64,000 nucleotides of DNA from Promethearchaeota archaeon. GTDB taxonomy: Archaea; Asgardarchaeota; Lokiarchaeia; Sigyniarchaeales; SOKP01. A program made the translations under genes and the position numbers. Position 1 is the stretch's first letter, and each line of letters begins with the position of its first letter. Positions 1 to 64,000 of the stretch are shown here, one piece after another. The notes beneath the pieces were generated by a model that worked only from the letters and a program-made list of their open reading frames with translations, made no database searches and was not told the DNA's origin. Location: positions 32,001 to 96,000 of the forward strand of contig JAHLWS010000071.1 of the NCBI GenBank assembly GCA_019057795.1. Direction: 5' to 3'.

Positions 1-10
1 GATATTAAAA

Positions 11-295
11 ATGGATAAAAGTACGGTAATTAGACACTTACTTTCTAAATCTATCCGAGAAGTAAAAATACAAACCTTATTAGATGAATATAGGAAGGGA
101 AAACTGTCTCTCGGGAAAGCTGCTGAATTAGCAGGAGTTAATTTATGGGAATTCATTGAACATTGTAGGAGGAATCAAATTAAATTAGATTTAACTGAAG
201 AGGAAGTGGAAATTGGAATACGCAGAGTTGAGAAAATTGATATTCAAAAATATAAAGAAACTATTAAGAACTCATTAAAATCACTTGAAAAATGA
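11..295 (+). CDS. UPF0175-family HTH antitoxin-like protein (may begin before the window)
   Basis: Motif YRKGKLSLGKAAELAGVNLWEFIE is typical of UPF0175. Confidence 0.8.
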   Translation: MDKSTVIRHLLSKSIREVKIQTLLDEYRKGKLSLGKAAELAGVNLWEFIEHCRRNQIKLDLTEEEVEIGIRRVEKIDIQKYKETIKNSLKSLEK

Positions 296-333
296 AAATT
301 AAAAACTCTTTAAAATAAATCATTCAAGAAAAT

Positions 334-3210
334 TTAGAAGAGAATATTTTTTCTTCTCGCAATGTATTTAAAAAGTTCGATTCCAATTAATCCCGGTAAA
401 GCAAACAAAACGCATATTATCCAATCTGTTCCACTCAGAAAGAGAAAATTAATTTGTAAGTTTAAACCAAACACATCGTTCACGTAATAATTTACTTGGT
501 AAGAGAATATAATATAGAGGACGTGTAAAGCTAGGGTAAATAGACTTACAATTAACAAAGAAAGACAGAATTCTTCCTTCAAACTTTTTAAAAAAGATTT
601 ATTTGGGCGCCTAAAAGTCCAGATAAACGTCGTTTCAACAATATATAATGTTGTGATGAACATAGTTCTTGCTTTTTGTGCCAACAATTCGGGTTGTGTT
701 GATCCAACTGGAATATAACTAATAGTAGGATTAAGATTCCACTCATTCAACGGGATAAAACCTCCTAAGGTAAATTGAAGAACTAATACCAGACCAATTC
801 CCATTAACAACGCTTGTATTAACATCATAATCCACATATTTTTGTTTAATAATTGTTGTTCGTCTCTAGGTGGTTCTTTCATTACATCCGAGGGATGTCT
901 ATCGATCACCAAGGCTAGAGCCGGTAGTGAGTGGACTATTCCAAAAATATAGATATGTTGCCATTCTGAACTGAACAAATCGAAGAAAGGGATGAATTCG
1001 TAGGTAAAAAATATGGTTGCTTCCATTATGTTTAAACAGATGAAAAAATATATAATGGTGCGAATTTTAGCAAACAAACCACGGCCAATTTTTACGCCCT
1101 TGACAATGGAAGAAAAATTGTCGTCACTTATGACCATATCCGCAGTTTCTTTAGCTACATCTGTCCCTGTAATTCCCATAGCTATACCGGCATTAGCAAG
1201 CTTTAAAGCTAAAGCGTCGTTAATACCGTCTCCAGTCATAGCGCATATGTGATCTTGTGATTGATATTTTTTTACTATTATTTCTTTGTCAGAAGGATCG
1301 ACTCTTGCAAAAACTGAAACTCTATTGAAATCTTTATCGTTTAAATTGATAATATCGTGCCCTTCTATTACTAAATCTCCCTCTTTGTAAATTCTCATTT
1401 GTGCAGCAATAGTTTTAGCGGTTGCTGGGTGGTCTCCAGTGATCATAACGGTTTTAATACCGCCAGATTCGCTTTCTTCCACAGCAGATCTTACATCTGG
1501 GCGTGGTGGGTCTAAAATTGAAACGAAACTCAAAAAAGTTAGATTGGTTTCAGTTTTTTCTCTATTTAAACTATTTAAATCTTTTATTTTCTCGACATTC
1601 TTATAAGCAACGGCTAAAGTTCGGTATCCTTGTTTGGCTCGCAACTGGATTTTTTTTAAAAGTTCTTCTTTTAAATCTTCGTCTAATGCCTTTATATCGC
1701 CGTTGACTTCGATTTTATTTGATATTTCTAAGATCCTTTCGGGAGCCCCTTTAGTAAAAGCAAAAAAATCCTTGGGATTTGATTTAAGTTTACATATAGT
1801 GGTCATTCGTTTAATTTCAGAGCTGAATGAAAATTCTTTCAATATTTCGTACTTATCTTTTATATCGTGGTTAATATATCCCGCTTTTTCAGATAGTACT
1901 AATAATGCGGCTTCTGTTGGTGACCCTAAAGCTTTTCTTACGGCTATTTCATTTACATTTTTTAGCCGAACTTTAACATCCTCGTATATTAATTTAACAT
2001 TGTTGTTTAATACGATTGAATCGATAAATTTCTGAAATGTAAGATTATCTTTTAACTCCACTTCGTTATTATTTTCAAGAATTATTCCCTCAACATCATA
2101 ACCAGTACCTGAAACATGATATTCTATATTGTTTATCCAAAATCTTTCTACAGTCATTTCGTTTTTGGTTATAGTCCCTGTTTTATCTGCACATATTATC
2201 GAAACTCGACCAAGAGATTCAATTGAAGCTAAGTTTTTTATAATTACCCCACTTTGAGCCATATTTAATACACCAGTTATGAGGACAAGCGTTGTAAGGA
2301 GTGGTAAGTTTATGGGCATGATATTCATTGACCTTAAAATAGAACTTATTAAAGCATCGCTAATATAGTCGCCATATAAATTACCTTCTATTCCTAAAAG
2401 CACAAATTTATAGGTAATTAAGATTATTAAATTAATAATAACTATAGTTCCAAGGATATAGCCTAACCTATTCAATTTTCGCGTCAAAGGTATATCTTCA
2501 ATGCTACCCATTTCATTTAATTGATTTGAGATTTTACCAATCTCCGTATTTGTTCCCGTTCCAATCACTAAGGCTTTTCCCCTACCTGTGTGAATGTAGG
2601 TCCCCATAAACACCATGTTGGTTCGTTTCTGGAGGGGTACTTTGTTATTTTCGAGGGGAGATTTGTTTTTTTCTACAGGCTCACTTTCTCCACTAAGTGG
2701 AGCTTCATCGATAGTTAGATTGGTAAATTCGATAATTCTAGCATCTGCAGCGATTTTATCGCCTTGTCTTAACAAGATAACGTCTCCAGGTACGATTTCC
2801 CTTGTAGGAATCTCAAATTGAATTCCATCCCTTAAAACAGTCGCTTTTAAAGCGGCAATTTTTCTTAAGGATTCTAGCGCTTTTTGCGCTCTGAATTGTT
2901 GAACAATTACAGTAGTCGAATTCATGATGACTACCGCGAAAGTGATGATAGTAGAACTTGGAGAGCCAAGAATCAAGATAATTGTTCCTGATATAATTAA
3001 AATAATGATTAAAAAATTAAAAATTGGTGCCAAATAAATTTTCCATAAAGACTTCTTAATTTTAGGTAATTCGTTATAACCATATTCAAGATATTTACTC
3101 TCTATTTCTAAAGACTTCAAACCATTATTAGGATCTGTTTGAAATTTTGAAACTAAATCATCTATTGATTGAGTTAGTAATTCTTCAGAGCGAACTTGAA
3201 TTTGACTCAT
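334..3210 (-). CDS. P-type ATPase with P2A-like backbone and atypical transport site
   Basis: DKTGT phosphorylation motif, KGAPE, DPPR, MITGD, TGDGIND; about 10 TM helices; TM4 reads PINLP instead of PEGLP. Confidence 0.93.
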   Translation of the reverse strand: MSQIQVRSEELLTQSIDDLVSKFQTDPNNGLKSLEIESKYLEYGYNELPKIKKSLWKIYLAPIFNFLIIILIISGTIILILGSPSSTIITFAVVIMNSTTVIVQQFRAQKALESLRKIAALKATVLRDGIQFEIPTREIVPGDVILLRQGDKIAADARIIEFTNLTIDEAPLSGESEPVEKNKSPLENNKVPLQKRTNMVFMGTYIHTGRGKALVIGTGTNTEIGKISNQLNEMGSIEDIPLTRKLNRLGYILGTIVIINLIILITYKFVLLGIEGNLYGDYISDALISSILRSMNIMPINLPLLTTLVLITGVLNMAQSGVIIKNLASIESLGRVSIICADKTGTITKNEMTVERFWINNIEYHVSGTGYDVEGIILENNNEVELKDNLTFQKFIDSIVLNNNVKLIYEDVKVRLKNVNEIAVRKALGSPTEAALLVLSEKAGYINHDIKDKYEILKEFSFSSEIKRMTTICKLKSNPKDFFAFTKGAPERILEISNKIEVNGDIKALDEDLKEELLKKIQLRAKQGYRTLAVAYKNVEKIKDLNSLNREKTETNLTFLSFVSILDPPRPDVRSAVEESESGGIKTVMITGDHPATAKTIAAQMRIYKEGDLVIEGHDIINLNDKDFNRVSVFARVDPSDKEIIVKKYQSQDHICAMTGDGINDALALKLANAGIAMGITGTDVAKETADMVISDDNFSSIVKGVKIGRGLFAKIRTIIYFFICLNIMEATIFFTYEFIPFFDLFSSEWQHIYIFGIVHSLPALALVIDRHPSDVMKEPPRDEQQLLNKNMWIMMLIQALLMGIGLVLVLQFTLGGFIPLNEWNLNPTISYIPVGSTQPELLAQKARTMFITTLYIVETTFIWTFRRPNKSFLKSLKEEFCLSLLIVSLFTLALHVLYIIFSYQVNYYVNDVFGLNLQINFLFLSGTDWIICVLFALPGLIGIELFKYIARRKNILF

Positions 3211-3320
3211 TTCTCTACATAATACTTTTTTAATTAAATAATCGAATAATAATAAAAAATATTGATTTAAACCTTATTAATTATACAATCTTTCAACAAT
3301 TCTTTAAACGAGTGAAAAAT

Positions 3321-4283
3321 TTAAAGGTCTAATTCTTGCGGATCCCCTAAGATCTCCTTTAATACATTGTATCTTTTTCTAATTGTCGTACTTGAGAATC
3401 GACTGGTGCGTTCAACGATACTTTGAGTAAAAATTTTACGATTCTCCAAGGATTGGCCAATATAATAGATTAAACCCGCTGTAAATGCTTTGTGATTCGA
3501 ATTTTGAATTTGTTCGTACGTGATTTTGTTTAAAATTTTATTTGCTACTAACTGCATATCTAATTTCAATTTAGTATATTCTGTTTTATTGGATAGATGT
3601 TGTTTGACATCTCGAAATAATATATTATTAATATCTTTTTGAAACAAGATTTTAATTTTATTTTTTATCTGTTCTTCTAAGTTAGAAGCACTTTCGGCAA
3701 TTTTTAACCTTCTTTCTGTTCTTTTTACTTTTATCATAGCATTATTAAGCATCTTTTTGTTTATCTTATGTCCTAATTCTCTTGTTTTTTTTATATATTC
3801 TTCAATTCTCACGTTTGTAGTTTCTTTTATCTCCATCCATACTATTGCGAGAAAGATAATGACCATATTTTCGTATGTTTGTCTATGATGTTTGTTATAT
3901 TGCAAATATTTCGCTTTAATTTCTTGATATTTTACAGAATCTATACTTAAACCAATGCCATAACCCTTTAACAAGTCAATCGTCTTTTTCTGTTCTGAAA
4001 AGCTGCTTTGATAGTCCCGAAACCATTTGTTTAAAGTATTGATTTGATCGTATCGTTTTTTTGTCTTTGGGTCCTGAATTGCTTTTGAACTTCCTGTTCG
4101 AATTTTTCTTTCATATTCTAACCGGGAATCAGAAAAATAGTTAGAAGGAGACGATGTTTCAAAAGCAACATAATCTTCTAAGATTATACCACAATCTTGG
4201 CACACAAAGTATCCTCTCTCTTGTTTTACGTTTTTGTGGGTACAAGCGGTTAATTCCTTACTATTTTTTTTTTTATCGTTCAA
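3321..4283 (-). CDS. Divergent TFIIB/TFB-like protein
   Basis: N-terminal CxH...CxxCG zinc ribbon; C-terminal cyclin-like repeat ending TQSIVERTSRFSSTTIRKRY. Confidence 0.7.
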   Translation of the reverse strand: MNDKKKNSKELTACTHKNVKQERGYFVCQDCGIILEDYVAFETSSPSNYFSDSRLEYERKIRTGSSKAIQDPKTKKRYDQINTLNKWFRDYQSSFSEQKKTIDLLKGYGIGLSIDSVKYQEIKAKYLQYNKHHRQTYENMVIIFLAIVWMEIKETTNVRIEEYIKKTRELGHKINKKMLNNAMIKVKRTERRLKIAESASNLEEQIKNKIKILFQKDINNILFRDVKQHLSNKTEYTKLKLDMQLVANKILNKITYEQIQNSNHKAFTAGLIYYIGQSLENRKIFTQSIVERTSRFSSTTIRKRYNVLKEILGDPQELDL

Positions 4284-4422
4284 AAAAGATCAATTGTAAT
4301 TGATTAATATATAGTTCAAAAAAAATATAAGTTTTAAATTTATAAACTTTTTATAAAAAACCATCAAATTAAATATTATATAAAAGATTTTAATATTTTA
4401 AAGAAATTAATGAGAGATTAAA

Positions 4423-4992
4423 ATGGAACGTAAAATCATTTTAAAATGGTTATCTATTTTTAGCGTCAGTTTCTTTATACTTTCAATAGTAGAACTGATT
4501 GATCTTATTGTTTTTAGTACAGTAATTAGTATGGATTTAGATGGTCAGCAATTTACTATTATTAACTTAATATTTCAATCAGGGTTTATGTCTATTCACG
4601 CACCACTTTTGTGGATATTTCTTCTGTGCGTAATTTGCGCATTCATCGCCTTAGCACTTTCAATATTCAGAGTTGCAAAGAAACAAATCATTGAAAATTA
4701 TAATCTCGCCAAGTTTATGTTACTTATAGGCTTGTTTTTAGTAATTGGTGGCTTTATCAAAATGAGTTTTATTGTATTATTAGGTAACAATACTATTAGT
4801 ACAGGTTTAACCACAATTACATTTCAAGAAGCGTTATATACGCCTACTATTACCTCTGTAATTGGAGCTATAATGTGGGTTTATTTTATTGTTGTTGTAT
4901 GTAGTCTTTTAATTTCTGGCTTGATCTTTGGTGGGATTGGTCTTCAATGGATGCTCCTTATTCAAGATGAAAGTGCCTCTCAAGATCAATAG
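4423..4992 (+). CDS. Hypothetical 4-TM membrane protein
   Basis: 189 aa ORF with four hydrophobic segments. Confidence 0.75.
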   Translation: MERKIILKWLSIFSVSFFILSIVELIDLIVFSTVISMDLDGQQFTIINLIFQSGFMSIHAPLLWIFLLCVICAFIALALSIFRVAKKQIIENYNLAKFMLLIGLFLVIGGFIKMSFIVLLGNNTISTGLTTITFQEALYTPTITSVIGAIMWVYFIVVVCSLLISGLIFGGIGLQWMLLIQDESASQDQ

Positions 4993-5177
4993 TAATTTAC
5001 GAAAATCCTTAATTTTTTCTATCTTTTTTTGTAATACAATAAAAAGTGAAAAAAAAGGGGTTATGGTAATTTTTTCTTTTGTTTCTCCAAGATAATAAAT
5101 GAAAGTATCGTTATGAACGTAAATAGAATGTAGTAATTTCCAAATGAAATTATCGGTACACCATCAAAATAGTAAAA

Positions 5178-5381
5178 CTATTTTGATCTACCGTATTTTT
5201 TTAATAACTTCTCAATTTCTAATTCTGCTTCTGAAATTTTATATTTTAATGGAATATTTCTTTTATGTAATTCGTCAAGCATTTCCCATATGGAAATTCC
5301 TGCGATTTCGGATGATTTTCCTAAAGATATTTTATCATCAAGATATTGATTTATTGCATAATCCAATTTCTTTAATTTCAT
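5178..5381 (-). pseudogene. 5'-truncated UPF0175-family antitoxin
   Basis: YLDDKISLGKSSEIAGISIWEMLDEL matches the ORF at 11..295; the upstream part is interrupted. Confidence 0.6.
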
Positions 5382-5582
5382 ACTGGTTTTACTCTAAGAA
5401 AATTCGTCTTATTAAGTGTTTTATTGCTTAATATTATATAAAGGTTTGTTCAACACATCACCATCTCTAGTCATAGTTATTTATACACTTAAATAGAAAT
5501 AAAACTAAAAATGATAAAATGAAAAATATCAATTAAAAAGAAAAAAGAAGAATATATAACCTTATGAAAAACATAGAGAGGT

Positions 5583-6710
5583 TTAAAACAAGTTTATATT
5601 TCTTATAATCTTATCCCTGTTAGGGTCTTGATTGACTTTATTTTGTACTATTGAAAGAATTGCTTCTCTACTAAGTCCTATTTTCTCTAAAGTGAAATTT
5701 ACGCCCGATTCGTTGAATTTTCCTTCTCGAATCATCGGAGTTAGATGCTTCAGAGTGATTAACCATTTTTTTCTAATGCTCGGGTCTTGACGAATCAATT
5801 CAGCGAATTGTAGGCTGTATGGAAGAGCTCCAAATCGATTTAAGTCGTAGAAAAGCGCGGCGGCGATAACATGACAACTAGTTTTGAGAGTATTGGAATT
5901 TCCTTTCTTAACTAAATTCTTAGATTCTATAAGCTGAATAATGTCTTCTTCGTTATAATCTATTACGTGATATGGCAATAATATTCGAGGAACGGTGTGA
6001 TTCTCGAAATCTTCAGGCGTAGTGTAATGTTTTCTATCTTCTTCGGTAAAGGACTCTCGATTAATAAAACTTGGCTTCCAATCGTGCTCTATTTCATGTT
6101 GTGGAATTTCGTAAAAATACCTTCTAATCTCGTCGGGAGAATAACCGAATAAAATAATATCCATATCGTGCTTCATTGCCTCTCGAACAACTAAACTATG
6201 AACTAAATCGCCACAATTATCGCATAAATTTCTCGTTAAGGTCAAATCATTTGAGTCTTGATTCGTAAATACCCACTGATATAATTTTCTAAATGTTTCT
6301 TTCGCGCCATCGATTACAATGTGATCTACGCTTATCTTTTTGAGAGTATCTTTAATGTTTTCGAAAGCAATATCGGGGATAAACCCTGAGTCAATAGTTA
6401 CTGCGAGCGGGTTAAACCCATAGTCGTGTATTACTGTGTATAAAAGGGCTGTCGAATCTTTCCCTCCCGAATAACCCACAATACAATCGTACTTCTTCTC
6501 TTTTTGGTGCGAGCGCATAAGTTCAATAACAGAATTCCAGTCCCTTAAGCCATTTTCCTTCATTTCCTCAGTTATTTGAGTCTTCCACCAATTTGTAGTT
6601 TTGTAAGTTGGATCTTCACAATAATTGCAAATCCCTTCAGAATTTAACTCAATTCCAAAAGAACCGTCAATCAAAATACAATTTTTGCAGATATATTGTT
6701 CATTAATCAT
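5583..6710 (-). CDS. PP-loop ATPase (N-acetyl-sugar amidotransferase-like)
   Basis: N-terminal CxxC...CxxC, YDCIVGYSGGKDS PP-loop, internal CxxC. Confidence 0.8.
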   Translation of the reverse strand: MINEQYICKNCILIDGSFGIELNSEGICNYCEDPTYKTTNWWKTQITEEMKENGLRDWNSVIELMRSHQKEKKYDCIVGYSGGKDSTALLYTVIHDYGFNPLAVTIDSGFIPDIAFENIKDTLKKISVDHIVIDGAKETFRKLYQWVFTNQDSNDLTLTRNLCDNCGDLVHSLVVREAMKHDMDIILFGYSPDEIRRYFYEIPQHEIEHDWKPSFINRESFTEEDRKHYTTPEDFENHTVPRILLPYHVIDYNEEDIIQLIESKNLVKKGNSNTLKTSCHVIAAALFYDLNRFGALPYSLQFAELIRQDPSIRKKWLITLKHLTPMIREGKFNESGVNFTLEKIGLSREAILSIVQNKVNQDPNRDKIIRNINLF

Positions 6711-6833
6711 ATAATTTCTCCTACAATCATAATTTACAAAGTTTATAGGAGAATATATTTAATGTATTTAAAGAAAAAGTGTAAAAAAAATAAAAATAAA
6801 ATAAAAAAAGATAAAATAAAATTATTTAAGAGA

Positions 6834-7793
6834 TCAAGTTAAAGTTAAGTTTAACTTTTCTTTGATTTGTTTTGCTCTACTACGTAATGTGACCTCCGTA
6901 ATTTTAGCTACATCTGCCACGAGAGATTGGGTTTTTCTAATTGCTCCGTCTTTAGCTGCGATATAAATACATGCGGCAGCTAAACCTTTTGGATCTTTTC
7001 CAGTTCGCGCTAACCCATTCTTAGATGCGTTTCTCAACATTTCTATAGCAACTTTTTGAACTTTCATGGGTAAGTCTAGCTCGTTCCCAAATCGAAATAC
7101 AAGCTTTTCTGCCGTAATAGGCTGATATCTTAAACCCAATTCGGGTAAGATTTCACGGATAATCATTGAAAGACTTCTATGTACTGTTCTTCGCGGCGTG
7201 AGTGACGCTTCACAGACTTCATCTAATAATCGAGGGAAATCATGAACCCTAATCGCTGCGTATAAAGAACCTGCTATAAACCCATTAATAGATCTTCCCA
7301 TTGTTAACTTTTTTTTAGCTACAATACTATAAATTTTCCAAGCCGTTTCTGAAATATATTCAGGAATATTTAATTTTGAGGTTAACATTTTTAATTTGGG
7401 TTTTGCTTCCCAAAAGTTTCGTTCTATGCTAGATATTAAAGAATTTTGAATTTTTGATAAGCGAGAAAATAAAGCTTGCTCTTTAGGACCTATTGATTTT
7501 CCTTTTGAGTCGGTCTTGGTGGTAGGAAGCATTGTTCGAGGGCCAAAATCCCTCCAACGGGGCTCAGTTCTTCTTCTATTCTGTATTTCTTCCACTGTAT
7601 ACGCTCTTCGCTCATTTCCTACATATGTTCGTTCTGCAATCATACCACAGTTAAGACATACTCTATTACCATCACGTTCTTCAATAAATGGATTATCACA
7701 ACACTTAATACTACTTGTAGAGGACAAATTATCTTGATCCTTATTCTGAGATTTTATTAGATCACGGTAATTGCTATTCATATTATATATCAC
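6834..7793 (-). CDS. tfb: Transcription initiation factor IIB
   Basis: Zinc ribbon plus two cyclin repeats (GRSI..AGSLYAAIR; GKDPKGLAAACIY; TEVTLRSR). Confidence 0.93.
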   Translation of the reverse strand: MIYNMNSNYRDLIKSQNKDQDNLSSTSSIKCCDNPFIEERDGNRVCLNCGMIAERTYVGNERRAYTVEEIQNRRRTEPRWRDFGPRTMLPTTKTDSKGKSIGPKEQALFSRLSKIQNSLISSIERNFWEAKPKLKMLTSKLNIPEYISETAWKIYSIVAKKKLTMGRSINGFIAGSLYAAIRVHDFPRLLDEVCEASLTPRRTVHRSLSMIIREILPELGLRYQPITAEKLVFRFGNELDLPMKVQKVAIEMLRNASKNGLARTGKDPKGLAAACIYIAAKDGAIRKTQSLVADVAKITEVTLRSRAKQIKEKLNLTLT

Positions 7794-8116
7794 AAAAATT
7801 TATTTATAAATTTGCCATCTAAACACAAATTTAATACAAAATTAGATCATGTTACGACTTTAATAATACTAATAATATCATAATATCCAAGTCATAAATT
7901 TAAATCTTTGTCTTCAAAATTAGTAGAAGTGATAATAGGGGAATGTAATGGGAAGTAGAATATGAGGTTTTACTCATTTCTTCGCCTTTTATAATTAATA
8001 AGAATAATATTTTAAAGTTTTAAAGTTCAAAAATAGAAATAAGATAAATTATTTAATTATATAAAAAACTGTATAATCAATAATTTCTGTTTAATTATTT
8101 TAAAGTTGGTGTATAA

Positions 8117-8632
8117 ATGGATTTTTACGAAGTTGTGAGAAAGAGAAGAAGTTACAGGGTATTTAAACCCGATATGCCGGAAGAAGAGAAAATTACTCGT
8201 ATCTTGGAAGCAGCAAGGTTGGCTCCAACTTGGGCAAATAAGCAAGGTATGCATTATATTGTTGTTAAAGACTCAGAAACTGTGAAAAAAATATGGAATG
8301 CCATTGGACAAAAACAAAAGTTTGCCGCAGCCCCGATGTTTGCTGTAGGCGTAATTTCTGAATCAGGTTCAGGAGCGAACGCAAATGGTATAAAATATTT
8401 TCCATTAGATTGTGGAATTTGTTTCGAACATCTAATCTTAGCCGCAACTGCAGAAGGTTTAGCCACTTGCTGGATTGGTTGGTTTGACGAAACCAAAATA
8501 AGAGACATCCTTGAAATACCAAAAAAATACAGAGTCTTAGCTTTAACTCCGTTAGGATATCCCGTAAAACAGAAGGGGGAAGTTGAGGAGCGTAAACCGC
8601 TTGAAAAGATAGTACATTACAACAAATTTTAA
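8117..8632 (+). CDS. Nitroreductase family protein
   Basis: RRSYRVF, ARLAPTWANKQ, GLATCWIG, LGYP motifs. Confidence 0.92.
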   Translation: MDFYEVVRKRRSYRVFKPDMPEEEKITRILEAARLAPTWANKQGMHYIVVKDSETVKKIWNAIGQKQKFAAAPMFAVGVISESGSGANANGIKYFPLDCGICFEHLILAATAEGLATCWIGWFDETKIRDILEIPKKYRVLALTPLGYPVKQKGEVEERKPLEKIVHYNKF

Positions 8633-8721
8633 TTTTATTTCAAAAAATCCTTCTTTTTTTATTTAATCAATTAATTTGGAAGTAAAGGTAATATAATTTC
8701 GAATTTTATTTTATTTATATT

Positions 8722-10443
8722 ATGAAAATTGCAAGAATCGATGTTAATTCAAACAAGATTATTTACGAAGAAATAACTAGGGATTCAAAATATCTTCTTT
8801 TAGGAGGTCGTGGATTGACATCTCAAATCGTTCATGACGAAGTTCCACCGAATTGTGATCCACTTGGACCAGAAAACAAGCTTATTTTATCGAATGGTAC
8901 GCTTGCTGGAAGTCCATTCCCAAATTCTGCTCGTACATCAGCAGGGAGTAAAAGTCCTTTAACCAATGGTATTAAAGAAGCGAATGTTGGAGGTAGAGGG
9001 GCAATGATGCTCGCTAGGCATGGAATAAGGGCGTTAGTGTTGCAAAATAATTCTTCAGAACTAAAAGTTATATTAATTTCCGATGATGGAATTGAATTAC
9101 TTCAAGGCAACGAATATAAAGGATTAGGAAATTACGAGCTTCATCGAAAGTTAAGAGAAAAATTCGGAGAAAACGTAGGTATTTACTCCATTGGACCAGC
9201 AGGTGAATTTATGATGAAAGCTGCTACTATTGCAGCTAATGATTTAGAAGGATATCCTAGCAGGCACGCCGCACGTGGAGGTCTAGGGGCGGTAATGGGT
9301 TCTAAAGGAATTAAAGCTATAATAGTTAAACCCACAAAAGAATCAAAAGTTAAAATTCACGATTTAAAAAAATTTAGAGAAACTTCAACTCCATTCGCAA
9401 AAAATTTAGCAAAAACTAAAGAAGTGTTTTCAACCTTTGGTACACCCTTAATGATGAGAGCTATGAGCGAATATCGCGGAATTCCAACAAAAAACTTTCG
9501 AATGGGTTCTTTTGATAAAATCGCAAATATTACTGGAGAAAAACTCCACGAGCTTATAATGGCTCGAGGGGGTAAAAATCGATTGGCATGTTCTCCTAAC
9601 TGCGTAATAAAATGCTCTAATTTATTTGTGGATGAAGATGGCAATCATTTAACTTCTAGTCTTGAATACGAGACAATGGCGCTAAATGGCTCTAATTTAA
9701 TGATTGACGATCTAGATAGCTTGGCTAAAATTGATCGTTTATGCGACGATAATGGTATTGACACGATAGAATTTGGTGGTACCGTAGGAGTTGCTATGGA
9801 TTGTGGAAAAATTGAATGGGGCAACGCTCAAAAAGTCTTTGAACTCTTGGATAAAGAAATAAGGAACAACACAGAATTAGGAAAACTGTATGGAAATGGC
9901 GTTAAAAATATTGGTGAGAAATTAAATGCAAAAAGAGTTCCTCAAGTAAAAGGGCAAGGCATTTCTGCCTATGACCCAAGAGTGTTTAAGGGAATGGGAG
10001 TAACATTCGCTACTTCTCCGCAGGGTGCTGATCATACTTCAGGTGCCGCAATAGCAGGTAGAGTAGCAAGCCAAAATAAGGATTATGGTGAGTTAACAGA
10101 AAACGAGGGTAAATTCGACTTATCATATGAATTACAATTATATACGACTGTCATGGATTCAATGGGTTGTTGTTATTTTATCGGTCCCAGTTATGAAAAT
10201 ATGGAGCTTATTGCTCGTGCGATTAATGCTATGTATAACCTCAATTTAACAAGAGATGATGTAATCAACATTGGGAAAAACATAATCAAGATGGAGATCG
10301 AATTTAATGAAAACGCAGGCATCACACATAGTACGAACGATGTACCCGAATTTTTCAGAGAAGAGCCATCAGAGCCAACTGGTTTAAAATATACTTTTTC
10401 TAAAGACGATTTGAAATCATTCTGGGATAAATTGAGAGAATAA
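8722..10443 (+). CDS. aor: Aldehyde:ferredoxin oxidoreductase (W/Mo)
   Basis: LGGRG, KSPLT, SIGPAGE, RGGLGAVMGSK, CxxxCxxxC, EYET, CDDxGIDT. Confidence 0.93.
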   Translation: MKIARIDVNSNKIIYEEITRDSKYLLLGGRGLTSQIVHDEVPPNCDPLGPENKLILSNGTLAGSPFPNSARTSAGSKSPLTNGIKEANVGGRGAMMLARHGIRALVLQNNSSELKVILISDDGIELLQGNEYKGLGNYELHRKLREKFGENVGIYSIGPAGEFMMKAATIAANDLEGYPSRHAARGGLGAVMGSKGIKAIIVKPTKESKVKIHDLKKFRETSTPFAKNLAKTKEVFSTFGTPLMMRAMSEYRGIPTKNFRMGSFDKIANITGEKLHELIMARGGKNRLACSPNCVIKCSNLFVDEDGNHLTSSLEYETMALNGSNLMIDDLDSLAKIDRLCDDNGIDTIEFGGTVGVAMDCGKIEWGNAQKVFELLDKEIRNNTELGKLYGNGVKNIGEKLNAKRVPQVKGQGISAYDPRVFKGMGVTFATSPQGADHTSGAAIAGRVASQNKDYGELTENEGKFDLSYELQLYTTVMDSMGCCYFIGPSYENMELIARAINAMYNLNLTRDDVINIGKNIIKMEIEFNENAGITHSTNDVPEFFREEPSEPTGLKYTFSKDDLKSFWDKLRE

Positions 10444-10456
10444 TTCTTTTTTTAAA

Positions 10457-11035
10457 TTAAATATAGTTTAGTAAACCTTTTTTTTTCATACTTAATTCTG
10501 CTACGATTATTAACAGTATTCCTATTAAAGCGAGGAGTAATGGAACTAAAATAACTACGAGTAAGTTATTCAAAATAAAATTGGCAAACCATAAAAATAA
10601 ATTTATAATACAATACCCTAAACCACTAAAAATGAAGATTAATTTGTTTTTCTTATAGAGCGATAACGAAAAGTGCCAACAACTAACAAGTAAGAGATTA
10701 GAACTAACAATTAAAGCGAATATTATCATCAAAAATGAACTAAAAAAAACAGCTGTTATGATGAGACTTACATTAATTGTTACTATTATAAATAAGATTT
10801 TCGACGAATTTTTAACGATAAAATCTTGCTCTAATTTTAAGAAAATACTCAGTATAAAAGGAGGGATAGCAATTAAAATAAAGAGTAGATACAAGAGTAA
10901 ATTGTTAAGAATAAAATAATTAAAAGATATTGACAAAACAAGACCTATTAAAATTAATGTAATACCTATTAATCGACAAAGACCTTCCTTTTTCCCTTGA
11001 ATACTCATATTTTTATTAAAATAAAAATTTTCCAA
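10457..11035 (-). CDS. Hypothetical membrane protein (about 6 TM)
   Basis: Hydrophobic 192 aa ORF. Confidence 0.7.
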   Translation of the reverse strand: MENFYFNKNMSIQGKKEGLCRLIGITLILIGLVLSISFNYFILNNLLLYLLFILIAIPPFILSIFLKLEQDFIVKNSSKILFIIVTINVSLIITAVFFSSFLMIIFALIVSSNLLLVSCWHFSLSLYKKNKLIFIFSGLGYCIINLFLWFANFILNNLLVVILVPLLLALIGILLIIVAELSMKKKGLLNYI

Positions 11036-11179
11036 TTAACATTCTGAAATTTAATTTAAACACTAAGAAATTATAAACTTAAATAGAAAAAAAAGTATTT
11101 TGAATTAATACTATAATATTTGAATTCTTATTCAAATAAATCAAAAATAATTAATAATTACAGCAACGAGCTATAAATC

Positions 11180-12550
11180 TTGAATGAAAAAAACATTTTA
11201 AAAGAATTGGAAGATATTGTTGGGAAAGATTTTGCTTCGAATAGTTCGGAAGATTTATATATTTACTCCCAAGATCCGGGAGCATCAATTCCCCGCCCTG
11301 TTGACTTTGTAGTAATGCCAAATACATCTAAGGAAGTCCAAGACATAATGAAACTAGCAAATCGAGAAAAGGTTCCAATAGTTCCAATGGGTGGTGGTTT
11401 AACGTTAAGTGGACTTGTAATTCCCGTTAAAGGAGGCATAGTTATGGATATGAAACGCATGAATAAAATATTAGAAGTTAATGAATTAAGTCGGTTTGCC
11501 CTTGTAGAAGCGGGAGTAACTTCAGGACAACTTTTAGCGTATTTAAATGAAAATCATCCAAGGCTACAACCACCAATTCCAGATGCACCTCCTTCAGTTA
11601 CAATTGCCGGTAATGCGTTAATTCATGGATCTGGTTATTTGTCCCAAAAATTTGGAGATCATGGTGCTATGATTAATGGATTAGAAGTTGTACTCCCTGA
11701 TGGAGAACTATATAAATTAGGTTCTTGTGCGGTTTCAGATTATTGGTTTACGAGAGGACCCATTCCAGATTTTATTGGTTTGTTTATCAGCTCATTTGGT
11801 ACCATGGGTATTATTACAAAACTCTCTATTAAACTATTCCCCAAACCTAAGATGAGAGATATAGTATTTGGCTTATGTAAAGACCCAAGTGTGCTCCCAG
11901 AATTAATTTCAAACATAACATTTACTGATGTAGCCGAAGATATTTTGCTTGGCATTCAAGATAAACCCGATTGGATGAAAGGCTACACATTTGTTATCGT
12001 TTATATCACGGGTGAGTCAGAAGAAGAATTAAATAATAAAACTAAAATCCTTAAAAAGATGTATCGCAAAGGAAAATCAAGATATATGAAAGTTCCAAAA
12101 CGAATTGAAGAGATTTTCCTTGAAAAACCTCAATTTGCGGCTAAAGCAGCAGATTTTAGGAAGGGCGGAGGGTTCGAATATGTTGGAGCTTTTATACCTC
12201 TTCAATTAATTCCAAAGATGATACAAATTGGTACAGATATCTCATTAAAACACGGAATTGTTCCTACTTTGGGCGCTAGACTTATAGGACAAGGTCATTC
12301 TGCGATGTTTTTTATATCCTATTCTTTTAATCGGGCAGATCCAGAAGATATGAAAAACGCGAGAGAGGCATTACACGATACAAATAAAGCTGTGCTTGAA
12401 ATTGGAGGGATTCCGTGGAAGGCAGAATTAATTGGACAGAAATTAATTCTCGAAAAGATGGATCCTAATTACAAGAAACTTCTAAAAAGCATTAAAAATT
12501 TATTAGACCCAAATGGGATTATGAATCCAGGAAATTGGGAGGTTAAATAA
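11180..12550 (+). CDS. FAD-linked oxidase, GlcD/D-lactate dehydrogenase family
   Basis: PxxxxEV, GGGLTLSG, VEAGV, GLEVVLPDG, GTMGIIT, DPNGIMNPG. Confidence 0.9.
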   Translation: MNEKNILKELEDIVGKDFASNSSEDLYIYSQDPGASIPRPVDFVVMPNTSKEVQDIMKLANREKVPIVPMGGGLTLSGLVIPVKGGIVMDMKRMNKILEVNELSRFALVEAGVTSGQLLAYLNENHPRLQPPIPDAPPSVTIAGNALIHGSGYLSQKFGDHGAMINGLEVVLPDGELYKLGSCAVSDYWFTRGPIPDFIGLFISSFGTMGIITKLSIKLFPKPKMRDIVFGLCKDPSVLPELISNITFTDVAEDILLGIQDKPDWMKGYTFVIVYITGESEEELNNKTKILKKMYRKGKSRYMKVPKRIEEIFLEKPQFAAKAADFRKGGGFEYVGAFIPLQLIPKMIQIGTDISLKHGIVPTLGARLIGQGHSAMFFISYSFNRADPEDMKNAREALHDTNKAVLEIGGIPWKAELIGQKLILEKMDPNYKKLLKSIKNLLDPNGIMNPGNWEVK

Positions 12551-13732
12551 ATGACTTTAAAACTCGAACAAGATTGGAAAGATATAGTTCATAGGTGCTT
12601 CAGATGTGGTTATTGTAAATTTACCTATGATTATTCTGATTTTAATTGTCCTAGCTATAAAAAATTCCGATTTGAGACTTATTCCACAGGTGGAAGGTTA
12701 TGGTTAATTTACGGTTTGATAAGTGGTGAAATCTCGTGGAGTCAAGGTGTAGCCAATGTACTTTACGCGTGTTCTACTTGCGGAAATTGTTCTGAAAATT
12801 GTAGGTTTGACAAATTTAACGATCTTCTCGTAGACATCATAGAAGCCGCTCGAGCAGAAGCAGTGGAAAAAGGATTTTGTCCAGAGAAGCAAAAGGTTTT
12901 AATTGAACGCATAGAGAATACTGAGATGTACAACCCATATGGCGAACAAAATTCGAATAACGAGGATTTGAAGAAAGAATACGATTTACCAGATAAAGCA
13001 GAATGGGTTTATTTTATCGGATGTACGTCCAATTATCGCCAAAAGGATTTAAGGGACGCTACTTTGAGATTTTTGAAGAAAGCTAATATCGATTTTACTT
13101 TGATTGACGAACATTGTTGTTGTAGCCCGGTAATGCGAACTGGTCAAATAAATTCTGTTAAAGACTTCATTGGTTTTAATGTTGCTCAAATAAACAATGT
13201 AGGAGCGTCAAAAGTTATCACATCATGTGCGGGCTGTTATCGTACGTTAAAAAAAGATTGGTTAAAATATGGTGCTGACTACGATTTTCAGATATACCAC
13301 ACAGTAGAGTTAGTTAAAGAGCTATTAGACGAAGGAAAACTAAAATTTAAATCAGAATATAACAAAACAGTAACTTATCACGACCCCTGCCACCTTGGAA
13401 GACATATGGATATCTACGAAGTTCCAAGAGAAGTATACAAACAGATTCCAGGAATTAAACTTGTAGAAATGAAAAGAAATCGAGAAAACGCTTGGTGTTG
13501 CGGCGCTGGAGGTGGCGTAAAAATAGGTTATCCCGAGTGGTCAGTTGAGATTTCAAAAGAAAGGCTTGAGGAGGCAAATACGACGGGAGCATCCGTTATA
13601 TCGTCAGTATGTCCCTTTTGTAGGACGAATTTGAGCGATGCAAACGATAAATTTGGTATGAATTTTGAAGTTATCGACTTGATTGAGATAATAGATAAAT
13701 TAGACTTCGAAATTACTGATACAAAACATTAA
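12551..13732 (+). CDS. Fe-S oxidoreductase with CCG domains (GlcF/HdrD-like)
   Basis: CxxCxxC clusters, YHDPCHLGR, CCGAGGG, CPFC; abuts the FAD oxidase gene. Confidence 0.9.
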   Translation: MTLKLEQDWKDIVHRCFRCGYCKFTYDYSDFNCPSYKKFRFETYSTGGRLWLIYGLISGEISWSQGVANVLYACSTCGNCSENCRFDKFNDLLVDIIEAARAEAVEKGFCPEKQKVLIERIENTEMYNPYGEQNSNNEDLKKEYDLPDKAEWVYFIGCTSNYRQKDLRDATLRFLKKANIDFTLIDEHCCCSPVMRTGQINSVKDFIGFNVAQINNVGASKVITSCAGCYRTLKKDWLKYGADYDFQIYHTVELVKELLDEGKLKFKSEYNKTVTYHDPCHLGRHMDIYEVPREVYKQIPGIKLVEMKRNRENAWCCGAGGGVKIGYPEWSVEISKERLEEANTTGASVISSVCPFCRTNLSDANDKFGMNFEVIDLIEIIDKLDFEITDTKH

Positions 13733-13830
13733 TAAAAGAATTTATTACCTATTTTTGTTTTAAAATTTTCATTAGTTTTTAGTTAGTTTTATAAATAAAT
13801 TACTTAATTAAGCAAAATTAATTTGTAAGT

Positions 13831-14706
13831 GTGATTGGAATGAGGTTAGGTGCTCACATGAGCGTTACTGGAGGTAAGTATATGGCCTTTGAAAGGGGAA
13901 AAGAGCTGAGGTGCGAAACTATTCAAGTATTTATAAGAAGTGTGCGCTCTTGGGCTGCAAAACCTTTAATACAAAGCGACATTGATGATTTTCTTAAAAA
14001 AAAGGAAGAATTGAAAGAAGAAATTTGGCCTGTAATTAGTCACAATAGTTACCTAATAAATTTAGCAAGTATCGATAAAGAAAAATTGGAAAAATCTTAT
14101 AATGCTATGCTAGATGAGCTTATTAAAGTTGATCAACTCGGTATTGAATACGGAAACATGCATCCTGGAGTCATTCCCATAAGCGTTAAAGATGAGATCT
14201 CCAAAAAAGAAGCGTTAGTTCAGATAGCTAATCAATTAAACAAATTAATAGATGAAACTAAAGGTTCAAAATATATAATTTTGTTGGAAACTACCGCTGG
14301 GCAAGGAAAGGGCTTAGGCAATAAATTTCATCACTTAGCTACGATTATAGGTAAAATAAAAGATAAAAATAGAATTGGAGTTTGTTTTGATACAGCCCAT
14401 TCATTTGCAGCAGGCTACGACTTTACTACCAAGAAAAAATATGATGAAATGTGGAGTGAGTTTGACGACATTATTGGATTGAAGTATCTATTTGCTTTTC
14501 ATTTGAATGACACTGAAAAAGATTTAGGTTCTAGAGTTGATCGTCATACTCACATAGGACAAGGAAAAATCGGCAAGGAACCCTTTGGATTCTTGTTAAA
14601 TGATGATAGATTTAGAGACCACCCGGGAATTATAGAGACGCCAAAAGGGAAAGATATGAAAGAAGATTTAATGAATCTTGCTACTCTTAGATCTCTGATA
14701 AAATAA
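13831..14706 (+). CDS. nfo: Endonuclease IV
   Basis: GAHMS, HxSYLINL, LETTAGQG, CFDTAHSFAAGYD, HLND, DRHxHIGxG, ETP. Confidence 0.95.
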   Translation: MIGMRLGAHMSVTGGKYMAFERGKELRCETIQVFIRSVRSWAAKPLIQSDIDDFLKKKEELKEEIWPVISHNSYLINLASIDKEKLEKSYNAMLDELIKVDQLGIEYGNMHPGVIPISVKDEISKKEALVQIANQLNKLIDETKGSKYIILLETTAGQGKGLGNKFHHLATIIGKIKDKNRIGVCFDTAHSFAAGYDFTTKKKYDEMWSEFDDIIGLKYLFAFHLNDTEKDLGSRVDRHTHIGQGKIGKEPFGFLLNDDRFRDHPGIIETPKGKDMKEDLMNLATLRSLIK

Positions 14707-14975
14707 TTCATTAAATTAATTAAAATTAACATTTTAAGAAATTAATTTTTCTTTTTGACAAGAATGTTTAAATATTTCTTTTTAATTATTATCCCGATAA
14801 GGAAATGGTACCCCCAAAAGATTTTTACGCTCTTATGATAAAAATTATGATGAAAAAAGAGGATTTTTGGGCTCTATGAAAATGATGGGTAAAATGCTTT
14901 TAAAGAAGCAAATTTAAAGCTATGTGCCTAAGTTTCTAATATTTCTAATTAAAATCTTTTTTTTTACTATATTAA

Positions 14976-15383
14976 TTAATCAAGAACATTAAACCATACA
15001 GGACTTTTATCATCAACTAGACCATTATAATTTACTGTGAGTTCCTCCCCTTCTTTAATCTCTCTAATAGCAGAGAACTCTATTGCTTTGTTCTTATAAT
15101 CGTATAAATATTTGATATTAGGTTCATAGGAGTGATTAATGAACTGGGATATACTGAGCGTTATAGCATTTTTAAATTCAGGTTTGTGCTTTGGATCTTC
15201 CCAAATATAGATATAATCAAAAAGCACTGTTTTCTTTATTTTCCTATAATCATTGTTTGGAATTAAAATTACATTTGCTACATCAATTACAGTTTTTTTT
15301 TTAATATCTTTCTTAGCAAACGCGCCCTTTCCTTTCCCTTTTGAGATGCGTCTTATCTTAATATATTCGTTCATAAAAAACAC
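14976..15383 (-). CDS. SET-domain protein (putative lysine methyltransferase)
   Basis: KGxGxFA, FINHSYEPN, GEELTVNY motifs. Confidence 0.9.
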   Translation of the reverse strand: MFFMNEYIKIRRISKGKGKGAFAKKDIKKKTVIDVANVILIPNNDYRKIKKTVLFDYIYIWEDPKHKPEFKNAITLSISQFINHSYEPNIKYLYDYKNKAIEFSAIREIKEGEELTVNYNGLVDDKSPVWFNVLD

Positions 15384-15392
15384 TAATAAAAT

Positions 15393-15980
15393 TTATTCAA
15401 TCGAAGCATGACGTTTATCGATATCTTTTTCAGTGACTCCTAATAAATCCATTAATGTGGCTCCAATTGAATCTAATATGGTTAGCGTTGAGATATCGAA
15501 TAGAGTCGTGTAAGGTGCAAGTGTTTCCTGAGAAGTCGCCTTATCCTTACTTTTACCATCAATTTTAATTATTAAGTCCGATAATTTTCCTATAGTACTC
15601 TCTGGATTACCTGTTAATAAAGCAATTTTCCCTCCTATTTCCTTTGCTTTTCGCGCTATAGCGACGGGAGAGGTGGTTTCACCGCTTCCACTTATTAAAA
15701 TAAGCAAATCCTCTTTACTATAACGATGAGTAATCGCATCGGAGACGAAACAAGAATTAAATCCTAAATGCATTAATCTTTGAGCAAAGCAACGCCCTAT
15801 AAAGCCAGAGCGTCCAGCTCCATAAACAAAAATCGTTCCTTCGTTAGAATTAACTTGAGAAATCAAATCAATTAATTTTAAAACATGTGTAGTGTTAATT
15901 GTTTTAGAATTTTTTATAATCTGATTTGCTATTTCAAGAATTGTATTTAAAAAACTTTCGCGCCCTTTATCGTAATTCAT
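15393..15980 (-). CDS. hxlB: 6-phospho-3-hexuloisomerase (SIS domain)
   Basis: GAGRSG, FAQRLMHLG, SGSGET, C-terminal RHASIE; start moved to ATG at 15980, which follows a GGGGTG SD. Confidence 0.85.
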   Translation of the reverse strand: MNYDKGRESFLNTILEIANQIIKNSKTINTTHVLKLIDLISQVNSNEGTIFVYGAGRSGFIGRCFAQRLMHLGFNSCFVSDAITHRYSKEDLLILISGSGETTSPVAIARKAKEIGGKIALLTGNPESTIGKLSDLIIKIDGKSKDKATSQETLAPYTTLFDISTLTILDSIGATLMDLLGVTEKDIDKRHASIE

Positions 15981-15994
15981 ATTTTCACCCCACT

Positions 15995-17263
15995 TTATCC
16001 TCCTTTCGTAAATCCTGGGCGTACACATCTTCTCCATTGATCTACGCTCTCTTTAGGTCCTAAACCTATTAGTAGATCACCTTCTTCGAAAACAAAATCT
16101 GATTTGAAACTATATATCCATTTGTCTTTTCTTTTTAGAGCAATAATATGGAACCCTCGTTTATATCGTTGCTCTTGTAATTCATTGTAAGTTTTGTTTT
16201 TAAAGTAAGAATCTGCAGATAATGTTTCTCGAACTACAACCTCAGATGTTTCTTCAATTGCTTTCTGGATAATTACATGAGGTTCAAACCCTTCTAAGAT
16301 TGTTTCAGCTAAATGAGCCGCAGCATCAGCTATTAATTCGCATGAAAAAACAATACGCATAATTCCCGTCAGATCTCTTGGATTATCAACTAAATGCGCA
16401 AACTCTAGAAGATTCTTCTCGAAATTTATATTAAGTCCGTCCATTAAGGCTTCCATTTCGATTACATCTTCTGCTACTTCATAGCTGTTAAAGAACAATG
16501 CTGCGAGTGCCAATTCTATCATTGTTTCAGAAATGTCTGTTATCATTACATAATCTTTTTTAAGTTCTTGAATCTCCTCAAATATTTCAGGGTTTTTGAG
16601 ATCGAATTCAGGTTCTTTTTCTTCATCATCAAATTGGAAAGAGATCTCACTCTCGTCAAGAGTTAGATTCTTTAATTCATTAAGTAATTCAAGCTCGCCT
16701 TTAATAATTAAGATATCTTCTTTCTCAATTATGTTATTCTTATCAAACAACCAATTATCGTTTCTTTTTATTGCAATTAAGTCGACTCCATATTGTGATC
16801 TAAAATGCACATCTTGACGATTAATTCCTATGAGTTTGCAATCCTCTTTGACACATATTTTTACTATTGGTTCAGGAACTTCGTCCCAAAAGAGTTGCGT
16901 AAAGTCAGATATATCGCTATTTATATAAACAACGCGGGCAATATCCGCAAGGGCGTCCGAAATCTTGTCAATTGAATAACCCATTACAACAATTGGCTCT
17001 AATCTCTTGGCTTCTTTAAAACCCCCAGTTTGTGTTTGAGTAATTTGTAAATTCAACAGAAAAGTTAACTCGTGGATACGCTTTTCAATTTTAGTAGTTT
17101 CGTCCGCTATCTCTTTACTACCAAATTTTATCGCGCTATAGGCGAGATCAATCATTAAATCAATTTTTTGTTTCATTTCTCTCAAAATATCTTTTAGAGA
17201 TATAGGTTGGTATTGAAATTCTTTCTTTTTTCTTTTTTCATGCAGTTTAATTGAATTTCTCAC
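15995..17263 (-). CDS. Tandem PhoU + TrkA-C (RCK_C) domain protein
   Basis: Two repeats of MIDLAYSA/MIELALAA helical unit followed by IAIKR..W / IALKR..W RCK_C domains. Confidence 0.8.
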   Translation of the reverse strand: MRNSIKLHEKRKKKEFQYQPISLKDILREMKQKIDLMIDLAYSAIKFGSKEIADETTKIEKRIHELTFLLNLQITQTQTGGFKEAKRLEPIVVMGYSIDKISDALADIARVVYINSDISDFTQLFWDEVPEPIVKICVKEDCKLIGINRQDVHFRSQYGVDLIAIKRNDNWLFDKNNIIEKEDILIIKGELELLNELKNLTLDESEISFQFDDEEKEPEFDLKNPEIFEEIQELKKDYVMITDISETMIELALAALFFNSYEVAEDVIEMEALMDGLNINFEKNLLEFAHLVDNPRDLTGIMRIVFSCELIADAAAHLAETILEGFEPHVIIQKAIEETSEVVVRETLSADSYFKNKTYNELQEQRYKRGFHIIALKRKDKWIYSFKSDFVFEEGDLLIGLGPKESVDQWRRCVRPGFTKGG

Positions 17264-17279
17264 TCTCGTTTTTAGGTAT

Positions 17280-17831
17280 TTAAATAAATATTTGGATTAA
17301 AACTAGAATAAATAAAGGTGTTAGAAAATCTGCTAAAGATGTAACCATGGGAATTAAAAAATTATTGGGATCTTTACCTTTCTTAAATATGAATATAGAA
17401 CTAATAAATAATAGCACAAACATCAAGCCAAAAAGAATCAAAATAGTAATAATTATAATTGATATTATCAATAACGGATTAACAATTTCTATTCCAGTTG
17501 CACTTCCAATTAAGTATCCTAAGCTTATTAATGCAACTAGGCTTAATAAAATTGTCATAAGTAACCCATAAAAATCTTGCTTTAATCTATCAGAAACTTG
17601 TATTTTTGGAGATAGGGTTCCTAAATATAGGTGTGAAGTAAGACGCGAAATTAAAACCGTTGAAATATCACCAATTAAAGAATTTAAAGAAGGTAAAACT
17701 AATAAAATGATTGGAAAGGTATACAAAATCTCTTCATTATTGGATAAAAGCGTACCTGAAAAAAGACCCATTATAGAACTAATAATAACGATTATTATAG
17801 ATTCCTTAAAGATCTTTTTGAAGTAATCCAA
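17280..17831 (-). CDS. MgtE-type integral membrane domain protein
   Basis: SRLTSHLYLG and DPNNFLIPMVTSLAD motifs. Confidence 0.82.
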   Translation of the reverse strand: MDYFKKIFKESIIIVIISSIMGLFSGTLLSNNEEILYTFPIILLVLPSLNSLIGDISTVLISRLTSHLYLGTLSPKIQVSDRLKQDFYGLLMTILLSLVALISLGYLIGSATGIEIVNPLLIISIIIITILILFGLMFVLLFISSIFIFKKGKDPNNFLIPMVTSLADFLTPLFILVLIQIFI

Positions 17832-17834
17832 AAA

Positions 17835-18389
17835 TTACGGCACCCCCAGTAAAATAATTGTTAAATAGAAGCTAATGACAGTAATAAAATCATCAACGGC
17901 TGTCATTATTGGATTCACAATGTTATTTGGGTCTAAACCGCGCTTAAACGCGAAGAGATTTAAGGCAGTAGAACAAGGAATTGAAACTGTTAATGTCAAT
18001 AGAATTGAAATTATTGGTATAACAATTAACAAACCAATATGAAAAATAAAGAGTCTAATTAAAAAGAGATTTAAAATAATACTTAGAATTCCAATTGCTA
18101 TCGCAGTTATTAAGGCTAGTACATATGTTGCTAATATGTTTTCAAACCACGATTTCAAATTAAATTCCCCAATAATTAAATCTCTCGAAGTCCTTGCTAT
18201 AAAGGGACCGCTTAAATTTCCCCTTAGCGAAAGCAAAGCAGGTATAATTAGAATAAGTATTAGAAAGCTCTCAAAAGAGACTATTGAAATAGAAAGAATG
18301 ATTCCCGCGAAGATATCTCCCACAATTGAAACCATCTCAGATGGAAAAGTTTCTTTAACGATTTTACCTTTTGTATCTCGAGCTTCCAT
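17835..18389 (-). CDS. MgtE-type integral membrane domain protein
   Basis: IPALLSLRGN and GLDPNNIVNPIMTAVDD motifs. Confidence 0.82.
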   Translation of the reverse strand: MEARDTKGKIVKETFPSEMVSIVGDIFAGIILSISIVSFESFLILILIIPALLSLRGNLSGPFIARTSRDLIIGEFNLKSWFENILATYVLALITAIAIGILSIILNLFLIRLFIFHIGLLIVIPIISILLTLTVSIPCSTALNLFAFKRGLDPNNIVNPIMTAVDDFITVISFYLTIILLGVP

Positions 18390-18631
18390 ATGTCATCATC
18401 GTCCTCAGATGAATTTAAAGATAAATTTTCATTCATATTCTTAATAATTAATTAAGATTCAAAAATATTTAAAATTTTTTAAATAATTCTTTAAAATTTA
18501 TTTGAATATAAAAATCTAAATAAAGAATTTAATCAATTTAGTAAAGAAATATATAATTCTGACTTTTAAAAATAGAAAATTAGTTGCAACTAAATGATTA
18601 AAAATAAATAAATATTAAACTCAATGTTTTG

Positions 18632-20155
18632 TTAAATTAATTCTAAAAAATTAGGGTCGATTGTGTTAAGGGCAGACTCAATTTCTTTCTTCACTTTCCA
18701 ATCGTCGTCCCATAGCAACTTAGCTAACCATTTTAAAGCTTCTTTATCTCCTATTTGACCTAAAGTTTTTGCTGCTGCAATCCGCATCTTAGGGTCTTTG
18801 TCTTTTAATAGCGTTACAAAGGGAGTTATATCGCTAATATTTTCTAGTTTTCCTAACGACATCGCTACCCAACTTCGAATAAATATGTCTTTATCCCCCA
18901 TCAATCCAATTAAAGATTCGGTAGACTTATCATCACCAATTTTAATTAAAAGTTTAACTGCTGCTCTTCTTGTTTTCCAGTTTAAATCGTTTGTTAAATT
19001 TTTTGCGCTTTCAATTACATTTTCGCTCCCAAACCTTGATAATGCTTCAATTGCTGCATCCCTTACCTTACTATCATCATCACTTAATAAAGCAAAAAGT
19101 GCGTTGATTAAATTTTCATCCCCAATTTCTCCGATAACTCTTGCGCATAAACTCTTAATTTTCCATTCTTTCGCGTTCAAACCCTCGACTATTTGAGTTG
19201 GAACCGTATCTTTAAAAATATTTAGTATTGCTTTATACGCTAACTTTCTCAATTTTGAATCTTTACTGTTAAATATTCTTATAAGATAATCGACAGAATT
19301 TTTATCCTCTAATAAGCTCAACAATTTTATCGCTTCTCTTCTAGAAATAATATTTCGTCCGTTTAAAATTTCGTAGATTTTATCGTATGGCGGTTGATTT
19401 GAAAGAATAGAGAACAAGGTTCCAACAGATGACTTTCGAATTTCAGGATTTTTTTCTTTTAAAAATTTAATTAAATAAGGAATAGCCCTTTTACTTTTTA
19501 TAGTGCCTATAGCTTTGATTGCTGATTTTTTTACATGTAAATCCTCGTCGCTTAAAGCGTTCAGAATAAACTTTGCTTCTTTTAATTGAATTAGTTTTTC
19601 TAACCCTTTAACTGAATTCTTACGAATTAATGGGTCTTCGTGGGTTATTAATTGTTTTAATCTCTCAATGCACTCTCTACTGCCAATCTTTCCTAATATG
19701 TAAGGGATTGATCTTTTAACATGAATATTTCCTTTGTTTATATAATCGAATATTATATCTAAAGCCCCTTCTTTCCCAATTCTTATAATAGAAGCAAGAA
19801 CAAATCCCTTAATCTCTAGGGAGGGATTCTGGAGCATGTTTAACAAAGGTATTAAGGCTATGGACGCTTTTGCTTTACCTAATGCTATCACAGATGCTTT
19901 TCTTGATTCAATATTATTGTCTGTAAGAGCTTTGATTAGGATTTGGATGGAAATGTCGTTTATGTTTTTCCCGGCAACATCGATTATTTTTTTTCTTACT
20001 TTTCCATCGCTTTCGCTTTTATACTGAGACAAGAGAAATTCTAGCCATCCATTTTCAAAATGCAGAGCCACTGATTCGATTAATTGTATTTTTTTCAGGG
20101 GAACTGTCTCTTTTAGATATGAATTTTTAAGTTCTTGGAAACTCATAAATAGCAA
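18632..20155 (-). CDS. HEAT-repeat (PBS-lyase-like) protein
   Basis: Many LxDxxxxVRxxAxxALGxI repeats. Confidence 0.88.
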   Translation of the reverse strand: MLFMSFQELKNSYLKETVPLKKIQLIESVALHFENGWLEFLLSQYKSESDGKVRKKIIDVAGKNINDISIQILIKALTDNNIESRKASVIALGKAKASIALIPLLNMLQNPSLEIKGFVLASIIRIGKEGALDIIFDYINKGNIHVKRSIPYILGKIGSRECIERLKQLITHEDPLIRKNSVKGLEKLIQLKEAKFILNALSDEDLHVKKSAIKAIGTIKSKRAIPYLIKFLKEKNPEIRKSSVGTLFSILSNQPPYDKIYEILNGRNIISRREAIKLLSLLEDKNSVDYLIRIFNSKDSKLRKLAYKAILNIFKDTVPTQIVEGLNAKEWKIKSLCARVIGEIGDENLINALFALLSDDDSKVRDAAIEALSRFGSENVIESAKNLTNDLNWKTRRAAVKLLIKIGDDKSTESLIGLMGDKDIFIRSWVAMSLGKLENISDITPFVTLLKDKDPKMRIAAAKTLGQIGDKEALKWLAKLLWDDDWKVKKEIESALNTIDPNFLELI

Positions 20156-20307
20156 CTCCTAATTTATTTATCTAAAGTTTAACTATTTTTATAAAAAAGT
20201 CTAAATGGATTATAGGTTATGGCTTTTTAATATTAATGAAATAGAAAAGTTTGTTCAATCTTTAAGTATAATAAATAAATTCAAATTTTTCTTTATTATT
20301 AGTATCT

Positions 20308-21015
20308 ATGAAATTCGTTCCGTATGAATCAAGAATCAAAGCTGGAGAAATATTAGCTGATTTTATTTTAGAGAAGGATACAACGCTTTACAACCTCATA
20401 AACGAAAAGCCTGACAGTTTTATATCGTTTGCTATACCAAACGGAGGCGTTCCTGTAGTCGAAGGATTTTGCAGTAAATTAAAAATAAATTACGATTTAA
20501 TAATTGTTCGAAAAATTAAAATTCCGTATAATACCGAAGCAGGATTTGGCTCGGTTACACCAGATGGAACCGTTTTAATAAACGATGATTTGTTGTATCA
20601 ATTAAACCTTTCAGAGAAACAAGTAAAATACGCAATCGAAATAACGCAAAAAGAAATTGAAGACCGTATGGTGTTTTATAAAAAGAATTACAATTTAGAA
20701 GAAAAATACATAAACCTGATTAAAAATAAAATTATTTTCATGGTTGACGATGGGCTAGCCTCTGGTTTTACGATGTTAGCTGCTATCAAAATGGTAAAGA
20801 AATATAATCCTAAAAAAATAGTTGTAAGCGTTCCTACAGCGCCTTTACACACGATTCAACGTATTGAAAACGTAGAAGTTAAAATTTTTTGCCCAAATAT
20901 AAGAAACATGATGTGGTTTGCAGTTGCCGACGCTTATAAACACTGGTATGATGTTTCTGAATCTGAAGTTCTCAAAGTTCTTAAAGAATCAAAATTTTAT
21001 TTAGAAAATATTTAA
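20308..21015 (+). CDS. Type I phosphoribosyltransferase-family protein
   Basis: AIPNGGVPV, VRKI, VDDGLASGFT PRPP-binding motif. Confidence 0.88.
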   Translation: MKFVPYESRIKAGEILADFILEKDTTLYNLINEKPDSFISFAIPNGGVPVVEGFCSKLKINYDLIIVRKIKIPYNTEAGFGSVTPDGTVLINDDLLYQLNLSEKQVKYAIEITQKEIEDRMVFYKKNYNLEEKYINLIKNKIIFMVDDGLASGFTMLAAIKMVKKYNPKKIVVSVPTAPLHTIQRIENVEVKIFCPNIRNMMWFAVADAYKHWYDVSESEVLKVLKESKFYLENI

Positions 21016-21113
21016 CCTTTTTGGTTTAATTGATTAAAACTAACTGAATGATTCTAAGGGATTTTATTATATTAGTATAGAAGTTATAAATGTAAAGTAA
21101 AAAAAATAAAGAT

Positions 21114-21380
21114 TTATGAGCTGATCAATTGAAAGAGAATGTTTGCATGTGGTATATAGAATTGGTCTTTCGCTTTTATAACCACCGTATGAAAGTATTC
21201 AGCCAAACCTAAGAATCCACGAATTACAGATTCGTCCTCCTCAAATTTAAACACAATTTTCGCTATGGCGGCACCACTACTAAAAGTTACTTTATCGTAA
21301 ACCCGCTCATCGATCAATGGAATTTTTAACTCATTTACAATCTCGTAGACCCTTTTTATAAAAAGCTCACGTTTTGCCAA
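21114..21380 (-). CDS. Small hypothetical protein
   Basis: 88 aa ORF, TTG start preceded by AGGTG SD, globular composition. Confidence 0.65.
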   Translation of the reverse strand: MAKRELFIKRVYEIVNELKIPLIDERVYDKVTFSSGAAIAKIVFKFEEDESVIRGFLGLAEYFHTVVIKAKDQFYIPHANILFQLISS

Positions 21381-21672
21381 TTATTGACACCTATTAATAT
21401 TGAAAAATAATTATTAAATTTTCAAATGAAATATGATATATAATATATACTTTTTACACTTTTAATTGTTTTTTTTTTATAGAGTTCAAGAAAAAGCGAA
21501 TAAATAAAACTAACAAAATAAAGTTCAATCAGTTATATTTTTTCCATATACCTATATTCAAGTATTATAAAAAATTAAAAATAAAAATATAAATTAATAT
21601 ATTACAATTATTACTATAATAATAAATTATTCTACTTACTAACAGAAAAAAATTAGAGGAATTGATTGAATA

Positions 21673-22401
21673 TTGGTTTCTAAGGAATACAAAAAGATAG
21701 AACGCGTTGTTAACTTTATGAAAAAAGGTCTACAATCATTAAGTGACGATCTAGAAGACACAGTTGGGGGCATAAACGATTTTATAAAGTCTCTAAATAA
21801 AGCCTTAAAGGATTTGAAAGAAGTATCATTAAAACCAGAGCTTAAAACTGTTAGTAGTTCCTCTAAAAAAATTGTTGCTCAAGCAAGTGGAACGGCAAAA
21901 ACTGCTGCTGCGAGCACATTATTTAGTTTATTGAGCGGTAGTGCTGGACCTGGACAACAAGCACCCGCTGCTACTGCAGCGAGCGTAGCCCCAGTTGCTG
22001 GCGGCCCCCCAAAAGCTCCAGTTGCTGGCGGTCCTCCAAAGAAACCCGCTACAAGTGGTCCTCCAAGGGCTCCAGTTGCTGGCGGTCCTCCAAAGAAACC
22101 CGCTACAAGTGGTCCTCCAAAGGCTCCTACGGCTGGTGGTCCGCCTAAGCGTGCTAATCTACCACCCGCTCCAAAGTTACCTCCAGCATCTGGTGGACCT
22201 CCACAAGCGCCTGGTGCGGGAGTTGTTCAAGCGCCATCATTTGCTAAAAGGCCAGCGCCTCCTGGTGCGCCCGTAGCAGGTGACCCTCCCCGACCTGCAG
22301 ATCCAGCAACAGCAGCTACTGCGGGAGGCGGATTAAGTTCTTTACGCGATGAAATGTTAGAAGAGTTAAATCGCCTCAAGAAAATCATGAGAGGAGAATA
22401 A
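21673..22401 (+). CDS. Proline-rich protein: N-terminal coiled coil, GGPP repeats, C-terminal WH2-like helix
   Basis: 242 aa ORF; six 9-aa repeats (e.g. PVAGGPPKA); ends GGGLSSLRDEMLEELNRLKKIMRGE. Confidence 0.8.
   Translation: MVSKEYKKIERVVNFMKKGLQSLSDDLEDTVGGINDFIKSLNKALKDLKEVSLKPELKTVSSSSKKIVAQASGTAKTAAASTLFSLLSGSAGPGQQAPAATAASVAPVAGGPPKAPVAGGPPKKPATSGPPRAPVAGGPPKKPATSGPPKAPTAGGPPKRANLPPAPKLPPASGGPPQAPGAGVVQAPSFAKRPAPPGAPVAGDPPRPADPATAATAGGGLSSLRDEMLEELNRLKKIMRGE
21991..22152 (+). repeat. Coding tandem repeat, 6 x 27 bp, with a 54-bp higher-order duplication
   Basis: Units such as ccagttgctggcggtcctccaaagaaa and cccgctacaagtggtcctccaagggct; 22018-22071 and 22072-22125 are nearly identical. 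Confidence 0.92.
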
Positions 22402-22472
22402 AAGTATATTTTTTTTATTTTAACTGTATTAATTCGCAAAATTATTAATCCTAAAACAAGAGGACATTACTT

Positions 22473-23219
22473 GTGGAAAGAAAAGATTTTCTTATAGCTG
22501 AAAAAAAGATTCCTATTGTTGTTCCTAAACGTTTAATGGTGTTTGCGGGTCACCCAGACGACGAAATTGTTTCATGTGGTGGAACGATTCTTAAATATCA
22601 AGCATTAGGTTCTGAGATTTTTGTAGTAGTAGCTACAAGTGGATTGGGTGGATACGCTAAAACGGCCCAGAAGGAAGATATCTTAGAACATCGAAAGCAA
22701 GAACTCGATTTAGTTCGAACAGCTTTGAAATGTAGAGTAATCGAATTAGGTCATTCTGATTTGGAGGTGAATAGAGAAATTATCTCTGAAGTGACGAACC
22801 TTATTAGAGACATCCGCCCTCAAGTGATTCTATTACCCCACTTTTCAGATTTTCATAGAGTTCATAGAAATTTGTCTTTAATTACAAGAGAAGCTATTTA
22901 TCATTGTTCAACGGGAAAAGCTTATGGTGGTCACGAGAGAAACTGGACTCCGTTAGGAGTGTATTATTACGAATCGCCTTCTTGTAAATTTCAATATATA
23001 GAAGGTTCTGTCTTTATAATAGTTAATATTGAAAAATATTGGGTAGAAAAGAAAGAAATTTTTAATCGGGTTTATAAATCTCAGAAAGAAGTGCTAGAGC
23101 GAGTTTTGGATTGGGCTGAAGATACTTCAATTTTACGAGGAAACGAAATTAACTCAAAGTATGGAGAAGCTTATATTCCTATGACAGAATACACTCCTTT
23201 GAAGATTTTATTAATTTAA
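22473..23219 (+). CDS. PIG-L/LmbE-family deacetylase
   Basis: HPDDE motif, GGTI, DFHRVH. Confidence 0.88.
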   Translation: MERKDFLIAEKKIPIVVPKRLMVFAGHPDDEIVSCGGTILKYQALGSEIFVVVATSGLGGYAKTAQKEDILEHRKQELDLVRTALKCRVIELGHSDLEVNREIISEVTNLIRDIRPQVILLPHFSDFHRVHRNLSLITREAIYHCSTGKAYGGHERNWTPLGVYYYESPSCKFQYIEGSVFIIVNIEKYWVEKKEIFNRVYKSQKEVLERVLDWAEDTSILRGNEINSKYGEAYIPMTEYTPLKILLI

Positions 23220-23329
23220 AAATAAATAGGTTAATTGGAGAATTCAAATAAAGTTATATTAATTAAATATAATAGATTTTTATGAGAAAGATAAAGTATT
23301 AATAGATAATCTGTTTGGGAATAACAATT

Positions 23330-24445
23330 ATGGGAAATCTCACAGTCGTTTTGGATATTGGGCAGTTCTCGACAAAAGCCGGGTATGCTGGGGAAGATAT
23401 GCCAACTCAAATCTTTTTTACTATAGTAGGTAAACCTAAGTATAGACAGATCGATTACGAATACGCGGGTACTAAACAAGATGAATATTATGTAGGGGAT
23501 GAAATCCAATCAATAGGACTGTATAAAATTTTTTACCCAATAAAGAAAGGAATAATTCAGGATTGGTTATCGTTCGAAAAAATTATTGATTATATTTTTT
23601 ACAATTTGAGAGTAGATCCAAGTTTAGTCAATGTTTTATTCGCCGTACACCCATTGTTTCCATACGGGGATATAAAACGGCTATTTGAATTGTTTTTAGA
23701 AAACTACCAGTGCAACGCGTTTTATCCCGTTTTAGACTCTATGCTTACTTTATATGCGGGAGGATTTCAAACAGGGTTAGTGGTTGAGATTGGGGATAGT
23801 ATCACGAGAATCGTGCCAATTTACGAGGGATACAAGATAGATCATGCAGTAAGAATACTTGAGATTGGTGGAAGAACTTTAACCAAGTACATGGAAAAAA
23901 TATTAGGAGAAAGGGGATTTTCAGCTGACTCTTCAATTAGAAAGGAACTGGTAAGGGCTCTCAAAGAAAAAGCGTGTTTCGTCTCGCTCGATTATAAAGA
24001 AGATTTAAAAAGAGTTGAACAGTATGAAAAAGAGTATTCTTTACCGGATGGTTCTACTATTTCTTTGAGTAAAGAAAGATTTGCAGTACCTGAGCTTTTT
24101 TTTAATCCAACATTAGAATTGGAAGAAGATTCTTTAACAGAGGCTATTATGGATGTAATCGAAATGTGTGACGTCGATATTCGACCAGACTTATTGAACA
24201 ATATTTTTTTATCGGGAGGTTCTTCTATGTTTCCAAATTTTAAATCTAGAATGTATCAAGAATTAGAATTTGAATTAGCACGGAGGAAGAGGAAGAACCA
24301 AATTATCAAAATTATAGCACCTAGGGAACGAGTTTTCTCTGTTTGGGTTGGTGGCTCAATAGTAGCTAGCATACCTGAATTTCAAAGCAATTGGATAACA
24401 CGTGCCAAATATTTTAAAGATGGCATCCCAGAGAATCTTTTATAG
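23330..24445 (+). CDS. Actin-family (actin-related) protein
   Basis: LDIG..TKAGYAGED.P, YVGDE, YPI..GII.DW, TGLVVEIGD, VPIYEGY, LPDG, LSGGSSMFP, SVWVGGSI; likely start is the ATG at 23330. Confidence 0.95.
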   Translation: MGNLTVVLDIGQFSTKAGYAGEDMPTQIFFTIVGKPKYRQIDYEYAGTKQDEYYVGDEIQSIGLYKIFYPIKKGIIQDWLSFEKIIDYIFYNLRVDPSLVNVLFAVHPLFPYGDIKRLFELFLENYQCNAFYPVLDSMLTLYAGGFQTGLVVEIGDSITRIVPIYEGYKIDHAVRILEIGGRTLTKYMEKILGERGFSADSSIRKELVRALKEKACFVSLDYKEDLKRVEQYEKEYSLPDGSTISLSKERFAVPELFFNPTLELEEDSLTEAIMDVIEMCDVDIRPDLLNNIFLSGGSSMFPNFKSRMYQELEFELARRKRKNQIIKIIAPRERVFSVWVGGSIVASIPEFQSNWITRAKYFKDGIPENLL

Positions 24446-24494
24446 TCGATAATTCAAGAGTGATTTTACTCGTTTTTATTTATATTTTTATGAT

Positions 24495-24518
24495 AAGCGT
24501 ATTACAAGCGTATTACAA
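24495..24518 (+). repeat. 11-bp direct repeat aagcgtattac x2, possible operator
   Basis: aagcgtattacaagcgtattacaa lies in the intergenic region upstream of the ORF at 24570. Confidence 0.6.
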
Positions 24519-24569
24519 TTTATTAAAACTATTACTTGGGTATTATATCTTAGAATAATATCATCTTAA

Positions 24570-24962
24570 GTGATGTTTTTAAATATGGCTAATATGGAAT
24601 TAGATCCTTCAAATAATAGCTTTGAACAAGCAAAAATCCTGAAAAAATATTACAAACCAGATTACTCTCAATTGTTTAACAAAATTAGAGACATTAAAGC
24701 CCCTATTAAAAAGGAAATATTAATCGGGTTAATTGATGGCGTTTGGCATTCAGAATTAGATTTAATAAGGGTAGCTAAGCAAAAATGGAAGTATATGGGT
24801 GCAGTCACATTGGCAACTATGATACATTCTTTAAATCACAGTTTAAAAAGCGACTATTTTCAAAAGAAAGTTGTTAACGGGAAATTATTTTACAAAATTT
24901 CCGACAATTACGTAGGTCTTACTCGAGCTGCTTATAACAAATATACCGCCATCAAGTTGTAA
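24570..24962 (+). CDS. Hypothetical protein, possible winged-helix
   Basis: Helix-helix-helix followed by KKVVNGKLFYKIS wing-like hairpin. Confidence 0.6.
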   Translation: MMFLNMANMELDPSNNSFEQAKILKKYYKPDYSQLFNKIRDIKAPIKKEILIGLIDGVWHSELDLIRVAKQKWKYMGAVTLATMIHSLNHSLKSDYFQKKVVNGKLFYKISDNYVGLTRAAYNKYTAIKL

Positions 24963-24998
24963 AGTCTTTTTATTATTTATTCTTTTTTTTGATTATGC

Positions 24999-27185
24999 TT
25001 ATCTTTTCACGCACTGTTCATTTAAAATTTTATGAGTTTCGCAATTAGAGCAAAATCCATTAACAGAATCGTCCTTAAAGCTATCGCTCCAACATTTTGG
25101 ACAAATATAATAAGGTAAAGGTTTACCATTCTTTCTTTTCACGATTTTAAAGGTATTAAAGCCACATATTGAGCAGAAGGAAGTTTTTAATATAGTAATT
25201 CTACCAGTTTTGGGAACGGAGAGGTAAGTTTTGCAATCTATATTTGAACACGCGAGAAATCTTTTCTTTTGTGAGGTCGTAACTAGCTTCATTGGAAATT
25301 TTTTGCAGGTTGGGCAATTAGCAGTAGTTATTGGATATCTTTTTTGTTTAAAGTCATGTTGCATTGCTGTTTTTAAATTTTTTTTAACGCTATCAAATCT
25401 TAAAGTAATTGCATTTCTGTTGTTAAGAAACTTATCAAACAATTCAAGGAAAATTTTTTTTACAATTTTTATCACGTCTTCTTTAGTCTTCCTATTTTCC
25501 TTTATGTCTTCGAGTAATTTTTCCACAAATCGCGTAAATTCAGGTTTTAAGAACGGTAACCATACTTTTATTAATTCTCGTATTATAAATTTGCCCCACT
25601 CCGTTATTTTGAAATGATTTTTGTCAATTCGCAAGATTAATTTACGATCGATAAGAATTTTAATTATAGTAGGACGAGTCGATTTAGTTCCTAGGTGTTC
25701 TCTCTCCATTAATTTCAAAAGAGTAGTATCAGTATATTTTGGTGGAGGCTGAGTTTCCTTTGCGTTTAATTGAATATTTTTAATTGGAAGTTGTTTTGCT
25801 TCGATTTCTATCGTTGGTTGATAGCTTTTCTTTAAAAAAGGCGCAATTTCATAAAAACCACTTGAGACTAACGAAACCAATCGCGAAGTAAATGGTTCTT
25901 CTTTTATAGATATTTTTAAAATTGTCCTCGATTCTTTTGCTTGTTCTCCGAAAAGAGCTAAATAATGTCGAGCTAATAAATCGTAAACTCTTCTTTGAAT
26001 ATTTTGTTCAAATTTAGAACTATTTTGTTCCAAGCTCTCTAAAGGAGTAATGGGAGGGTGATCTCCGGCGTCAAATTTCCCAATTGTAGGCATTACGCGT
26101 TTTTTAGTTAGTAATTTTAAAGTGTAAGATCCATAGTTAGTGTGAAGTTTGAACTTATCCAAATACTGAATATGGTTAAAAATTGATTGGTATTTATCGC
26201 TATCAGTCCTAGGATAAGAAATTATCTTATTTAAGTAGAGCGCGTTCATGGCGTTCATGGCAGCATTTGCGCTAATCTTTAACCTCCTAGTTAATAAAAC
26301 GAGCGCTTTCGAAGTATTCAAAGGCGTCGGAGGGTTTATAACATTTGTATTTTTACTATTGCTCAAAATTACAGCAATTTTTTCATTTTTTATTTTTTGA
26401 TGGATATTTTTTGCCTCCAGTTCCTCCTCTTTAATAAAAGGGTTCTTATCGTGGAAGGCTTTTATTATATGGGTTTTATAGCTTAAATTCGCTTCTATTG
26501 TCCAATATGGTACAGGTACAAATCGCTCTATTTCTTGATCCCTTAAGAATATTAAATAGAGCAAAGACGTCTGTACCCTCCCTATCGACACAAATTTAGC
26601 ATTAATCTCGTTTAGTAAAGGCTTAAACGTATTTGTAACCTCTCTCGTGCTTGAGAACCCAATTATCGCGTCAATTATGGCTCTAGCCTCGCCTGTCTCA
26701 CCCCAACTCCACTTTGGATTTATCAAATTGGAATATTTAGAAATAATCTCTTTTTTTTGTAATGAACTTAACCACAACTGACGCACTTTAATAGTTTTAT
26801 TAGCTTTAATAACAAACGGTAAGGCGTCAAAAAGCCCAATGTTGCATCCTTCAATATCTGCATCGGTACCGATTACGCATTCATCGCATAATTTAGCGTA
26901 CTCTTTTAACGCGCTAATATATGGCCTAGAATAACTCTTGGAGGCTTTTTCTATTGAATTTGGATTAGTAATTATTTCCCTAGGATTAGATTTCGTCCAA
27001 CTTTTAAATAGATCGGTGTTTTTATACTCTAAAATATGTCCTCGAAGAGGAACAACGTAAATATCTTTAGAATTTACCCGATATACTTTTAAGAATTTTG
27101 TTTTGTTTATAGTCGTAACAGGACCTAATGCTTCGGCTATTGCCTTTGCTGCTTTATTTTTTTCCGATATTATTAAAATCGTCAT
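24999..27185 (-). CDS. topA: Type IA DNA topoisomerase (Topo I/III) with C-terminal zinc ribbons
   Basis: TOPRIM SEK, TDADIEG, SIGRVQT, catalytic ISYPRTD, HPPITP, LGTKSTR. Confidence 0.93.
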   Translation of the reverse strand: MTILIISEKNKAAKAIAEALGPVTTINKTKFLKVYRVNSKDIYVVPLRGHILEYKNTDLFKSWTKSNPREIITNPNSIEKASKSYSRPYISALKEYAKLCDECVIGTDADIEGCNIGLFDALPFVIKANKTIKVRQLWLSSLQKKEIISKYSNLINPKWSWGETGEARAIIDAIIGFSSTREVTNTFKPLLNEINAKFVSIGRVQTSLLYLIFLRDQEIERFVPVPYWTIEANLSYKTHIIKAFHDKNPFIKEEELEAKNIHQKIKNEKIAVILSNSKNTNVINPPTPLNTSKALVLLTRRLKISANAAMNAMNALYLNKIISYPRTDSDKYQSIFNHIQYLDKFKLHTNYGSYTLKLLTKKRVMPTIGKFDAGDHPPITPLESLEQNSSKFEQNIQRRVYDLLARHYLALFGEQAKESRTILKISIKEEPFTSRLVSLVSSGFYEIAPFLKKSYQPTIEIEAKQLPIKNIQLNAKETQPPPKYTDTTLLKLMEREHLGTKSTRPTIIKILIDRKLILRIDKNHFKITEWGKFIIRELIKVWLPFLKPEFTRFVEKLLEDIKENRKTKEDVIKIVKKIFLELFDKFLNNRNAITLRFDSVKKNLKTAMQHDFKQKRYPITTANCPTCKKFPMKLVTTSQKKRFLACSNIDCKTYLSVPKTGRITILKTSFCSICGFNTFKIVKRKNGKPLPYYICPKCWSDSFKDDSVNGFCSNCETHKILNEQCVKR

Positions 27186-27398
27186 TAAATTGTTTTTCTT
27201 TTGCTAAATTCACTTTTATATTAATGTGATTTAAATTTATTATAAAAGTTAACAGAAACTTAAATTACTAATTGCTTGCTTGCTTATAAATGAAAAATCT
27301 CAAGAGAAATAAGATAATTTCCCTTATTATAATTTTTTATTATGTATTTATTATTTTCACTACTTAGCTATCAATAACCGGAATAGGGTTCAAATTTA

Positions 27399-30300
27399 TT
27401 ACTTTGGTAGAGTAAAACTAATCTCGGCTCCCTTATCCCTTCCTTCAGATTCCACCCAGATTTTACCACCATGCACTTCAATCATCCCTTTACTAATAAA
27501 TAGTCCTAATCCACTTCCTTTTTCAAAAGCAGAATAGCTTTCAGTGGCTTGCCCAATTGTAACAAATTTACCAAACAATTTCTCAATTTCTTTTAAAGTT
27601 AACCCCTTTCCGTGATCCTTTATTTTAAAAAGAAAATTTTGATTTTCTTCTAAAACATTAACATTAATTGTACGATCGTTAGTAGAAAATTTCACTGCAT
27701 TTGATAAAATATTCGAGAAAACTTGCGTGATTCTAAATCGATCTACTTTTAGTTCAAGATCCTCGGGGATATTTAAGTTTATAGCTAATTTTTTTTGAAT
27801 AATTTGATATTCTAATTCAGAAAGGCAATCTGTTATTATATCGTAAATATTTTCGACTTTCTTAACTATTTCGATTTTGCCCGCATCGATTTTCATCACA
27901 TCCAATAACCGATTTATGTAACTTTCCAAACGGGCTACATTGCTTAGTACTCGATTTAAATCTTCTTTAATATCATCTTTTAAATCTTTCTCTCTTAATA
28001 AAATTAAATCGATATAGCCCCCCACAGAAATTAAGGGTGTTTTTAAGTCGTGAGCGGCAATGCTAATAAAATCGGTTTTTAATCTATCTAATTCTTTTAG
28101 CTCTATATTTTGCTGCCTTAAGATTCGCTCGGATTCTTTCAATTTCTCCTCTGCGATTTTTTTTTCAGTTATATCTTGAATTATAGCTTGAATTATTGTT
28201 TCACCAGCTATTTTAATAGTGGATATTTCAGATTCGACCCACAACATTTTGTTATCTTTGTTAAATATTCGTACAGTTTGGGGTTTCATTACGATACTCA
28301 TTGGGTCCCTTTTACGCTCCAGCTCTTGAAGCGTTCTCAATCCTGGTTTTGTTTCTGAAGGAAAAAGGTTTGAAAGTTTTAAATAATTCTTACCAATAAG
28401 GTCCTCTTTTTTATAACCAAACAATTCAGACGTTTTAGAATTAATGTCAATAATTTCACCTTTATTGTTTAAGAGCGCAATACTGAATGGAGAGTTTTCG
28501 TATAAATGGCGATATTTACGTTCAGATTCTCTTAATTCCTTCGTTCTTTCAAAAATTATTTTCTCAAGTTCTCTATTCAATATTTTTAATTCTTCTTCAG
28601 ATTTCTGTAATTTTAAGGCAGCTTCTTTTTTTCCCGTGACATCCTGAATTAAGACTTGTATAAAAGTTTCATCTCCTAATTTAATCGTAGATGCGCGAAT
28701 ATTAATCCATTTTTCTACTTTATCTGCGCGAGTAATTTTGAATTCTAACGGTTTTACTGGCTCATTATTGATAAAACTTTCAAATCTACTTTTTAAAAGC
28801 GGAATAAAATATTCTGGTCGATCGAATAAAGTTAAAATTTCTATAAAATTCTTTCCAATAAGGTCCTCTCTCTTGTATTTAGATGGTAATATATTCATAG
28901 TCGAATTACAGTCAATTATTTTCCCCTTTAAATCTATAATCCATATGGCAAACGGAGAACTTTCAAATAAGTGTCGATATTTTTTCTCCGACATAATTAG
29001 TTTTTTCTCCGCTTGTTTACGGGCGGTTATAACTCTTGCAAAACTTATGGCTTTAGTAATTTTTCCGTTTTCTTTCAAAGGAACCGCATTTATCTCACAA
29101 TCATAAACTTCACCTAGAGTGTTTTTTGCAGTAATTTCAAGACCTTTAATTACTTTTCCTGCTTTCAATTCATTAATTTGGACTTTTAATTCTTCGAGAT
29201 TTGCTCCTGCAAAAAATTCTAGAATTTTTTTATTTTGCGCTTCTTTTAAACTTATTTTAGTTTTCTCAAGAAAAGCTTGATTGGCATCTAATATATAACC
29301 TTTTAAATCAGTGAGATATACTAAATCAGGGCTGGCATTAAAAATAGTGTGGTATTTTTCTTCTGATTCTTTAATTTTTTTATCGGCTTCTTTGCGTTCT
29401 GTAATATCCCTTCCAATAATTATTCCTTTAATCTTACCTTCTCTATCTTTAAAAGTGTTTCCTTTAACTTCTATCCATATCCAACGATTATTTTTATGTC
29501 TAATTCTTAGCTCTAAAACGCCTTTGCCTGTATCGAGACCTTCAACCATCGTTTTAATAGCAATTTTTTTATCACCAGGATGAATAATTGCTAGAACTGA
29601 TTTTCCAATAATCTCATTGTTGGTATAACCTAAGGTCCTTAACCATGGTTGTTTATTTGCGTATTCAATTTGAAGATTTTGATTTAAAATACTAATCAAA
29701 TCATAAGCATTCTCTGATATCAATTTGTATCTCTCTTCTGAGCGTTTAAGTTTCTCTTTTAGAAGAATTTTCTCGGTAAAGTCTTGTACCATTCCACAAA
29801 AACCAGATTTAGCACCTTTAGCATCGTATTTTAAATATACTGATGAATTTACTACGATTTTTTGTCCATTTTTCTGAAGAAACTCAAACTGGAAATTACG
29901 TTGTACCACCTCTTTTTTATAAACTTGGTTATAGAAGTTGAATACTTTTTTCCTATTGAATTCATCTGTCAAATTTTGATAACTTTTACCAAGTAATTCT
30001 TCTTTTGAATAACCCGTCATTTCGCAAAATGATTCATTTAAAAACATAAAAGTTCCTTTTAAATCAACTTCAAAATACCCTTCTTTAATGTTTTCTAATA
30101 TGCTTCTATATTTATTCTCAGATTCTTTTATCTTTTGCTCAGCGTTCACTCTATTAGTGATATTGTTATAAGTGCATAGAATTCCTACGATATCCCCTTC
30201 AAGATTATGAAGCGGTACTCGATTTATTTCAAACCACGCTTTGCTTCCGTTGTGTAATATCCACGATTCAATCTTTTCTTCACTTTGATTATTATTCATA

Positions 30301-30992
30301 ACCCTTTTTTCATTTTCTTGAATTAATTTTAAGTTAGCTTTAGCCCATGGTAAATTTTCATCAGTTTTTCCGACAATAAAATCTGGATCTTCAACATTAT
30401 TTACGAAAGCATAATTTTGGTTACAACCCAGATAAGTTAAATTTTTATCTTTCCAATAAATTAATTGAGGAATATTATCGATAACAGAGTCCAACATCTC
30501 TCGCGATTTTTGAAACGATGTTTTCTCACCTTTAGTTTGCAATAATTTCCAGAATCGAAGCTCTGGCATGGTTTCTGCCAATCTTCTTAAGTTAAATTCG
30601 CGCTTAAGCCATTCATCTTCTTTTTGCTTAAATTCAGAGATGTCTCGAGAAATTATTAATATTTTAACTTTTTCAGCGTCATTAATAAATCGTTTTCCCT
30701 TTAATTCATAATATCCATATCCTTCTTTTTGACGAATCCTTATCTGCTCGATTGCTTTTCCAGTTTTTAAGATGTTTTGAAGAAAAATCAAACCTCGATT
30801 TAAATCGCTGTAATAAAAGTTATCTAAGATTTTATGAGCTAAACAGGAATAACCTAATTTTTTCAGATGGACTCTTTCATTAATATATTCACATTCAAAG
30901 TTTTCATTTATAATATAAATTAAATCATCAAAATTTTCTTTAAGAATTTCGCCAATATTATATTCTTTTCCAAAATCGGAAACTGATGCCAT
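27399..30992 (-). CDS. Multi-PAS sensor histidine kinase
   Basis: Repeated PAS/PAC units with ESExKYR linkers; H-box AAHDLKTPL; NILSNAVKF, DxGxG, GSGLGL. Confidence 0.93.
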   Translation of the reverse strand: MASVSDFGKEYNIGEILKENFDDLIYIINENFECEYINERVHLKKLGYSCLAHKILDNFYYSDLNRGLIFLQNILKTGKAIEQIRIRQKEGYGYYELKGKRFINDAEKVKILIISRDISEFKQKEDEWLKREFNLRRLAETMPELRFWKLLQTKGEKTSFQKSREMLDSVIDNIPQLIYWKDKNLTYLGCNQNYAFVNNVEDPDFIVGKTDENLPWAKANLKLIQENEKRVMNNNQSEEKIESWILHNGSKAWFEINRVPLHNLEGDIVGILCTYNNITNRVNAEQKIKESENKYRSILENIKEGYFEVDLKGTFMFLNESFCEMTGYSKEELLGKSYQNLTDEFNRKKVFNFYNQVYKKEVVQRNFQFEFLQKNGQKIVVNSSVYLKYDAKGAKSGFCGMVQDFTEKILLKEKLKRSEERYKLISENAYDLISILNQNLQIEYANKQPWLRTLGYTNNEIIGKSVLAIIHPGDKKIAIKTMVEGLDTGKGVLELRIRHKNNRWIWIEVKGNTFKDREGKIKGIIIGRDITERKEADKKIKESEEKYHTIFNASPDLVYLTDLKGYILDANQAFLEKTKISLKEAQNKKILEFFAGANLEELKVQINELKAGKVIKGLEITAKNTLGEVYDCEINAVPLKENGKITKAISFARVITARKQAEKKLIMSEKKYRHLFESSPFAIWIIDLKGKIIDCNSTMNILPSKYKREDLIGKNFIEILTLFDRPEYFIPLLKSRFESFINNEPVKPLEFKITRADKVEKWINIRASTIKLGDETFIQVLIQDVTGKKEAALKLQKSEEELKILNRELEKIIFERTKELRESERKYRHLYENSPFSIALLNNKGEIIDINSKTSELFGYKKEDLIGKNYLKLSNLFPSETKPGLRTLQELERKRDPMSIVMKPQTVRIFNKDNKMLWVESEISTIKIAGETIIQAIIQDITEKKIAEEKLKESERILRQQNIELKELDRLKTDFISIAAHDLKTPLISVGGYIDLILLREKDLKDDIKEDLNRVLSNVARLESYINRLLDVMKIDAGKIEIVKKVENIYDIITDCLSELEYQIIQKKLAINLNIPEDLELKVDRFRITQVFSNILSNAVKFSTNDRTINVNVLEENQNFLFKIKDHGKGLTLKEIEKLFGKFVTIGQATESYSAFEKGSGLGLFISKGMIEVHGGKIWVESEGRDKGAEISFTLPK

Positions 30993-31137
30993 ATATAATA
31001 AAACCTCTTTAAGATATTAGAAACTAAATACTTATGTTATATCTTAGTAAATATTTCTAATAATGTTAACCTTTTAGTAAAAATATAAAAGAGATTTTTC
31101 TAATCTCCAATTATAGAATGGATATAAAAATTACATT

Positions 31138-31734
31138 ATGACATTTATTGAACCTTCTTTTGAAATCGACGAGAAAGGTAGAGTTATTTGTCAATCCCAT
31201 TCAAATTATCCTCAATTTCTTAAACCTGAGAAGACACCATTTGAAGACTTGCAGATGGAAACCCAATTAACCTGTAAAACGTGTTCACATTATAAAAACG
31301 ACGATTGTTATTTTCCTAAGGCTGACATAGATAAAATTGATTTGGATAGAATAAATAGAACTCTTTTTGAATGCAATCTTTGTGGTAATAAAATCGATCG
31401 CATGTTAACGATCATGCAAAAAATTTATTTAGAGGAAAAATTTCAAATGAAAATGCCTCTTATTTGCTGTAGTTGTTACGAAAGTTTAAAAGAAAAGAAA
31501 TTCGATGAATATTTTAACAAAAGATTTTGGGAAGCTTTAATTTTTTATGCGCCAGTTTTATTTTCACTCGCTAATCCCTATCCAACCAATTTAATATTAG
31601 CGATTGGTTCTTTTTTCATTGTTATCATTTTAAAGATTATTATTAAGCAATATTTTCATTATAGTCTCTTTTTGATAGACTTATTAAAAGGAAAGAAATT
31701 CTACAATAAATATTTCCGAGATAAAGACGGATAA
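31138..31734 (+). CDS. Cys-rich hypothetical membrane protein
   Basis: Several CxxC/CxxH motifs and two C-terminal TM segments. Confidence 0.7.
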   Translation: MTFIEPSFEIDEKGRVICQSHSNYPQFLKPEKTPFEDLQMETQLTCKTCSHYKNDDCYFPKADIDKIDLDRINRTLFECNLCGNKIDRMLTIMQKIYLEEKFQMKMPLICCSCYESLKEKKFDEYFNKRFWEALIFYAPVLFSLANPYPTNLILAIGSFFIVIILKIIIKQYFHYSLFLIDLLKGKKFYNKYFRDKDG

Positions 31735-31760
31735 AATGGATTTTTTTCCAATTTTTCGTT

Positions 31761-32870
31761 TTATGCTAAGTTTCCAGCCCAACCTCGGACTTTTTTTCTG
31801 AATTTTTCTTGTTTTAAAATAATTAAATCGAGCTCCTTTTTAGTTTTATTAGATAAATTCTCAATTTCGGGTACTAATTTGTATTTAATAAAATAATTTT
31901 TAACTTCTTTTGATATTAATTTACTTGGTATTTTTTCAGGGTCATTTTTAAAGCGACTATAAAGTTTTTCCCAAGAATCGAGAAAGTTTTCAATGTTATT
32001 TTTAGATTCGAAAATTGCTAAAGTTCCTAAATTGTTTGGAGTAGTAATCGCAATGTTTGATCTACCTACAGTAAATCGATTGCCATTAAAGGAAACCGCA
32101 ATTCCTCCTTCGTTTTTTAACCTTTGGAGCATATTGATATCAGTAATCGAATCACCAAGCGCAACCATTTCAGATATTGGAACATGTGTAATAGTAGAGA
32201 TCCTTTCAACTGCCATTTCTTTTCTTTTACCACCCCTTACTTCAACAAGGTTCATTGCTTTAACATAATCAGATTCTTTATTATTCCAGAAAAAGTTATT
32301 TAAATCATCTATAACTAAATCCAAATTTTTACCGTTATCTATGTAGTTTTGGAATATAACGTTAACTAAGTTTTTTACATCTCCTTCAATATTGTAAATC
32401 GTTTGATTTGCTTCTTTAATATTTAAATCTGTGCAAAAGACGTGATCAAGTGGAATATTCAAATTTTTTGCTACAATATGCGCAAAATGACGATAACTCG
32501 TAGAAATGACGAATATATCCCAACTTTTATGTAACACTGTCATCAATTCTTTACAGCCGGGTAATAAACCAAGATTATTATTAGCCAATTCAATTAATTC
32601 TTCATCAGAAAAACAATACATATATAATGGAGCCACTAATCTCAACGTATCCCCTGGTTGATAATCTGGAATGTTTAACCTCTTTTTTACGCCAGGAACA
32701 TCGATAAGGTAATCGTCATAATTAGAAATCATCTCAAAAAATTCGCCCATATTAAATTTTTGTAAATCGAGCTTGGTTTTTTTACTTAATAAGCGACCTA
32801 ATTCAGCAGCAAAATCCAGAACAGTTATAGGTCCTTCTAAATCCCAACAGCAAACATTTTTTAGAGTCAA
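31761..32870 (-). CDS. HAD-superfamily hydrolase (EhaR-like)
   Basis: DLEGP motif I, ISTSY, GGKRK, GDSITD, SFNGN. Confidence 0.78.
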   Translation of the reverse strand: MTLKNVCCWDLEGPITVLDFAAELGRLLSKKTKLDLQKFNMGEFFEMISNYDDYLIDVPGVKKRLNIPDYQPGDTLRLVAPLYMYCFSDEELIELANNNLGLLPGCKELMTVLHKSWDIFVISTSYRHFAHIVAKNLNIPLDHVFCTDLNIKEANQTIYNIEGDVKNLVNVIFQNYIDNGKNLDLVIDDLNNFFWNNKESDYVKAMNLVEVRGGKRKEMAVERISTITHVPISEMVALGDSITDINMLQRLKNEGGIAVSFNGNRFTVGRSNIAITTPNNLGTLAIFESKNNIENFLDSWEKLYSRFKNDPEKIPSKLISKEVKNYFIKYKLVPEIENLSNKTKKELDLIILKQEKFRKKVRGWAGNLA

Positions 32871-32992
32871 AATTAAATTACCTATCTTAATGCGATATAA
32901 TTCATATATGAGAAATTAGATAAATTGAATAACAAGAAATTAAAATAACTTCTTATTAAGTACTTATTATTTTTTTATAGAAATAGAGTTAG

Positions 32993-33484
32993 CTACATTT
33001 TAACTTTAAAAATATCTTGAATTGACCTTTCTCTACGAGCTTTTTCAACGATTCTACGCCAATCTGGTTCGATCGCATCAAACGCATTTTCAGTAAGTTG
33101 TCGTAATTTGCCGTCAGACGATTTAAGAAAATGGCCTACATATTCTAAAGCTCTTTTATCTTTTATTTTAGCAAAACTTTCGATGATAAAAATCACTTTT
33201 AACTTATCTAATTCTATTTCTGGTTTTTCAATTTCCTCTTTTAGTTTCTCTATTATTCTTAGCGTTGCTCGTCCATCTGCTATTTGTCCTAAGGCTTCTA
33301 TAATTCTATTAATAACCATCGGTTCATTTTCGATATTTAAGGAACGGCATAATAGATTGACGGCTCTTCCATCTTTTAAAAAACCAAGTTGTCTTGCCGC
33401 TTCAGCTCTTTTCTCGGCTTCTTTCTCGTGAAATAATTGTTTGATTAAGTTGTTATAATTAGCGTTTCTAGCATTCCAATCCAT
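32993..33484 (-). CDS. HEAT-repeat protein
   Basis: RAEAARQLG and IEALGQI repeats. Confidence 0.8.
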   Translation of the reverse strand: MDWNARNANYNNLIKQLFHEKEAEKRAEAARQLGFLKDGRAVNLLCRSLNIENEPMVINRIIEALGQIADGRATLRIIEKLKEEIEKPEIELDKLKVIFIIESFAKIKDKRALEYVGHFLKSSDGKLRQLTENAFDAIEPDWRRIVEKARRERSIQDIFKVKM

Positions 33485-33751
33485 AATCCAACTTAAAATA
33501 AGAGCTACAAATATTAGAATGTAATCTTTATAAAATATAATTAAACGGAATGTACTCGTTTAGGTCGTTCTATTCACTGATTTTGTTCCACGAACTTTTC
33601 CAAGAGTTGTAATTGTCAATGGCGAGCTTCTCAAACTCCTCGTAGCTAATTTCTGGCTGCAATAATTTTTTAAATTCAATAATTTAAAACTTAATTTTGA
33701 TGCGAACATATAAATATAATCGTATAAATTTATTTCACATAAGAAATTCAA

Positions 33752-34186
33752 ATGAAGGTGAATTTTTTGACTCGTATAGAAAGAAAAATAGAAATAAAAA
33801 CATCCCCTAAGAAAATTTATGATATTTTAAATAATGATGAGCTTGAAACCGTATGGAATATTGTGGTAAGTGAAAGTACTACAATTGCTACTGATAAATA
33901 TTCAATAAAATCTACTGTTGGTGATTTCATTTCAACTATTACGGAGAGATTAGAAAACGAAAAAATATCTTATTCTATGGAGGGCAGCGCTTTTAGCACA
34001 ATGGGCTATATTATGTCGCCTAAAGGTGATGGATCCGAAGTAACGATCTGGGCGGAAATTGAAGATGAGAAGCAAGAAAAAATGCTTGTGAAAGCTGCAG
34101 AAATACTTTTAGAAGGTTTGAAAAAATTCGTAGTTTTTATGGAAGAAGGAGGCAACCCCGACGAATTTGATAAAAAAAAAAAATAA
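33752..34186 (+). CDS. SRPBCC/START-like protein
   Basis: IEIKTSPKKIYDIL at the N-terminus; terminal helix LEGLKKFV. Confidence 0.72.
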   Translation: MKVNFLTRIERKIEIKTSPKKIYDILNNDELETVWNIVVSESTTIATDKYSIKSTVGDFISTITERLENEKISYSMEGSAFSTMGYIMSPKGDGSEVTIWAEIEDEKQEKMLVKAAEILLEGLKKFVVFMEEGGNPDEFDKKKK

Positions 34187-34419
34187 TTGTAAATCCTTAA
34201 TTTTAATTTTTTTTTCTTGAATTTATGTGATCTATTCTTTTTTGCAGTAATTTCTCCGAGTAAGCAAATTTCGGGAATAAAATTATTACCAACATAATCC
34301 TCAACGGTAAGTTGGCCGTAAATATCATCTCGAAGATAAAACATATAAATTCATTATGCATATATTTATTGTATATTGAAATTCAAAATTAAATTGTTTA
34401 AGAGAGGTTTAAGAGTTTA

Positions 34420-35022
34420 ATGAGTTCGCAAATTAGTTGTCCAAATTGTGGTAAGGTAAATAATATTAAAAATATATATTGCATTGAATGTGGATTTCAA
34501 TTTGAAGGAAATAATTCTGTTGAGTTTCAAATTTTTGAAAATTTAAAAGTAGATCTCTATAGCAGCATAATATGCATCATAATTTTTGTCGCTTTTATGA
34601 TCTTAGTAACTGTTGGAATTATATCTCAATATGGCCTATATGGATATATTTCAATTTTAGTAATTTGGCCACTAACAATAGGTTTAATAGTTTGGGCAAA
34701 ACGCTATTTTAAAGGGCTTTCAAAGTTTAGGAAGTTTACAATTACTAATGATTTTATTGAAATAATTGTTCCTCTTAAGCCTGCCTTTCAAATTAAATGG
34801 TCTGAATTTGATTCTATTGAAATCACAAGACGAGACTCAATGGACTCTAGATTTGTATACTTTAACTTGATTTTTAAAGGAAAAAATGTAGAACATAGCT
34901 ATGAATTTGAGTCAGGAAAAGATTTTAAAATGAAATCGAGGAAAAAAATACTAATTGCTTTAGAACAATATTCTAAAGAAAGAGGAAAGGATTTTACAGG
35001 ATGGAGACGGAAGGACAAGTAA
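34420..35022 (+). CDS. Zinc-ribbon, 2-TM membrane protein with a possible PH-like domain
   Basis: CPNCG...CIECG, two TM helices, IKWSEFDSI motif. Confidence 0.7.
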   Translation: MSSQISCPNCGKVNNIKNIYCIECGFQFEGNNSVEFQIFENLKVDLYSSIICIIIFVAFMILVTVGIISQYGLYGYISILVIWPLTIGLIVWAKRYFKGLSKFRKFTITNDFIEIIVPLKPAFQIKWSEFDSIEITRRDSMDSRFVYFNLIFKGKNVEHSYEFESGKDFKMKSRKKILIALEQYSKERGKDFTGWRRKDK

Positions 35023-35063
35023 AAAAGGCATTAAAAGCTTAATTTATAAATCATAAATAAATT

Positions 35064-35183
35064 TTAGAAATCAAGATAATCGGTAATAATTAGAACTGTG
35101 GATTCTACCAATTTAAAAGCATTTTCTGCCGTATCCCGATTGAAAATCTCTGTAGGAATCCCTTCAGGTAATCCATTAGGATA
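35064..35183 (-). pseudogene. C-terminal remnant of a HEPN-domain gene
   Basis: Translates YPNGLPEGIPTEIFNRDTAENAFKLVESTVLIITDYLDF*, matching the (R)YPNxLP..P...A HEPN C-terminus; no start codon. Confidence 0.65.
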
Positions 35184-35219
35184 TTATTATTTCTATATAT
35201 TTTTATATTCATTGATAAC

Positions 35220-35285
35220 GTGAAAGAATTCGTAATAAATAAGTTTATAAAATTGAAGCTTGAAGGCGATAAGACTAAGTCTTAA
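35220..35285 (+). pseudogene. N-terminal remnant of a Loki-type LRR-associated protein
   Basis: GTG start, then KEFVINKFIKLKLEGDKT followed by an early stop. Confidence 0.5.
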
Positions 35286-35476
35286 GATTGTTTGTTTTGA
35301 ATATATTTAACCCTAAATATCGCAAGTGCAATGCCATGAATGCCCCCGATTATACCCACTACAATTAATAATTGGTTATCATATAAATTTAATAGATAAC
35401 TAATTATGATTATTAATGAACATACGATAACTGCACTCATAATTATTAGCCATTGTATCAATTTATTCCTTTCCAT
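35282..35476 (-). CDS. Small 2-TM membrane protein
   Basis: 64 aa ORF with two hydrophobic helices. Confidence 0.6.
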   Translation of the reverse strand: MERNKLIQWLIIMSAVIVCSLIIIISYLLNLYDNQLLIVVGIIGGIHGIALAIFRVKYIQNKQS

Positions 35477-35559
35477 TTTAATACTATCTTACTATTTTAA
35501 TTTTTTTAATGATTGCACAATTGTTTCGTAGACTCCGAATATATGTGCATATAATGATA

Positions 35560-36879
35560 TTATTTTAGTAGAGAATTCATGTGATCTATTCTTTTTTGCA
35601 ATAACTTTAAGGTTCCAACATCTTTTCTATAAAATAATTTTCCACTTATACATCCAATTCCTTGTTCAGCAATCTTTTCTGCGCTTTCTAAATCGTTCGC
35701 AATCCCAACAACTCCTATAGCTCTTGAAGACGTAGTATAGACTTCATTACCTTTACGGTAAACAGAAGCGTAATAATATCTCGCGCCAATCTGTTTCAAC
35801 TTATTTTTATCGATTTTTACCAATTCGTCTTTCTTAGGAGCGCCGGGATATCCTTCGGGAGCTAAATATTTACATACGGTAGCCTTATTCTCAAATTCAA
35901 TATTGGATTTTAAGTTGCCATTTATTATTCCCATACAAACATCAATAAAATCGTTTTTTAATATAGGCAGTACGTTCATTGCTTCAGGATCTCCTAACCT
36001 AGAATTAAATTCAATTAATTTAATACCTTCTACAGTTTTCATGTACCCTCCGTACAAAAATCCTTTATATTCAACACCCGTTTCCGCCTTAACTGCAGCC
36101 ACAACTTTCTTTATATCTTCGAGAGCTTCATCGACATCATTTTGAGTGATAAATGGCATTAGATGGTTCTCCATAGAGTAACTTCCCATACCTCCCGTAT
36201 TTGGGCCAGTATCATCTTCGTAAGCTCTCTTATGATCTTGAACTAAGGGAGTACCAACGACATTTTTACCGTCAACAAATGTCTGAAGCGTGAATTCTTC
36301 TCCTTCGATTTTTTCTTCAATTATAAATAGCGATTTTTGTTTAACTAATGTTTGACAATAATCTAAAATATCATGTTTCGAAAAAAGATGGTCACCATAA
36401 ACTTTTACACCTTTTCCTCCAGTTAGACCATCTGGCTTAACTACGATGTTTTCTACGCCTAAATCTTTAATATAATTTTCTACATTTTCCATGGAGTCAA
36501 ATTTTTTACTCTTTATATTTGAACTGATTTTATACTTTTCCAAAAGTCTTCTAGTAAAGATTTTGGAGCCTTCTAGTTGAGCAGCCTCTATTCTGGGTCC
36601 AATACAGGGAATTCCATTTCTTTCTATAGCATCAACGATTCCGACAACCAAAGGTGCCTCTGGACCAACAACAACAAAATCAATACTATTTAATTTACAA
36701 TAATCAATAATTTCTTTGAAATCCATTTCAGAATGAACTTTAATTCTGCCTTGGCTTAAATCCTCTAAGCCTGCGTTTTTAGAACTCATAAAAGCATATA
36801 AATTAGCTCCACTACGAATTAAAGCTTCTCCTATTACGTGTTCTCTCGCACCGTGACCAATAATTAATACTTTGACCAT
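35560..36879 (-). CDS. purD: Phosphoribosylamine--glycine ligase
   Basis: GxGAREH, VGPEAPL, LEGSK, GKGV, QDHKR, GPNTGGMG, EFNSRLGDPE. Confidence 0.97.
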   Translation of the reverse strand: MVKVLIIGHGAREHVIGEALIRSGANLYAFMSSKNAGLEDLSQGRIKVHSEMDFKEIIDYCKLNSIDFVVVGPEAPLVVGIVDAIERNGIPCIGPRIEAAQLEGSKIFTRRLLEKYKISSNIKSKKFDSMENVENYIKDLGVENIVVKPDGLTGGKGVKVYGDHLFSKHDILDYCQTLVKQKSLFIIEEKIEGEEFTLQTFVDGKNVVGTPLVQDHKRAYEDDTGPNTGGMGSYSMENHLMPFITQNDVDEALEDIKKVVAAVKAETGVEYKGFLYGGYMKTVEGIKLIEFNSRLGDPEAMNVLPILKNDFIDVCMGIINGNLKSNIEFENKATVCKYLAPEGYPGAPKKDELVKIDKNKLKQIGARYYYASVYRKGNEVYTTSSRAIGVVGIANDLESAEKIAEQGIGCISGKLFYRKDVGTLKLLQKRIDHMNSLLK

Positions 36880-36911
36880 TATTTACCAACAAAAATGAAT
36901 AGAATTTCTAT

Positions 36912-36927
36912 TACGTATTAATACGTA
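36912..36927. promoter_or_regulatory. Perfect 16-bp palindrome upstream of purD
   Basis: tacgtattaatacgta; also reads as tacgtattaa x2. Confidence 0.45.
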
Positions 36928-37137
36928 TTAAAGATAATATATAATTTAATTTGTTTTAATATTAATTTTAAAATAATTATTAATCAATGATTATTTTTCA
37001 CTTTCATAGAGTTTATAGGATGGTTCTAAATGATGATTTTCTAAAGTTTATCAAATTAGAGAGATATCAATAACTTTAATATAGAACTTTAGTTAAATAA
37101 AAATTAATAGTTAAAAAAGAACCGTAAAAATACGACC

Positions 37138-39774
37138 ATGAAACCAAAAGGGATTCTAACCTTAACTGGAAAAAATCTAAGATGTTTAGCTATGCCTTTA
37201 GGAGGCATCGGGACGGGATCTATTGCTATTGGTGGAGATGGACTTTTAAAGCAATGGCAAATTAATAATAATATAAATCATCGCTCATTTGTACCAAATT
37301 GTTTTTTTGCTATAAGAACACGCGAATTAAATAATTCAGATGGAAAGATAATTACACGCGCATTGATTAGTTCCAAACCTCACGAAGAACCTAATTTTAT
37401 CCCGGCTAAATCCATTGGGGATCACATAATAAGTAAAGAAATGAAAAAATTATTTAATGCGCTACCTGAAGTTGAGAACATTCAATTTGATGGCGAATAT
37501 CCCATTTCATTTTTGCAATTCAAGGATGCTTTACTCCCAATTGAGATTAATTTGAAAGCCTTTAATCCGTTTATACCTTTAGATCCAAAAAACTCTGGAT
37601 TACCAGTGATAATTTTTCAATTTCAAGTTAAGAACATTACTAAAGAGAATATTGAAGTAATTCTTTTGGGAAATTTATTAAATTTTATTGGATGGGATGG
37701 ACTAAAAACATTAAGGGGCGATTCTAACCCTCTATTTGGGGGTAATTTGAACCTTCACAAACGTGTGGGTAATTGGAATGCTATTCATATGAAATCAAAA
37801 TTACTTCTTAAAACCGATAAACGATACGGTGACTTAACACTAGCTATTGATCAACCTGATGCTATGGTATCAACTCAATGGGAAGATTTTGAAGATTTCT
37901 GGTCTCAATTTTCGAAAGAAGGCGTTTTGATGGAACCAAGTGAGGATGATATAAGTAAAATCGGAAAGACATATACAGGAAGCCTTGCAGCGAAAAAAGT
38001 CTTAAAACCCGATGAAGAAGCAGTAATCACGTTTTATTTGGCTTGGAACTTTCCAAATCGCTTTATGGATTGGCGTTTGAATAGGGCTTTATTTCCCGAT
38101 ACAAAAACAGAATACTGGATTGGAAATCGTTATAATGAGTGGTTTAACAATTCAATAAAAGTTATTGAATATGTGAGAGACAATTGGTCGTTTTTATTAG
38201 ACAACACATTTAGGTTTCACGAAGATTTTTTTTATAGTACACTTCCTTCTGAAGTATTGACTTCAATTTCTGCAACATTTTCGACAATTAGGACTCCAAC
38301 TTGTTTATGGATAAGAGATGGATCATTTTACGGATTTGAGGGATGCAACGGAGTTTCTACGGGAGAAAGATCAGGAGGAAGTTGCCCTCTAAATTGTACA
38401 CATGTTTGGAATTACGAATTTAGCCTAGCACATCTATTTCCTACCCTCGAAAGAACAATGCGAGTGACAGAATTTAAGACACAGCATAAATCAGGTTATA
38501 TACCTCATCGTGCTGTTATTCCATTGTACTTACCACAATTTGAAATGATTCCTGATCCTGGAGATGTCTCTCCTGCTATAGACGGAATGTTTGGAATGAT
38601 TTTAAAGATCTATCGAGATTTTCTAATCAGTGGCGATTTAAAATTCCTAGAGGAATCTTGGCCTAATATTCAAAACCTAATGGAGTACATACTAAAAGAT
38701 TACGACAATGATTTAGATGGCGTAATTTCTTGTGCTCAACCTAATACATACGATTGTTCTCTTTATGGCGTTAATACTTTTATAGGGTCGCTTTATTTAG
38801 TAGCACTTCTTGCTTGTGAACAAATCGCTACAAAATTAAATCTACCAGATTGGGCTAAGAAATGTAAGGGTATATTTGATTCTGGTCGTAAAATTCTTGA
38901 TAAAGAATGTTGGAATGGAGAATATTACATCCAAAAATACGACGAAATTAAAATAAAAGAATATCAATATGGAATTGGCTGTTTTTCTGACCAATTAGTT
39001 GGCCAATGGTGGGCATTTCACTTAGGTTTTGGATATATCTTGCCAGTTGAACATGTTGATAAGGCAATAGAATCTATAGTGAAATACAATTTTAAAGAAT
39101 CTCTTGAAGGAATAACCCAAACTCCAAGAATATTCGCGTCACCTACGGACCCTGGATTATTAATTTGCACCTGGCCTCATGGAAATAAACCTACGGTTCC
39201 AACATATTACACTGATGAAGTATGGACGGGAATTGAATATGAAATTGCTGCACTATGTATTTATACAAACCGTATCGATGACGGTTTAACGATTATTAAT
39301 TCGATTAGGAAAAGATACGATGGTTCACATAGAAATCCTTGGAACGAAGTAGAATGTGGCGATCACTATGTTAGGCCAATGTCATCGTGGACTTTGCTTC
39401 ACGCGTTAACGGGAATTTCTTACTCAGTTGAACTTAAACAGTTCTTACTCGCACCGAGAATAAACCCAACTAATTTTCAATCGTTTTTTATTACTAATAC
39501 TGCTTGGGGTAAAGTGAATCAAGAACTAAGTGAAGGAAGATTAAATTTTTCTATATGTGTTTCTTATGGAAACCTCGATCTTAAATCAATTCTCTTGAAA
39601 TCTATAGAAAAACTCAATTTTGATAAAATCAAATATTGCAAAATATTAAGCCCTAAAAAGGAGGATAATATAATAAACGCAAAATTAATTCGCAATAATT
39701 CAGGTATAGAAATTTCTCTTTCAGAAACAATTTCTATTAAAGAAAATCAAAAACTTCTAATTGAATTAATTTAA
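37138..39774 (+). CDS. GH116 glycoside hydrolase (non-lysosomal glucosylceramidase-like)
   Basis: MPLGGIGTG, GFEG, CTHVWNY, QPNTYD, SDQLVGQW, EVWTGIEY, ECGDHYVRPMSSW. Confidence 0.9.
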   Translation: MKPKGILTLTGKNLRCLAMPLGGIGTGSIAIGGDGLLKQWQINNNINHRSFVPNCFFAIRTRELNNSDGKIITRALISSKPHEEPNFIPAKSIGDHIISKEMKKLFNALPEVENIQFDGEYPISFLQFKDALLPIEINLKAFNPFIPLDPKNSGLPVIIFQFQVKNITKENIEVILLGNLLNFIGWDGLKTLRGDSNPLFGGNLNLHKRVGNWNAIHMKSKLLLKTDKRYGDLTLAIDQPDAMVSTQWEDFEDFWSQFSKEGVLMEPSEDDISKIGKTYTGSLAAKKVLKPDEEAVITFYLAWNFPNRFMDWRLNRALFPDTKTEYWIGNRYNEWFNNSIKVIEYVRDNWSFLLDNTFRFHEDFFYSTLPSEVLTSISATFSTIRTPTCLWIRDGSFYGFEGCNGVSTGERSGGSCPLNCTHVWNYEFSLAHLFPTLERTMRVTEFKTQHKSGYIPHRAVIPLYLPQFEMIPDPGDVSPAIDGMFGMILKIYRDFLISGDLKFLEESWPNIQNLMEYILKDYDNDLDGVISCAQPNTYDCSLYGVNTFIGSLYLVALLACEQIATKLNLPDWAKKCKGIFDSGRKILDKECWNGEYYIQKYDEIKIKEYQYGIGCFSDQLVGQWWAFHLGFGYILPVEHVDKAIESIVKYNFKESLEGITQTPRIFASPTDPGLLICTWPHGNKPTVPTYYTDEVWTGIEYEIAALCIYTNRIDDGLTIINSIRKRYDGSHRNPWNEVECGDHYVRPMSSWTLLHALTGISYSVELKQFLLAPRINPTNFQSFFITNTAWGKVNQELSEGRLNFSICVSYGNLDLKSILLKSIEKLNFDKIKYCKILSPKKEDNIINAKLIRNNSGIEISLSETISIKENQKLLIELI

Positions 39775-39857
39775 ACTAGATATACTGCTCACGAATGCTA
39801 AGATGTCCATAAATATAAAGATTTCTTAAGAATAAATGCCCATATTTGATTATATCA

Positions 39858-40433
39858 TTAAACTTTTTGACCACAACTTGCACAAAATTTTGCTTCCTCG
39901 TGCAATTCTATTCCACAATTCGAGCAATGCTTAGCTAATTTAGTTTCTTGAATTTCATTTAATTTTTCTGCTACATTCGATCCACAGTGAGGGCAAAATT
40001 TTGCATCGTCAATTATTTCTGTATGACAATAAGGACAATTTACTTTGGAAACCGGTTTATCAACGATTGGTTTGGATAGTAAAGATATAGTTTTTTTAGG
40101 CGCTTGAGTCGTTCCAGCTTGAACTATAAATGGGAATGTAATGTTGTGACCCCTCTTAGTCGTAAGTGTAGCAGTTAAATCATAAACTCCATTTTCTTTA
40201 ACTAATATTGTAAATAGACGATTTTTACTATGATGCTTTGCAATTCCACCATACCATTCTGATTTAACTAATAACCTAACCTGGGATGGCACGGACAACC
40301 TTACTCTTACTTGAGGCATATAATTTTCAGTAAGATTTTGAACAGTGAGATAGAATTCTTTACGTCTACCTAAACTTACATTAAGTGCGTCGACGTTACC
40401 TTTTAAACTAATGGTAAAATCTGATTCTGACAT
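39858..40433 (-). CDS. Ig-like beta domain plus double zinc-ribbon protein
   Basis: Beta-rich N-terminus; two CxxC...AKFCxxCG units. Confidence 0.75.
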   Translation of the reverse strand: MSESDFTISLKGNVDALNVSLGRRKEFYLTVQNLTENYMPQVRVRLSVPSQVRLLVKSEWYGGIAKHHSKNRLFTILVKENGVYDLTATLTTKRGHNITFPFIVQAGTTQAPKKTISLLSKPIVDKPVSKVNCPYCHTEIIDDAKFCPHCGSNVAEKLNEIQETKLAKHCSNCGIELHEEAKFCASCGQKV

Positions 40434-40620
40434 TTTTATAATCCTTTTCTTTTAATTTTGTTTAGATAATTTGAATATTTATTTGTTTATGTTATTTTAA
40501 ATCATTTTTAAAAATTAATGTTTCTTCTTATAGGAATTAAATAAATATTATTATATATAAAATTCATAGTCCAATTTTTTATATGTAAAAAAAAATTAAA
40601 AAAGATTAAAGTTAAACTAT

Positions 40621-41772
40621 TTATTTTTTATATACTCCGTAAGTCTTGCAGGTATCTATCATTGCTTTAACATTTTCGAGTTTTGCGTCGTCTGGAATCT
40701 CGGCTCCAACAAATAACCCTCCTCCTTCGGCACATTTGTCAATAATTTCTTTTGTTTGCTTTTCGATCATAGCAGGCGTTCCCAAGGTAAATAGGGAAGG
40801 TTTGAGATTTCCTTGAATGCATATATGGTCTCCAAGGATTTCCTTGGCTTTGAATATATCTGTTCTTTCGTCCATATGTAAATATAATTTGCCCTTTGGT
40901 AATTCTTTAAGGTAATGTAATCGATCTGTCCAATCCGTATCCAAATGCATTTGAACTATATATCCATTGTTCACATATTTCGAAACCATTTTCTTAAAAT
41001 AAGGCCAATAAAGTTCTTCAAAATGTTTTATTGAAATGAAATCAGAGCTAGCCCTTGCTCCACCAACTATAAGAGTTTTTCCACCACTCATCGAAGCTCC
41101 GTATTCCCCCATTAATATTAAGTTATCAATCAGAAAATCGCTTGCTTCTATTATTTTATCAGGATATCGATATATATCTTTCATAAAATTAGTAGAACCT
41201 CGAAATACAGAGAATAGTTCGAAGGGAATAGCACCACCTCCATCACTAAATGTAGGAACCTGAAAATAATTCCACCACCTTTCTGTATTTTCAGCAACTT
41301 TCGCTCCAATTTTACCTAGTTTTGCCATATCTTTTATTCCGGCTCTTTTAAAATTAGCGAGCCATAAGAAACCTTCATCAATTATTTTATCGTAATCTGA
41401 TGCTTTCATGAAAGGATCATCAAGACTTTGTTCAACAAGTTGAGGAAACTCTTTTTGCCCTAACATCCGTCCAGGTAATCTCCAGTCAAGGTAAAACATA
41501 GAAAAAATATCAGGAAATGGGTTTACATGCATCATATACATTCCACCACCAGCCATAGCTATGTCATATCCCCCTAACTTGTGGTAAATCCATTCGTAAG
41601 CTTCCTGTGATTTGTCTGGATCCTCAATCATCTCTTGGGCTGTAACATCGTAATAGGAAACAGGTAGGTAATCTATTAACGGCCAGACGGGAACCCTATC
41701 GGGCTCTTTTAAAGCCATTGCTGTTAACACTCTTTCAACCGAAGTCATAGGTTCTTCTTTAATAGGCTCCAT
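40621..41772 (-). CDS. URO-D-family (MtaA/CmuA-like) methylcobamide methyltransferase
   Basis: ERVLTAM..EPDRVPV, FEELYWPY, HLDTDW, CIQGN, LENVKAM. Confidence 0.85.
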   Translation of the reverse strand: MEPIKEEPMTSVERVLTAMALKEPDRVPVWPLIDYLPVSYYDVTAQEMIEDPDKSQEAYEWIYHKLGGYDIAMAGGGMYMMHVNPFPDIFSMFYLDWRLPGRMLGQKEFPQLVEQSLDDPFMKASDYDKIIDEGFLWLANFKRAGIKDMAKLGKIGAKVAENTERWWNYFQVPTFSDGGGAIPFELFSVFRGSTNFMKDIYRYPDKIIEASDFLIDNLILMGEYGASMSGGKTLIVGGARASSDFISIKHFEELYWPYFKKMVSKYVNNGYIVQMHLDTDWTDRLHYLKELPKGKLYLHMDERTDIFKAKEILGDHICIQGNLKPSLFTLGTPAMIEKQTKEIIDKCAEGGGLFVGAEIPDDAKLENVKAMIDTCKTYGVYKK

Positions 41773-41774
41773 TT

Positions 41775-42416
41775 TTACCCCTCCCTCAACCAGTTAGTTA
41801 CTATCTTTACGCCCTTAAATGCATTATCGGTATATGCGTCAGCTCCTACTTCTTTCATCCACATCTCATCAACGGGTAATCCTCCAATAATAATTTTTAC
41901 TTCCCCTCTCAATCCAGCCGATTTTAATGCTTCAGTTGTTTCTTTCATTGAATCAAGTGCTACTGTTAATAATCCGGAATAAGCAACTATATCTGCTTTA
42001 GTTTCTTTAACTTTATTAATAAATTTTTCGGCGGCTATATCAACTCCTAAATCATGAACTTCAAATCCTGCTGCTTGTAAAAGAGTTACAAAAATATTCT
42101 TCCCGATATCATGTACATCCCCTTTAACTGTTCCTATTACAACTACTCCCAAACTCTCACTCGTTTCGGATCCTTCTTTCATTGCCGTTTCAAGAATTTT
42201 AGCTGATTGCTGGAAAATTTCGCCGGACATAACTAGTTCGGTTAAAAAGTATTCTTTTTTATTAAATCTTTCTCCAACAATTTCTACTCCTTTGCGTAAT
42301 ATATCGATAATTTCCTTTGGATTGACTCCTTCGTCGAGAACTTTTTTTACAAGCGTATAAGATTTCTCTTCTTCTAATTCTGTAATTGCTTGAAGAAGTT
42401 CTTCTTTAGCACCCAT
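41775..42416 (-). CDS. Methyltransferase corrinoid (B12-binding) protein
   Basis: VGERF...EYFL.EL cap domain, GTVKGDVHDIGKN, DLGVD, IIGG. Confidence 0.92.
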   Translation of the reverse strand: MGAKEELLQAITELEEEKSYTLVKKVLDEGVNPKEIIDILRKGVEIVGERFNKKEYFLTELVMSGEIFQQSAKILETAMKEGSETSESLGVVVIGTVKGDVHDIGKNIFVTLLQAAGFEVHDLGVDIAAEKFINKVKETKADIVAYSGLLTVALDSMKETTEALKSAGLRGEVKIIIGGLPVDEMWMKEVGADAYTDNAFKGVKIVTNWLREG

Positions 42417-42571
42417 TATTTATTTTTACCTCCCATTTTCTTTTTCATAAAAGCAAAAATTAAACGCCTCATTGAAAATTTCTTACCATTTTTGCCCCAA
42501 AGAACTTTACCTATTGCTTCATACATTTCATCTTCATCGGCATAATTTGGTTTTTTTGAAAATTCTTCCAT
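42416..42571 (-). CDS. Unannotated 51-aa small protein leading the corrinoid operon
   Basis: GGAGGT SD plus ATG; MEEFSKKPNYADEDEMYEAIGKVLWGKNGKKFSMRRLIFAFMKKKMGGKNK; TAATG overlap with the next gene. Confidence 0.7.
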   Translation of the reverse strand: MEEFSKKPNYADEDEMYEAIGKVLWGKNGKKFSMRRLIFAFMKKKMGGKNK

Positions 42572-42719
42572 TTTAATACCTCCAAATTTCTAATTTTTTG
42601 ATTTTTATTCTGTCTTAAATTATATATATTTTAAATTTTTTAAAAATTTTTAAAATAAATCATTAATCTTTAAGATATCTTATCTTATCTTATCAGATTA
42701 TTGATTTTCTTGGTATGAA

Positions 42720-42941
42720 TTACTTCTCTTTTTTCTTTCCCGCTATTTTGATATACATTAATACTCCCATAAAACCTCCCATAAATCCACTAATTAAACC
42801 ACTAATAGCATGATTTATTCCATTTATTAAATTATCTGTTGGAAATGGTATTACGAAAAAATTCATGAGGAAGCTCATTATAACTCCCATAATAGCTCCA
42901 ATTATTCCAGCTTTTAATGATTCCTTGACATTATTATTCAA
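42720..42941 (-). CDS. Small Gly-rich 2-TM membrane protein
   Basis: AGGAGG SD plus TTG start; GxxxG-rich helices. Confidence 0.7.
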   Translation of the reverse strand: MNNNVKESLKAGIIGAIMGVIMSFLMNFFVIPFPTDNLINGINHAISGLISGFMGGFMGVLMYIKIAGKKKEK

Positions 42942-43083
42942 GATAGTATCCTCCTTATTTTTAATCTGTGTTTATTTATTATATTTTATTTATTTATTTG
43001 TTATTATAATTTTTATTCGTTCTTGAAACATATAAACTTTAAAGAAAAAAACATTATCGAATTAAATAATATTTTAATTTGCA

Positions 43084-44235
43084 TTGATAAAAATGTCAGA
43101 AGAAAAATATAGAAAAGCAGCAAATATAATCATAAAAGCAGGCTCGCTCCCTTTCCCGGTTAACGACACGTTGATTGAAATTTTAAAACTACTCCTTTCA
43201 GAGGAGGAATTAGAATTTATCAACGCTTTTCGTAGAAAAACCTCTCAGACGATGGAGCAGTTAATAAAGAGTAGTAAGCTGTCGGAAGCTCAAATTTTAG
43301 CGTTTATTAATCCTTTAGCTAAAAAAGGATTTATTTTTAATCAGCCGAGCTCAAAAGGTTTAATGGTCTATAGATTAATGCCAATAGTAATGGTCGGCGT
43401 TTTCGAATATATTTTTATGAAAAAAATCGAATTTTCTGAAACCGAAAAGAAAATAGCAAAAATGTTTGAAGTCTATTTTGACGAAGTAGCGGATTTTATT
43501 CAAGAAAATTACGATATGGTCTTACCCGTTTTTGAAAAAATGCTTCCGATAGATAGAACCTTGCCGAATCTAAACAAAAGCGTTCAAGGAGCTGAAATAG
43601 ACATCTCCATCAATGAAGCTATAGATGTTCCTGAAGAAATAGTTTTGCCAATTCAAAAAGTCGAGGAAATCATTGAGAAATATGATGTTATCGCAGTAGG
43701 GCATTGTTTTTGTAGACACCACAGAGATTTACTAGGAAAACCATGTAAGCAAACAGACCTTAGAGAAAACTGCTTTACTTTCGGCAAATCGGCAAAATAT
43801 GTGACTGAACAAGGTTTTGCTCGTTTAGTATCAAAAGAAGAAGCGCTAAAAATAATGAAAGCGTCTGAGGAGAATGGACTAGTGCATAAAGCCTTTCATC
43901 CACATTCCGATATAAAAAAAGACGAGACTAGCATATGTAATTGCTGTAACGATTGTTGTGGGACAATAGAATGGTGGAAAATGGGGCTAGCCGCTATGAT
44001 TAATTCGACCAATTATCTAGCACAAGTAAACGAAGATTTATGTGTGGGATGTGGAACATGTGTAGAATATTGCTCTGTAGATGCCATTAAATTGGACGAT
44101 AACAATATCGCACGAGTTATATCCGAATTTTGTATTGGATGTGGAGTTTGCTCTCATTTTTGTCCAGAAAACGCAATTTCGCTTTTAGAAGGTATGAGGA
44201 AAGTCTTTGTACCTCCGCCTAGGTTGAGAAAATAA
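43084..44235 (+). CDS. 4Fe-4S ferredoxin-domain protein with N-terminal HTH-like region
   Basis: CFCR, GLVH, ICNCCNDCC, and two C-terminal CxxCxxCxxxC ferredoxin motifs. Confidence 0.85.
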   Translation: MIKMSEEKYRKAANIIIKAGSLPFPVNDTLIEILKLLLSEEELEFINAFRRKTSQTMEQLIKSSKLSEAQILAFINPLAKKGFIFNQPSSKGLMVYRLMPIVMVGVFEYIFMKKIEFSETEKKIAKMFEVYFDEVADFIQENYDMVLPVFEKMLPIDRTLPNLNKSVQGAEIDISINEAIDVPEEIVLPIQKVEEIIEKYDVIAVGHCFCRHHRDLLGKPCKQTDLRENCFTFGKSAKYVTEQGFARLVSKEEALKIMKASEENGLVHKAFHPHSDIKKDETSICNCCNDCCGTIEWWKMGLAAMINSTNYLAQVNEDLCVGCGTCVEYCSVDAIKLDDNNIARVISEFCIGCGVCSHFCPENAISLLEGMRKVFVPPPRLRK

Positions 44236-44272
44236 ACTTTTATAACTTTAGCGCCAAAAATTTTTATTATTA

Positions 44273-45016
44273 TTATCCTTTAATTTTTTGCTTGAATATC
44301 TCTATTGTATCTGAAATTTCAGTTAATCTTATTGAAAACTCTTTTGGTTTCAATTTCTTTAAATTTTCAAAATTTTCAATAATTTCTCTTAATTCATCAA
44401 TCCAAACTTTCATAAGCAATTCGCTTTCTTTTCCTTGAATTAGTTTCCTTAAAGCTTTGGTTATTGAGGTATTAATTTTATCCATGAGTTTTTTTTCATT
44501 TACCGTGTATGATATCCTCAAAACATCTTGTTGGGTTTTAAGAGTTTCAACATCTTCTTTCATTTGAGATTTATTTTTTAGTAGTTGCTGGTTAAGTTTA
44601 TTAATCTTATCCACGATGATTTCTTCTTGTGTTTTAATAGTTTGCTCCATCCTTTCTAGATTAAACGAGATATCCTTTTTTATTGCTGAAATCTCTTCTT
44701 TTGCAGATTGCTCCATCCGTTCTAGATTAAACGAGATATCCTTTTTCATTACTGAAATCTCTTTTTTTGCAGATTTTATAGATGTTTCTAATTTAGTCAT
44801 TTGATCCGTTAACTTTTGAATAGTTTCAGAGTTTTTTTTTATCGAATCTATTTTATCTTGAACTTTATCAAATCGTTCTTCTAAATTTTTTACTTTTTTT
44901 GGCACGCTTTTTAACGAATCGATTGCGTTGTTTAATTTTTTTGTTTGCTCAATTAAATTTTGAAAATCCTTAGGGGAAATTTCTTCTAGTTCATCTTTTT
45001 TAGGAATTTTGACCAC
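44273..45016 (-). CDS. Long coiled-coil protein
   Basis: K/E-rich heptad pattern throughout; internal 22-aa duplication. Confidence 0.8.
   Translation of the reverse strand: MVKIPKKDELEEISPKDFQNLIEQTKKLNNAIDSLKSVPKKVKNLEERFDKVQDKIDSIKKNSETIQKLTDQMTKLETSIKSAKKEISVMKKDISFNLERMEQSAKEEISAIKKDISFNLERMEQTIKTQEEIIVDKINKLNQQLLKNKSQMKEDVETLKTQQDVLRISYTVNEKKLMDKINTSITKALRKLIQGKESELLMKVWIDELREIIENFENLKKLKPKEFSIRLTEISDTIEIFKQKIKG
44642..44773. repeat. 66-bp tandem duplication (2 copies, about 4 mismatches)
   Basis: Encodes SAKKEISVMKKDISFNLERMEQ / SAKEEISAIKKDISFNLERMEQ. Confidence 0.9.
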
Positions 45017-46013
45017 CTTTTATATCTTTTTCAGCTTTTTTTTTACTAACTTCTTCGATTGCTTGTAGCTCTAATATTGAGTCTAGTTTTAATTCGAAAT
45101 CTTTTTTAAAATTTGTTAGCTCATCTAAGGTTTTATCGATATTAACGATAAGCGAATCAATTGGACTTTTTTTTAGATTATTAATAATATCTGAAATCAT
45201 CGCTATGTTATTACCGAACGCATTAACAATATTTTCCTTAATTTCGTTAATATCGATGCCGCTTTCGTTAATCTTTTTAAGATCAATGATTTCTTTAAGA
45301 GTGACAATATCATTCTCAGAAGATTTTATAATTTTTTTTATAATTTTTGGAGTTATAATTCTATGAAGCTTACTTGAATCGATTTCTTCTAAATTAATAA
45401 TTAATTGTTGAAATTCTTCCTCTTTTTTCTTAATTAAATCAAGAAATTGCTTATAAACTCTTTTAAATTGTAAGTCATTACTTTATTCTTCTAGTTTTCT
45501 TAAAAAGTCTAATACGACCAAAGAAAATACCTCAGAAATATTATCTTGAGATTTCGCTGATATGAAAATAATGGGATAACCTTCGATATGGTATTGGCGA
45601 ATGATATTTAAGAGAATTTCAAATTCTTCTGGTTTTATCAAATCTGATTTGTTTCCTATTAAATAGATGGTACATTCAGGAGAAAAATTAGATAAATTTT
45701 TTAGATATGTTTTTTTGATTTCTTGTAATGTTTCTTTAGGATTATTTAAGTCAAAAATCAAAAAAACGGCGTCTAAATTACTGAAAAATACTGGATTCAA
45801 CGGATTAAAACTTCGTTGCCCCCCGATATCCCATATATTCAATCTAATATGAATATTTTCTAACTTATACTCCTTTCTGGCAATATTTGACCCTATGGTT
45901 GGGATATACATCGAGGGAAAATCTTTACCTACAAAAGCATTCACTACTGAGGTTTTACCAAACCCCCAAAGTCCCAATATAGTGAGTTTGATGTTTATCT
46001 CAGAGACAATCAT
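45000..46013 (-). pseudogene. Rab-like small GTPase fused to a helical domain, split by one in-frame TAA at 45483-45485
   Basis: G1 GLWGFGKT, G2 YIPTIG, G3 DIGGQ, G4 NKSD, G5 SAK; the same frame stays open after the TAA to 45000. Confidence 0.75.
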
Positions 46014-46101
46014 AATTGCTCACTTGATAAAAAATATTTAATTTAACAATTTAATAGAATATAACAAGAGATTTATTTAAATATGCTCTATCTAAAAATG
46101 C

Positions 46102-46686
46102 TCATTTATTACTTTTTACTGAAAACCTTTTAATAGCGTAGACAATTCGTTGAATTGCTGTAATATTAGTTCCAATGGCAAGAAAAACCATGGTCCACCA
46201 GATAGCGGTGGGAAACCAGATTTGCAAAATCGAACCTATTAAAATAATTGGCACTCTATCCGTTCTCTCCAATAACCCCACGCCGTATAAGTTTGGTACG
46301 CCTAAGGCTTCAATTTTAGCTCTGGTATAAGAAGTCAAAAAAGCTCCAACAAGCGTTATAAACCCAATATATACCTCGGTATAGCCCCCGAGTATGATTC
46401 CAAAAAAAAGTAGAAAATCTCCAATTCGGTCTAATGTAGAATCTAAAAACGCCCCTAAAGTTGTTGGTCCTTGAAGTCGAGCAATTACCCCATCTAACTG
46501 ATCAAATAATTCGACAAGAAATAAACAAATTATAATAATAATTAAATTTTGGAAGATAAATCCAAAAAAGGCTAATAATGAAAAGAAAAGTCCTAAGGAT
46601 GTTATTACATTTGCCGGTATTTTGGTTAACTTTTTAGCCAGAGGGAGCAATAGTTTTTCTGAGAATTTCTTAACTCGTAATAACAT
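46102..46686 (-). CDS. CDP-alcohol phosphatidyltransferase (archaetidylinositol-phosphate synthase-like)
   Basis: DxxDGxxAR...GAFLDSTLDRIGD, SYTRAK.E. Confidence 0.92.
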   Translation of the reverse strand: MLLRVKKFSEKLLLPLAKKLTKIPANVITSLGLFFSLLAFFGFIFQNLIIIIICLFLVELFDQLDGVIARLQGPTTLGAFLDSTLDRIGDFLLFFGIILGGYTEVYIGFITLVGAFLTSYTRAKIEALGVPNLYGVGLLERTDRVPIILIGSILQIWFPTAIWWTMVFLAIGTNITAIQRIVYAIKRFSVKSNK

Positions 46687-46801
46687 CTTATTTTACACCA
46701 ATGTAATTAAAGAATTGTATTATTTTTTAATTAAAAGATTTATGGTAATTTATAATTAATTAGCCCTTAAAATCATGAATAAAAAATTAAAGAAAAAGAA
46801 A

Positions 46802-48295
46802 TTAGAATCCATAAATAGGATAAAACTTCTTCTCAATATATTCTATAAAGTAACTGGGATTTAAATCCTCCCCGGTAATTCTTTTAATTAATTCGTTTGC
46901 GGGATAGATTTTTCCATGCTGGTGCACATTTTCTCGCAAATAAGTTAATAAGTTTGAAAAGTTTCCTTTTTCATATTCGTCGGGTAAGGACGGATTCTTT
47001 TTAAGAGCGTCCCTATAAATCTGGGCGCCATATAAATTTCCTAAGAAATAAGTTGGGAAATATCCAAAATATCCAGAACTCCAATGTACATCTTGCAAGA
47101 CACCATCAGCATCGCTTGGTGGAGTGATCCCTAAAAATTCTTCCATTTTTTCGTTCCATAACTCTGGTAGCTCGTCAACCTGTACTTTTCCTTCTATAAT
47201 GTCTTTTTCCATTTCAAATCTGAGAATAACGTGCATACCATAAGTAACTTCATCGGCATCCACACGAATCAACGAAGGTTGCACCGTATTTATACTGCGA
47301 TGAAAGTCTTCTATTGATTTCTTCTTTAAGTTTTTTGGAAAGCTTTTTTGCAGTTTTGGATACCAGAATTTCCAAAACTCTTTACTGCGTCCAACCATGT
47401 TTTCCCACATGCGAGATTGACTTTCGTGGATACCCATCGAACATCCATCTGCCAAAATAGTGTCGTGAATTTTTTCCATAAATCCCATTTGATAAAGACC
47501 GTGTCCACATTCGTGAATAGTTCCAAAAAGGCATGTTGAGAAGAAATCTTCATTTATTCGTGTAGTAATTCGCGTATCTGTAGACGATAGAGATGTTGTA
47601 AAGGGATGTACCGATTTATCTTGACGACCATGTTCGAGATCAAAATTTAGTTTTTTCATAACCTCAATACTAAATTTCCACTGTTCATCCGAATTCCATT
47701 TTTGCATGAGAATTGAAAAATCAGGTTTATCGCTTGAAGAGTCCAATTTTTTAATAATTTTGATGAGTTTCGGTCTTGATTCATTAAAAATGTTAGCAAT
47801 CCAATCGTATGTTGCACCTGGTTCGTAAAGATCAATTAGAGTAGAATATGGGTCGGGGTGCGTTGCTAATTTATTAGCGACTTCAATTTGCAGACCAATC
47901 ATCTTTTCTAAAAGCGGTTTAAAAATTGAAAAGTCATCTTTTTTCCTTGCTTCCACCCATTTAATATGACCAAGAGAAGCAGTTTTTGCGATCTCTTCCA
48001 CTAATTCGGTTGGTAATTTAACTTCCAGCTCGTATGCCCTTTTGGCTTCGCGTAAAGTGGCAGCATCAATTATATTTAAATCAGTTAGTTTCTCAGCTTT
48101 TTTTATTAACACTCCAATTTTATCTGAAATTAATCTTTCGTGCACAATTTTACTCATGAGTGCATTTTGCGCAGCTCTTCCCTCAAATGATCCGTGAGGC
48201 AAATTAACTTGCTCATCCCACCCTAATAAAGCACGGATATAATTAAGACGAGTTATTTCGGAAAATTGTTTTTTAAGTTCTTCTATAGGATTCAT
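46802..48295 (-). CDS. Carboxypeptidase, M32 (Taq) family
   Basis: HPF, HECGH, HESQSR, IRVDADE, QDVHW, GYFPTY. Confidence 0.95.
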   Translation of the reverse strand: MNPIEELKKQFSEITRLNYIRALLGWDEQVNLPHGSFEGRAAQNALMSKIVHERLISDKIGVLIKKAEKLTDLNIIDAATLREAKRAYELEVKLPTELVEEIAKTASLGHIKWVEARKKDDFSIFKPLLEKMIGLQIEVANKLATHPDPYSTLIDLYEPGATYDWIANIFNESRPKLIKIIKKLDSSSDKPDFSILMQKWNSDEQWKFSIEVMKKLNFDLEHGRQDKSVHPFTTSLSSTDTRITTRINEDFFSTCLFGTIHECGHGLYQMGFMEKIHDTILADGCSMGIHESQSRMWENMVGRSKEFWKFWYPKLQKSFPKNLKKKSIEDFHRSINTVQPSLIRVDADEVTYGMHVILRFEMEKDIIEGKVQVDELPELWNEKMEEFLGITPPSDADGVLQDVHWSSGYFGYFPTYFLGNLYGAQIYRDALKKNPSLPDEYEKGNFSNLLTYLRENVHQHGKIYPANELIKRITGEDLNPSYFIEYIEKKFYPIYGF

Positions 48296-48501
48296 CTTAG
48301 ATAAGTTAGTTTAATATATTTTTAAATTTGATATATACAACTTAAATTAATGTAAACAAAAAAAAATTTCTTTTTTATCAAAAAAATAATATTTTAAGAG
48401 TTCAGAATCTTATTAATTAAAGTTAACATGAAAAATCAGTTTTTTACGATTTATCCAAAAATTTCTTTTACATTTAAAGCTCAAAATTTAATAAATAACA
48501 C

Positions 48502-50013
48502 CTATGAAGAGTCGTGTTTCACAAATATTTCAGCTGCTAACTCGACATCCTCTATAGTTAGAGGTCTCGCCATGGTCCTCTGCAGCTCAGTTATCAATTG
48601 TAAGCATAACTTTAAACTTAGCGAACTTCCTTTCTTTTCGATTGTCTTTTGAAGCGTGCTTGATAATTCCTCACCAATCTTTCTCTCTTCAAGTATAGGT
48701 CGTTTTTCTTCAGGAATAACCAAGTTTATATCAAGCGTAATATCTTCTTTATCCAATTCAGCTTCTTTTGTCTCAACCGTAGAATCAGATTTTGAAAATA
48801 ACATTAAATCCTCAGCTTTTTTCTCTATTTTTTGCGATGTTTGAGCTCTGTAAGTAGTTTTTGGTACTTCTGTTGATGGTGGCGCTTTTACTTCTGATTT
48901 TCTTGAAGGTAAAGGTTGTACTTTAATACTTTTAGAGAACTTAATTTTTCCAGGGATTTCAAATTTCATTTCCATATCTGCTTTTTTCCTTAGTTCAGCT
49001 TGCTCGGCTACTTTTTTCTGTAAATCATCTAAATTTTTTTTGAGCTTATTTATATAAGTAAAGTCTTGATAGTTGTTACATATTTTTATCAATTCCTTAT
49101 ACTTGGAAACAGCGAGTATTAAGTTTCCCTCTCTTTCTATGTTTTTAGTTTCATTCAATAATTCTGTAAAATTATGAGGTAAAAGTTTTTTTAAACTCAA
49201 CATTTTAGCAATTAAGGATTTAATTTTTTCTTTAGTGTTCGCTTCGATTAAAGAAATTTCTTCAAAATGTGGAATATCTAATTCGTTCTTTATGAGTTTA
49301 ATATCTTCATCTTCAACTAAGTCGCGATGACTTCCGAGAATCAGTAATCTTGAAAATTTACTTTCTTGCTTTTGCAAGTTTAGGAAGTGATCAATCACTC
49401 TTATGTGGTAATTTGATAAATTAAATAGTAGGATGACCAAATCGGAGCCTTTTATAAATTTTGACCACATAAGCGAGAAGTTATCTTTAAGCGCAAAATC
49501 CCAAATATCAAATTTTAGGTTGTCAACTATATACACAGAAGTTTTAGCAAATTTCATGATTGCGCGCTCGTCATCGCTTTTCAACATGGTATAAAGCATA
49601 GTTTTTCCTGAATTAGTTGGACCTATTATTGTAATTTTTGAGTGTAGTTCGTATTGCTGTTCTCTCAAAAAATCTACAAATTCCCGCTTAACATCACTTG
49701 AATTTTTTATGTCTATCGGGTTTGGGAACAACTCTTTAAACTTTTTAGTCGTATTCTCTATCGTTGGACCAATATAGTCAAGACTATCAACCAAGTCGGT
49801 TATAAATAAAAATAATACATTCCCCTCTGATTTGTGAAATATTTGAAAATGCTCTGATACCGGCCGATGAAATATTTTACCGGGTATTGGCATTTCGATG
49901 TAGGACTGAATAATCTTTGTTACATTATTCAACTCAGCTTCTGCTAAAGCTAAAGCGTATGTGTGATTGTAGACGCAATCCCCTTGAACAAATATGTGAA
50001 TTTGTCTCAGCAT
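48502..50013 (-). CDS. Longin-like domain + degenerate small-GTPase domain + helical C-terminus
   Basis: N-terminal longin-like pattern; GPTNSGKT P-loop; FDIWDF; G3 glycine and NKxD are degenerate. Confidence 0.7.
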   Translation of the reverse strand: MLRQIHIFVQGDCVYNHTYALALAEAELNNVTKIIQSYIEMPIPGKIFHRPVSEHFQIFHKSEGNVLFLFITDLVDSLDYIGPTIENTTKKFKELFPNPIDIKNSSDVKREFVDFLREQQYELHSKITIIGPTNSGKTMLYTMLKSDDERAIMKFAKTSVYIVDNLKFDIWDFALKDNFSLMWSKFIKGSDLVILLFNLSNYHIRVIDHFLNLQKQESKFSRLLILGSHRDLVEDEDIKLIKNELDIPHFEEISLIEANTKEKIKSLIAKMLSLKKLLPHNFTELLNETKNIEREGNLILAVSKYKELIKICNNYQDFTYINKLKKNLDDLQKKVAEQAELRKKADMEMKFEIPGKIKFSKSIKVQPLPSRKSEVKAPPSTEVPKTTYRAQTSQKIEKKAEDLMLFSKSDSTVETKEAELDKEDITLDINLVIPEEKRPILEERKIGEELSSTLQKTIEKKGSSLSLKLCLQLITELQRTMARPLTIEDVELAAEIFVKHDSS

Positions 50014-50211
50014 TTTCTTTTAAAAAAACTTTTTTTTAAGGAATTCTTTTTATCAACCTTAATAATTATTAAGATGAAACTTCTAATATAGTTTACATTA
50101 CATTCAATATTTCTAAAAATGAAAAGTGATATACAGATTTTTTCAAAAAATTTAACTTTTTCTTTTCATTTTATATATTAATTGCAATTTCAATAATTTA
50201 AAATCTCGATA

Positions 50212-51216
50212 ATGCCTTTGGAACAAAATCACATAGCAAATTTTTTCAAGGATTATTCAAATCCTAGACATAAATCTGAGTTATTCAATCTTCTTAGAGA
50301 TAGGATTGAGAACTTATGCGAGATTTGTTCAAAGGATCGTATCCGAAATGTACTTAACCCAATGTGTTATCATCGCTTTTTACTTGCGCTAAGGCTCTTG
50401 AATGGGTTAGGAATTGAAGACCAACCCGAATTTTGTTATGGAGTTCACAAAGATATAGTTTTTCGAGATTTTAGGAATAAAACGGTAATATACAAGCCAA
50501 ACGATGCGTATTTATATTTAATAGATTTCTTTGATGTTTTTTTTCACGGCGATTATAGAAAACTCAATAAATTCTTTTCTAAAAAAGATTTCAAAGATGC
50601 TAATAAGATTTTTGACGATAGGATAAATAATAGAGATGAACACTTTCAATATCTGTTAACCGATGAAAAAGGTTTTATGGTATTCAAGTACGGAGAGAAG
50701 ATTCATGTTGCTTTTATTAAGGAGAATTACGCTCTCTGCAACGCTAATCGAGAAAATATAACAGATTTAGAACTGTTATTCGGATTATGTAAACTCTTCG
50801 CACGAATTTATTTTCCAGAAATAAAGTTAAAATTAATTCCAAACAACTGTATTGAGATTAAAACCATTATTCCTAAAGAGATACTTTTAAAAATTAGCTC
50901 TACAGAACCTACAGAAGAAGATTCTAAACGAGATAAATACATATGGAATGTTTTCCCTAGCGAGCTTGATACTTTAAGTCAATTTTCTAAAGAAATAAAC
51001 ATATATTTAGATAAAAAGAAAAATTTGGCAATAAGGCTATATATTGGTATAGAATCAGAGGCCATGCTCAATCGCTCTAAACGCGTTATATTACGCTATC
51101 GAGATTTGAGATTAATATTTAACATTATCTATCGGTTGTACAATGATTTTTACATACTAAATATTTCGTCTATGACGGATAGTACACCTCTGAAAAAGGA
51201 TTTGATTGGAGTATAA
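50212..51216 (+). CDS. Hypothetical protein
   Basis: 334 aa ORF with an N-terminal Cys cluster. Confidence 0.7.
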   Translation: MPLEQNHIANFFKDYSNPRHKSELFNLLRDRIENLCEICSKDRIRNVLNPMCYHRFLLALRLLNGLGIEDQPEFCYGVHKDIVFRDFRNKTVIYKPNDAYLYLIDFFDVFFHGDYRKLNKFFSKKDFKDANKIFDDRINNRDEHFQYLLTDEKGFMVFKYGEKIHVAFIKENYALCNANRENITDLELLFGLCKLFARIYFPEIKLKLIPNNCIEIKTIIPKEILLKISSTEPTEEDSKRDKYIWNVFPSELDTLSQFSKEINIYLDKKKNLAIRLYIGIESEAMLNRSKRVILRYRDLRLIFNIIYRLYNDFYILNISSMTDSTPLKKDLIGV

Positions 51217-51251
51217 AAATTATATAGGTTGAAAAACTAAATAGTTATAAG

Positions 51252-52502
51252 TTGGTTAAAATGAGCGAAAAAAACCAAGAAAACCCAGAAATTACCAAGA
51301 TAAAAGATTTCGTGAAAGATGGCAGAATTGACGACGCAGTCAAGATTATTGCGCTCTATCTTGGAGATTCAACTCAAGAAGATTATATAGAAAGACTTGA
51401 AGATATAATCGAAATGCTATTGTCTCTCCATGGTGGACAAACCGTCTTAAGGTTTCTAATAGAACGCTTTGTTATTGACATCCCGTCTTTATTAGAAAAC
51501 CTCTCGAAGCGCGATTCTGTCTTAAGATATAGCTTTCTTTTACTCTTGAAGACGATGTGTGAGCAAGAATGTTCTATTTTTCTTCCCTATAGTGAAGATT
51601 TATTAAGCTCTGAAGATCCAAACGTTAGAGAAGCCATTTTACAGCTTATAATATTTATGGCAGGAGGAGAAAAAGATATCGTGGACGAGATGTTGATTGA
51701 AAAGATCGTTAGTACCTTAACTGATGAAAAAGATTTCGTAGTTGAGAAAGCAGTTCAAGCGTTAAAAGTTATAGGTAGAAATAATCCTTCCTCAGTCACC
51801 AAGTTAATTACTCATTATGTTAAAGAAAATCCCGAGAACGAAGAATTAAAAAAGGTTGTAGATATTGTGCTAAAATCAATCGTTACAGTTGAGAAAATCG
51901 ATGAACTAGTTGAAGAGAGTGAGAAAAGGGAACCCACAGATAAGGAATTAATAGAAAAAGAAGAGGCAAAAATTATCGATAAGGAACTCGAATTAAAGAA
52001 GAAAGAAATAGAAATCAAGAAAAAAAAGTTGGAATTAGAAGAGAAAGAAAAAGAAATAGAAGAGAAAATTATTCAAGAAAAAGAAAAAACACTTAAATTA
52101 AAAGAAGAAATCATTGAACAAGAGAGTAAAGAACAATCTGATATTGATATTATATCAGATGAAATCCCCAAAAAAGTAAAAAAGCAATTAAAGAAAGAAG
52201 AATCTGAAATTCTCGATCAAGAAATCCTTCTAAAAAAGAAAGATTTAGAAATTAAAAAAAAAAAGCTCGAATTAGAATTTAAAGAACGCGAGATTGAAGA
52301 GTTGGCTATAATCGAGAAAGAGAAAACCTTGAAACTCAAAGAAGAACTAATAGAAAAAGAAAGTGAATTATCGCAAGTAGAAATCGAATTACATCAAAAG
52401 AAAATCGAAGAGAAAGAGAGAAAAATTTTGGAAGATGAATTAGAAAGAGCGAAAGATAAAATAGAAGAGCTTGAAAAAGAAGCTGAAGATGGCGAAGGCT
52501 AA
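51252..52502 (+). CDS. HEAT/ARM-like N-terminus plus charged coiled coil with internal duplication
   Basis: LLSSEDPNVRE and LTDEKDFVVEKAVQAL; duplicated KKK.EIKKKKLELE.KE.EIEE..I.EKEKTLKLKEE. Confidence 0.8.
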   Translation: MVKMSEKNQENPEITKIKDFVKDGRIDDAVKIIALYLGDSTQEDYIERLEDIIEMLLSLHGGQTVLRFLIERFVIDIPSLLENLSKRDSVLRYSFLLLLKTMCEQECSIFLPYSEDLLSSEDPNVREAILQLIIFMAGGEKDIVDEMLIEKIVSTLTDEKDFVVEKAVQALKVIGRNNPSSVTKLITHYVKENPENEELKKVVDIVLKSIVTVEKIDELVEESEKREPTDKELIEKEEAKIIDKELELKKKEIEIKKKKLELEEKEKEIEEKIIQEKEKTLKLKEEIIEQESKEQSDIDIISDEIPKKVKKQLKKEESEILDQEILLKKKDLEIKKKKLELEFKEREIEELAIIEKEKTLKLKEELIEKESELSQVEIELHQKKIEEKERKILEDELERAKDKIEELEKEAEDGEG

Positions 52503-52525
52503 ATTATTTAAACATCGACTAATTT

Positions 52526-53578
52526 TTATTCTTCTTCTTCGTCATCAACCGCATCTAAATTGATGCTTGAATTTGGTTTATTCTCGCTTATTGGCGTTAC
52601 ATATAATCTTTTCACAATTGCTCTTATAGTCTCTATTTTTAAGCTATCAGGTGGCAAGCCTTTTTGAATGTCCTTTGCAAGTTTGTAAGCCAGTTCTATA
52701 TATTTTAAATCTTCGAGAAATTCTACAATTTGTATCTTATAATCGTTATCGTCGATTCCAGATCCATATTCCAACAATTTTTCTTTCAATAAAATATCAA
52801 TTTTTTCAGTTCTCTCAATGTAACGTATTTTTTTAACTAATTGGTTGAATGAATTGAAAATATTATATAACTCTGAACGGGGATAATCGTCTATATTTTT
52901 TAAAATGTAAAATGTAAAAAGTTCTGCTTTTTCATAACGCTTGACCCTTAAACTTATTGCTAATAGCTCGAGAAGTGCTTGCTCGTAAAGAAATTTACTT
53001 CCGATATTTGGAACGATTTTATCAAAAACCCAATCAATGAGGTTAGGCTGGTTAAATCTTTCAGCAACATCAATTAAGAGCTTAATTACAGCAAAATAAA
53101 GCTTAGCATTTTCTGTTTTGGTAGCTGTTAGAAACGAAACTAACGAATACTTGATTCTTCCCATAGCATCTTCCAAGTTGGTGGGGGTTTCGGCGAATTT
53201 ATAAAATGCCGATTCTAAAATGGGTTGGACTTTGTCTCTATTTTTAAAATCGTAAACGAAATATTCGCCCCAATTTGGACCAACTTTTTCAACCTTTTCA
53301 ACTCCTTTTTTCTCTCCTTTTTTAATTTTAGCCAGTTTGGGGGTCCTCGGTTTAGCCTCTTTTAATTTTTCTAACTGAACTTTTACTTCTTCTTCAGATA
53401 AAAATTCAAGAACAATTTTGTTTTTCTCATTTGGAACAATAATTTTAAAGAAAACCTCTTCATCTTCGCTAAAGAGAGCTTCTCTTAATTCTTTTGGAAA
53501 TGTTACGCCAGTTTTAGTTTTTTTTATAATATCCTCAAAAAAAAAATCGTCGTTAGGTTTTTTCTCTTCTTGTGTCAT
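52526..53578 (-). CDS. Hypothetical protein: AbrB-like N-terminus plus helical repeats
   Basis: GVTFPKELREAL resembles the AbrB/SpoVT swapped hairpin; the remainder is all-alpha. Confidence 0.6.
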   Translation of the reverse strand: MTQEEKKPNDDFFFEDIIKKTKTGVTFPKELREALFSEDEEVFFKIIVPNEKNKIVLEFLSEEEVKVQLEKLKEAKPRTPKLAKIKKGEKKGVEKVEKVGPNWGEYFVYDFKNRDKVQPILESAFYKFAETPTNLEDAMGRIKYSLVSFLTATKTENAKLYFAVIKLLIDVAERFNQPNLIDWVFDKIVPNIGSKFLYEQALLELLAISLRVKRYEKAELFTFYILKNIDDYPRSELYNIFNSFNQLVKKIRYIERTEKIDILLKEKLLEYGSGIDDNDYKIQIVEFLEDLKYIELAYKLAKDIQKGLPPDSLKIETIRAIVKRLYVTPISENKPNSSINLDAVDDEEEE

Positions 53579-53630
53579 ATTTATTTAGGAAATATAATTT
53601 TTTAATTATATGTTGTAAAGATATACAGAT

Positions 53631-54224
53631 TTACCCTGTAATATTTACTAATTCTACACCTCTAACGGCGTAATTTTTATCTATGAAACATAGAATCGCA
53701 TGTCCTTTATGAATATAGACAATTGGCACTGGATGTGATTCAGAGTTCTCAATAAAGCTTCTTTTAACCGTAATTGGGAGCACGGTATTACATACCCTGC
53801 ATGGTACCATAATTTCATTGACTAAATCGAGTGAATTAAAATCTTTAATTATTTTGTTAATTTCTTCTTTAAATGGATTAAACACAGTTGTAGAAAAGTT
53901 CCCAACATTGATGTAGGAATTAATATCATATATATCGTTAAAAACTTTTGAGACTTGTTCTATTAAGGCTTCTAACAATTGAAATTGAATCTCTGTATTA
54001 GAACCCGTCGTATATATTAAATTTTCTAACCGTATATGGACAATTTTCATATTTCCTCTAGATAAATGAAAGAAAATATTACTTACAGGATTCTGTTTAA
54101 CAACATTTAAATCTAAGATATAACTTTTTAAAGATCTTGGAGGTTTCCATTCGAAAATAGTAAATTCATCTGTACTGATGTTTATGAACTCGAGATTTTG
54201 CAATATTTTCGTATAGTCTACCAT
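53631..54224 (-). CDS. Longin-like domain plus C-terminal CxxC/His beta domain
   Basis: Beta-beta-alpha-beta-beta-beta-alpha-alpha pattern ending F..F..EI..II; CRVC...H..H..ID.N..VRG. Confidence 0.55.
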   Translation of the reverse strand: MVDYTKILQNLEFINISTDEFTIFEWKPPRSLKSYILDLNVVKQNPVSNIFFHLSRGNMKIVHIRLENLIYTTGSNTEIQFQLLEALIEQVSKVFNDIYDINSYINVGNFSTTVFNPFKEEINKIIKDFNSLDLVNEIMVPCRVCNTVLPITVKRSFIENSESHPVPIVYIHKGHAILCFIDKNYAVRGVELVNITG

Positions 54225-54404
54225 TCAAATCTACAAAATTTTTTTTTATTTTAATATTATTTATTATATTTTCGATAAAAATTAACTCGATTTGATTAAA
54301 TAATTATTATTTATAATATAAACCATACACTATTATAATGATTTAAATATATGTATATTACTATTAGACTATATTATAGAAGAAATTAATGAAATAAGTT
54401 TTTA

Positions 54405-54539
54405 TTAGATCGGATATTGTCCGGATGTTTTTAGCGTTCTCATAATAGCCTTCATATTGTCTACGGGCAATTCATGGGGAATTTCATACCCAAATGCAGG
54501 CCAATATCAGCCTCCTTCAGCAGCTATCATTAATTCTTT
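54405..54539 (-). pseudogene. C-terminal remnant of a URO-D-family methyltransferase
   Basis: KELMIAAEGG*YWPAFGYEIPHELPVDNMKAIMRTLKTSGQYPI* aligns to the C-terminus of the ORF at 40621..41772. Confidence 0.7.
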
Positions 54540-54592
54540 TCTTTAATTTTAATACTGAAACATAAATATCAAAAAATGGAAATTTTAAAATT

Positions 54593-55423
54593 ATGAATTT
54601 CGCAAAGATCAATGGTTTAAAATTATCTTATCGAGTTTACGGAACTGGCTTTCCTATTATCTTTATTCACGCTTATGGCGCAAAAAAAGAAATATGGAAA
54701 ACTCAAGTAGTAGATTTAAGTAAAAAATTCCAAGCTATTACATTTGACCTCCGAGGCACTGGAGAGTCTGATCGACCTAATATTCCATACACCATGAAAA
54801 TGCTAGCGGAAGATGTAAAGGGTTTAATGGACTTTATTGGCGTTGAAAAAGTTCATTTAATTGGTCGCTCCTTTGGCGGAATGATTGCCCAACATTTTGC
54901 GCTACAATATCCCAAAAAAGTCGATAAATTAATCTTAATCGCTACTAATTTCGGTCGAGTTGATACAGATTGGGTCGAGATTCCTAAAAAAGGGCGCCTT
55001 GAAGAGATTGAGATGATTAAACACAATCCTTTAAAGGCTTTTAAGCAAAAATCGCGTTGGGTTTTTCACGTAAAGTTCAGAAAAGAGATGGAAGCTAATC
55101 CAGGCAAAAGATTTTTCGACATTTTTTCTATGGAAGATTTAATCAGAGAAAGCACGATCAATCCATCAAGACCCCAAGATGTAATAAATCAAGCAGAGGC
55201 TATGAAAACACATTATACTCTAGAAAGATTACATGAAATTAAAAATGAAACGCTTCTGATAGCAGCGTCCCATGATCGACAAACTCCCGTTTCAGTTATG
55301 GCTGAAATTCATAGAAGAATCCCTAACAGCGAATTAAAAGTTGTTAATAATGCAGGTCATTTTATGACGCTTTCAAGAGCCTCGGAAGTTAACGATATAA
55401 TTCTAAACTTTTTAAAAAATTAA
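54593..55423 (+). CDS. Alpha/beta hydrolase
   Basis: DLRGTGES, GRSFGG nucleophile elbow, catalytic D and GH. Confidence 0.9.
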   Translation: MNFAKINGLKLSYRVYGTGFPIIFIHAYGAKKEIWKTQVVDLSKKFQAITFDLRGTGESDRPNIPYTMKMLAEDVKGLMDFIGVEKVHLIGRSFGGMIAQHFALQYPKKVDKLILIATNFGRVDTDWVEIPKKGRLEEIEMIKHNPLKAFKQKSRWVFHVKFRKEMEANPGKRFFDIFSMEDLIRESTINPSRPQDVINQAEAMKTHYTLERLHEIKNETLLIAASHDRQTPVSVMAEIHRRIPNSELKVVNNAGHFMTLSRASEVNDIILNFLKN

Positions 55424-55550
55424 TATATTTTAGTTATTCTAATTATGTTTAAGATATTTTTTCTATGTTAAACAAATAGATTTTTATATCTTTAGATTGA
55501 AACTGTTTATTATACAATACAATTCTATTAAAATTAATTTTGTGTTTAAA

Positions 55551-57245
55551 ATGAAGGATTATTCAGATTGGGAACCGATTTACGATTATGAAAATGAATC
55601 TCCATATCTCGAGAATCACGATCGCCCATGGCTACAGTTTAGGGAACCAAACATCCCAAAATCGATCAAATTTGAACCTATTCCGGTTCACGAATTTATT
55701 AAATTAGCAGCTAAAGAATTTCCAAATAATGTGTGTGTTTATCACAAAGCAACTGATAAAAAATACACATATCGCGAATTAATCTATATTTCTGACAGAT
55801 TAGCGAACGCTTTGGTACAATTAGGTGTCAAGAAGGGAGATCAAGTTGGGATTATGACAGGAAATTGTCCTGAATTTTTATTTTGCGTTCTGGGTATAAT
55901 GGAAACGGGAGCTATAGTAGTTCCAATCAATCCATTACTTAAAGAAAGCGACGTAGCTCACATAGTTAAAGAATCTGGAAATATGAATACGGTATTTGTA
56001 CATAAAGCGAACTTTAGAACGATAAAAAAAGTTCATAAAAAAATAAAATTAGAAAATATAATATTACTACAAGCTGAAGCAGCTAAAGAAGGTACTATAA
56101 CTTTTGAGGAATTTATAGAGGATGTAGCCCCAGTCCAACCAGATATAGAAATTGATCCTTCAAACGATCTAGCAGCTTTATTGTTTACTGGGGGTACTAC
56201 TGGATTACCAAAAGGGGTAATGTTAACTCATACTAATTTTGTTTCTTGCGCGCTTTCAACTCTATTAATGGCAGGAGAAACTGAAGAAAATGAAAGCACT
56301 TTCGGTAAAACTGTTAATTTATCAGTTATTCCTTTATGTCATTCTTTTGGTTTTTTAGTTTTGATAGCTGCGTCTTTTGGGGCGGCCATGCTCGTAATGT
56401 TTCCATCATTCAACGCCTCTGTAATTCTAGAAGCAATTGAATATTATCGAGTTACTAATTATATTGGAGTTCCTGTTATGTATCAAATGTTAATTAACTC
56501 CCCTGATTTTACAGAGCGAGACCTTTCCAGCCTCGAAGAAGCAAATTCTGGTTCGGCGGCATTGGCCCCTGAGTTGGCTAAAAAATGGGAAAAAATTGTT
56601 GGTACTAAAGTAGGTCAAGGTTTTGGCTTAACTGAAACATCACCAATTACACATTTGGCAGCTAAATGGATGCCTGAAATTCGATCAGAGAGTATAGGCG
56701 TACCCATTATTGATACAGATGCTAAAATTGTTAATCCCGAAACCTTGGAAGAACTTAAACCGAACGAGATTGGAGAATTATTAATAAAAGGACCTCAAAT
56801 AATGAAGGGATACTGGAAAAGCCCCGAGGAAACAAATAAAACGATAATCAATGGTTGGTTAAGGACAGGAGACCTCGCAAGAATGGATGAACAAGGATAT
56901 TTCTATATCGAAGGCCGTACTAAAGATATCATTAAATATAAAGGATACAAGGTCATGCCTCGAGAAGTCGAAGAAAAATTGTACGAACACCCTGCTATTT
57001 TAGAAGCTGGCGTAGTATCTGCTCCAGACCCAAACATCGGCGAAACTATTAAAGCATATGTGGTGTTAAAACCAGAATACAAAGACGGAAAAGTTACTGA
57101 ACGCGACATATTTGAATGGGCCAAAGAACGGTTAGCAGGTTACAAGTATCCTCGTAAAATTGAGTTTATAAATGTTTTACCAAGAACTACTGTAGGCAAA
57201 ATATTTAGAAGAAAATTGAGAGAAAGAGCGTTCAAAGAAAGCTAA
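55551..57245 (+). CDS. Long-chain fatty acid--CoA ligase
   Basis: FTGGTTGLPKG, GFGLTET, WLRTGD, GRTKD, GKIFRR; likely start is the ATG at 55551. Confidence 0.92.
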   Translation: MKDYSDWEPIYDYENESPYLENHDRPWLQFREPNIPKSIKFEPIPVHEFIKLAAKEFPNNVCVYHKATDKKYTYRELIYISDRLANALVQLGVKKGDQVGIMTGNCPEFLFCVLGIMETGAIVVPINPLLKESDVAHIVKESGNMNTVFVHKANFRTIKKVHKKIKLENIILLQAEAAKEGTITFEEFIEDVAPVQPDIEIDPSNDLAALLFTGGTTGLPKGVMLTHTNFVSCALSTLLMAGETEENESTFGKTVNLSVIPLCHSFGFLVLIAASFGAAMLVMFPSFNASVILEAIEYYRVTNYIGVPVMYQMLINSPDFTERDLSSLEEANSGSAALAPELAKKWEKIVGTKVGQGFGLTETSPITHLAAKWMPEIRSESIGVPIIDTDAKIVNPETLEELKPNEIGELLIKGPQIMKGYWKSPEETNKTIINGWLRTGDLARMDEQGYFYIEGRTKDIIKYKGYKVMPREVEEKLYEHPAILEAGVVSAPDPNIGETIKAYVVLKPEYKDGKVTERDIFEWAKERLAGYKYPRKIEFINVLPRTTVGKIFRRKLRERAFKES

Positions 57246-57369
57246 GAGAAAAAAATATTTTAAATTATTTATCACACTTTTTTTACTTAAATTCATCAAT
57301 AATTTATGTTTTAAATATAACATCAGTATAATTTAATTTAATAAGTTATGCGATATTTAGGGGAAAAAT

Positions 57370-58788
57370 ATGAATAAAGATGATATTTGTTTTATGTCCG
57401 CTTGCGATATGGTTGATGCGATAAGAAACCAAGAATTAACATCTGAAGAAATAACCGAAACGATTATTGAAAGAATTGAGAAAGTAAATCCAATTATTAA
57501 CGCATATTGTACTCCTACTTTCGATTTAGCAATAAAGTTAGCTAAAAAAGCCGATGATGCGGTCAAAAAAGGTGCCAAATTAGGTAAATTGAATGGTGTT
57601 CCAACATCAATTAAAGATCTTGCAATGACTAAGGGAATTAGAACTACTTTTGGTTCGAAAATATACGAACATTTTATCCCAGATGAAGATGTTATTTATG
57701 TAAAAAGACTTAGAGAAGCAGGATGTGTTATTTTAGGAAAAACCAACACTCCAGAATTTGGATTTAAAGGAGCTACGGATAATTTAATTTTCGGTATCAC
57801 ACGCAATCCATGGCATTTAGAAAAGACTTCTGGAGGATCGAGTGGTGGAGCTGCTGCCTCAGTTGCTTCTGGAATGGGACCATTAGCGCAAGGGTCAGAT
57901 GGGGGTGGTTCTATTAGGCATCCTGCTGGTTTTTGTGGTGTATATGGCATTAAACCAAGTTTTGGCAGGGTAGCCATATATCCTAGACAAACCCTTTTGG
58001 CTCAAACTTTATCTGTTGCTGGACCAATTGTAAGATATGTAAAAGATGCTGCGCTAATGTTAGACGTTATGAAAGGCTTTTACGAAGGAGACAGATTTTC
58101 AATACCATCAGATAATATCGATTATTTAGAGTTAGTGAATGAAAAACCTGAAAAATTAAAAATTGGCTACACAATAGACTTAGGTTTCGCGAAAGTTATA
58201 GATCCTGAAGTAGAAAAGTCAATATTAAATTCGATAACTAAATTTGACGAATTTGGTTGGAGTATTGAAAAAGTCAAAATGAAGTTAAGAAAACCTGAAT
58301 TGCCATTTTATACTTTTTGGATTGCAATGATAGCTTACGACCTTAAGCAAAAGTTGAAAGAATGGGAAGACAAAATGGATCCCGATCTAGTAAAAATGGT
58401 CAAAGCAGGATTAGGATATGATGGAATGTCGCTACCAAAAGCGTTCGCTGCTCGTAACAAATTACATGAGACTATTTTCAAAATATTTAAAGAATTCGAT
58501 ATTTTAATAACTCCTACGACGGCAGTTCCAGCTTTTGATTTAGGTATAATGTTTCCCCCAAAAATTAACAACATTAATGTTTCACCTACGGGTTGGCAAC
58601 CATTTTCGTTTCCTTTCAATTTAACTGGTAACCCCGCAGCATCAATTCCATGTGGATGGTCTAGCGAGGGCTTACCTATAGGGATGCAGATAGTCGGAAG
58701 TATGTTTGACGAATTAAAAGTTTTACAAGTATCAAAAGCTTTTGAAGAAATCGCACCTTGGCAAGATAAAAGGCCTAACTTTGATTAA
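57370..58788 (+). CDS. Amidase-signature family protein
   Basis: GVPxxIKD, GKTNTPEF, GGSSGG, GSDGGGSIR. Confidence 0.93.
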   Translation: MNKDDICFMSACDMVDAIRNQELTSEEITETIIERIEKVNPIINAYCTPTFDLAIKLAKKADDAVKKGAKLGKLNGVPTSIKDLAMTKGIRTTFGSKIYEHFIPDEDVIYVKRLREAGCVILGKTNTPEFGFKGATDNLIFGITRNPWHLEKTSGGSSGGAAASVASGMGPLAQGSDGGGSIRHPAGFCGVYGIKPSFGRVAIYPRQTLLAQTLSVAGPIVRYVKDAALMLDVMKGFYEGDRFSIPSDNIDYLELVNEKPEKLKIGYTIDLGFAKVIDPEVEKSILNSITKFDEFGWSIEKVKMKLRKPELPFYTFWIAMIAYDLKQKLKEWEDKMDPDLVKMVKAGLGYDGMSLPKAFAARNKLHETIFKIFKEFDILITPTTAVPAFDLGIMFPPKINNINVSPTGWQPFSFPFNLTGNPAASIPCGWSSEGLPIGMQIVGSMFDELKVLQVSKAFEEIAPWQDKRPNFD

Positions 58789-58886
58789 TTTAATTTATTT
58801 TTCTTTTTAATTTTCATTTTAAACAAAATTTTTTACATCTAAATAATTTGCTAATCATGACTTAACTCAACAAAAACGATAATAAT

Positions 58887-59729
58887 ATGAATAAGAAACT
58901 TTTAAAAAGGGATATATCCACTTTCCAAGAAACTCAAGTAACAGAAGAATACCGCAATTTGAACTTTTCTATTGTTCTAATTCAACCAGAACACGCTGCA
59001 AATATCGGATCAATAGCCAGAGTAATGAAAAATTTTAATTTTAAAAGATTAGTAATTTTTAATCCGATCGAAAAAGTAGAAGTAATAAAAAGCTATAAAG
59101 CTCAAGGGTACGCCATGCACGGTAAAGATGTCTTGTTTAACTCTGAAATTTTAACTATCAAAGACAAAAAAGATTATTTATATAATTATAAAGAATTAAT
59201 GGAGCGGTTTGATTTAGTAATCGCTACTACGGCAAAAGGAAAACATTTTAGGAACATTAGGAGGCTAGCTACCTTCCCAGACGATTTAACACTACCGATC
59301 TCCGAGAATCCGTTACAAATTGCTTTAGTTTTTGGAAAGGAATCGCATGGACTAACGAACGAAGAGATTGAAGTTGCCGACATCTTGTTGAGGGTCCCTA
59401 CTAGCAATTCTTATCCTACATTAAACCTTTCTCATGCGTGTGGCATTATTTTATACGAGATTTTCAAAAAAATTAATGTTATTAATATCGGTCGAGGAGA
59501 AAAACCCGTTTTGTTGGCGAATAAGAACGAGAAGCAGGTACTTTATGATATTTTCAATAAATTAATTACGAAACTGAAAATTCGCACACATAAAAAAGAG
59601 AACGTTTTCTTCGCATTTAAAAATGTATTTGAAAGAGCATTTGTATCTAGGAAAGAAATAAGCCTTATTTTAAGCGTATTCTCAAAATTAGACTCGTTAA
59701 TAAAAAAGAGAAAAATATATAAAAATTAA
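58887..59729 (+). CDS. trmJ: tRNA methyltransferase, TrmJ/SPOUT family
   Basis: PEHAANIGSIARVMKNF, VFGKESHGLTNEE, YPTLNLSHA. Confidence 0.88.
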   Translation: MNKKLLKRDISTFQETQVTEEYRNLNFSIVLIQPEHAANIGSIARVMKNFNFKRLVIFNPIEKVEVIKSYKAQGYAMHGKDVLFNSEILTIKDKKDYLYNYKELMERFDLVIATTAKGKHFRNIRRLATFPDDLTLPISENPLQIALVFGKESHGLTNEEIEVADILLRVPTSNSYPTLNLSHACGIILYEIFKKINVINIGRGEKPVLLANKNEKQVLYDIFNKLITKLKIRTHKKENVFFAFKNVFERAFVSRKEISLILSVFSKLDSLIKKRKIYKN

Positions 59730-59734
59730 AATTT

Positions 59735-59953
59735 CTATAACGCCTTATAGTGTCTCGGCCTTCTGTTATAAGTTACAACTATTTTTTCGGGCATATCATT
59801 CAGAATTCGTTTAATAACTTTTGCGAGAGCATTATGAGTTTCATATCCCATAGCACTTGCCCATTCACTGGCTGTAGAAACTCCTAACTCCTTCAATTTA
59901 TCCAAACACATTTGCTCATAAGTCCTGGGGATTACAGTTTTTAATTTTAACGT
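59735..59953 (-). CDS. Unannotated small winged-helix protein (72 aa from ACG, or 58 aa from ATG at 59911)
   Basis: RTYEQMCLDKLKELGVSTASEWASAMGYETHNALAKVIKRILNDMPEKIVVTYNRRPRHYKAL; GTGAGGT SD 7 nt before an in-frame ACG. Confidence 0.65.
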   Translation of the reverse strand, partial: TLKLKTVIPRTYEQMCLDKLKELGVSTASEWASAMGYETHNALAKVIKRILNDMPEKIVVTYNRRPRHYKAL

Positions 59954-60365
59954 TTTTTTTACCTCACTTTTTAGTTATCTTATTTTTTTACTTATAAAAA
60001 ATTGCGAAAATCTTTATCCTAACGCAATCAGCTTTTTTCTAAACTAAATTTTCTTATCGAATAAAAATTAGAAGAAAGGCTATATAAAGAATGATGTAGT
60101 TCATTTGGAAACGAATACATGTTTTATGTAATAGGATTTAAATTGGCCAATTATGTTCTTTAAAAACTGATGTCGTTGAAATATTGCTATAAATACATTC
60201 TTTTTGACAAATTAGTAATATAAATTAAAGCAGATGATTTTGAGATTACCAATGATTTTAACTAGCATAGGAAATATTAAACTATCTAAAGAACTATAAG
60301 TTTTTATATTTTGATCAGAATAGTTTTACAAATTATACTTCAAAATAGGGTAAAAATTAAAATAT

Positions 60366-62513
60366 ATGTCTCAGAAGAAAAATCCAGCTGAAGAATTCGT
60401 ATTTGAATTTTATGACGACGATTACGCTGAATCTTTAGAAAAAACGGAACCCGATATTATTGAGAAATATAAATATATCGATTTTAAGGGTGATTTAAAC
60501 GAAGAACAGCTCGATATAGTTAATAACATTAAAGGACCGATGTTGATAATAGCGGGAGCGGGTTCAGGGAAGACGAGAACTATTGTTTATTCGGTCGCTA
60601 AATTATTAGTGTCTGGAGTGAAACCTAGCGAGATAATGCTTGTCACCTTTACAAATAAAGCCGCTAAGGAAATGATTAAACGGGTAGAAATCCTATTAGG
60701 TAAGCGCCCAAAAGGTATATGGGCGGGGACATTTCATTCCATGGGAAATCGATTTTTAAGAAAGTATGCTAAAACGCTAGGTCTTAAGCCAAACTTTACG
60801 ATTTTGGACCAAACGGATTCGAAAGGCTTGATGAAACTAGCGATTAATCAAGCAAATATAAAAGAGCTTGAAGAAAGGTTTCCGAGTTCCGCAGTTGCTA
60901 AAAATATTTTATCTTTTTCTATTAATTGTAACAAATCTATTCACGAAGTTATACTTTGGAAGTATCCCCAATTTGACAAAGTTAAAATAATTACGAAGTT
61001 AAAAGAGGTGCTCAACATCTACAAAACCAAAAAAGCACGCGATAACTTAGTAGATTTTGACGACCTATTAGTTTTTTGGAATAGGTTATTAGACGAAAGG
61101 ATGGTTGCTAAATCAATTGCTCAACGCATTAAATATGTGTTAGTAGACGAATATCAAGATACTAACTACATTCAAGACGAAATCATTAGCAAAATTGTAA
61201 AAGAAAATCCTAACCTAAATGTTATGGCCGTAGGAGATGACGCCCAGAGTATTTACGCGTTTCGAGGGGCTAATTTTGAAAACATATTAAATTTTGAAAA
61301 GAAATACAAGGATTGCAAAAGATACGTTATAACTTATAACTACAGGAGCGTCCCTCAAATTCTCGACTTGGCGAATAATTCAATAAAACATAACAAAAAA
61401 CAGCACAAGAAAAACATGAAACCCGCTCGCCCTGAGGGTGAGATCCCATTTCAAGTAAATGTAGGAGACGAAAGGGACCAAGCTCGTTTTATTACTAGTC
61501 AAATCTTAAAATTACGTACTGATGATTACAAATTTTCTGAAATGGCGGTTCTCTGCCGGGCTAGTTTCCATTTGTTGCAAATCGAATTAGAATTACAAGC
61601 TAAAAACATCCCATACGAAGTACGAGCGGGAGTTGCATTTTTTGAAAAAGCCCACATTAAAGATTTATTGTCTCATTTGCGGATAATAGAAAACCCTTAC
61701 GATGAGATAGCGTGGTCGCGCGTTTTTTCTATAATTCCTGGGATTGGGGGCGCTTCAGCAGAAAAAATGTTTCATGCAATATCAAGCACCAGTAACCCTA
61801 TCGAAACATTATTGAATAAATCTTTTTTCACTACAAAAATGAAAGGTGCTCGAATTCCAGAAAAAGGAAGGAAAAGAGTAATCTTGCATGCAAAAAACTT
61901 AATTGATTTTACTTCTCAAGACGCTCCTGAAGAAATCATAAAAAGATTAGTGAAATTCTTAGAGGATCATATTAGATCTAAATACGAAAATTGGCAAGAA
62001 AGATTAGATGATTTGACTCAGCTTGGAGTTTACTCTCAAAAATATCCGACAATTCAAAGATTTTTAGAAACTCTTAGTTTAAACTCGTCTTCTCTTGAAT
62101 CGAAATCCGTCCGGATGGGCATTCAATCAGAAGACGAGAATCCGTTAGTGCTTTCTACGATCCACCGGGCTAAAGGTCTTGAATGGCGAGTAGTGTTTAT
62201 TCCTATGTTGTGCGAAGATTTCTTTCCTTCAAGTCGAGTTGTAGGAGATGCCGATGCATACGAGGAAGAACGGAGGGTTTTTTACGTTGCCACAACAAGA
62301 GCGAAAGACCAATTGTATTTGGTATCACCCTCTATGGTTAGAACATATAGAGGTTATCAAACGGGCAGATTATCACAGTTTATAACTGAACTTAAACCAA
62401 ATGTGTATCAGAAATCCTCGGTTCAATTTAAACCTACAAATGAAAAAAACAAAAGAAAAAATAAGGACATAAAATCAAATTTTATAAGTGCTTTCGACAT
62501 TTATGAGAAATAA
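60366..62513 (+). CDS. UvrD/PcrA-family SF1 DNA helicase
   Basis: AGAGSGKT, TFTNKAA, DEYQD, VGDDAQSIYAFRGA, NYRS, STIHRAKGLEW, EERRVFYVATTRA. Confidence 0.95.
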   Translation: MSQKKNPAEEFVFEFYDDDYAESLEKTEPDIIEKYKYIDFKGDLNEEQLDIVNNIKGPMLIIAGAGSGKTRTIVYSVAKLLVSGVKPSEIMLVTFTNKAAKEMIKRVEILLGKRPKGIWAGTFHSMGNRFLRKYAKTLGLKPNFTILDQTDSKGLMKLAINQANIKELEERFPSSAVAKNILSFSINCNKSIHEVILWKYPQFDKVKIITKLKEVLNIYKTKKARDNLVDFDDLLVFWNRLLDERMVAKSIAQRIKYVLVDEYQDTNYIQDEIISKIVKENPNLNVMAVGDDAQSIYAFRGANFENILNFEKKYKDCKRYVITYNYRSVPQILDLANNSIKHNKKQHKKNMKPARPEGEIPFQVNVGDERDQARFITSQILKLRTDDYKFSEMAVLCRASFHLLQIELELQAKNIPYEVRAGVAFFEKAHIKDLLSHLRIIENPYDEIAWSRVFSIIPGIGGASAEKMFHAISSTSNPIETLLNKSFFTTKMKGARIPEKGRKRVILHAKNLIDFTSQDAPEEIIKRLVKFLEDHIRSKYENWQERLDDLTQLGVYSQKYPTIQRFLETLSLNSSSLESKSVRMGIQSEDENPLVLSTIHRAKGLEWRVVFIPMLCEDFFPSSRVVGDADAYEEERRVFYVATTRAKDQLYLVSPSMVRTYRGYQTGRLSQFITELKPNVYQKSSVQFKPTNEKNKRKNKDIKSNFISAFDIYEK

Positions 62514-62750
62514 AACCGTTCTTAAAAATCTTAAAAACCTCAAAGCCTTTAGCTGTAAACTCCAGTCAGATTTCGAATGATATTCAATTTGGCATTAATC
62601 ATAAAAAAGAGTTTTATTTAGCTCAAATAAAACCTTATTACAACAAACATGTATTCGTTGTATGTTTTACTGTAATCGTATCGATAAAATCCGTGAGTGT
62701 ATTTAAAATAAAAAGATATATATAGCCTATTATGGTATTTTTAATTAACC

Positions 62751-63215
62751 ATGTCTCAATCGTATAAAGATTTTTTAAAAAAATATAATATTGACGATTT
62801 TAAAACGAAATTACAGCTTACTGGACGCACAAAAATAGATTTCTATAACGATATTAATAAATTACTAATGACCATGTGTAATATTTTCGATAAACTTTCA
62901 AATATTGCGCCTATGAGGGGCGCACAGGTATTAATGGGCTTAGCAAAATTGCACGAAACAAACACCGTTATAAACAAAACGGATGTTAAAAATTGCCTAA
63001 ATATCGATAGATTAGAGAAATTAAAATATGCTTTTGATTATTTGGAAAATGCCGGATACATCACGATTGAGAAAAAAACAGAAAAATTTCACATTGTAAA
63101 ATTAAACGAAGAAGACAATCCAGATCTAACAGTATTTCGAGAAATTATTCAGAAATATTGGAAATCACCTTTAGAAGAAAAGGAGAAAATAAAAAAATGG
63201 AGCGAGGAAATATGA
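62751..63215 (+). CDS. Hypothetical protein, winged-helix-like
   Basis: KYAFDYLENAGYITIEK...HIVKL resembles a wHTH. Confidence 0.65.
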   Translation: MSQSYKDFLKKYNIDDFKTKLQLTGRTKIDFYNDINKLLMTMCNIFDKLSNIAPMRGAQVLMGLAKLHETNTVINKTDVKNCLNIDRLEKLKYAFDYLENAGYITIEKKTEKFHIVKLNEEDNPDLTVFREIIQKYWKSPLEEKEKIKKWSEEI

Positions 63216-64000
63216 GAAATTCCCTTAAAAGAATAGAGTTAAATTTTGAAAATGAACAGGGCATGTTTGATTCCGTAAAAATAATCAGATCGGAGTATCT
63301 TAAAAAAGCCTTAAAATCTATTGCGTATATAATCATAATTTTAACCGTAGCGCTAAGTTATTTAATATTTGGTTATTTACCTTATTTAAACAACAATTCA
63401 TTCACTTATTTAATCTCGGGAACTTATCCCTCGGGAAGCGATGTATTCCCGTTAGATTTGACTTTAAGCTGGTTATTATTTAGCACCTCTATTTTTTTGA
63501 TAATATATTTAATAAGAGCAATAAACCTTAAATTTACGCCCTCTTTGATTAGATATATCGAACGGGAGACTAAACACATAGGGTTTGAATTTAAGAAAAG
63601 ATTTGAAAGTATGGGGCTTTTTACTATTTTAAATGTCGTTTCTATTATTATTCTTTTTTATTTAGACATCAAAGCTTTTCACTTTTTGTTAAACAATACA
63701 TATTTGAGTATTATCTTTAGGAATACGTTTGTTATATATCTATTTATGAGCATAACATTACCGATCATTTGGATATTTAAAAACGATAAATTTATCATTA
63801 AAGTAAAGGAAAATATCTTTATACAATGCGAGCTACGCTATAGTCTTAGTAAAAAGGAAGATTACAATCCTAATTTAGTAGGAATTATTTTAACCTCAAA
63901 TCGCTTATGTTCTAAATTTGATAAATCTGGAAAACACATATACTCTAAAATATCAGAAGGTAGATGGTTAAAAAAAAGCGACACCTCTGCAATTTCGCCA
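63212..64000 (+). CDS. Multi-TM membrane protein, runs off the window end
   Basis: ATGA overlap with the upstream gene; MRNSLKRIELNFENEQGMF... with several hydrophobic stretches. Confidence 0.65.
   Translation, partial: MRNSLKRIELNFENEQGMFDSVKIIRSEYLKKALKSIAYIIIILTVALSYLIFGYLPYLNNNSFTYLISGTYPSGSDVFPLDLTLSWLLFSTSIFLIIYLIRAINLKFTPSLIRYIERETKHIGFEFKKRFESMGLFTILNVVSIIILFYLDIKAFHFLLNNTYLSIIFRNTFVIYLFMSITLPIIWIFKNDKFIIKVKENIFIQCELRYSLSKKEDYNPNLVGIILTSNRLCSKFDKSGKHIYSKISEGRWLKKSDTSAISP

Follow-up and report, generated by a model that had tools for sequence, protein, structure and literature searches.

The window analysed here is a stretch of 64,000 nucleotides (positions 32,001 to 96,000 of contig JAHLWS010000071.1) from a Promethearchaeota archaeon. 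At its left end lie the 3' part of a UPF0175-family gene and, on the opposite strand, a complete P-type ATPase gene, P0001, with the following features:

1-295, plus strand: UPF0175-family gene, 3' part
334-3210, minus strand: P0001, complete P-type ATPase gene of 958 aa (ORF and translation), a PINLP-type member of the PxN/His clade described below
634-636, minus strand: M8 Glu859, putative equivalent of SERCA E908, placed through the T-M anchor of the family alignment
697-765, minus strand: short L7/8 outer loop containing a clade-specific insertion (conserved Pro820 and Asn825)
922-960, minus strand: M6, QHIYIFGIVHSLP, with Phe756, Val759 and His760 (931-933) at the SERCA N796, T799 and D800 positions (alignment and model)
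1021-1032, minus strand: M5 NIME, Asn727 to Glu730, the SERCA N768 and E771 equivalents (alignment)
1210-1233, minus strand: hinge motif GDGINDAL (alignment)
2173-2187, minus strand: phosphorylation motif DKTGT with Asp342, unchanged throughout alignments A1-A3
2302-2325, minus strand: M4 NIMPINLP, in which PINLP (2302-2316; Pro299-Ile300-Asn301-Leu302-Pro303) stands for P-E-G-L-P (LMCA1 alignment and column statistics)
2683-2694, minus strand: A-domain dephosphorylation motif SGES, residues 173-176 (translation and homologue comparison)
2896-3036, minus strand: M1/M2 cytoplasmic funnel positions Pro62 and Gln105 (alignment)

The P0001 frame is open over its full length and every catalytic motif is intact in the translation, which keeps the Post-Albers machinery (DKTGT, S/TGES, KGAPE, DPPR, TGD, GDGxND) and contains the Pfam domains Cation_ATPase_N, E1-E2_ATPase, Cation_ATPase, Hydrolase and Cation_ATPase_C. 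The AF2 model (pLDDT 87.7) has 10 transmembrane (TM) helices, with M4 unwound at residues 296-301 and M6 broken at residue 760 (DSSP). A preliminary description, made from the DNA letters, had seen P2A/SERCA-like cytoplasmic motifs combined with an altered M4 and M6, and translation and alignment bear this out: P0001 is predicted to be a pump with working catalysis that belongs to an archaeal subfamily not yet characterised. It is one of a tandem pair, its partner being a PINIP-type paralogue outside the window (contig C71, 28222-31122, minus strand); the UPF0175-family gene and, just before the window begins, a PIN-domain gene lie between the two.

The site substitutions read by eye in the preliminary description (Ile for E309, Phe for N796, Val for T799, His for D800) hold up well. 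HMMER sets “mpinlp” of P0001 opposite “ipealS” of Listeria LMCA1, and “ifgivhslpa” opposite “inlvndslpa”, so that the replacement of Glu by Ile, of Asn by Phe and of Asp by His is a real alignment result. In a 141-sequence alignment (43 clade members and 98 canonical relatives), the corresponding M4 and M6 columns read E 97/98, G 88/98, N 94/98, T 86/98 and D 93/98 in the canonical relatives, and I34/F3/V3/W2, N40, Y15/F14, V19/T8/A6 and H42 in the clade. The M5 N/E and M8 E, correctly noted before as kept, are present in P0001 and in nearly all clade members (N727 39/43, E730 43/43, E859 41/43), as are H760 (42/43) and N301 (40/43). The M8 Glu is stricter in the clade than in the canonical pumps (E43/Q50 among the 98), which fits selection on a site-I-like pocket; its equation with E908 follows the conserved ARTM...E...R pattern, HMMER having left M7-M10 unaligned to SERCA, and a PDB sequence search with the C-terminal third of P0001 gave no match at 1e-8. 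Clade members also read Leu in the hinge (GDGxNDAL) where 96% of canonical relatives read Pro (GDGVNDAP), and in the cytoplasmic funnel Pro62 replaces a Gln found in 98% of them and Gln105 a Glu found in 99%. We take these two funnel positions to be Q56 and E109 of SERCA1a.

Conservation of the M4/M6 motif is far beyond chance. Among 120 homologues of 70-97% identity, PINLP is found in 119 and PFNLP in one, M6 His in all and PEGL in none, which refutes a private mutation; P-[I/F/V/W]-[N/S] together with M6 His recurs in ~35 deeper clusters formed at 50% identity, the most distant of them at 31-40%. The exchange of TGES for SGES, also pointed out earlier, is real in P0001 and confined to the closest 15/120 homologues, the remaining 105 reading TGES.

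In trees covering P2, P3A and P1B pumps, the PxN/His rows form a single clade, with SH-like support of 100 in FastTree (35/147 rows) and SH-aLRT of 100 in an IQ-TREE LG+G4 quick tree (14/46 rows). Its sister is a PSGLP pump retaining NLVTD (support 98). PxN and PEGL rows are united with support 98-99 in these trees, with P3A and P1B outside. The PxN/His clade thus appears to have arisen inside or beside the prokaryotic P2 pumps, whose internal backbone is not resolved, and the change of site, fixed across a deep clade, seems to have had one origin. By a strict count the clade is present in 85/121 Asgard genomes and 12/23 families, at one to five copies per genome; a basal branch is found in Thermoplasmatota. 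Database annotation of its members goes no further than “Ca2+-transporting” or “cation-translocating” ATPase, and literature searches (PINLP/PINIP motifs; Asgard P-type ATPases) returned no description of it.

Profile and structure comparisons agree with this placement. The best NCBIfam models for P0001 are P2A (TIGR01522, 454 bits against a cut-off of 798; TIGR01116, 438 against 703), canonical neighbours scoring 620-823 bits in the same searches, and LMCA1, SPCA1 and SERCA are its top PDB matches by both sequence and fold. P2 structures head the fold ranking (Z 35-32, about 850-900 aligned residues, 26-31% identity; LMCA1, Z 35.0, 845 aligned, 31%); no P5 or P1B structure is among the best 50 matches listed, which does not imply absence. 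With the P2A pumps (LMCA1, SPCA1/PMR1, SERCA) P0001 shares domain order, including the Pfam N- and C-terminal domains, 10 TM helices, a TGES-type A domain, the second M4 proline, M5 N..E and M8 Glu. It differs from them in reading PINLP for PEGLP, aromatic..V-H for M6 N..TD, Gln for the entry-funnel Glu and GDGxNDAL for GDGVNDAP, and it scores under every curated cut-off; the Ca site II ligands of P2A (PEGLP Glu, M6 Asn, M6 Asp) are here Ile300, Phe756 and His760. One-site P2 pumps are already known in LMCA1, SPCA and PMCA, but these keep site II and have lost site I, the opposite of the PxN/His clade.

Membership in other cation-pump families was considered and rejected. P3A H+-ATPases (AHA2, Pma1, archaeal MJ1226-type) likewise have a hydrophobic residue after the M4 proline and keep the second proline (PIAMP/PVGLP in the literature, PVALP/PAALP in the Asgard P3A sequences fetched here), but the M6 Asp they need is His in P0001, they are missing the P2-type domains Cation_ATPase_N and Cation_ATPase_C, they form a separate clade in both trees, and with TIGR01647 P0001 reaches 328 bits, short of the 615-bit cut-off. 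P1B heavy-metal ATPases (CPC/SPC/CPH, 8 TM) are distinguished by the M4 Cys that P0001 does not have, by its 10 TM helices and by a TIGR01525 score of 210 bits against 346. The P6 family (CtpE type) is a P2-like prokaryotic offshoot that keeps PEGL and in which the otherwise omnipresent M6 Asp is replaced by Ile (PMC10654040); compared by this description only, it resembles P0001 in its scaffold and in the loss of the M6 Asp, and differs in that P0001 has no PEGL and reads His at the Asp position.

The preliminary description regarded Ile at the M4 position as the hallmark of P4 lipid flippases, which are known from eukaryotes alone (PMC10654040), and suggested that the pump might carry a lipid or be an archaeal intermediate toward P4 chemistry. 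The residue is not exclusive: P3 ATPases likewise have Ile or Val at the PEGL-Glu position (Andersen et al., 2016; PMC4937031), as the Asgard P3A motifs just mentioned illustrate, so that Ile300 of P0001 is not diagnostic. It is followed by Asn and by a second proline typical of P2/P3, and this proline speaks against a P4 link. P4 pumps (ATP8A2, Drs2p, ATP11C) share with P0001 an M4 of Pro-hydrophobic-small polar-Leu and 10 TM helices. Their A-domain motif, however, is DGET rather than TGES, and they retain an M5 Lys-Asn (ATP8A2 K873/N874) and an M6 Asn (N905) (PMC4937031), whereas P0001 has SGES (S/TGES in the clade, with DGET not found), C-L-N727-I-M-E730 in M5, and Phe and His at the M6 Asn and Asp positions.

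The P4 profile TIGR01652 gives P0001 97.8 bits against a cut-off of 431, matching only residues 320-611 in the P and N domains; four other clade members score 86-147 bits and four PEGL pumps 80-103, and the best match anywhere in the source genome is 67 bits. The first P4 entry in the fold ranking, ATP11C, has Z 30.5 with 663 aligned residues and 17% identity. The CDC50 profile PF03381 has no match in the source genome, which is 100% complete, but none in any of 14 control genomes either, which leaves the search with no positive control; P4B pumps work without the subunit. By these comparisons the P0001 clade is unlikely to be related to the lipid flippases of eukaryotes. The flippase reading lacks support, and an intermediate position toward P4 finds no backing in HMM scores, A domain, M5/M6 or the trees of P2, P3A and P1B pumps. 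What survives of the suggestion is convergence on a non-metal substrate, taken up below.

What, then, might P0001 carry? It is almost certainly devoid of canonical Ca2+ binding, because E309, N796 and D800, all the side-chain ligands of SERCA site II, are replaced; with the change fixed across the clade, the earlier expectation that Ca2+ would not be moved in the canonical way seems well founded. The best reading, with a probability of about 0.5, is a pump for small cations that has lost Ca site II and whose site-I-like N/E/E pocket has acquired a His. Site II would have been erased by a bulky hydrophobic residue at E309, an aromatic at N796 and His at D800; the almost invariant site-I ligands N768, E771 and E908 would have gained His760 (M6) and Asn301 (M4) as new polar partners, and the acidic entry residue E109 would have been neutralised to Gln. 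This rebuilt set suggests a single site, formed by Asn/Glu/Glu/His between M4, M5, M6 and M8, that accepts a small inorganic cation but not Ca2+; homology to SERCA would bring N301, N727, E730, H760 and E859 together in one pocket.

The cargo is probably either a divalent ion of a transition metal or H+. In membrane transporters, combinations of His, Glu and Asn typify the sites that bind transition metals, and a borderline divalent transition metal (Mn2+, Fe2+, Zn2+, Co2+ or Ni2+) may tentatively be named as the likeliest class, H+ or a monovalent ion ranking next. Clade membership and the conserved residue pattern are observed; that these residues form the site, which ion they bind and which way it moves is inferred, and the same residues can be read otherwise: W/F at M4 in the basal branches and the aromatic M6 residue are compatible with an organic or lipid-linked substrate as well, and a buried His might just as well carry protons or act as a tethered positive charge.

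The transporter complement of the source genome singles out no ion. It includes one canonical pump (contig C36; PEGL / N..E / N..TD / M8-Glu) and two CPC pumps (P1B), so that Ca and Cu/Zn export are covered separately, which favours the best reading; the presence of ZIP, CDF and the two P1B transporters counts against the metal reading. CorA, CNNM and NRAMP were not found there, and the only MgtE-domain ORFs are two short ones. No metal-binding tail, metallochaperone or metal regulator is conserved beside the gene in 28 Asgard loci; at one Asgard locus, a single case, a ZIP metal transporter lies two genes from the PxN pump on the same strand. Synteny in 21 + 7 + 2 Asgard loci is lineage-specific only, with nothing common across lineages and no clue to function. 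Neighbours in the source genome's family include DUF362, GNAT, a TFB-like gene, a small membrane protein and TFIIB, those in another Asgard family panB, subtilase, MFS, PHP and TPR, and those elsewhere are heterogeneous.

Another possibility is that P0001 pumps protons (or H+ and monovalent cations), with His760 and Glu730/Glu859 as the protonatable centre and the hydrophobic residue after the M4 proline acting as in P3A H+-ATPases. Ile/Val at the PEGL-Glu position of P3 pumps (PMC4937031) and the Asgard PVALP are consistent with this, as is the loss of E109 to Gln, which fits a substrate needing no electrostatic attraction. The source genome also has no true P3A, a family patchy in the phylum (31/201 genomes above cut-off), but same-genus genomes hold both a true P3A and a PxN pair, so that the two are not alternatives. 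Since the clade is also unrelated to P3A in both trees, falls well under the P3A cut-off and has lost the very M6 Asp that P3A uses, a proton pump seems unlikely, if still the most credible of the alternatives.

Less probable again is a Ca2+ (or Mg2+) transporter with a non-canonical site, possibly running in the reverse direction. The precedent is mycobacterial CtpE (P6), which transports Ca2+ without the M6 Asp, and imports it (Palmgren, 2023, PMC10654040; PMC5615198); but CtpE retains PEGL, while P0001 has lost the Glu and gained a His. The retained N768, E771 and E908 equivalents would suit such a transporter, as would a genome whose CorA/CNNM/NRAMP/MgtE complement is as thin as described above. 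Against it stand the canonical Ca-type pump co-existing in the source genome and the fact that hard ions such as Ca2+ and Mg2+ are poorly coordinated by His.

Doubtful, too, is transport of a substrate that is not a metal but amphipathic or lipid-linked (a glycolipid, a polyprenyl-phosphate sugar or an organic cation), by a pump whose M4 is P4-like through convergence. The motif P-[I/W/F/V]-[N/S]-[L/I/F] does recall the PISL of P4, and in Thermoplasmatales/Thermoplasmatota (13 records) the basal PWSFP/His pump belongs to a compact cluster of co-directional genes, with a GT4 glycosyltransferase directly upstream in 11/13, an NDP-sugar epimerase/dehydratase downstream in 9/13, and membrane proteins alongside. 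These records come from related genomes, however, and may reflect inherited gene order; the cluster would also fit divalent-cation supply for surface glycosylation, as by SPCA/PMR1 in the Golgi, and the 28 Asgard loci, which span at least 10 families, have no recurring glyco- or lipid-pathway neighbour. HMM scores, fold ranking and tree (the last covering P2, P3A and P1B) show no leaning toward P4 or P5, the A domain reads TGES where P4 has DGET, the P4 residues in M5 and M6 are missing, and a lipid groove would have no need of near-invariant charged and polar residues at Ca site-I positions.

That P0001 is a decayed or non-transporting copy (private mutation, pseudogene or sequencing artefact) could be argued from its unusual motifs alone, and is scarcely conceivable given the full-length open frame, the intact catalytic motifs and the conservation in 120/120 close homologues, ~35 further clusters and 85/121 genomes.

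P-type ATPase families are defined largely by transport-site chemistry, and the predicted combination in the PxN/His clade, with site II erased and site I joined by a His, matches none of the characterised P-type classes compared. P6 is the sole family added since 1998, and more are expected from prokaryotes (2023 review, PMC10654040): deep (~31-40% identity) and abundant in Asgard archaea, the PxN/His clade is a clean candidate for a new one. The clade has no bearing on the origin of eukaryotic flippases; if the lipid-type alternative were true, the clade would have given up inorganic cations by convergence, with a hydrophobic-gate M4 as in P4 flippases, and would provide the first “giant-substrate” P-type ATPase known outside eukaryotes, in those archaea that are their closest relatives. 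A published Asgard transportome counts such genes as Ca2+ pumps and argues for Ca2+ signalling (PMC7997004), an inference that is unsafe for the PxN/His clade. Knowing what the pump carries would close a gap in the ion or metal physiology of Asgard archaea and reveal how P2 pumps change their specificity.

The reverse-strand gene at 334-3210 is a single open frame of 958 codons, encoding a P-type ATPase (P0001) with the full P2-style set of Pfam domains (Cation_ATPase_N, E1-E2_ATPase, Cation_ATPase, Hydrolase, Cation_ATPase_C) and with all catalytic motifs intact (SGES, DKTGT, KGAPE, DPPR, TGD, GDGINDAL). In a HMMER alignment with LMCA1, the solved Listeria Ca pump, Ile300 takes the place of the PEGL-type Glu, and Phe756 and His760 those of the Asn and Asp of M6, bearing out the three substitutions noticed in the preliminary description; its motif positions likewise agree with those re-derived from the translation:

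2683-2694, reverse strand: A-domain motif SGES
2302-2325, reverse strand: M4 NIMPINLP (PINLP at 2302-2316)
2173-2187, reverse strand: phosphorylation motif DKTGT
1021-1032, reverse strand: M5 NIME
922-960, reverse strand: M6 QHIYIFGIVHSLP (His760 at 931-933)
634-636, reverse strand: M8 Glu859

The AF2 model (pLDDT 87.7, pTM 0.83) shows 10 TM helices, M4 being broken at 296-301 and M6 at 760. In P2 pumps, the unwound M4 and M6 segments are where the cation sites form.

If close orthologues carried PEGL, these changes could be a private mutation. This is not so: PINLP is present in all of 120 database relatives (70-97% identity) except one with PFNLP, those with names coming from Lokiarchaeota/Promethearchaeota, Thor-, Hod- and Helarchaeota. 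When 1.84 billion cluster representatives were searched exhaustively, about 35 further clusters (50% identity) with P-[I/F/V/W/L]-[N/S]-[I/L/F] turned up, down to 31-40% identity, all with the M6 His and most with the second M4 Pro; every match ranking below them has PEGLP and M6 N..TD. The P-x-N motif and M6 His are thus a family trait, defining what is called here the PxN/His clade. The change from TGES to SGES, also pointed out earlier, is real in P0001 but is not a clade trait (SGES in 15/120 relatives, TGES in the rest).

Residues in a 141-row alignment (98 canonical rows and 43 clade rows; SERCA numbering assigned by motif)
E309: canonical E 97/98; clade I34/F3/V3/W2 of 43
G310: canonical G 88/98; clade N 40/43
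N796: canonical N 94/98; clade Y15/F14 of 43
T799: canonical T 86/98; clade V19/T8/A6/S4 of 43
D800: canonical D 93/98; clade H 42/43

The M5 Asn and Glu and the M8 Glu are kept, as first reported for P0001 (N768 39/43, E771 43/43, M8 Glu 41/43), the last more strictly than in the 98 canonical rows (43 E vs 50 Q). Fixed in the clade are Pro for the M1 Gln of canonical rows, Gln for an M2 Glu found in 99% of them, and Leu for the Pro of GDGVNDAP; there is also a short clade-specific insertion in the L7/8 loop. We take the M2 Glu to be SERCA E109, an entry-funnel residue, the M1, M2 and M8 numbering resting on the SERCA1a sequence and conserved anchors.

The trees compare the clade with PEGL, P3A and CPC pumps. 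With FastTree (147 rows, outgroup the CPC pumps of the window's genome), the PxN/His rows form one clade (35 rows, support 100) adjoining 103 PEGL rows, and six true Asgard P3A H+-ATPases (TIGR01647 scores >1000 bits; M4 PVALP/PAALP) lie outside both. IQ-TREE (LG+G4, 46 rows) recovers the clade at SH-aLRT 100, with P3A outside at 99; its sister (98) is a PSGLP pump with NLVTD still in M6, and the rest of the P2 backbone is unresolved. That sister, P0264 (903 aa, from a Logan contig), may represent a stage at which the M4 Glu had been lost before the M6 Asp. P0001 falls below the cut-off of every NCBIfam model in the following order: P2A (454, 438 bits), then P2D, P2B and P2C, P3A (328), P3B, P5 (234), P1B and finally P4 (98). 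The best 50 Foldseek matches to its model are all P2 pumps, and VIA-align places LMCA1 first (Z 35.0, 845 aligned, 31% identity), followed by SPCA1, PfATP4, ACA8, SERCA, PMCA and Na,K-ATPase, then Pma1 (Z about 31). Separately, five very long relatives of 1543-1706 aa (P0156, P0165, P0222, P0237, P0256) have a complete PEGL-type pump filling the C-terminal half only; HMMER reports four matched stretches in them, and they may be fused double P-type ATPases.

The clade profile separates the two types (7 checked loci at >=1088 bits all PxN, 10 at <=893 bits all PEGL). At the strict threshold, at least one clade copy is present in 85/121 genomes of the phylum (>=85% complete), and in 53/73 high-quality genomes, with up to five per genome; of the 23 families sampled, 12 yielded copies and 11 none. 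Beyond Asgard, a basal branch comprises 13 records titled Thermoplasmatales or Thermoplasmatota (M4 VPWSFP, M5 N..E, M6 ..STH[IL]FP). Of the five P-type ATPases in the window's genome, two are CPC pumps, one is canonical (PEGLV, M5 N..E, M6 N..TD, M8 Glu) and two are PxN pumps in tandem. This PINIP-PINLP tandem is found repeatedly across its family, other families having a single PINIP gene. The paralogue and other neighbours are:

G000:C71:28222-31122 (window's contig; L006:10222-13122 in its locus record), reverse strand, just upstream of window base 1: PINIP paralogue, 966 aa (M5 INVFE, M6 QWIFLAITVHMFP, M8 Glu)
1-295, forward strand, and L006:13449-14295: PIN-domain gene and UPF0175 gene (3' part of the latter at 1-295), between the two ATPase paralogues
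3321-4283, reverse strand: 320-aa protein, N-terminal CxxC...CxxC zinc ribbon, weak TFIIB match
4423-4992, forward strand: 189-aa multi-pass membrane protein without Pfam family
6834-7793, reverse strand: bona fide TFIIB gene
17301-18245, reverse strand: two neighbouring short ORFs (184-185 aa), each with an MgtE membrane domain only

The PIN/UPF0175 genes are a toxin-antitoxin-like pair inserted between the PINIP and PINLP genes; in sister genomes the ATPases are directly adjacent or have other small inserts between them. The TFB-like gene, immediately upstream of the ATPase and co-directional, occupies this conserved position in 6 of the family's loci, and the 189-aa protein, divergent from it, is a conserved neighbour in 7. 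Single cases elsewhere are a ZIP-family metal transporter two genes upstream of a PINIP-type pump on the same strand (L025:12348-13121, genome G004) and, in one Asgard genome (G251), a PVNIP-type pump followed 330 nt downstream by a gene for a presenilin-family protein (L108:11233-12606).

In the clade, the side-chain ligands of Ca site II are all replaced, and the three site-I-private ligands are more tightly constrained than their canonical counterparts; His stands in for the bridging Asp, an Asn is new in unwound M4, and an uncharged residue replaces the acidic one of the funnel. Read parsimoniously, the sequences suggest a one-site cation pump, with a predicted Asn/Glu/Glu/His pocket whose geometry would follow that of homologues. 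Going by general coordination chemistry, these four ligands would be a better match for a borderline divalent metal (Mn, Fe, Zn, Co, Ni) or a proton relay than for Ca2+/Mg2+. A small inorganic cation other than Ca2+, carried through the rebuilt site, is the substrate we favour (probability about 0.5); that it is a transition metal is a more tentative suggestion. The transporter inventory of the window's genome points to no particular missing ion. CorA, CNNM and NRAMP gave no matches there, and the MgtE ORFs may represent a Mg2+ channel that is split or minimal. A dedicated H+/monovalent pump seems unlikely. Ca/Mg transport by a non-canonical site, like P6 CtpE, is more doubtful still; Ca export would be independent of the PxN genes, because the genome also has a canonical Ca-type pump.

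Equally improbable is a lipid-type or organic substrate, for which the sole lead is a co-directional block in the Thermoplasmatota records (L033-L045, e.g. L033:1693-6954). Its order is an unknown 446-aa protein, (a Cytochrom_C_asm-like protein of 138 aa), a GT4 glycosyltransferase, the PWSFP/His ATPase, (a 412-aa membrane protein with PF06695) and an NDP-sugar epimerase; two membrane proteins in the block are of unclear family. In 11/13 loci about 58 nt lie between the end of the glycosyltransferase gene and the pump; in 9/13, the pump is followed by an NDP-sugar epimerase/dehydratase. The pump could move a glycolipid or lipid-linked sugar, but it could equally provide surface glycosylation with a divalent cation, or the gene order could simply be one that these related genomes inherited; across 30 Asgard loci, nothing similar recurs.

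The preliminary description also saw the M4 Ile as a hallmark of P4 flippases, and P0001 as possibly convergent on them or an archaeal intermediate. P4 pumps are indeed, as far as is known, confined to eukaryotes (PMC10654040), and their PISL Ile does occupy the PEGL-Glu position; Ile or Val occurs there in P3 ATPases too (PMC4937031), and the Asgard P3A pumps in the tree have PVALP/PAALP, so that the residue is not diagnostic. The clade has S/TGES in the A domain where P4 has DGET; P0001 has Leu-Asn..Glu in M5 against Lys-Asn, and has lost the M6 Asn that P4 retains. A P4 HMM gives 86-147 bits for clade members and 80-103 for ordinary PEGL pumps, which we read as no preference, and a P5 HMM likewise shows none; the first P4 entry in VIA-align, ATP11C, scores Z 30.5 with only 663 aligned (17% identity), and a CDC50 search of the window's genome, run without a positive control, gave no match. 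Since the remaining P4 hallmarks fail, the clade is most likely not related to P4 and not an intermediate either, and convergence concerns M4 alone at most.

The PxN/His clade is a real, conserved subfamily of pumps that derive from P2 and have a remodelled transport site. It is apparently undescribed so far, and its genes are at present mis-annotated as Ca2+ ATPases. Its interest lies in the question of what it transports, not in the origin of flippases.

Follow-up and report, generated by a model that had tools for sequence, protein, structure and literature searches.

A proline-arm protein encoded beside an actin paralogue belongs to an Asgard-wide family with a near-invariant terminal helix

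Genes at the locus

In a 64,000-nucleotide stretch of Promethearchaeota DNA (the window, meaning here the whole stretch analysed), the gene for a protein with a proline-rich arm, PRP, lies between a divergently transcribed gene for a small protein, p88, and same-strand genes for a PIG-L family deacetylase, an actin paralogue (ARP), and a 130-residue protein. An earlier note, written from the sequence alone, had described a coiled coil-type N-terminus, a proline-rich linker, and a terminal helix in the open reading frame starting at position 21673, as well as an actin homologue two genes downstream on the same strand with a PIG-L gene intervening. Translation of the reading frame and an AlphaFold2 (AF2) model confirmed the first description, the elements of which are conserved, and open reading frames and Pfam matches confirmed the second.

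21114..21380, minus strand: p88, an 88-residue alpha/beta protein, divergently transcribed from PRP (AF2 pLDDT 88.9)
21673..22401, plus strand: PRP (P0001), a 242-residue putative proline-arm adaptor protein with a TTG start (reading frame and translation)
21682..21822, plus strand: PRP N-terminal long helix, residues 4-50 (AF2, block pLDDT 77-93)
21895..21933, plus strand: PRP short second amphipathic helix, AKTAAASTLFSLL, residues 75-87 (AF2, block pLDDT 53-61)
21991..22149, plus strand: basic proline-rich nine-residue repeats, xAGGPPKAP (Tandem Repeats Finder)
22159..22185, plus strand: LPPAPKLPP motif, residues 163-171 (9/9 residues invariant in 24 homologues)
22234..22254, plus strand: PSFAKRP motif, residues 188-194 (P188, F190, K192, and R193 invariant in 24 homologues)
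22333..22389, plus strand: putative terminal docking helix, LSSLRDEMLEELNRLKKIM, residues 221-239, preceded by GGG (AF2, block pLDDT 82-92)
22473..23219, plus strand: PIG-L family deacetylase (Pfam PF02585, E 3.9e-22)
23315..24445, plus strand: actin paralogue ARP (P0002; Pfam Actin, 298 bits)
24570..24962, plus strand: 130-residue protein downstream of ARP (homologous genes for 112-121 residues follow ARP at loci L005-L010)

The 130-residue protein matched no Pfam family at the cut-off, and the sole match listed was at chance level (E 0.12).

PRP is a member of an undescribed Asgard protein family

The AF2 model of PRP, built on an alignment of 27 sequences, had a pTM of 0.21, and the protein is thus without a compact fold. 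Its head, consisting of the N-terminal helix and the residues up to ~95, is family-specific; Leu83 and Leu87 in the second helix were invariant in a phylum-wide alignment, and an ESM Atlas search for look-alikes of the head yielded no cluster other than its own (score 0.80). Residues 88-220 were modelled without secondary structure. Most of this region is the arm, ~130 disordered residues between the head and the terminal helix that are basic, rich in proline, and encoded by repeats, with the DNA beneath the proline-rich tract repeating 5.9 times at a period of 27 nucleotides and 2.2 times, with 95% matches, at a period of 54 nucleotides. The number of xAGGPPKAP repeats differs among PRP homologues. 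The LPPAPKLPP motif, where local pLDDT climbs to 71, takes the form LPPPPK(L/M)PP in the sister family, and PSFAKRP takes the form PSFA(T/Q)RP.

More than 195 PRP homologues were found, no Pfam domain was detected in any of them, and a full-length profile matched 168 of 400 Asgard genomes. A profile of the terminal helix matched 334 of the same number of Asgard genomes, including 81 of 90 of high quality, and together with the count of homologues this places the family far beyond chance. Head, arm, and terminal helix are all present in PRP and could be aligned with those of homologues in 10 or more GTDB families. PRP carries the family signature in each part, namely the N-terminal helix and an xLFxLLSG helix in the head, LPPxPK(L/M)PP in the arm, and LRxEM[LM]xE[LI]xR[LI]K in the terminal helix, and motifs did not vary among 24 close homologues or among 27 drawn from across the phylum. 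PRP is therefore a real member of an undescribed Asgard-wide protein family that combines a long helix, a proline-rich arm, and a near-invariant end helix.

The terminal helix recurs on other Asgard proteins

Twenty-two of the last 25 residues of PRP were invariant in 24 homologues, and ~260 degrees of the circumference of the terminal helix is conserved. Searched against 1.84 billion representative proteins, the helix profile gave 56 matches at E <= 1e-3, with GTPases and zinc-ribbon proteins among the carriers. First, the helix was fused to Ras/Roc GTPases in P0250, P0291, and P0282. Second, P0249, P0263, P0277, and P0281 contained two or three internal copies of the helix followed by a CPxCG...GIPCCxCFKK domain. 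Third, P0275 was a membrane-anchored form. Finally, a second carrier is encoded in this genome on contig C46, in a neighbourhood where inspection by eye revealed no cytoskeletal gene. A word-based search for longer proteins with a helix of the type found in the GTDB family of the window (f1) had returned none; the later profile search found such carriers. By these matches, the terminal helix is a portable module that is reused on other Asgard proteins, at times internally and in two or three copies.

The a/d-type spacing of M228, L232, L235, and M239, together with flanking hydrophobic residues, gives the helix a wide apolar face. The helix might serve as a coiled-coil assembly tag, forming bundles with further copies of itself, the PRP head, or the helices of other carriers, such that PRP, the GTPases, and the zinc-ribbon proteins co-assemble. 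Tandem copies in other carriers are consistent with such a role, VASP also ends in a tetramerisation helix, and the PDB chains nearest to the helix profile were leucine zippers and M-protein coiled coils (GCN4 ...EVARLKKLV...). These PDB matches, however, were non-significant (E 0.03-5) and covered 7-11 residues, the helix at ~2.5 heptads is short for a coiled coil that is stable alone, and the near-invariant charged residues R225, E227, E231, R234, and K236 are no less compatible with a specific heterotypic interface. We consider an assembly tag unlikely.

Resemblance to ESCRT-III tails

The earlier note had also remarked on a loose likeness of the C-terminal helix to an ESCRT MIM1 motif. The two true ESCRT-III genes of this genome, on contigs C38 and C82, encode the tails ...KELEDELNKLKSRD and ...KLEDEINKLRKELES, and the tail of PRP reads ...DEMLEELNRLKKIMRGE. 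In all three proteins an LPxxP-type element precedes an amphipathic helix at the extreme C-terminus with the pattern [LM]xxE[LI]x[KR]LK, and the ESCRT-III tails of 10 other Asgard genomes share the register E-[LM]-x-x-E-[IL]-x-[KR]-L-K. A regular expression drawn post hoc from these three tails matched 11 times in 2.5 million residues of six-frame open reading frames, and only PRP and the two ESCRT-III tails matched within 8 residues of a stop codon. MIM1 and MIM2 motifs in Asgard ESCRT-III tails and their fit to MIT domains have been predicted computationally (Lu et al., PMC7240154). PRP might thus be an ESCRT/Vps4 adaptor, laid out in the order of an IST1 or ESCRT-III tail, with the helix as a MIM1-type ligand, a class marked by a (D/E)xxLxxRLxxL(K/R)-type motif, of a MIT domain (of Vps4 or another protein) and LPPAPKLPP as a MIM2-like element.

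Several results speak against this role. When a profile was trained on ESCRT-III tails of other genomes, the genome's own ESCRT-III tails ranked 1st and 2nd among 19,882 reading-frame C-termini but PRP ranked 93rd, and the reciprocal rank was 38th; the likeness is therefore modest in an unbiased comparison. The PRP helix is longer than MIM1, and residues L221, L224, R225, I238, M239, and G241 are conserved beyond the core and absent from ESCRT-III tails. Other carriers have internal, tandem copies of the helix, unlike ESCRT-III and IST1 tails, and PRP has no ESCRT-III core, as Snf7 (PF03357) gave no Pfam match at E <= 1 in PRP or 27 family members. A complex prediction for the Vps4 MIT domain and PRP residues 208-242, run without controls, gave ipSAE values of 0.02 and 0.01 (mark 0.32) and does not weigh on binding in either direction. 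An ESCRT/Vps4 adaptor seems improbable to us.

The actin paralogue is a lineage-specific neighbour

ARP gave the second best match of four actin-family loci in the genome, the best (442 bits) being Lokiactin on contig C31, to which ARP is 42% identical. ARP is thus a paralogue that is distinct from the genome's Lokiactin. The gene order p88, PRP, (PIG-L), ARP is near-universal in f1 (33/37 loci). PIG-L is facultative, being present between PRP and ARP at 28 of the 37 loci, and PRP and ARP are directly adjacent in f1 where it is missing.

The earlier note had named a lack of ARP linkage in relatives as a result that would refute its reading, and outside f1 the linkage of PRP to ARP is absent. 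No actin gene was found within 6 kb of the PRP homologue at 13 loci from nine other families, a set from which four more loci were excluded for giving no resolvable PRP reading frame. The ARP orthologue lies 43 kb from PRP in one closed genome of the sister family and 272 kb from it in another. ARP orthologues in f3 are 49-52% identical, and f5 and f7 keep PRP yet had no match to ARP above 44% identity, which is roughly the baseline scored by sister-family Lokiactins against ARP. Hence, ARP is a lineage-specific neighbour and not an obligatory partner of the PRP family, and its presence beside PRP is no proof of PRP function because the linkage is specific to one lineage.

PRP and known actin-regulatory factors

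The earlier note had read PRP as a WASP/VASP-like factor with a WH2-type helix. What stands of that reading is the architecture and the nearby actin paralogue; what falls away is any family match and linkage beyond a single GTDB family. Like Ena/VASP and WASP/WH2 proteins (PF02205, PF00568, PF08776), PRP combines an oligomerisation element, a proline-rich region, and, toward the C-terminus, an amphipathic helix with a Leu-Lys-Lys-hydrophobic sequence, although the domain order differs in that the PRP coil is N-terminal. A WH2 HMM search, which the note had proposed, gave no match at E <= 1 for P0001 or 27 family members, and at the same threshold none of these 27 matched EVH1, VASP_tetra, or other Pfam families of actin regulators. 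When a profile of the terminal helix was searched against the PDB, no chain from VASP, WH2, thymosin, or CHMP proteins was matched at E <= 10. The LKKI signature is present at residues 235-238, but it lies within a continuous predicted helix (residues 221-239, AF2) without the linker of a WH2 motif, and its second Lys and its Ile vary in other lineages (RLKSIM, RIKEIF, RLKRLI), where LKK[TV] is not kept. With respect to the VCA features of WASP/WAVE, the PRP C-terminus (...RLKKIMRGE) has no acidic tract, and the entire sequence contains no Trp. With respect to the Ena/VASP layout, there is no EVH1 (WH1) domain, the N-terminus is a single long helix (AF2), and long poly-Pro runs are missing. 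The likeness that the earlier note suggested to the VASP F-actin-binding segment, which begins GGGLMEEM, is putative. Membership of PRP in the WH2, Ena/VASP, or WASP families is not supported, given the absent HMM matches, the position of LKKI inside a helix, and the lack of an acidic or Trp-containing tail.

A factor of the same functional type could nonetheless be imagined, in which the helix occupies the barbed-end cleft of Lokiactin or ARP, the proline tract recruits profilin-actin, and PRP and ARP form a nucleation module. The VASP-like succession of oligomerising helix, proline-rich arm, and terminal amphipathic helix ending in LKKI points in this direction, as do the pairing of PRP and ARP at 33 of 37 f1 loci, the precedent of arcadin-2 (discussed below), and the tandem helices and Ras/Roc fusions, which recall tandem-WH2 nucleators and GTPase-regulated nucleation-promoting factors. 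WH2-like motifs in Asgard archaea have so far been known within gelsolins only (PMC9433394). By contrast, the ARP clade is confined to the order whereas PRP extends across several classes, and Loki and Odin profilins have been reported not to bind polyproline (PMC8410842). Together with the missing families and the non-canonical LKKI, these findings make a WH2/VASP/WASP-type factor rather doubtful.

We also compared predicted masses with a Lokiactin co-immunoprecipitation from L. ossiferum, taking genome G138 as L. ossiferum, partly because locus-tag numbers follow gene position for three genes. Masses of the G138 orthologues are 26.80, 29.08, or 26.43 kDa for PRP, depending on the start codon, 42.21 or 40.99 kDa for ARP, and 10.31 kDa for p88. 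Among the rows listed in the part of supplement 2 examined (10.1101/2025.11.30.690169), none matched PRP, ARP, or p88 by mass, the only row of 10.31 kDa there having an unrelated locus tag; proline-rich proteins digest poorly, and the missing rows carry little weight.

p88 accompanies the PRP head

p88 has 394 homologues. Its fold had no match in the PDB at E <= 1e-3 by Foldseek and no clear match in a wide VIA-align comparison (best Z 4.4), and an ESM Atlas feature search returned only its own cluster. The p88 gene adjoins PRP in six families (f1, f5, f7, f19, f21, and f27), among them 31 of 37 f1 loci, and the two genes are divergent, convergent, or in tandem across families. They are not adjacent in three closed genomes of f3 and f4, where the distances between them are 25 kb, 263 kb, and ~92 kb.

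The PRP head and p88 co-occur family by family. Profiles of the head (A6) and of p88 matched, respectively, 113/134 and 122/134 genomes in f1, 1/1 and 1/1 in f2, 11/14 and 13/14 in f3, 3/4 and 3/4 in f4, 3/3 and 2/3 in f5, 1/2 and 2/2 in f6, 2/2 and 2/2 in f7, 17/19 and 16/19 in f19, 3/3 and 3/3 in f26, and 4/4 and 4/4 in f27, counts that are not independent events because f1-f7 belong to one class. Elsewhere the head profile gave three marginal matches only (f15, f20, and f21; E 1.8e-4 to 6.5e-4), and the p88 profile was weak in f20 and f21 and matched 3/89 genomes in the three families pooled in the tally, all three from genus g76 of f31. Six f31 genomes with actin and MIT domains gave no match to p88, and five of these six match the terminal helix profile. 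p88 is therefore not a universal receptor of the helix and would at most be a partner of the head, for which the shared distribution makes it a candidate.

A proposed tethering adaptor with a docking helix

Taking the evidence together, we favour the view, with a probability of roughly 0.6, that the undescribed Asgard family of PRP consists of tethering adaptors, which offer a docking helix to a conserved partner. The head would oligomerise and/or bind the neighbouring p88, as the common phyletic distribution and chromosomal position suggest; the arm would act as a flexible, polyproline-type spacer with docking motifs; and the Gly-hinged terminal helix would serve as a portable peptide for docking onto a conserved hub protein, the same peptide being used, singly or in tandem, by Ras/Roc-type GTPases and zinc-ribbon proteins.

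The leading candidate for the hub, although a tentative one, is the hydrophobic groove of an actin-fold protein, as used by arcadin-2, ParR, and WH2 motifs. This candidacy follows from the near-universal ARP gene order in f1, the arcadin-2 precedent, and the possible likeness of tandem copies to WH2 nucleators. A partner in a helical bundle or in self-assembly, with the PRP head and p88 among the options, is about as likely. A Vps4-type MIT domain is a distinctly weaker candidate, and some other protein may account for the rest. A point against actin is its presence in families f8, f10, f24, and f25, where the helix was undetected. Actin and MIT domains both occur in helix-less families, and among the genomes checked neither was absent from one that has the helix; the phyletic pattern thus cannot discriminate between them as the hub.

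In arcadin-2 of Pyrobaculum (PDB 5LY3), an unstructured linker joins the core to a small, conserved C-terminal helix, which on its own carries the activity by binding in the hydrophobic groove of crenactin; the arcadin-2 gene belongs to the crenactin cluster (PMC5173319). PRP has a core, linker, and C-terminal helix in the same order, with an actin paralogue one or two genes downstream in f1 and adjacency absent elsewhere. The two are likened by architecture and gene position, not sequence, and actin binding by PRP is putative. Whereas the arcadin-2 linker is non-conserved, that of PRP is proline-rich, repeat-encoded, and has invariant motifs of its own, and the PRP helix, unlike that of arcadin-2, is portable to GTPase and zinc-ribbon proteins and linked to actin in one family only.

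We are inclined to doubt, but entertain, that the terminal helix represents an archaeal module for binding the actin groove, one that is older than WH2 or arose in parallel with it. If so, PRP would be an oligomeric, p88-assisted factor for actin assembly or tethering, carriers with two or three copies or Ras/Roc fusions would be GTPase-coupled actin nucleators, and regulated actin nucleation beyond profilin and gelsolin would predate eukaryotes. What is new here is a near-universal, scarcely varying helix, putatively for docking, at the end of a proline-rich arm, the reuse of the same helix on small GTPases, the co-occurrence of the PRP head and p88, and the modest likeness of the end helix to the genome's own ESCRT-III MIM1 tails. 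The actin regulators described so far in Asgard archaea are, in essence, profilins and gelsolins (bioRxiv 10.1101/2025.11.30.690169). We know of no Asgard nucleation or elongation factor.

Metatranscriptome contigs

Logan contigs from two metatranscriptome runs covered p88, the 5' portion of PRP, and PIG-L together with ARP. The contigs come from relatives, as they are only 90-95% identical, and they hint only weakly at expression of the locus because such contigs cannot show transcripts or transcript ends. In each run, one contig spans PIG-L and ARP.

Architecture and conservation of PRP

The 242-residue proline-arm protein PRP (P0001) lies in the following gene neighborhood.

Genes around PRP (window positions)
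18632-20155, minus strand: all-HEAT-repeat protein, 507 aa
21114-21380, minus strand: p88, an 88-aa gene divergent from PRP
21673-22401, plus strand: PRP, TTG start
22473-23219, plus strand (as PRP): PIG-L deacetylase, downstream of PRP
23315-24445, plus strand (as PRP): ARP (P0002), an actin-family gene downstream of PIG-L
24570-24962: 130-aa protein after ARP, no Pfam match at cut-off
24999-27185, minus strand: Toprim/Topoisom_bac topoisomerase with C-terminal zinc fingers
27399-30992, minus strand: multi-PAS histidine kinase, 1197 aa

The coil, proline-rich linker, and end helix that an earlier note ascribed to the ORF at 21673 are present as described, and several homologues have a TTG or GTG start at the same residue. 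In an AlphaFold2 model from a 27-sequence alignment, residues 4–50 form one long helix (block pLDDT 77–93), residues 75–87 form a weaker second helix, residues 88 to 220 have no predicted structure, and residues 221–239 form a confident terminal helix (block pLDDT 82–92); the pTM of 0.21 indicates that the predicted chain lacks a compact fold. Because 27/54-nt tandem DNA repeats encode the proline-rich middle, homologues differ in length there.

PRP belongs to a genuine, conserved, undescribed family of Asgard adaptors. A word-indexed search returned more than 195 homologues, none with a Pfam domain and all, save one evident misannotation, unnamed or called 'hypothetical'; literature searches on WH2, polyproline, profilin, and actin-related proteins of Asgard archaea turned up no account of the family. 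The head (both N-terminal helices, to residue ~95), LPPAPKLPP, P188/F190/K192/R193 of PSFAKRP, and 22 of the last 25 residues are invariant in 24 homologues. Among 400 species of the phylum, 168 genomes matched a full-length profile. The layout and motifs persist in more distant members from GTDB families f3 (sister to the window's family, f1; here loci of two closed genomes of about 4.4 and 6.0 Mb), f4, f5, f7, f19, and f27, and the head and end helix are still recognizable in a more divergent f21 member. The end helix of distant members reads GLxxLR(D/E)EMLKELxRLK(K/S)IM(R/K)G, and in f9 the same helix occurs on a membrane-anchored coiled-coil protein.

p88 co-occurs with the PRP head

The p88 protein has 394 homologues (77–92% identity among the best 120 listed), and its AF2 model (pLDDT 88.9; alpha-beta-beta-alpha-beta-beta-beta) gave no convincing fold match. 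It adjoins PRP in 31 of 37 f1 loci and likewise in f5, f7, f19, f27, and f21; they are not neighbors in f3 or f4. Their orientation is divergent, convergent, or tandem depending on the family, which makes simple inheritance of an operon a less likely explanation. When the same 400 genomes were scanned with PRP-head and p88 profiles, the distributions matched by family, although these represent few independent events because f1–f7 are one class.

Genomes with matches, by family (PRP head; p88)
f1: 113/134; 122/134
f2: 1/1; 1/1
f3: 11/14; 13/14
f4: 3/4; 3/4
f5: 3/3; 2/3
f6: 1/2; 2/2
f7: 2/2; 2/2
f19: 17/19; 16/19
f26: 3/3; 3/3
f27: 4/4; 4/4

The remaining families in this set essentially lack both, the exceptions being weak p88-like matches in f20 and f21, three marginal head matches in f15, f20, and f21, and three f31 genomes. 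Other helix carriers occur in f31 without p88, and we infer from this that p88 is a candidate partner of the head, not of the end helix.

About a dozen f1 genomes have a p88 match of 288–294 nt rather than 261 nt, with one in-frame stop (TAG, TAA, or TGA; for example G184:C13:239794-240084, G207:C26:19202-19492, and G177:C20:12960-13250). The longer matches could reflect a small insertion, a recoding site, or misassembly. Ten extra residues, perhaps at the same place, are inserted in P0233 in the p88 alignment.

The end helix is a portable module

A 30-position end-helix profile matched 334 of 400 Asgard genomes (81 of the 90 high-quality ones), with no match in families f8, f10, f22, f23, f24, f25, and f30. 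Against 1.84 billion representative proteins it gave 56 matches at E ≤ 1e-3, PRP-type proteins among them.

Other end-helix carriers
P0250, P0291: Ras/Roc-family GTPases, then one or two helices, then a CPxCG...NH..YF...GIPCCxCFKK cysteine domain
P0282, P0294: GTPase-like proteins with the end helix at the terminus
P0249, P0263, P0277, P0281: two or three internal helices upstream of the CPxCG...GIPCCxCFKK cysteine domain
P0286: protein with three repeats
P0273: one membrane-anchored PRP plus TIR domain fusion
Window's genome, contig C46:10762-11235, minus strand, outside the window: second carrier in this genome, 157 aa

The C46 carrier has an internal FLRDEMLTELDHLKTLI followed by a zinc-ribbon-like CPICG...NH..HL..YF...GIPCCTCFKK cysteine domain, which has no Pfam family. 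Elsewhere in Asgard archaea this domain comes after one, two, or three copies of the helix and is at times fused to a Ras/Roc GTPase.

The helix also has a modest but real likeness to the MIM1 elements of ESCRT-III tails, and PRP might accordingly be an ESCRT/Vps4 adaptor whose terminal helix binds the Vps4 MIT domain, a role we consider unlikely. The genome encodes Vps4 (contig C38:83246-85313; MIT domain 51.8 bits; its stop-to-stop frame is 412 aa, or about 405 aa if counted from the probable TTG start) in a divergent pair with one ESCRT-III gene, and a second ESCRT-III gene lies on contig C82. These two ESCRT-III proteins end ...KELEDELNKLKSRD and ...KLEDEINKLRKELES, each with an LPxxP-type element upstream, and PRP ends ...DEMLEELNRLKKIMRGE; the register is kept in ESCRT-III tails of ten other Asgard genomes. 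A regular expression covering the three tails had 11 matches in all six-frame ORFs and was C-terminal in these three only, but it was devised post hoc, and we therefore trained an unbiased profile only on ESCRT-III tails of other genomes. This profile placed the genome's two ESCRT-III tails first and second and PRP 93rd of 19,882; the reciprocal rank was 38th. The other carriers, with their internal and tandem copies of the helix, are a poor fit to MIM1. Contig C87 encodes a 457-aa protein whose C-terminus gives a weak MIT-like match (28 bits, below cut-off).

PRP and actin regulators

Several results speak against the earlier note's tentative grouping of PRP with the WASP/VASP/WH2 proteins. 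First, 27 family members had no match at E ≤ 1 to WH2, EVH1, VASP_tetra, Snf7, or other informative Pfam families, their sole rows being chance-level coiled-coil families. Second, an end-helix profile run against the PDB found no WH2, thymosin, VASP, or CHMP chains at E ≤ 10; the nearest rows, none significant, were leucine zippers and M-protein coiled coils. Third, LKKI lies inside one continuous predicted helix (AlphaFold2) and varies in other lineages. Finally, PRP has no acidic or Trp tail. Membership thus fails, but PRP may still function in a similar way. Known Asgard WH2-like motifs sit inside gelsolins (PMC9433394; 10.1101/2025.11.30.690169), and Asgard polyproline motifs have been noted in generic terms only (PMC8410842).

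Alongside the observed architecture, conservation, helix portability, and p88 co-occurrence, we propose that the head, with p88, may anchor or oligomerize, that the proline arm would act as a spacer, and that the end helix would dock into a conserved hub. Conserved residues span about 260 degrees of the helical wheel in the alignment, with variable positions 226, 230, 233, and 237 on one side, which suggests that the helix may be deeply buried in a groove or bundle. Actin would be the single most attractive candidate hub, because the archaeal protein arcadin-2 shows that a C-terminal helix carried by an unstructured linker can bind the hydrophobic groove of an actin and so regulate it (PMC5173319).

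Linkage of PRP to an actin gene is lineage-limited

Of four actin-family loci in the genome, the best is Lokiactin (contig C31, 442 bits) and the second is ARP (292 bits; 42% identical to that Lokiactin). Within f1, the order p88, PRP, (PIG-L), ARP, small protein is near-universal: ARP lies downstream of PRP in 33 of 37 loci; of the four others, at least three are too short for ARP to be seen. PIG-L occurs in 28 of the 37, and ARP is directly next to PRP where it is missing; in L032 it is reduced to a 65%-identical fragment, which, with its facultative presence, suggests that the gene has been gained or lost here more than once.

Outside f1 the adjacency fails. In 13 loci from nine other families, the stretch within 6 kb of PRP contains no actin gene, a count that leaves aside four fetched loci with no resolvable PRP ORF. 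In the closed f3 genomes, ARP orthologues (52% and 49% identical to ARP; the same genomes' Lokiactins only 43–44%) are 43 kb and 272 kb from PRP. Families f5 and f7 have PRP but fall outside the range of the ARP clade, because no match there exceeds that Lokiactin level. The earlier note held that a lack of ARP linkage in relatives would refute its reading, and outside f1 the linkage is indeed lacking. PRP–ARP synteny is therefore no general link, and the WASP/VASP-plus-ARP module that the earlier note suggested is not established.

The cluster is dispersed in the closed f3 genomes (G135:C1 2215481-2260819; G138:C1 456402-467106): no more than 19 kb and 10 kb, respectively, separate p88 from the ARP orthologue, while PRP has shifted to 25 kb and 263 kb away from p88, an arrangement that hints at a p88–ARP tie. 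Homologues of the 130-aa protein (112–121 aa) also follow ARP in relatives (loci L005-L010), and it may be part of the ARP unit. The topoisomerase and histidine kinase genes are syntenic with the cluster in several relatives.
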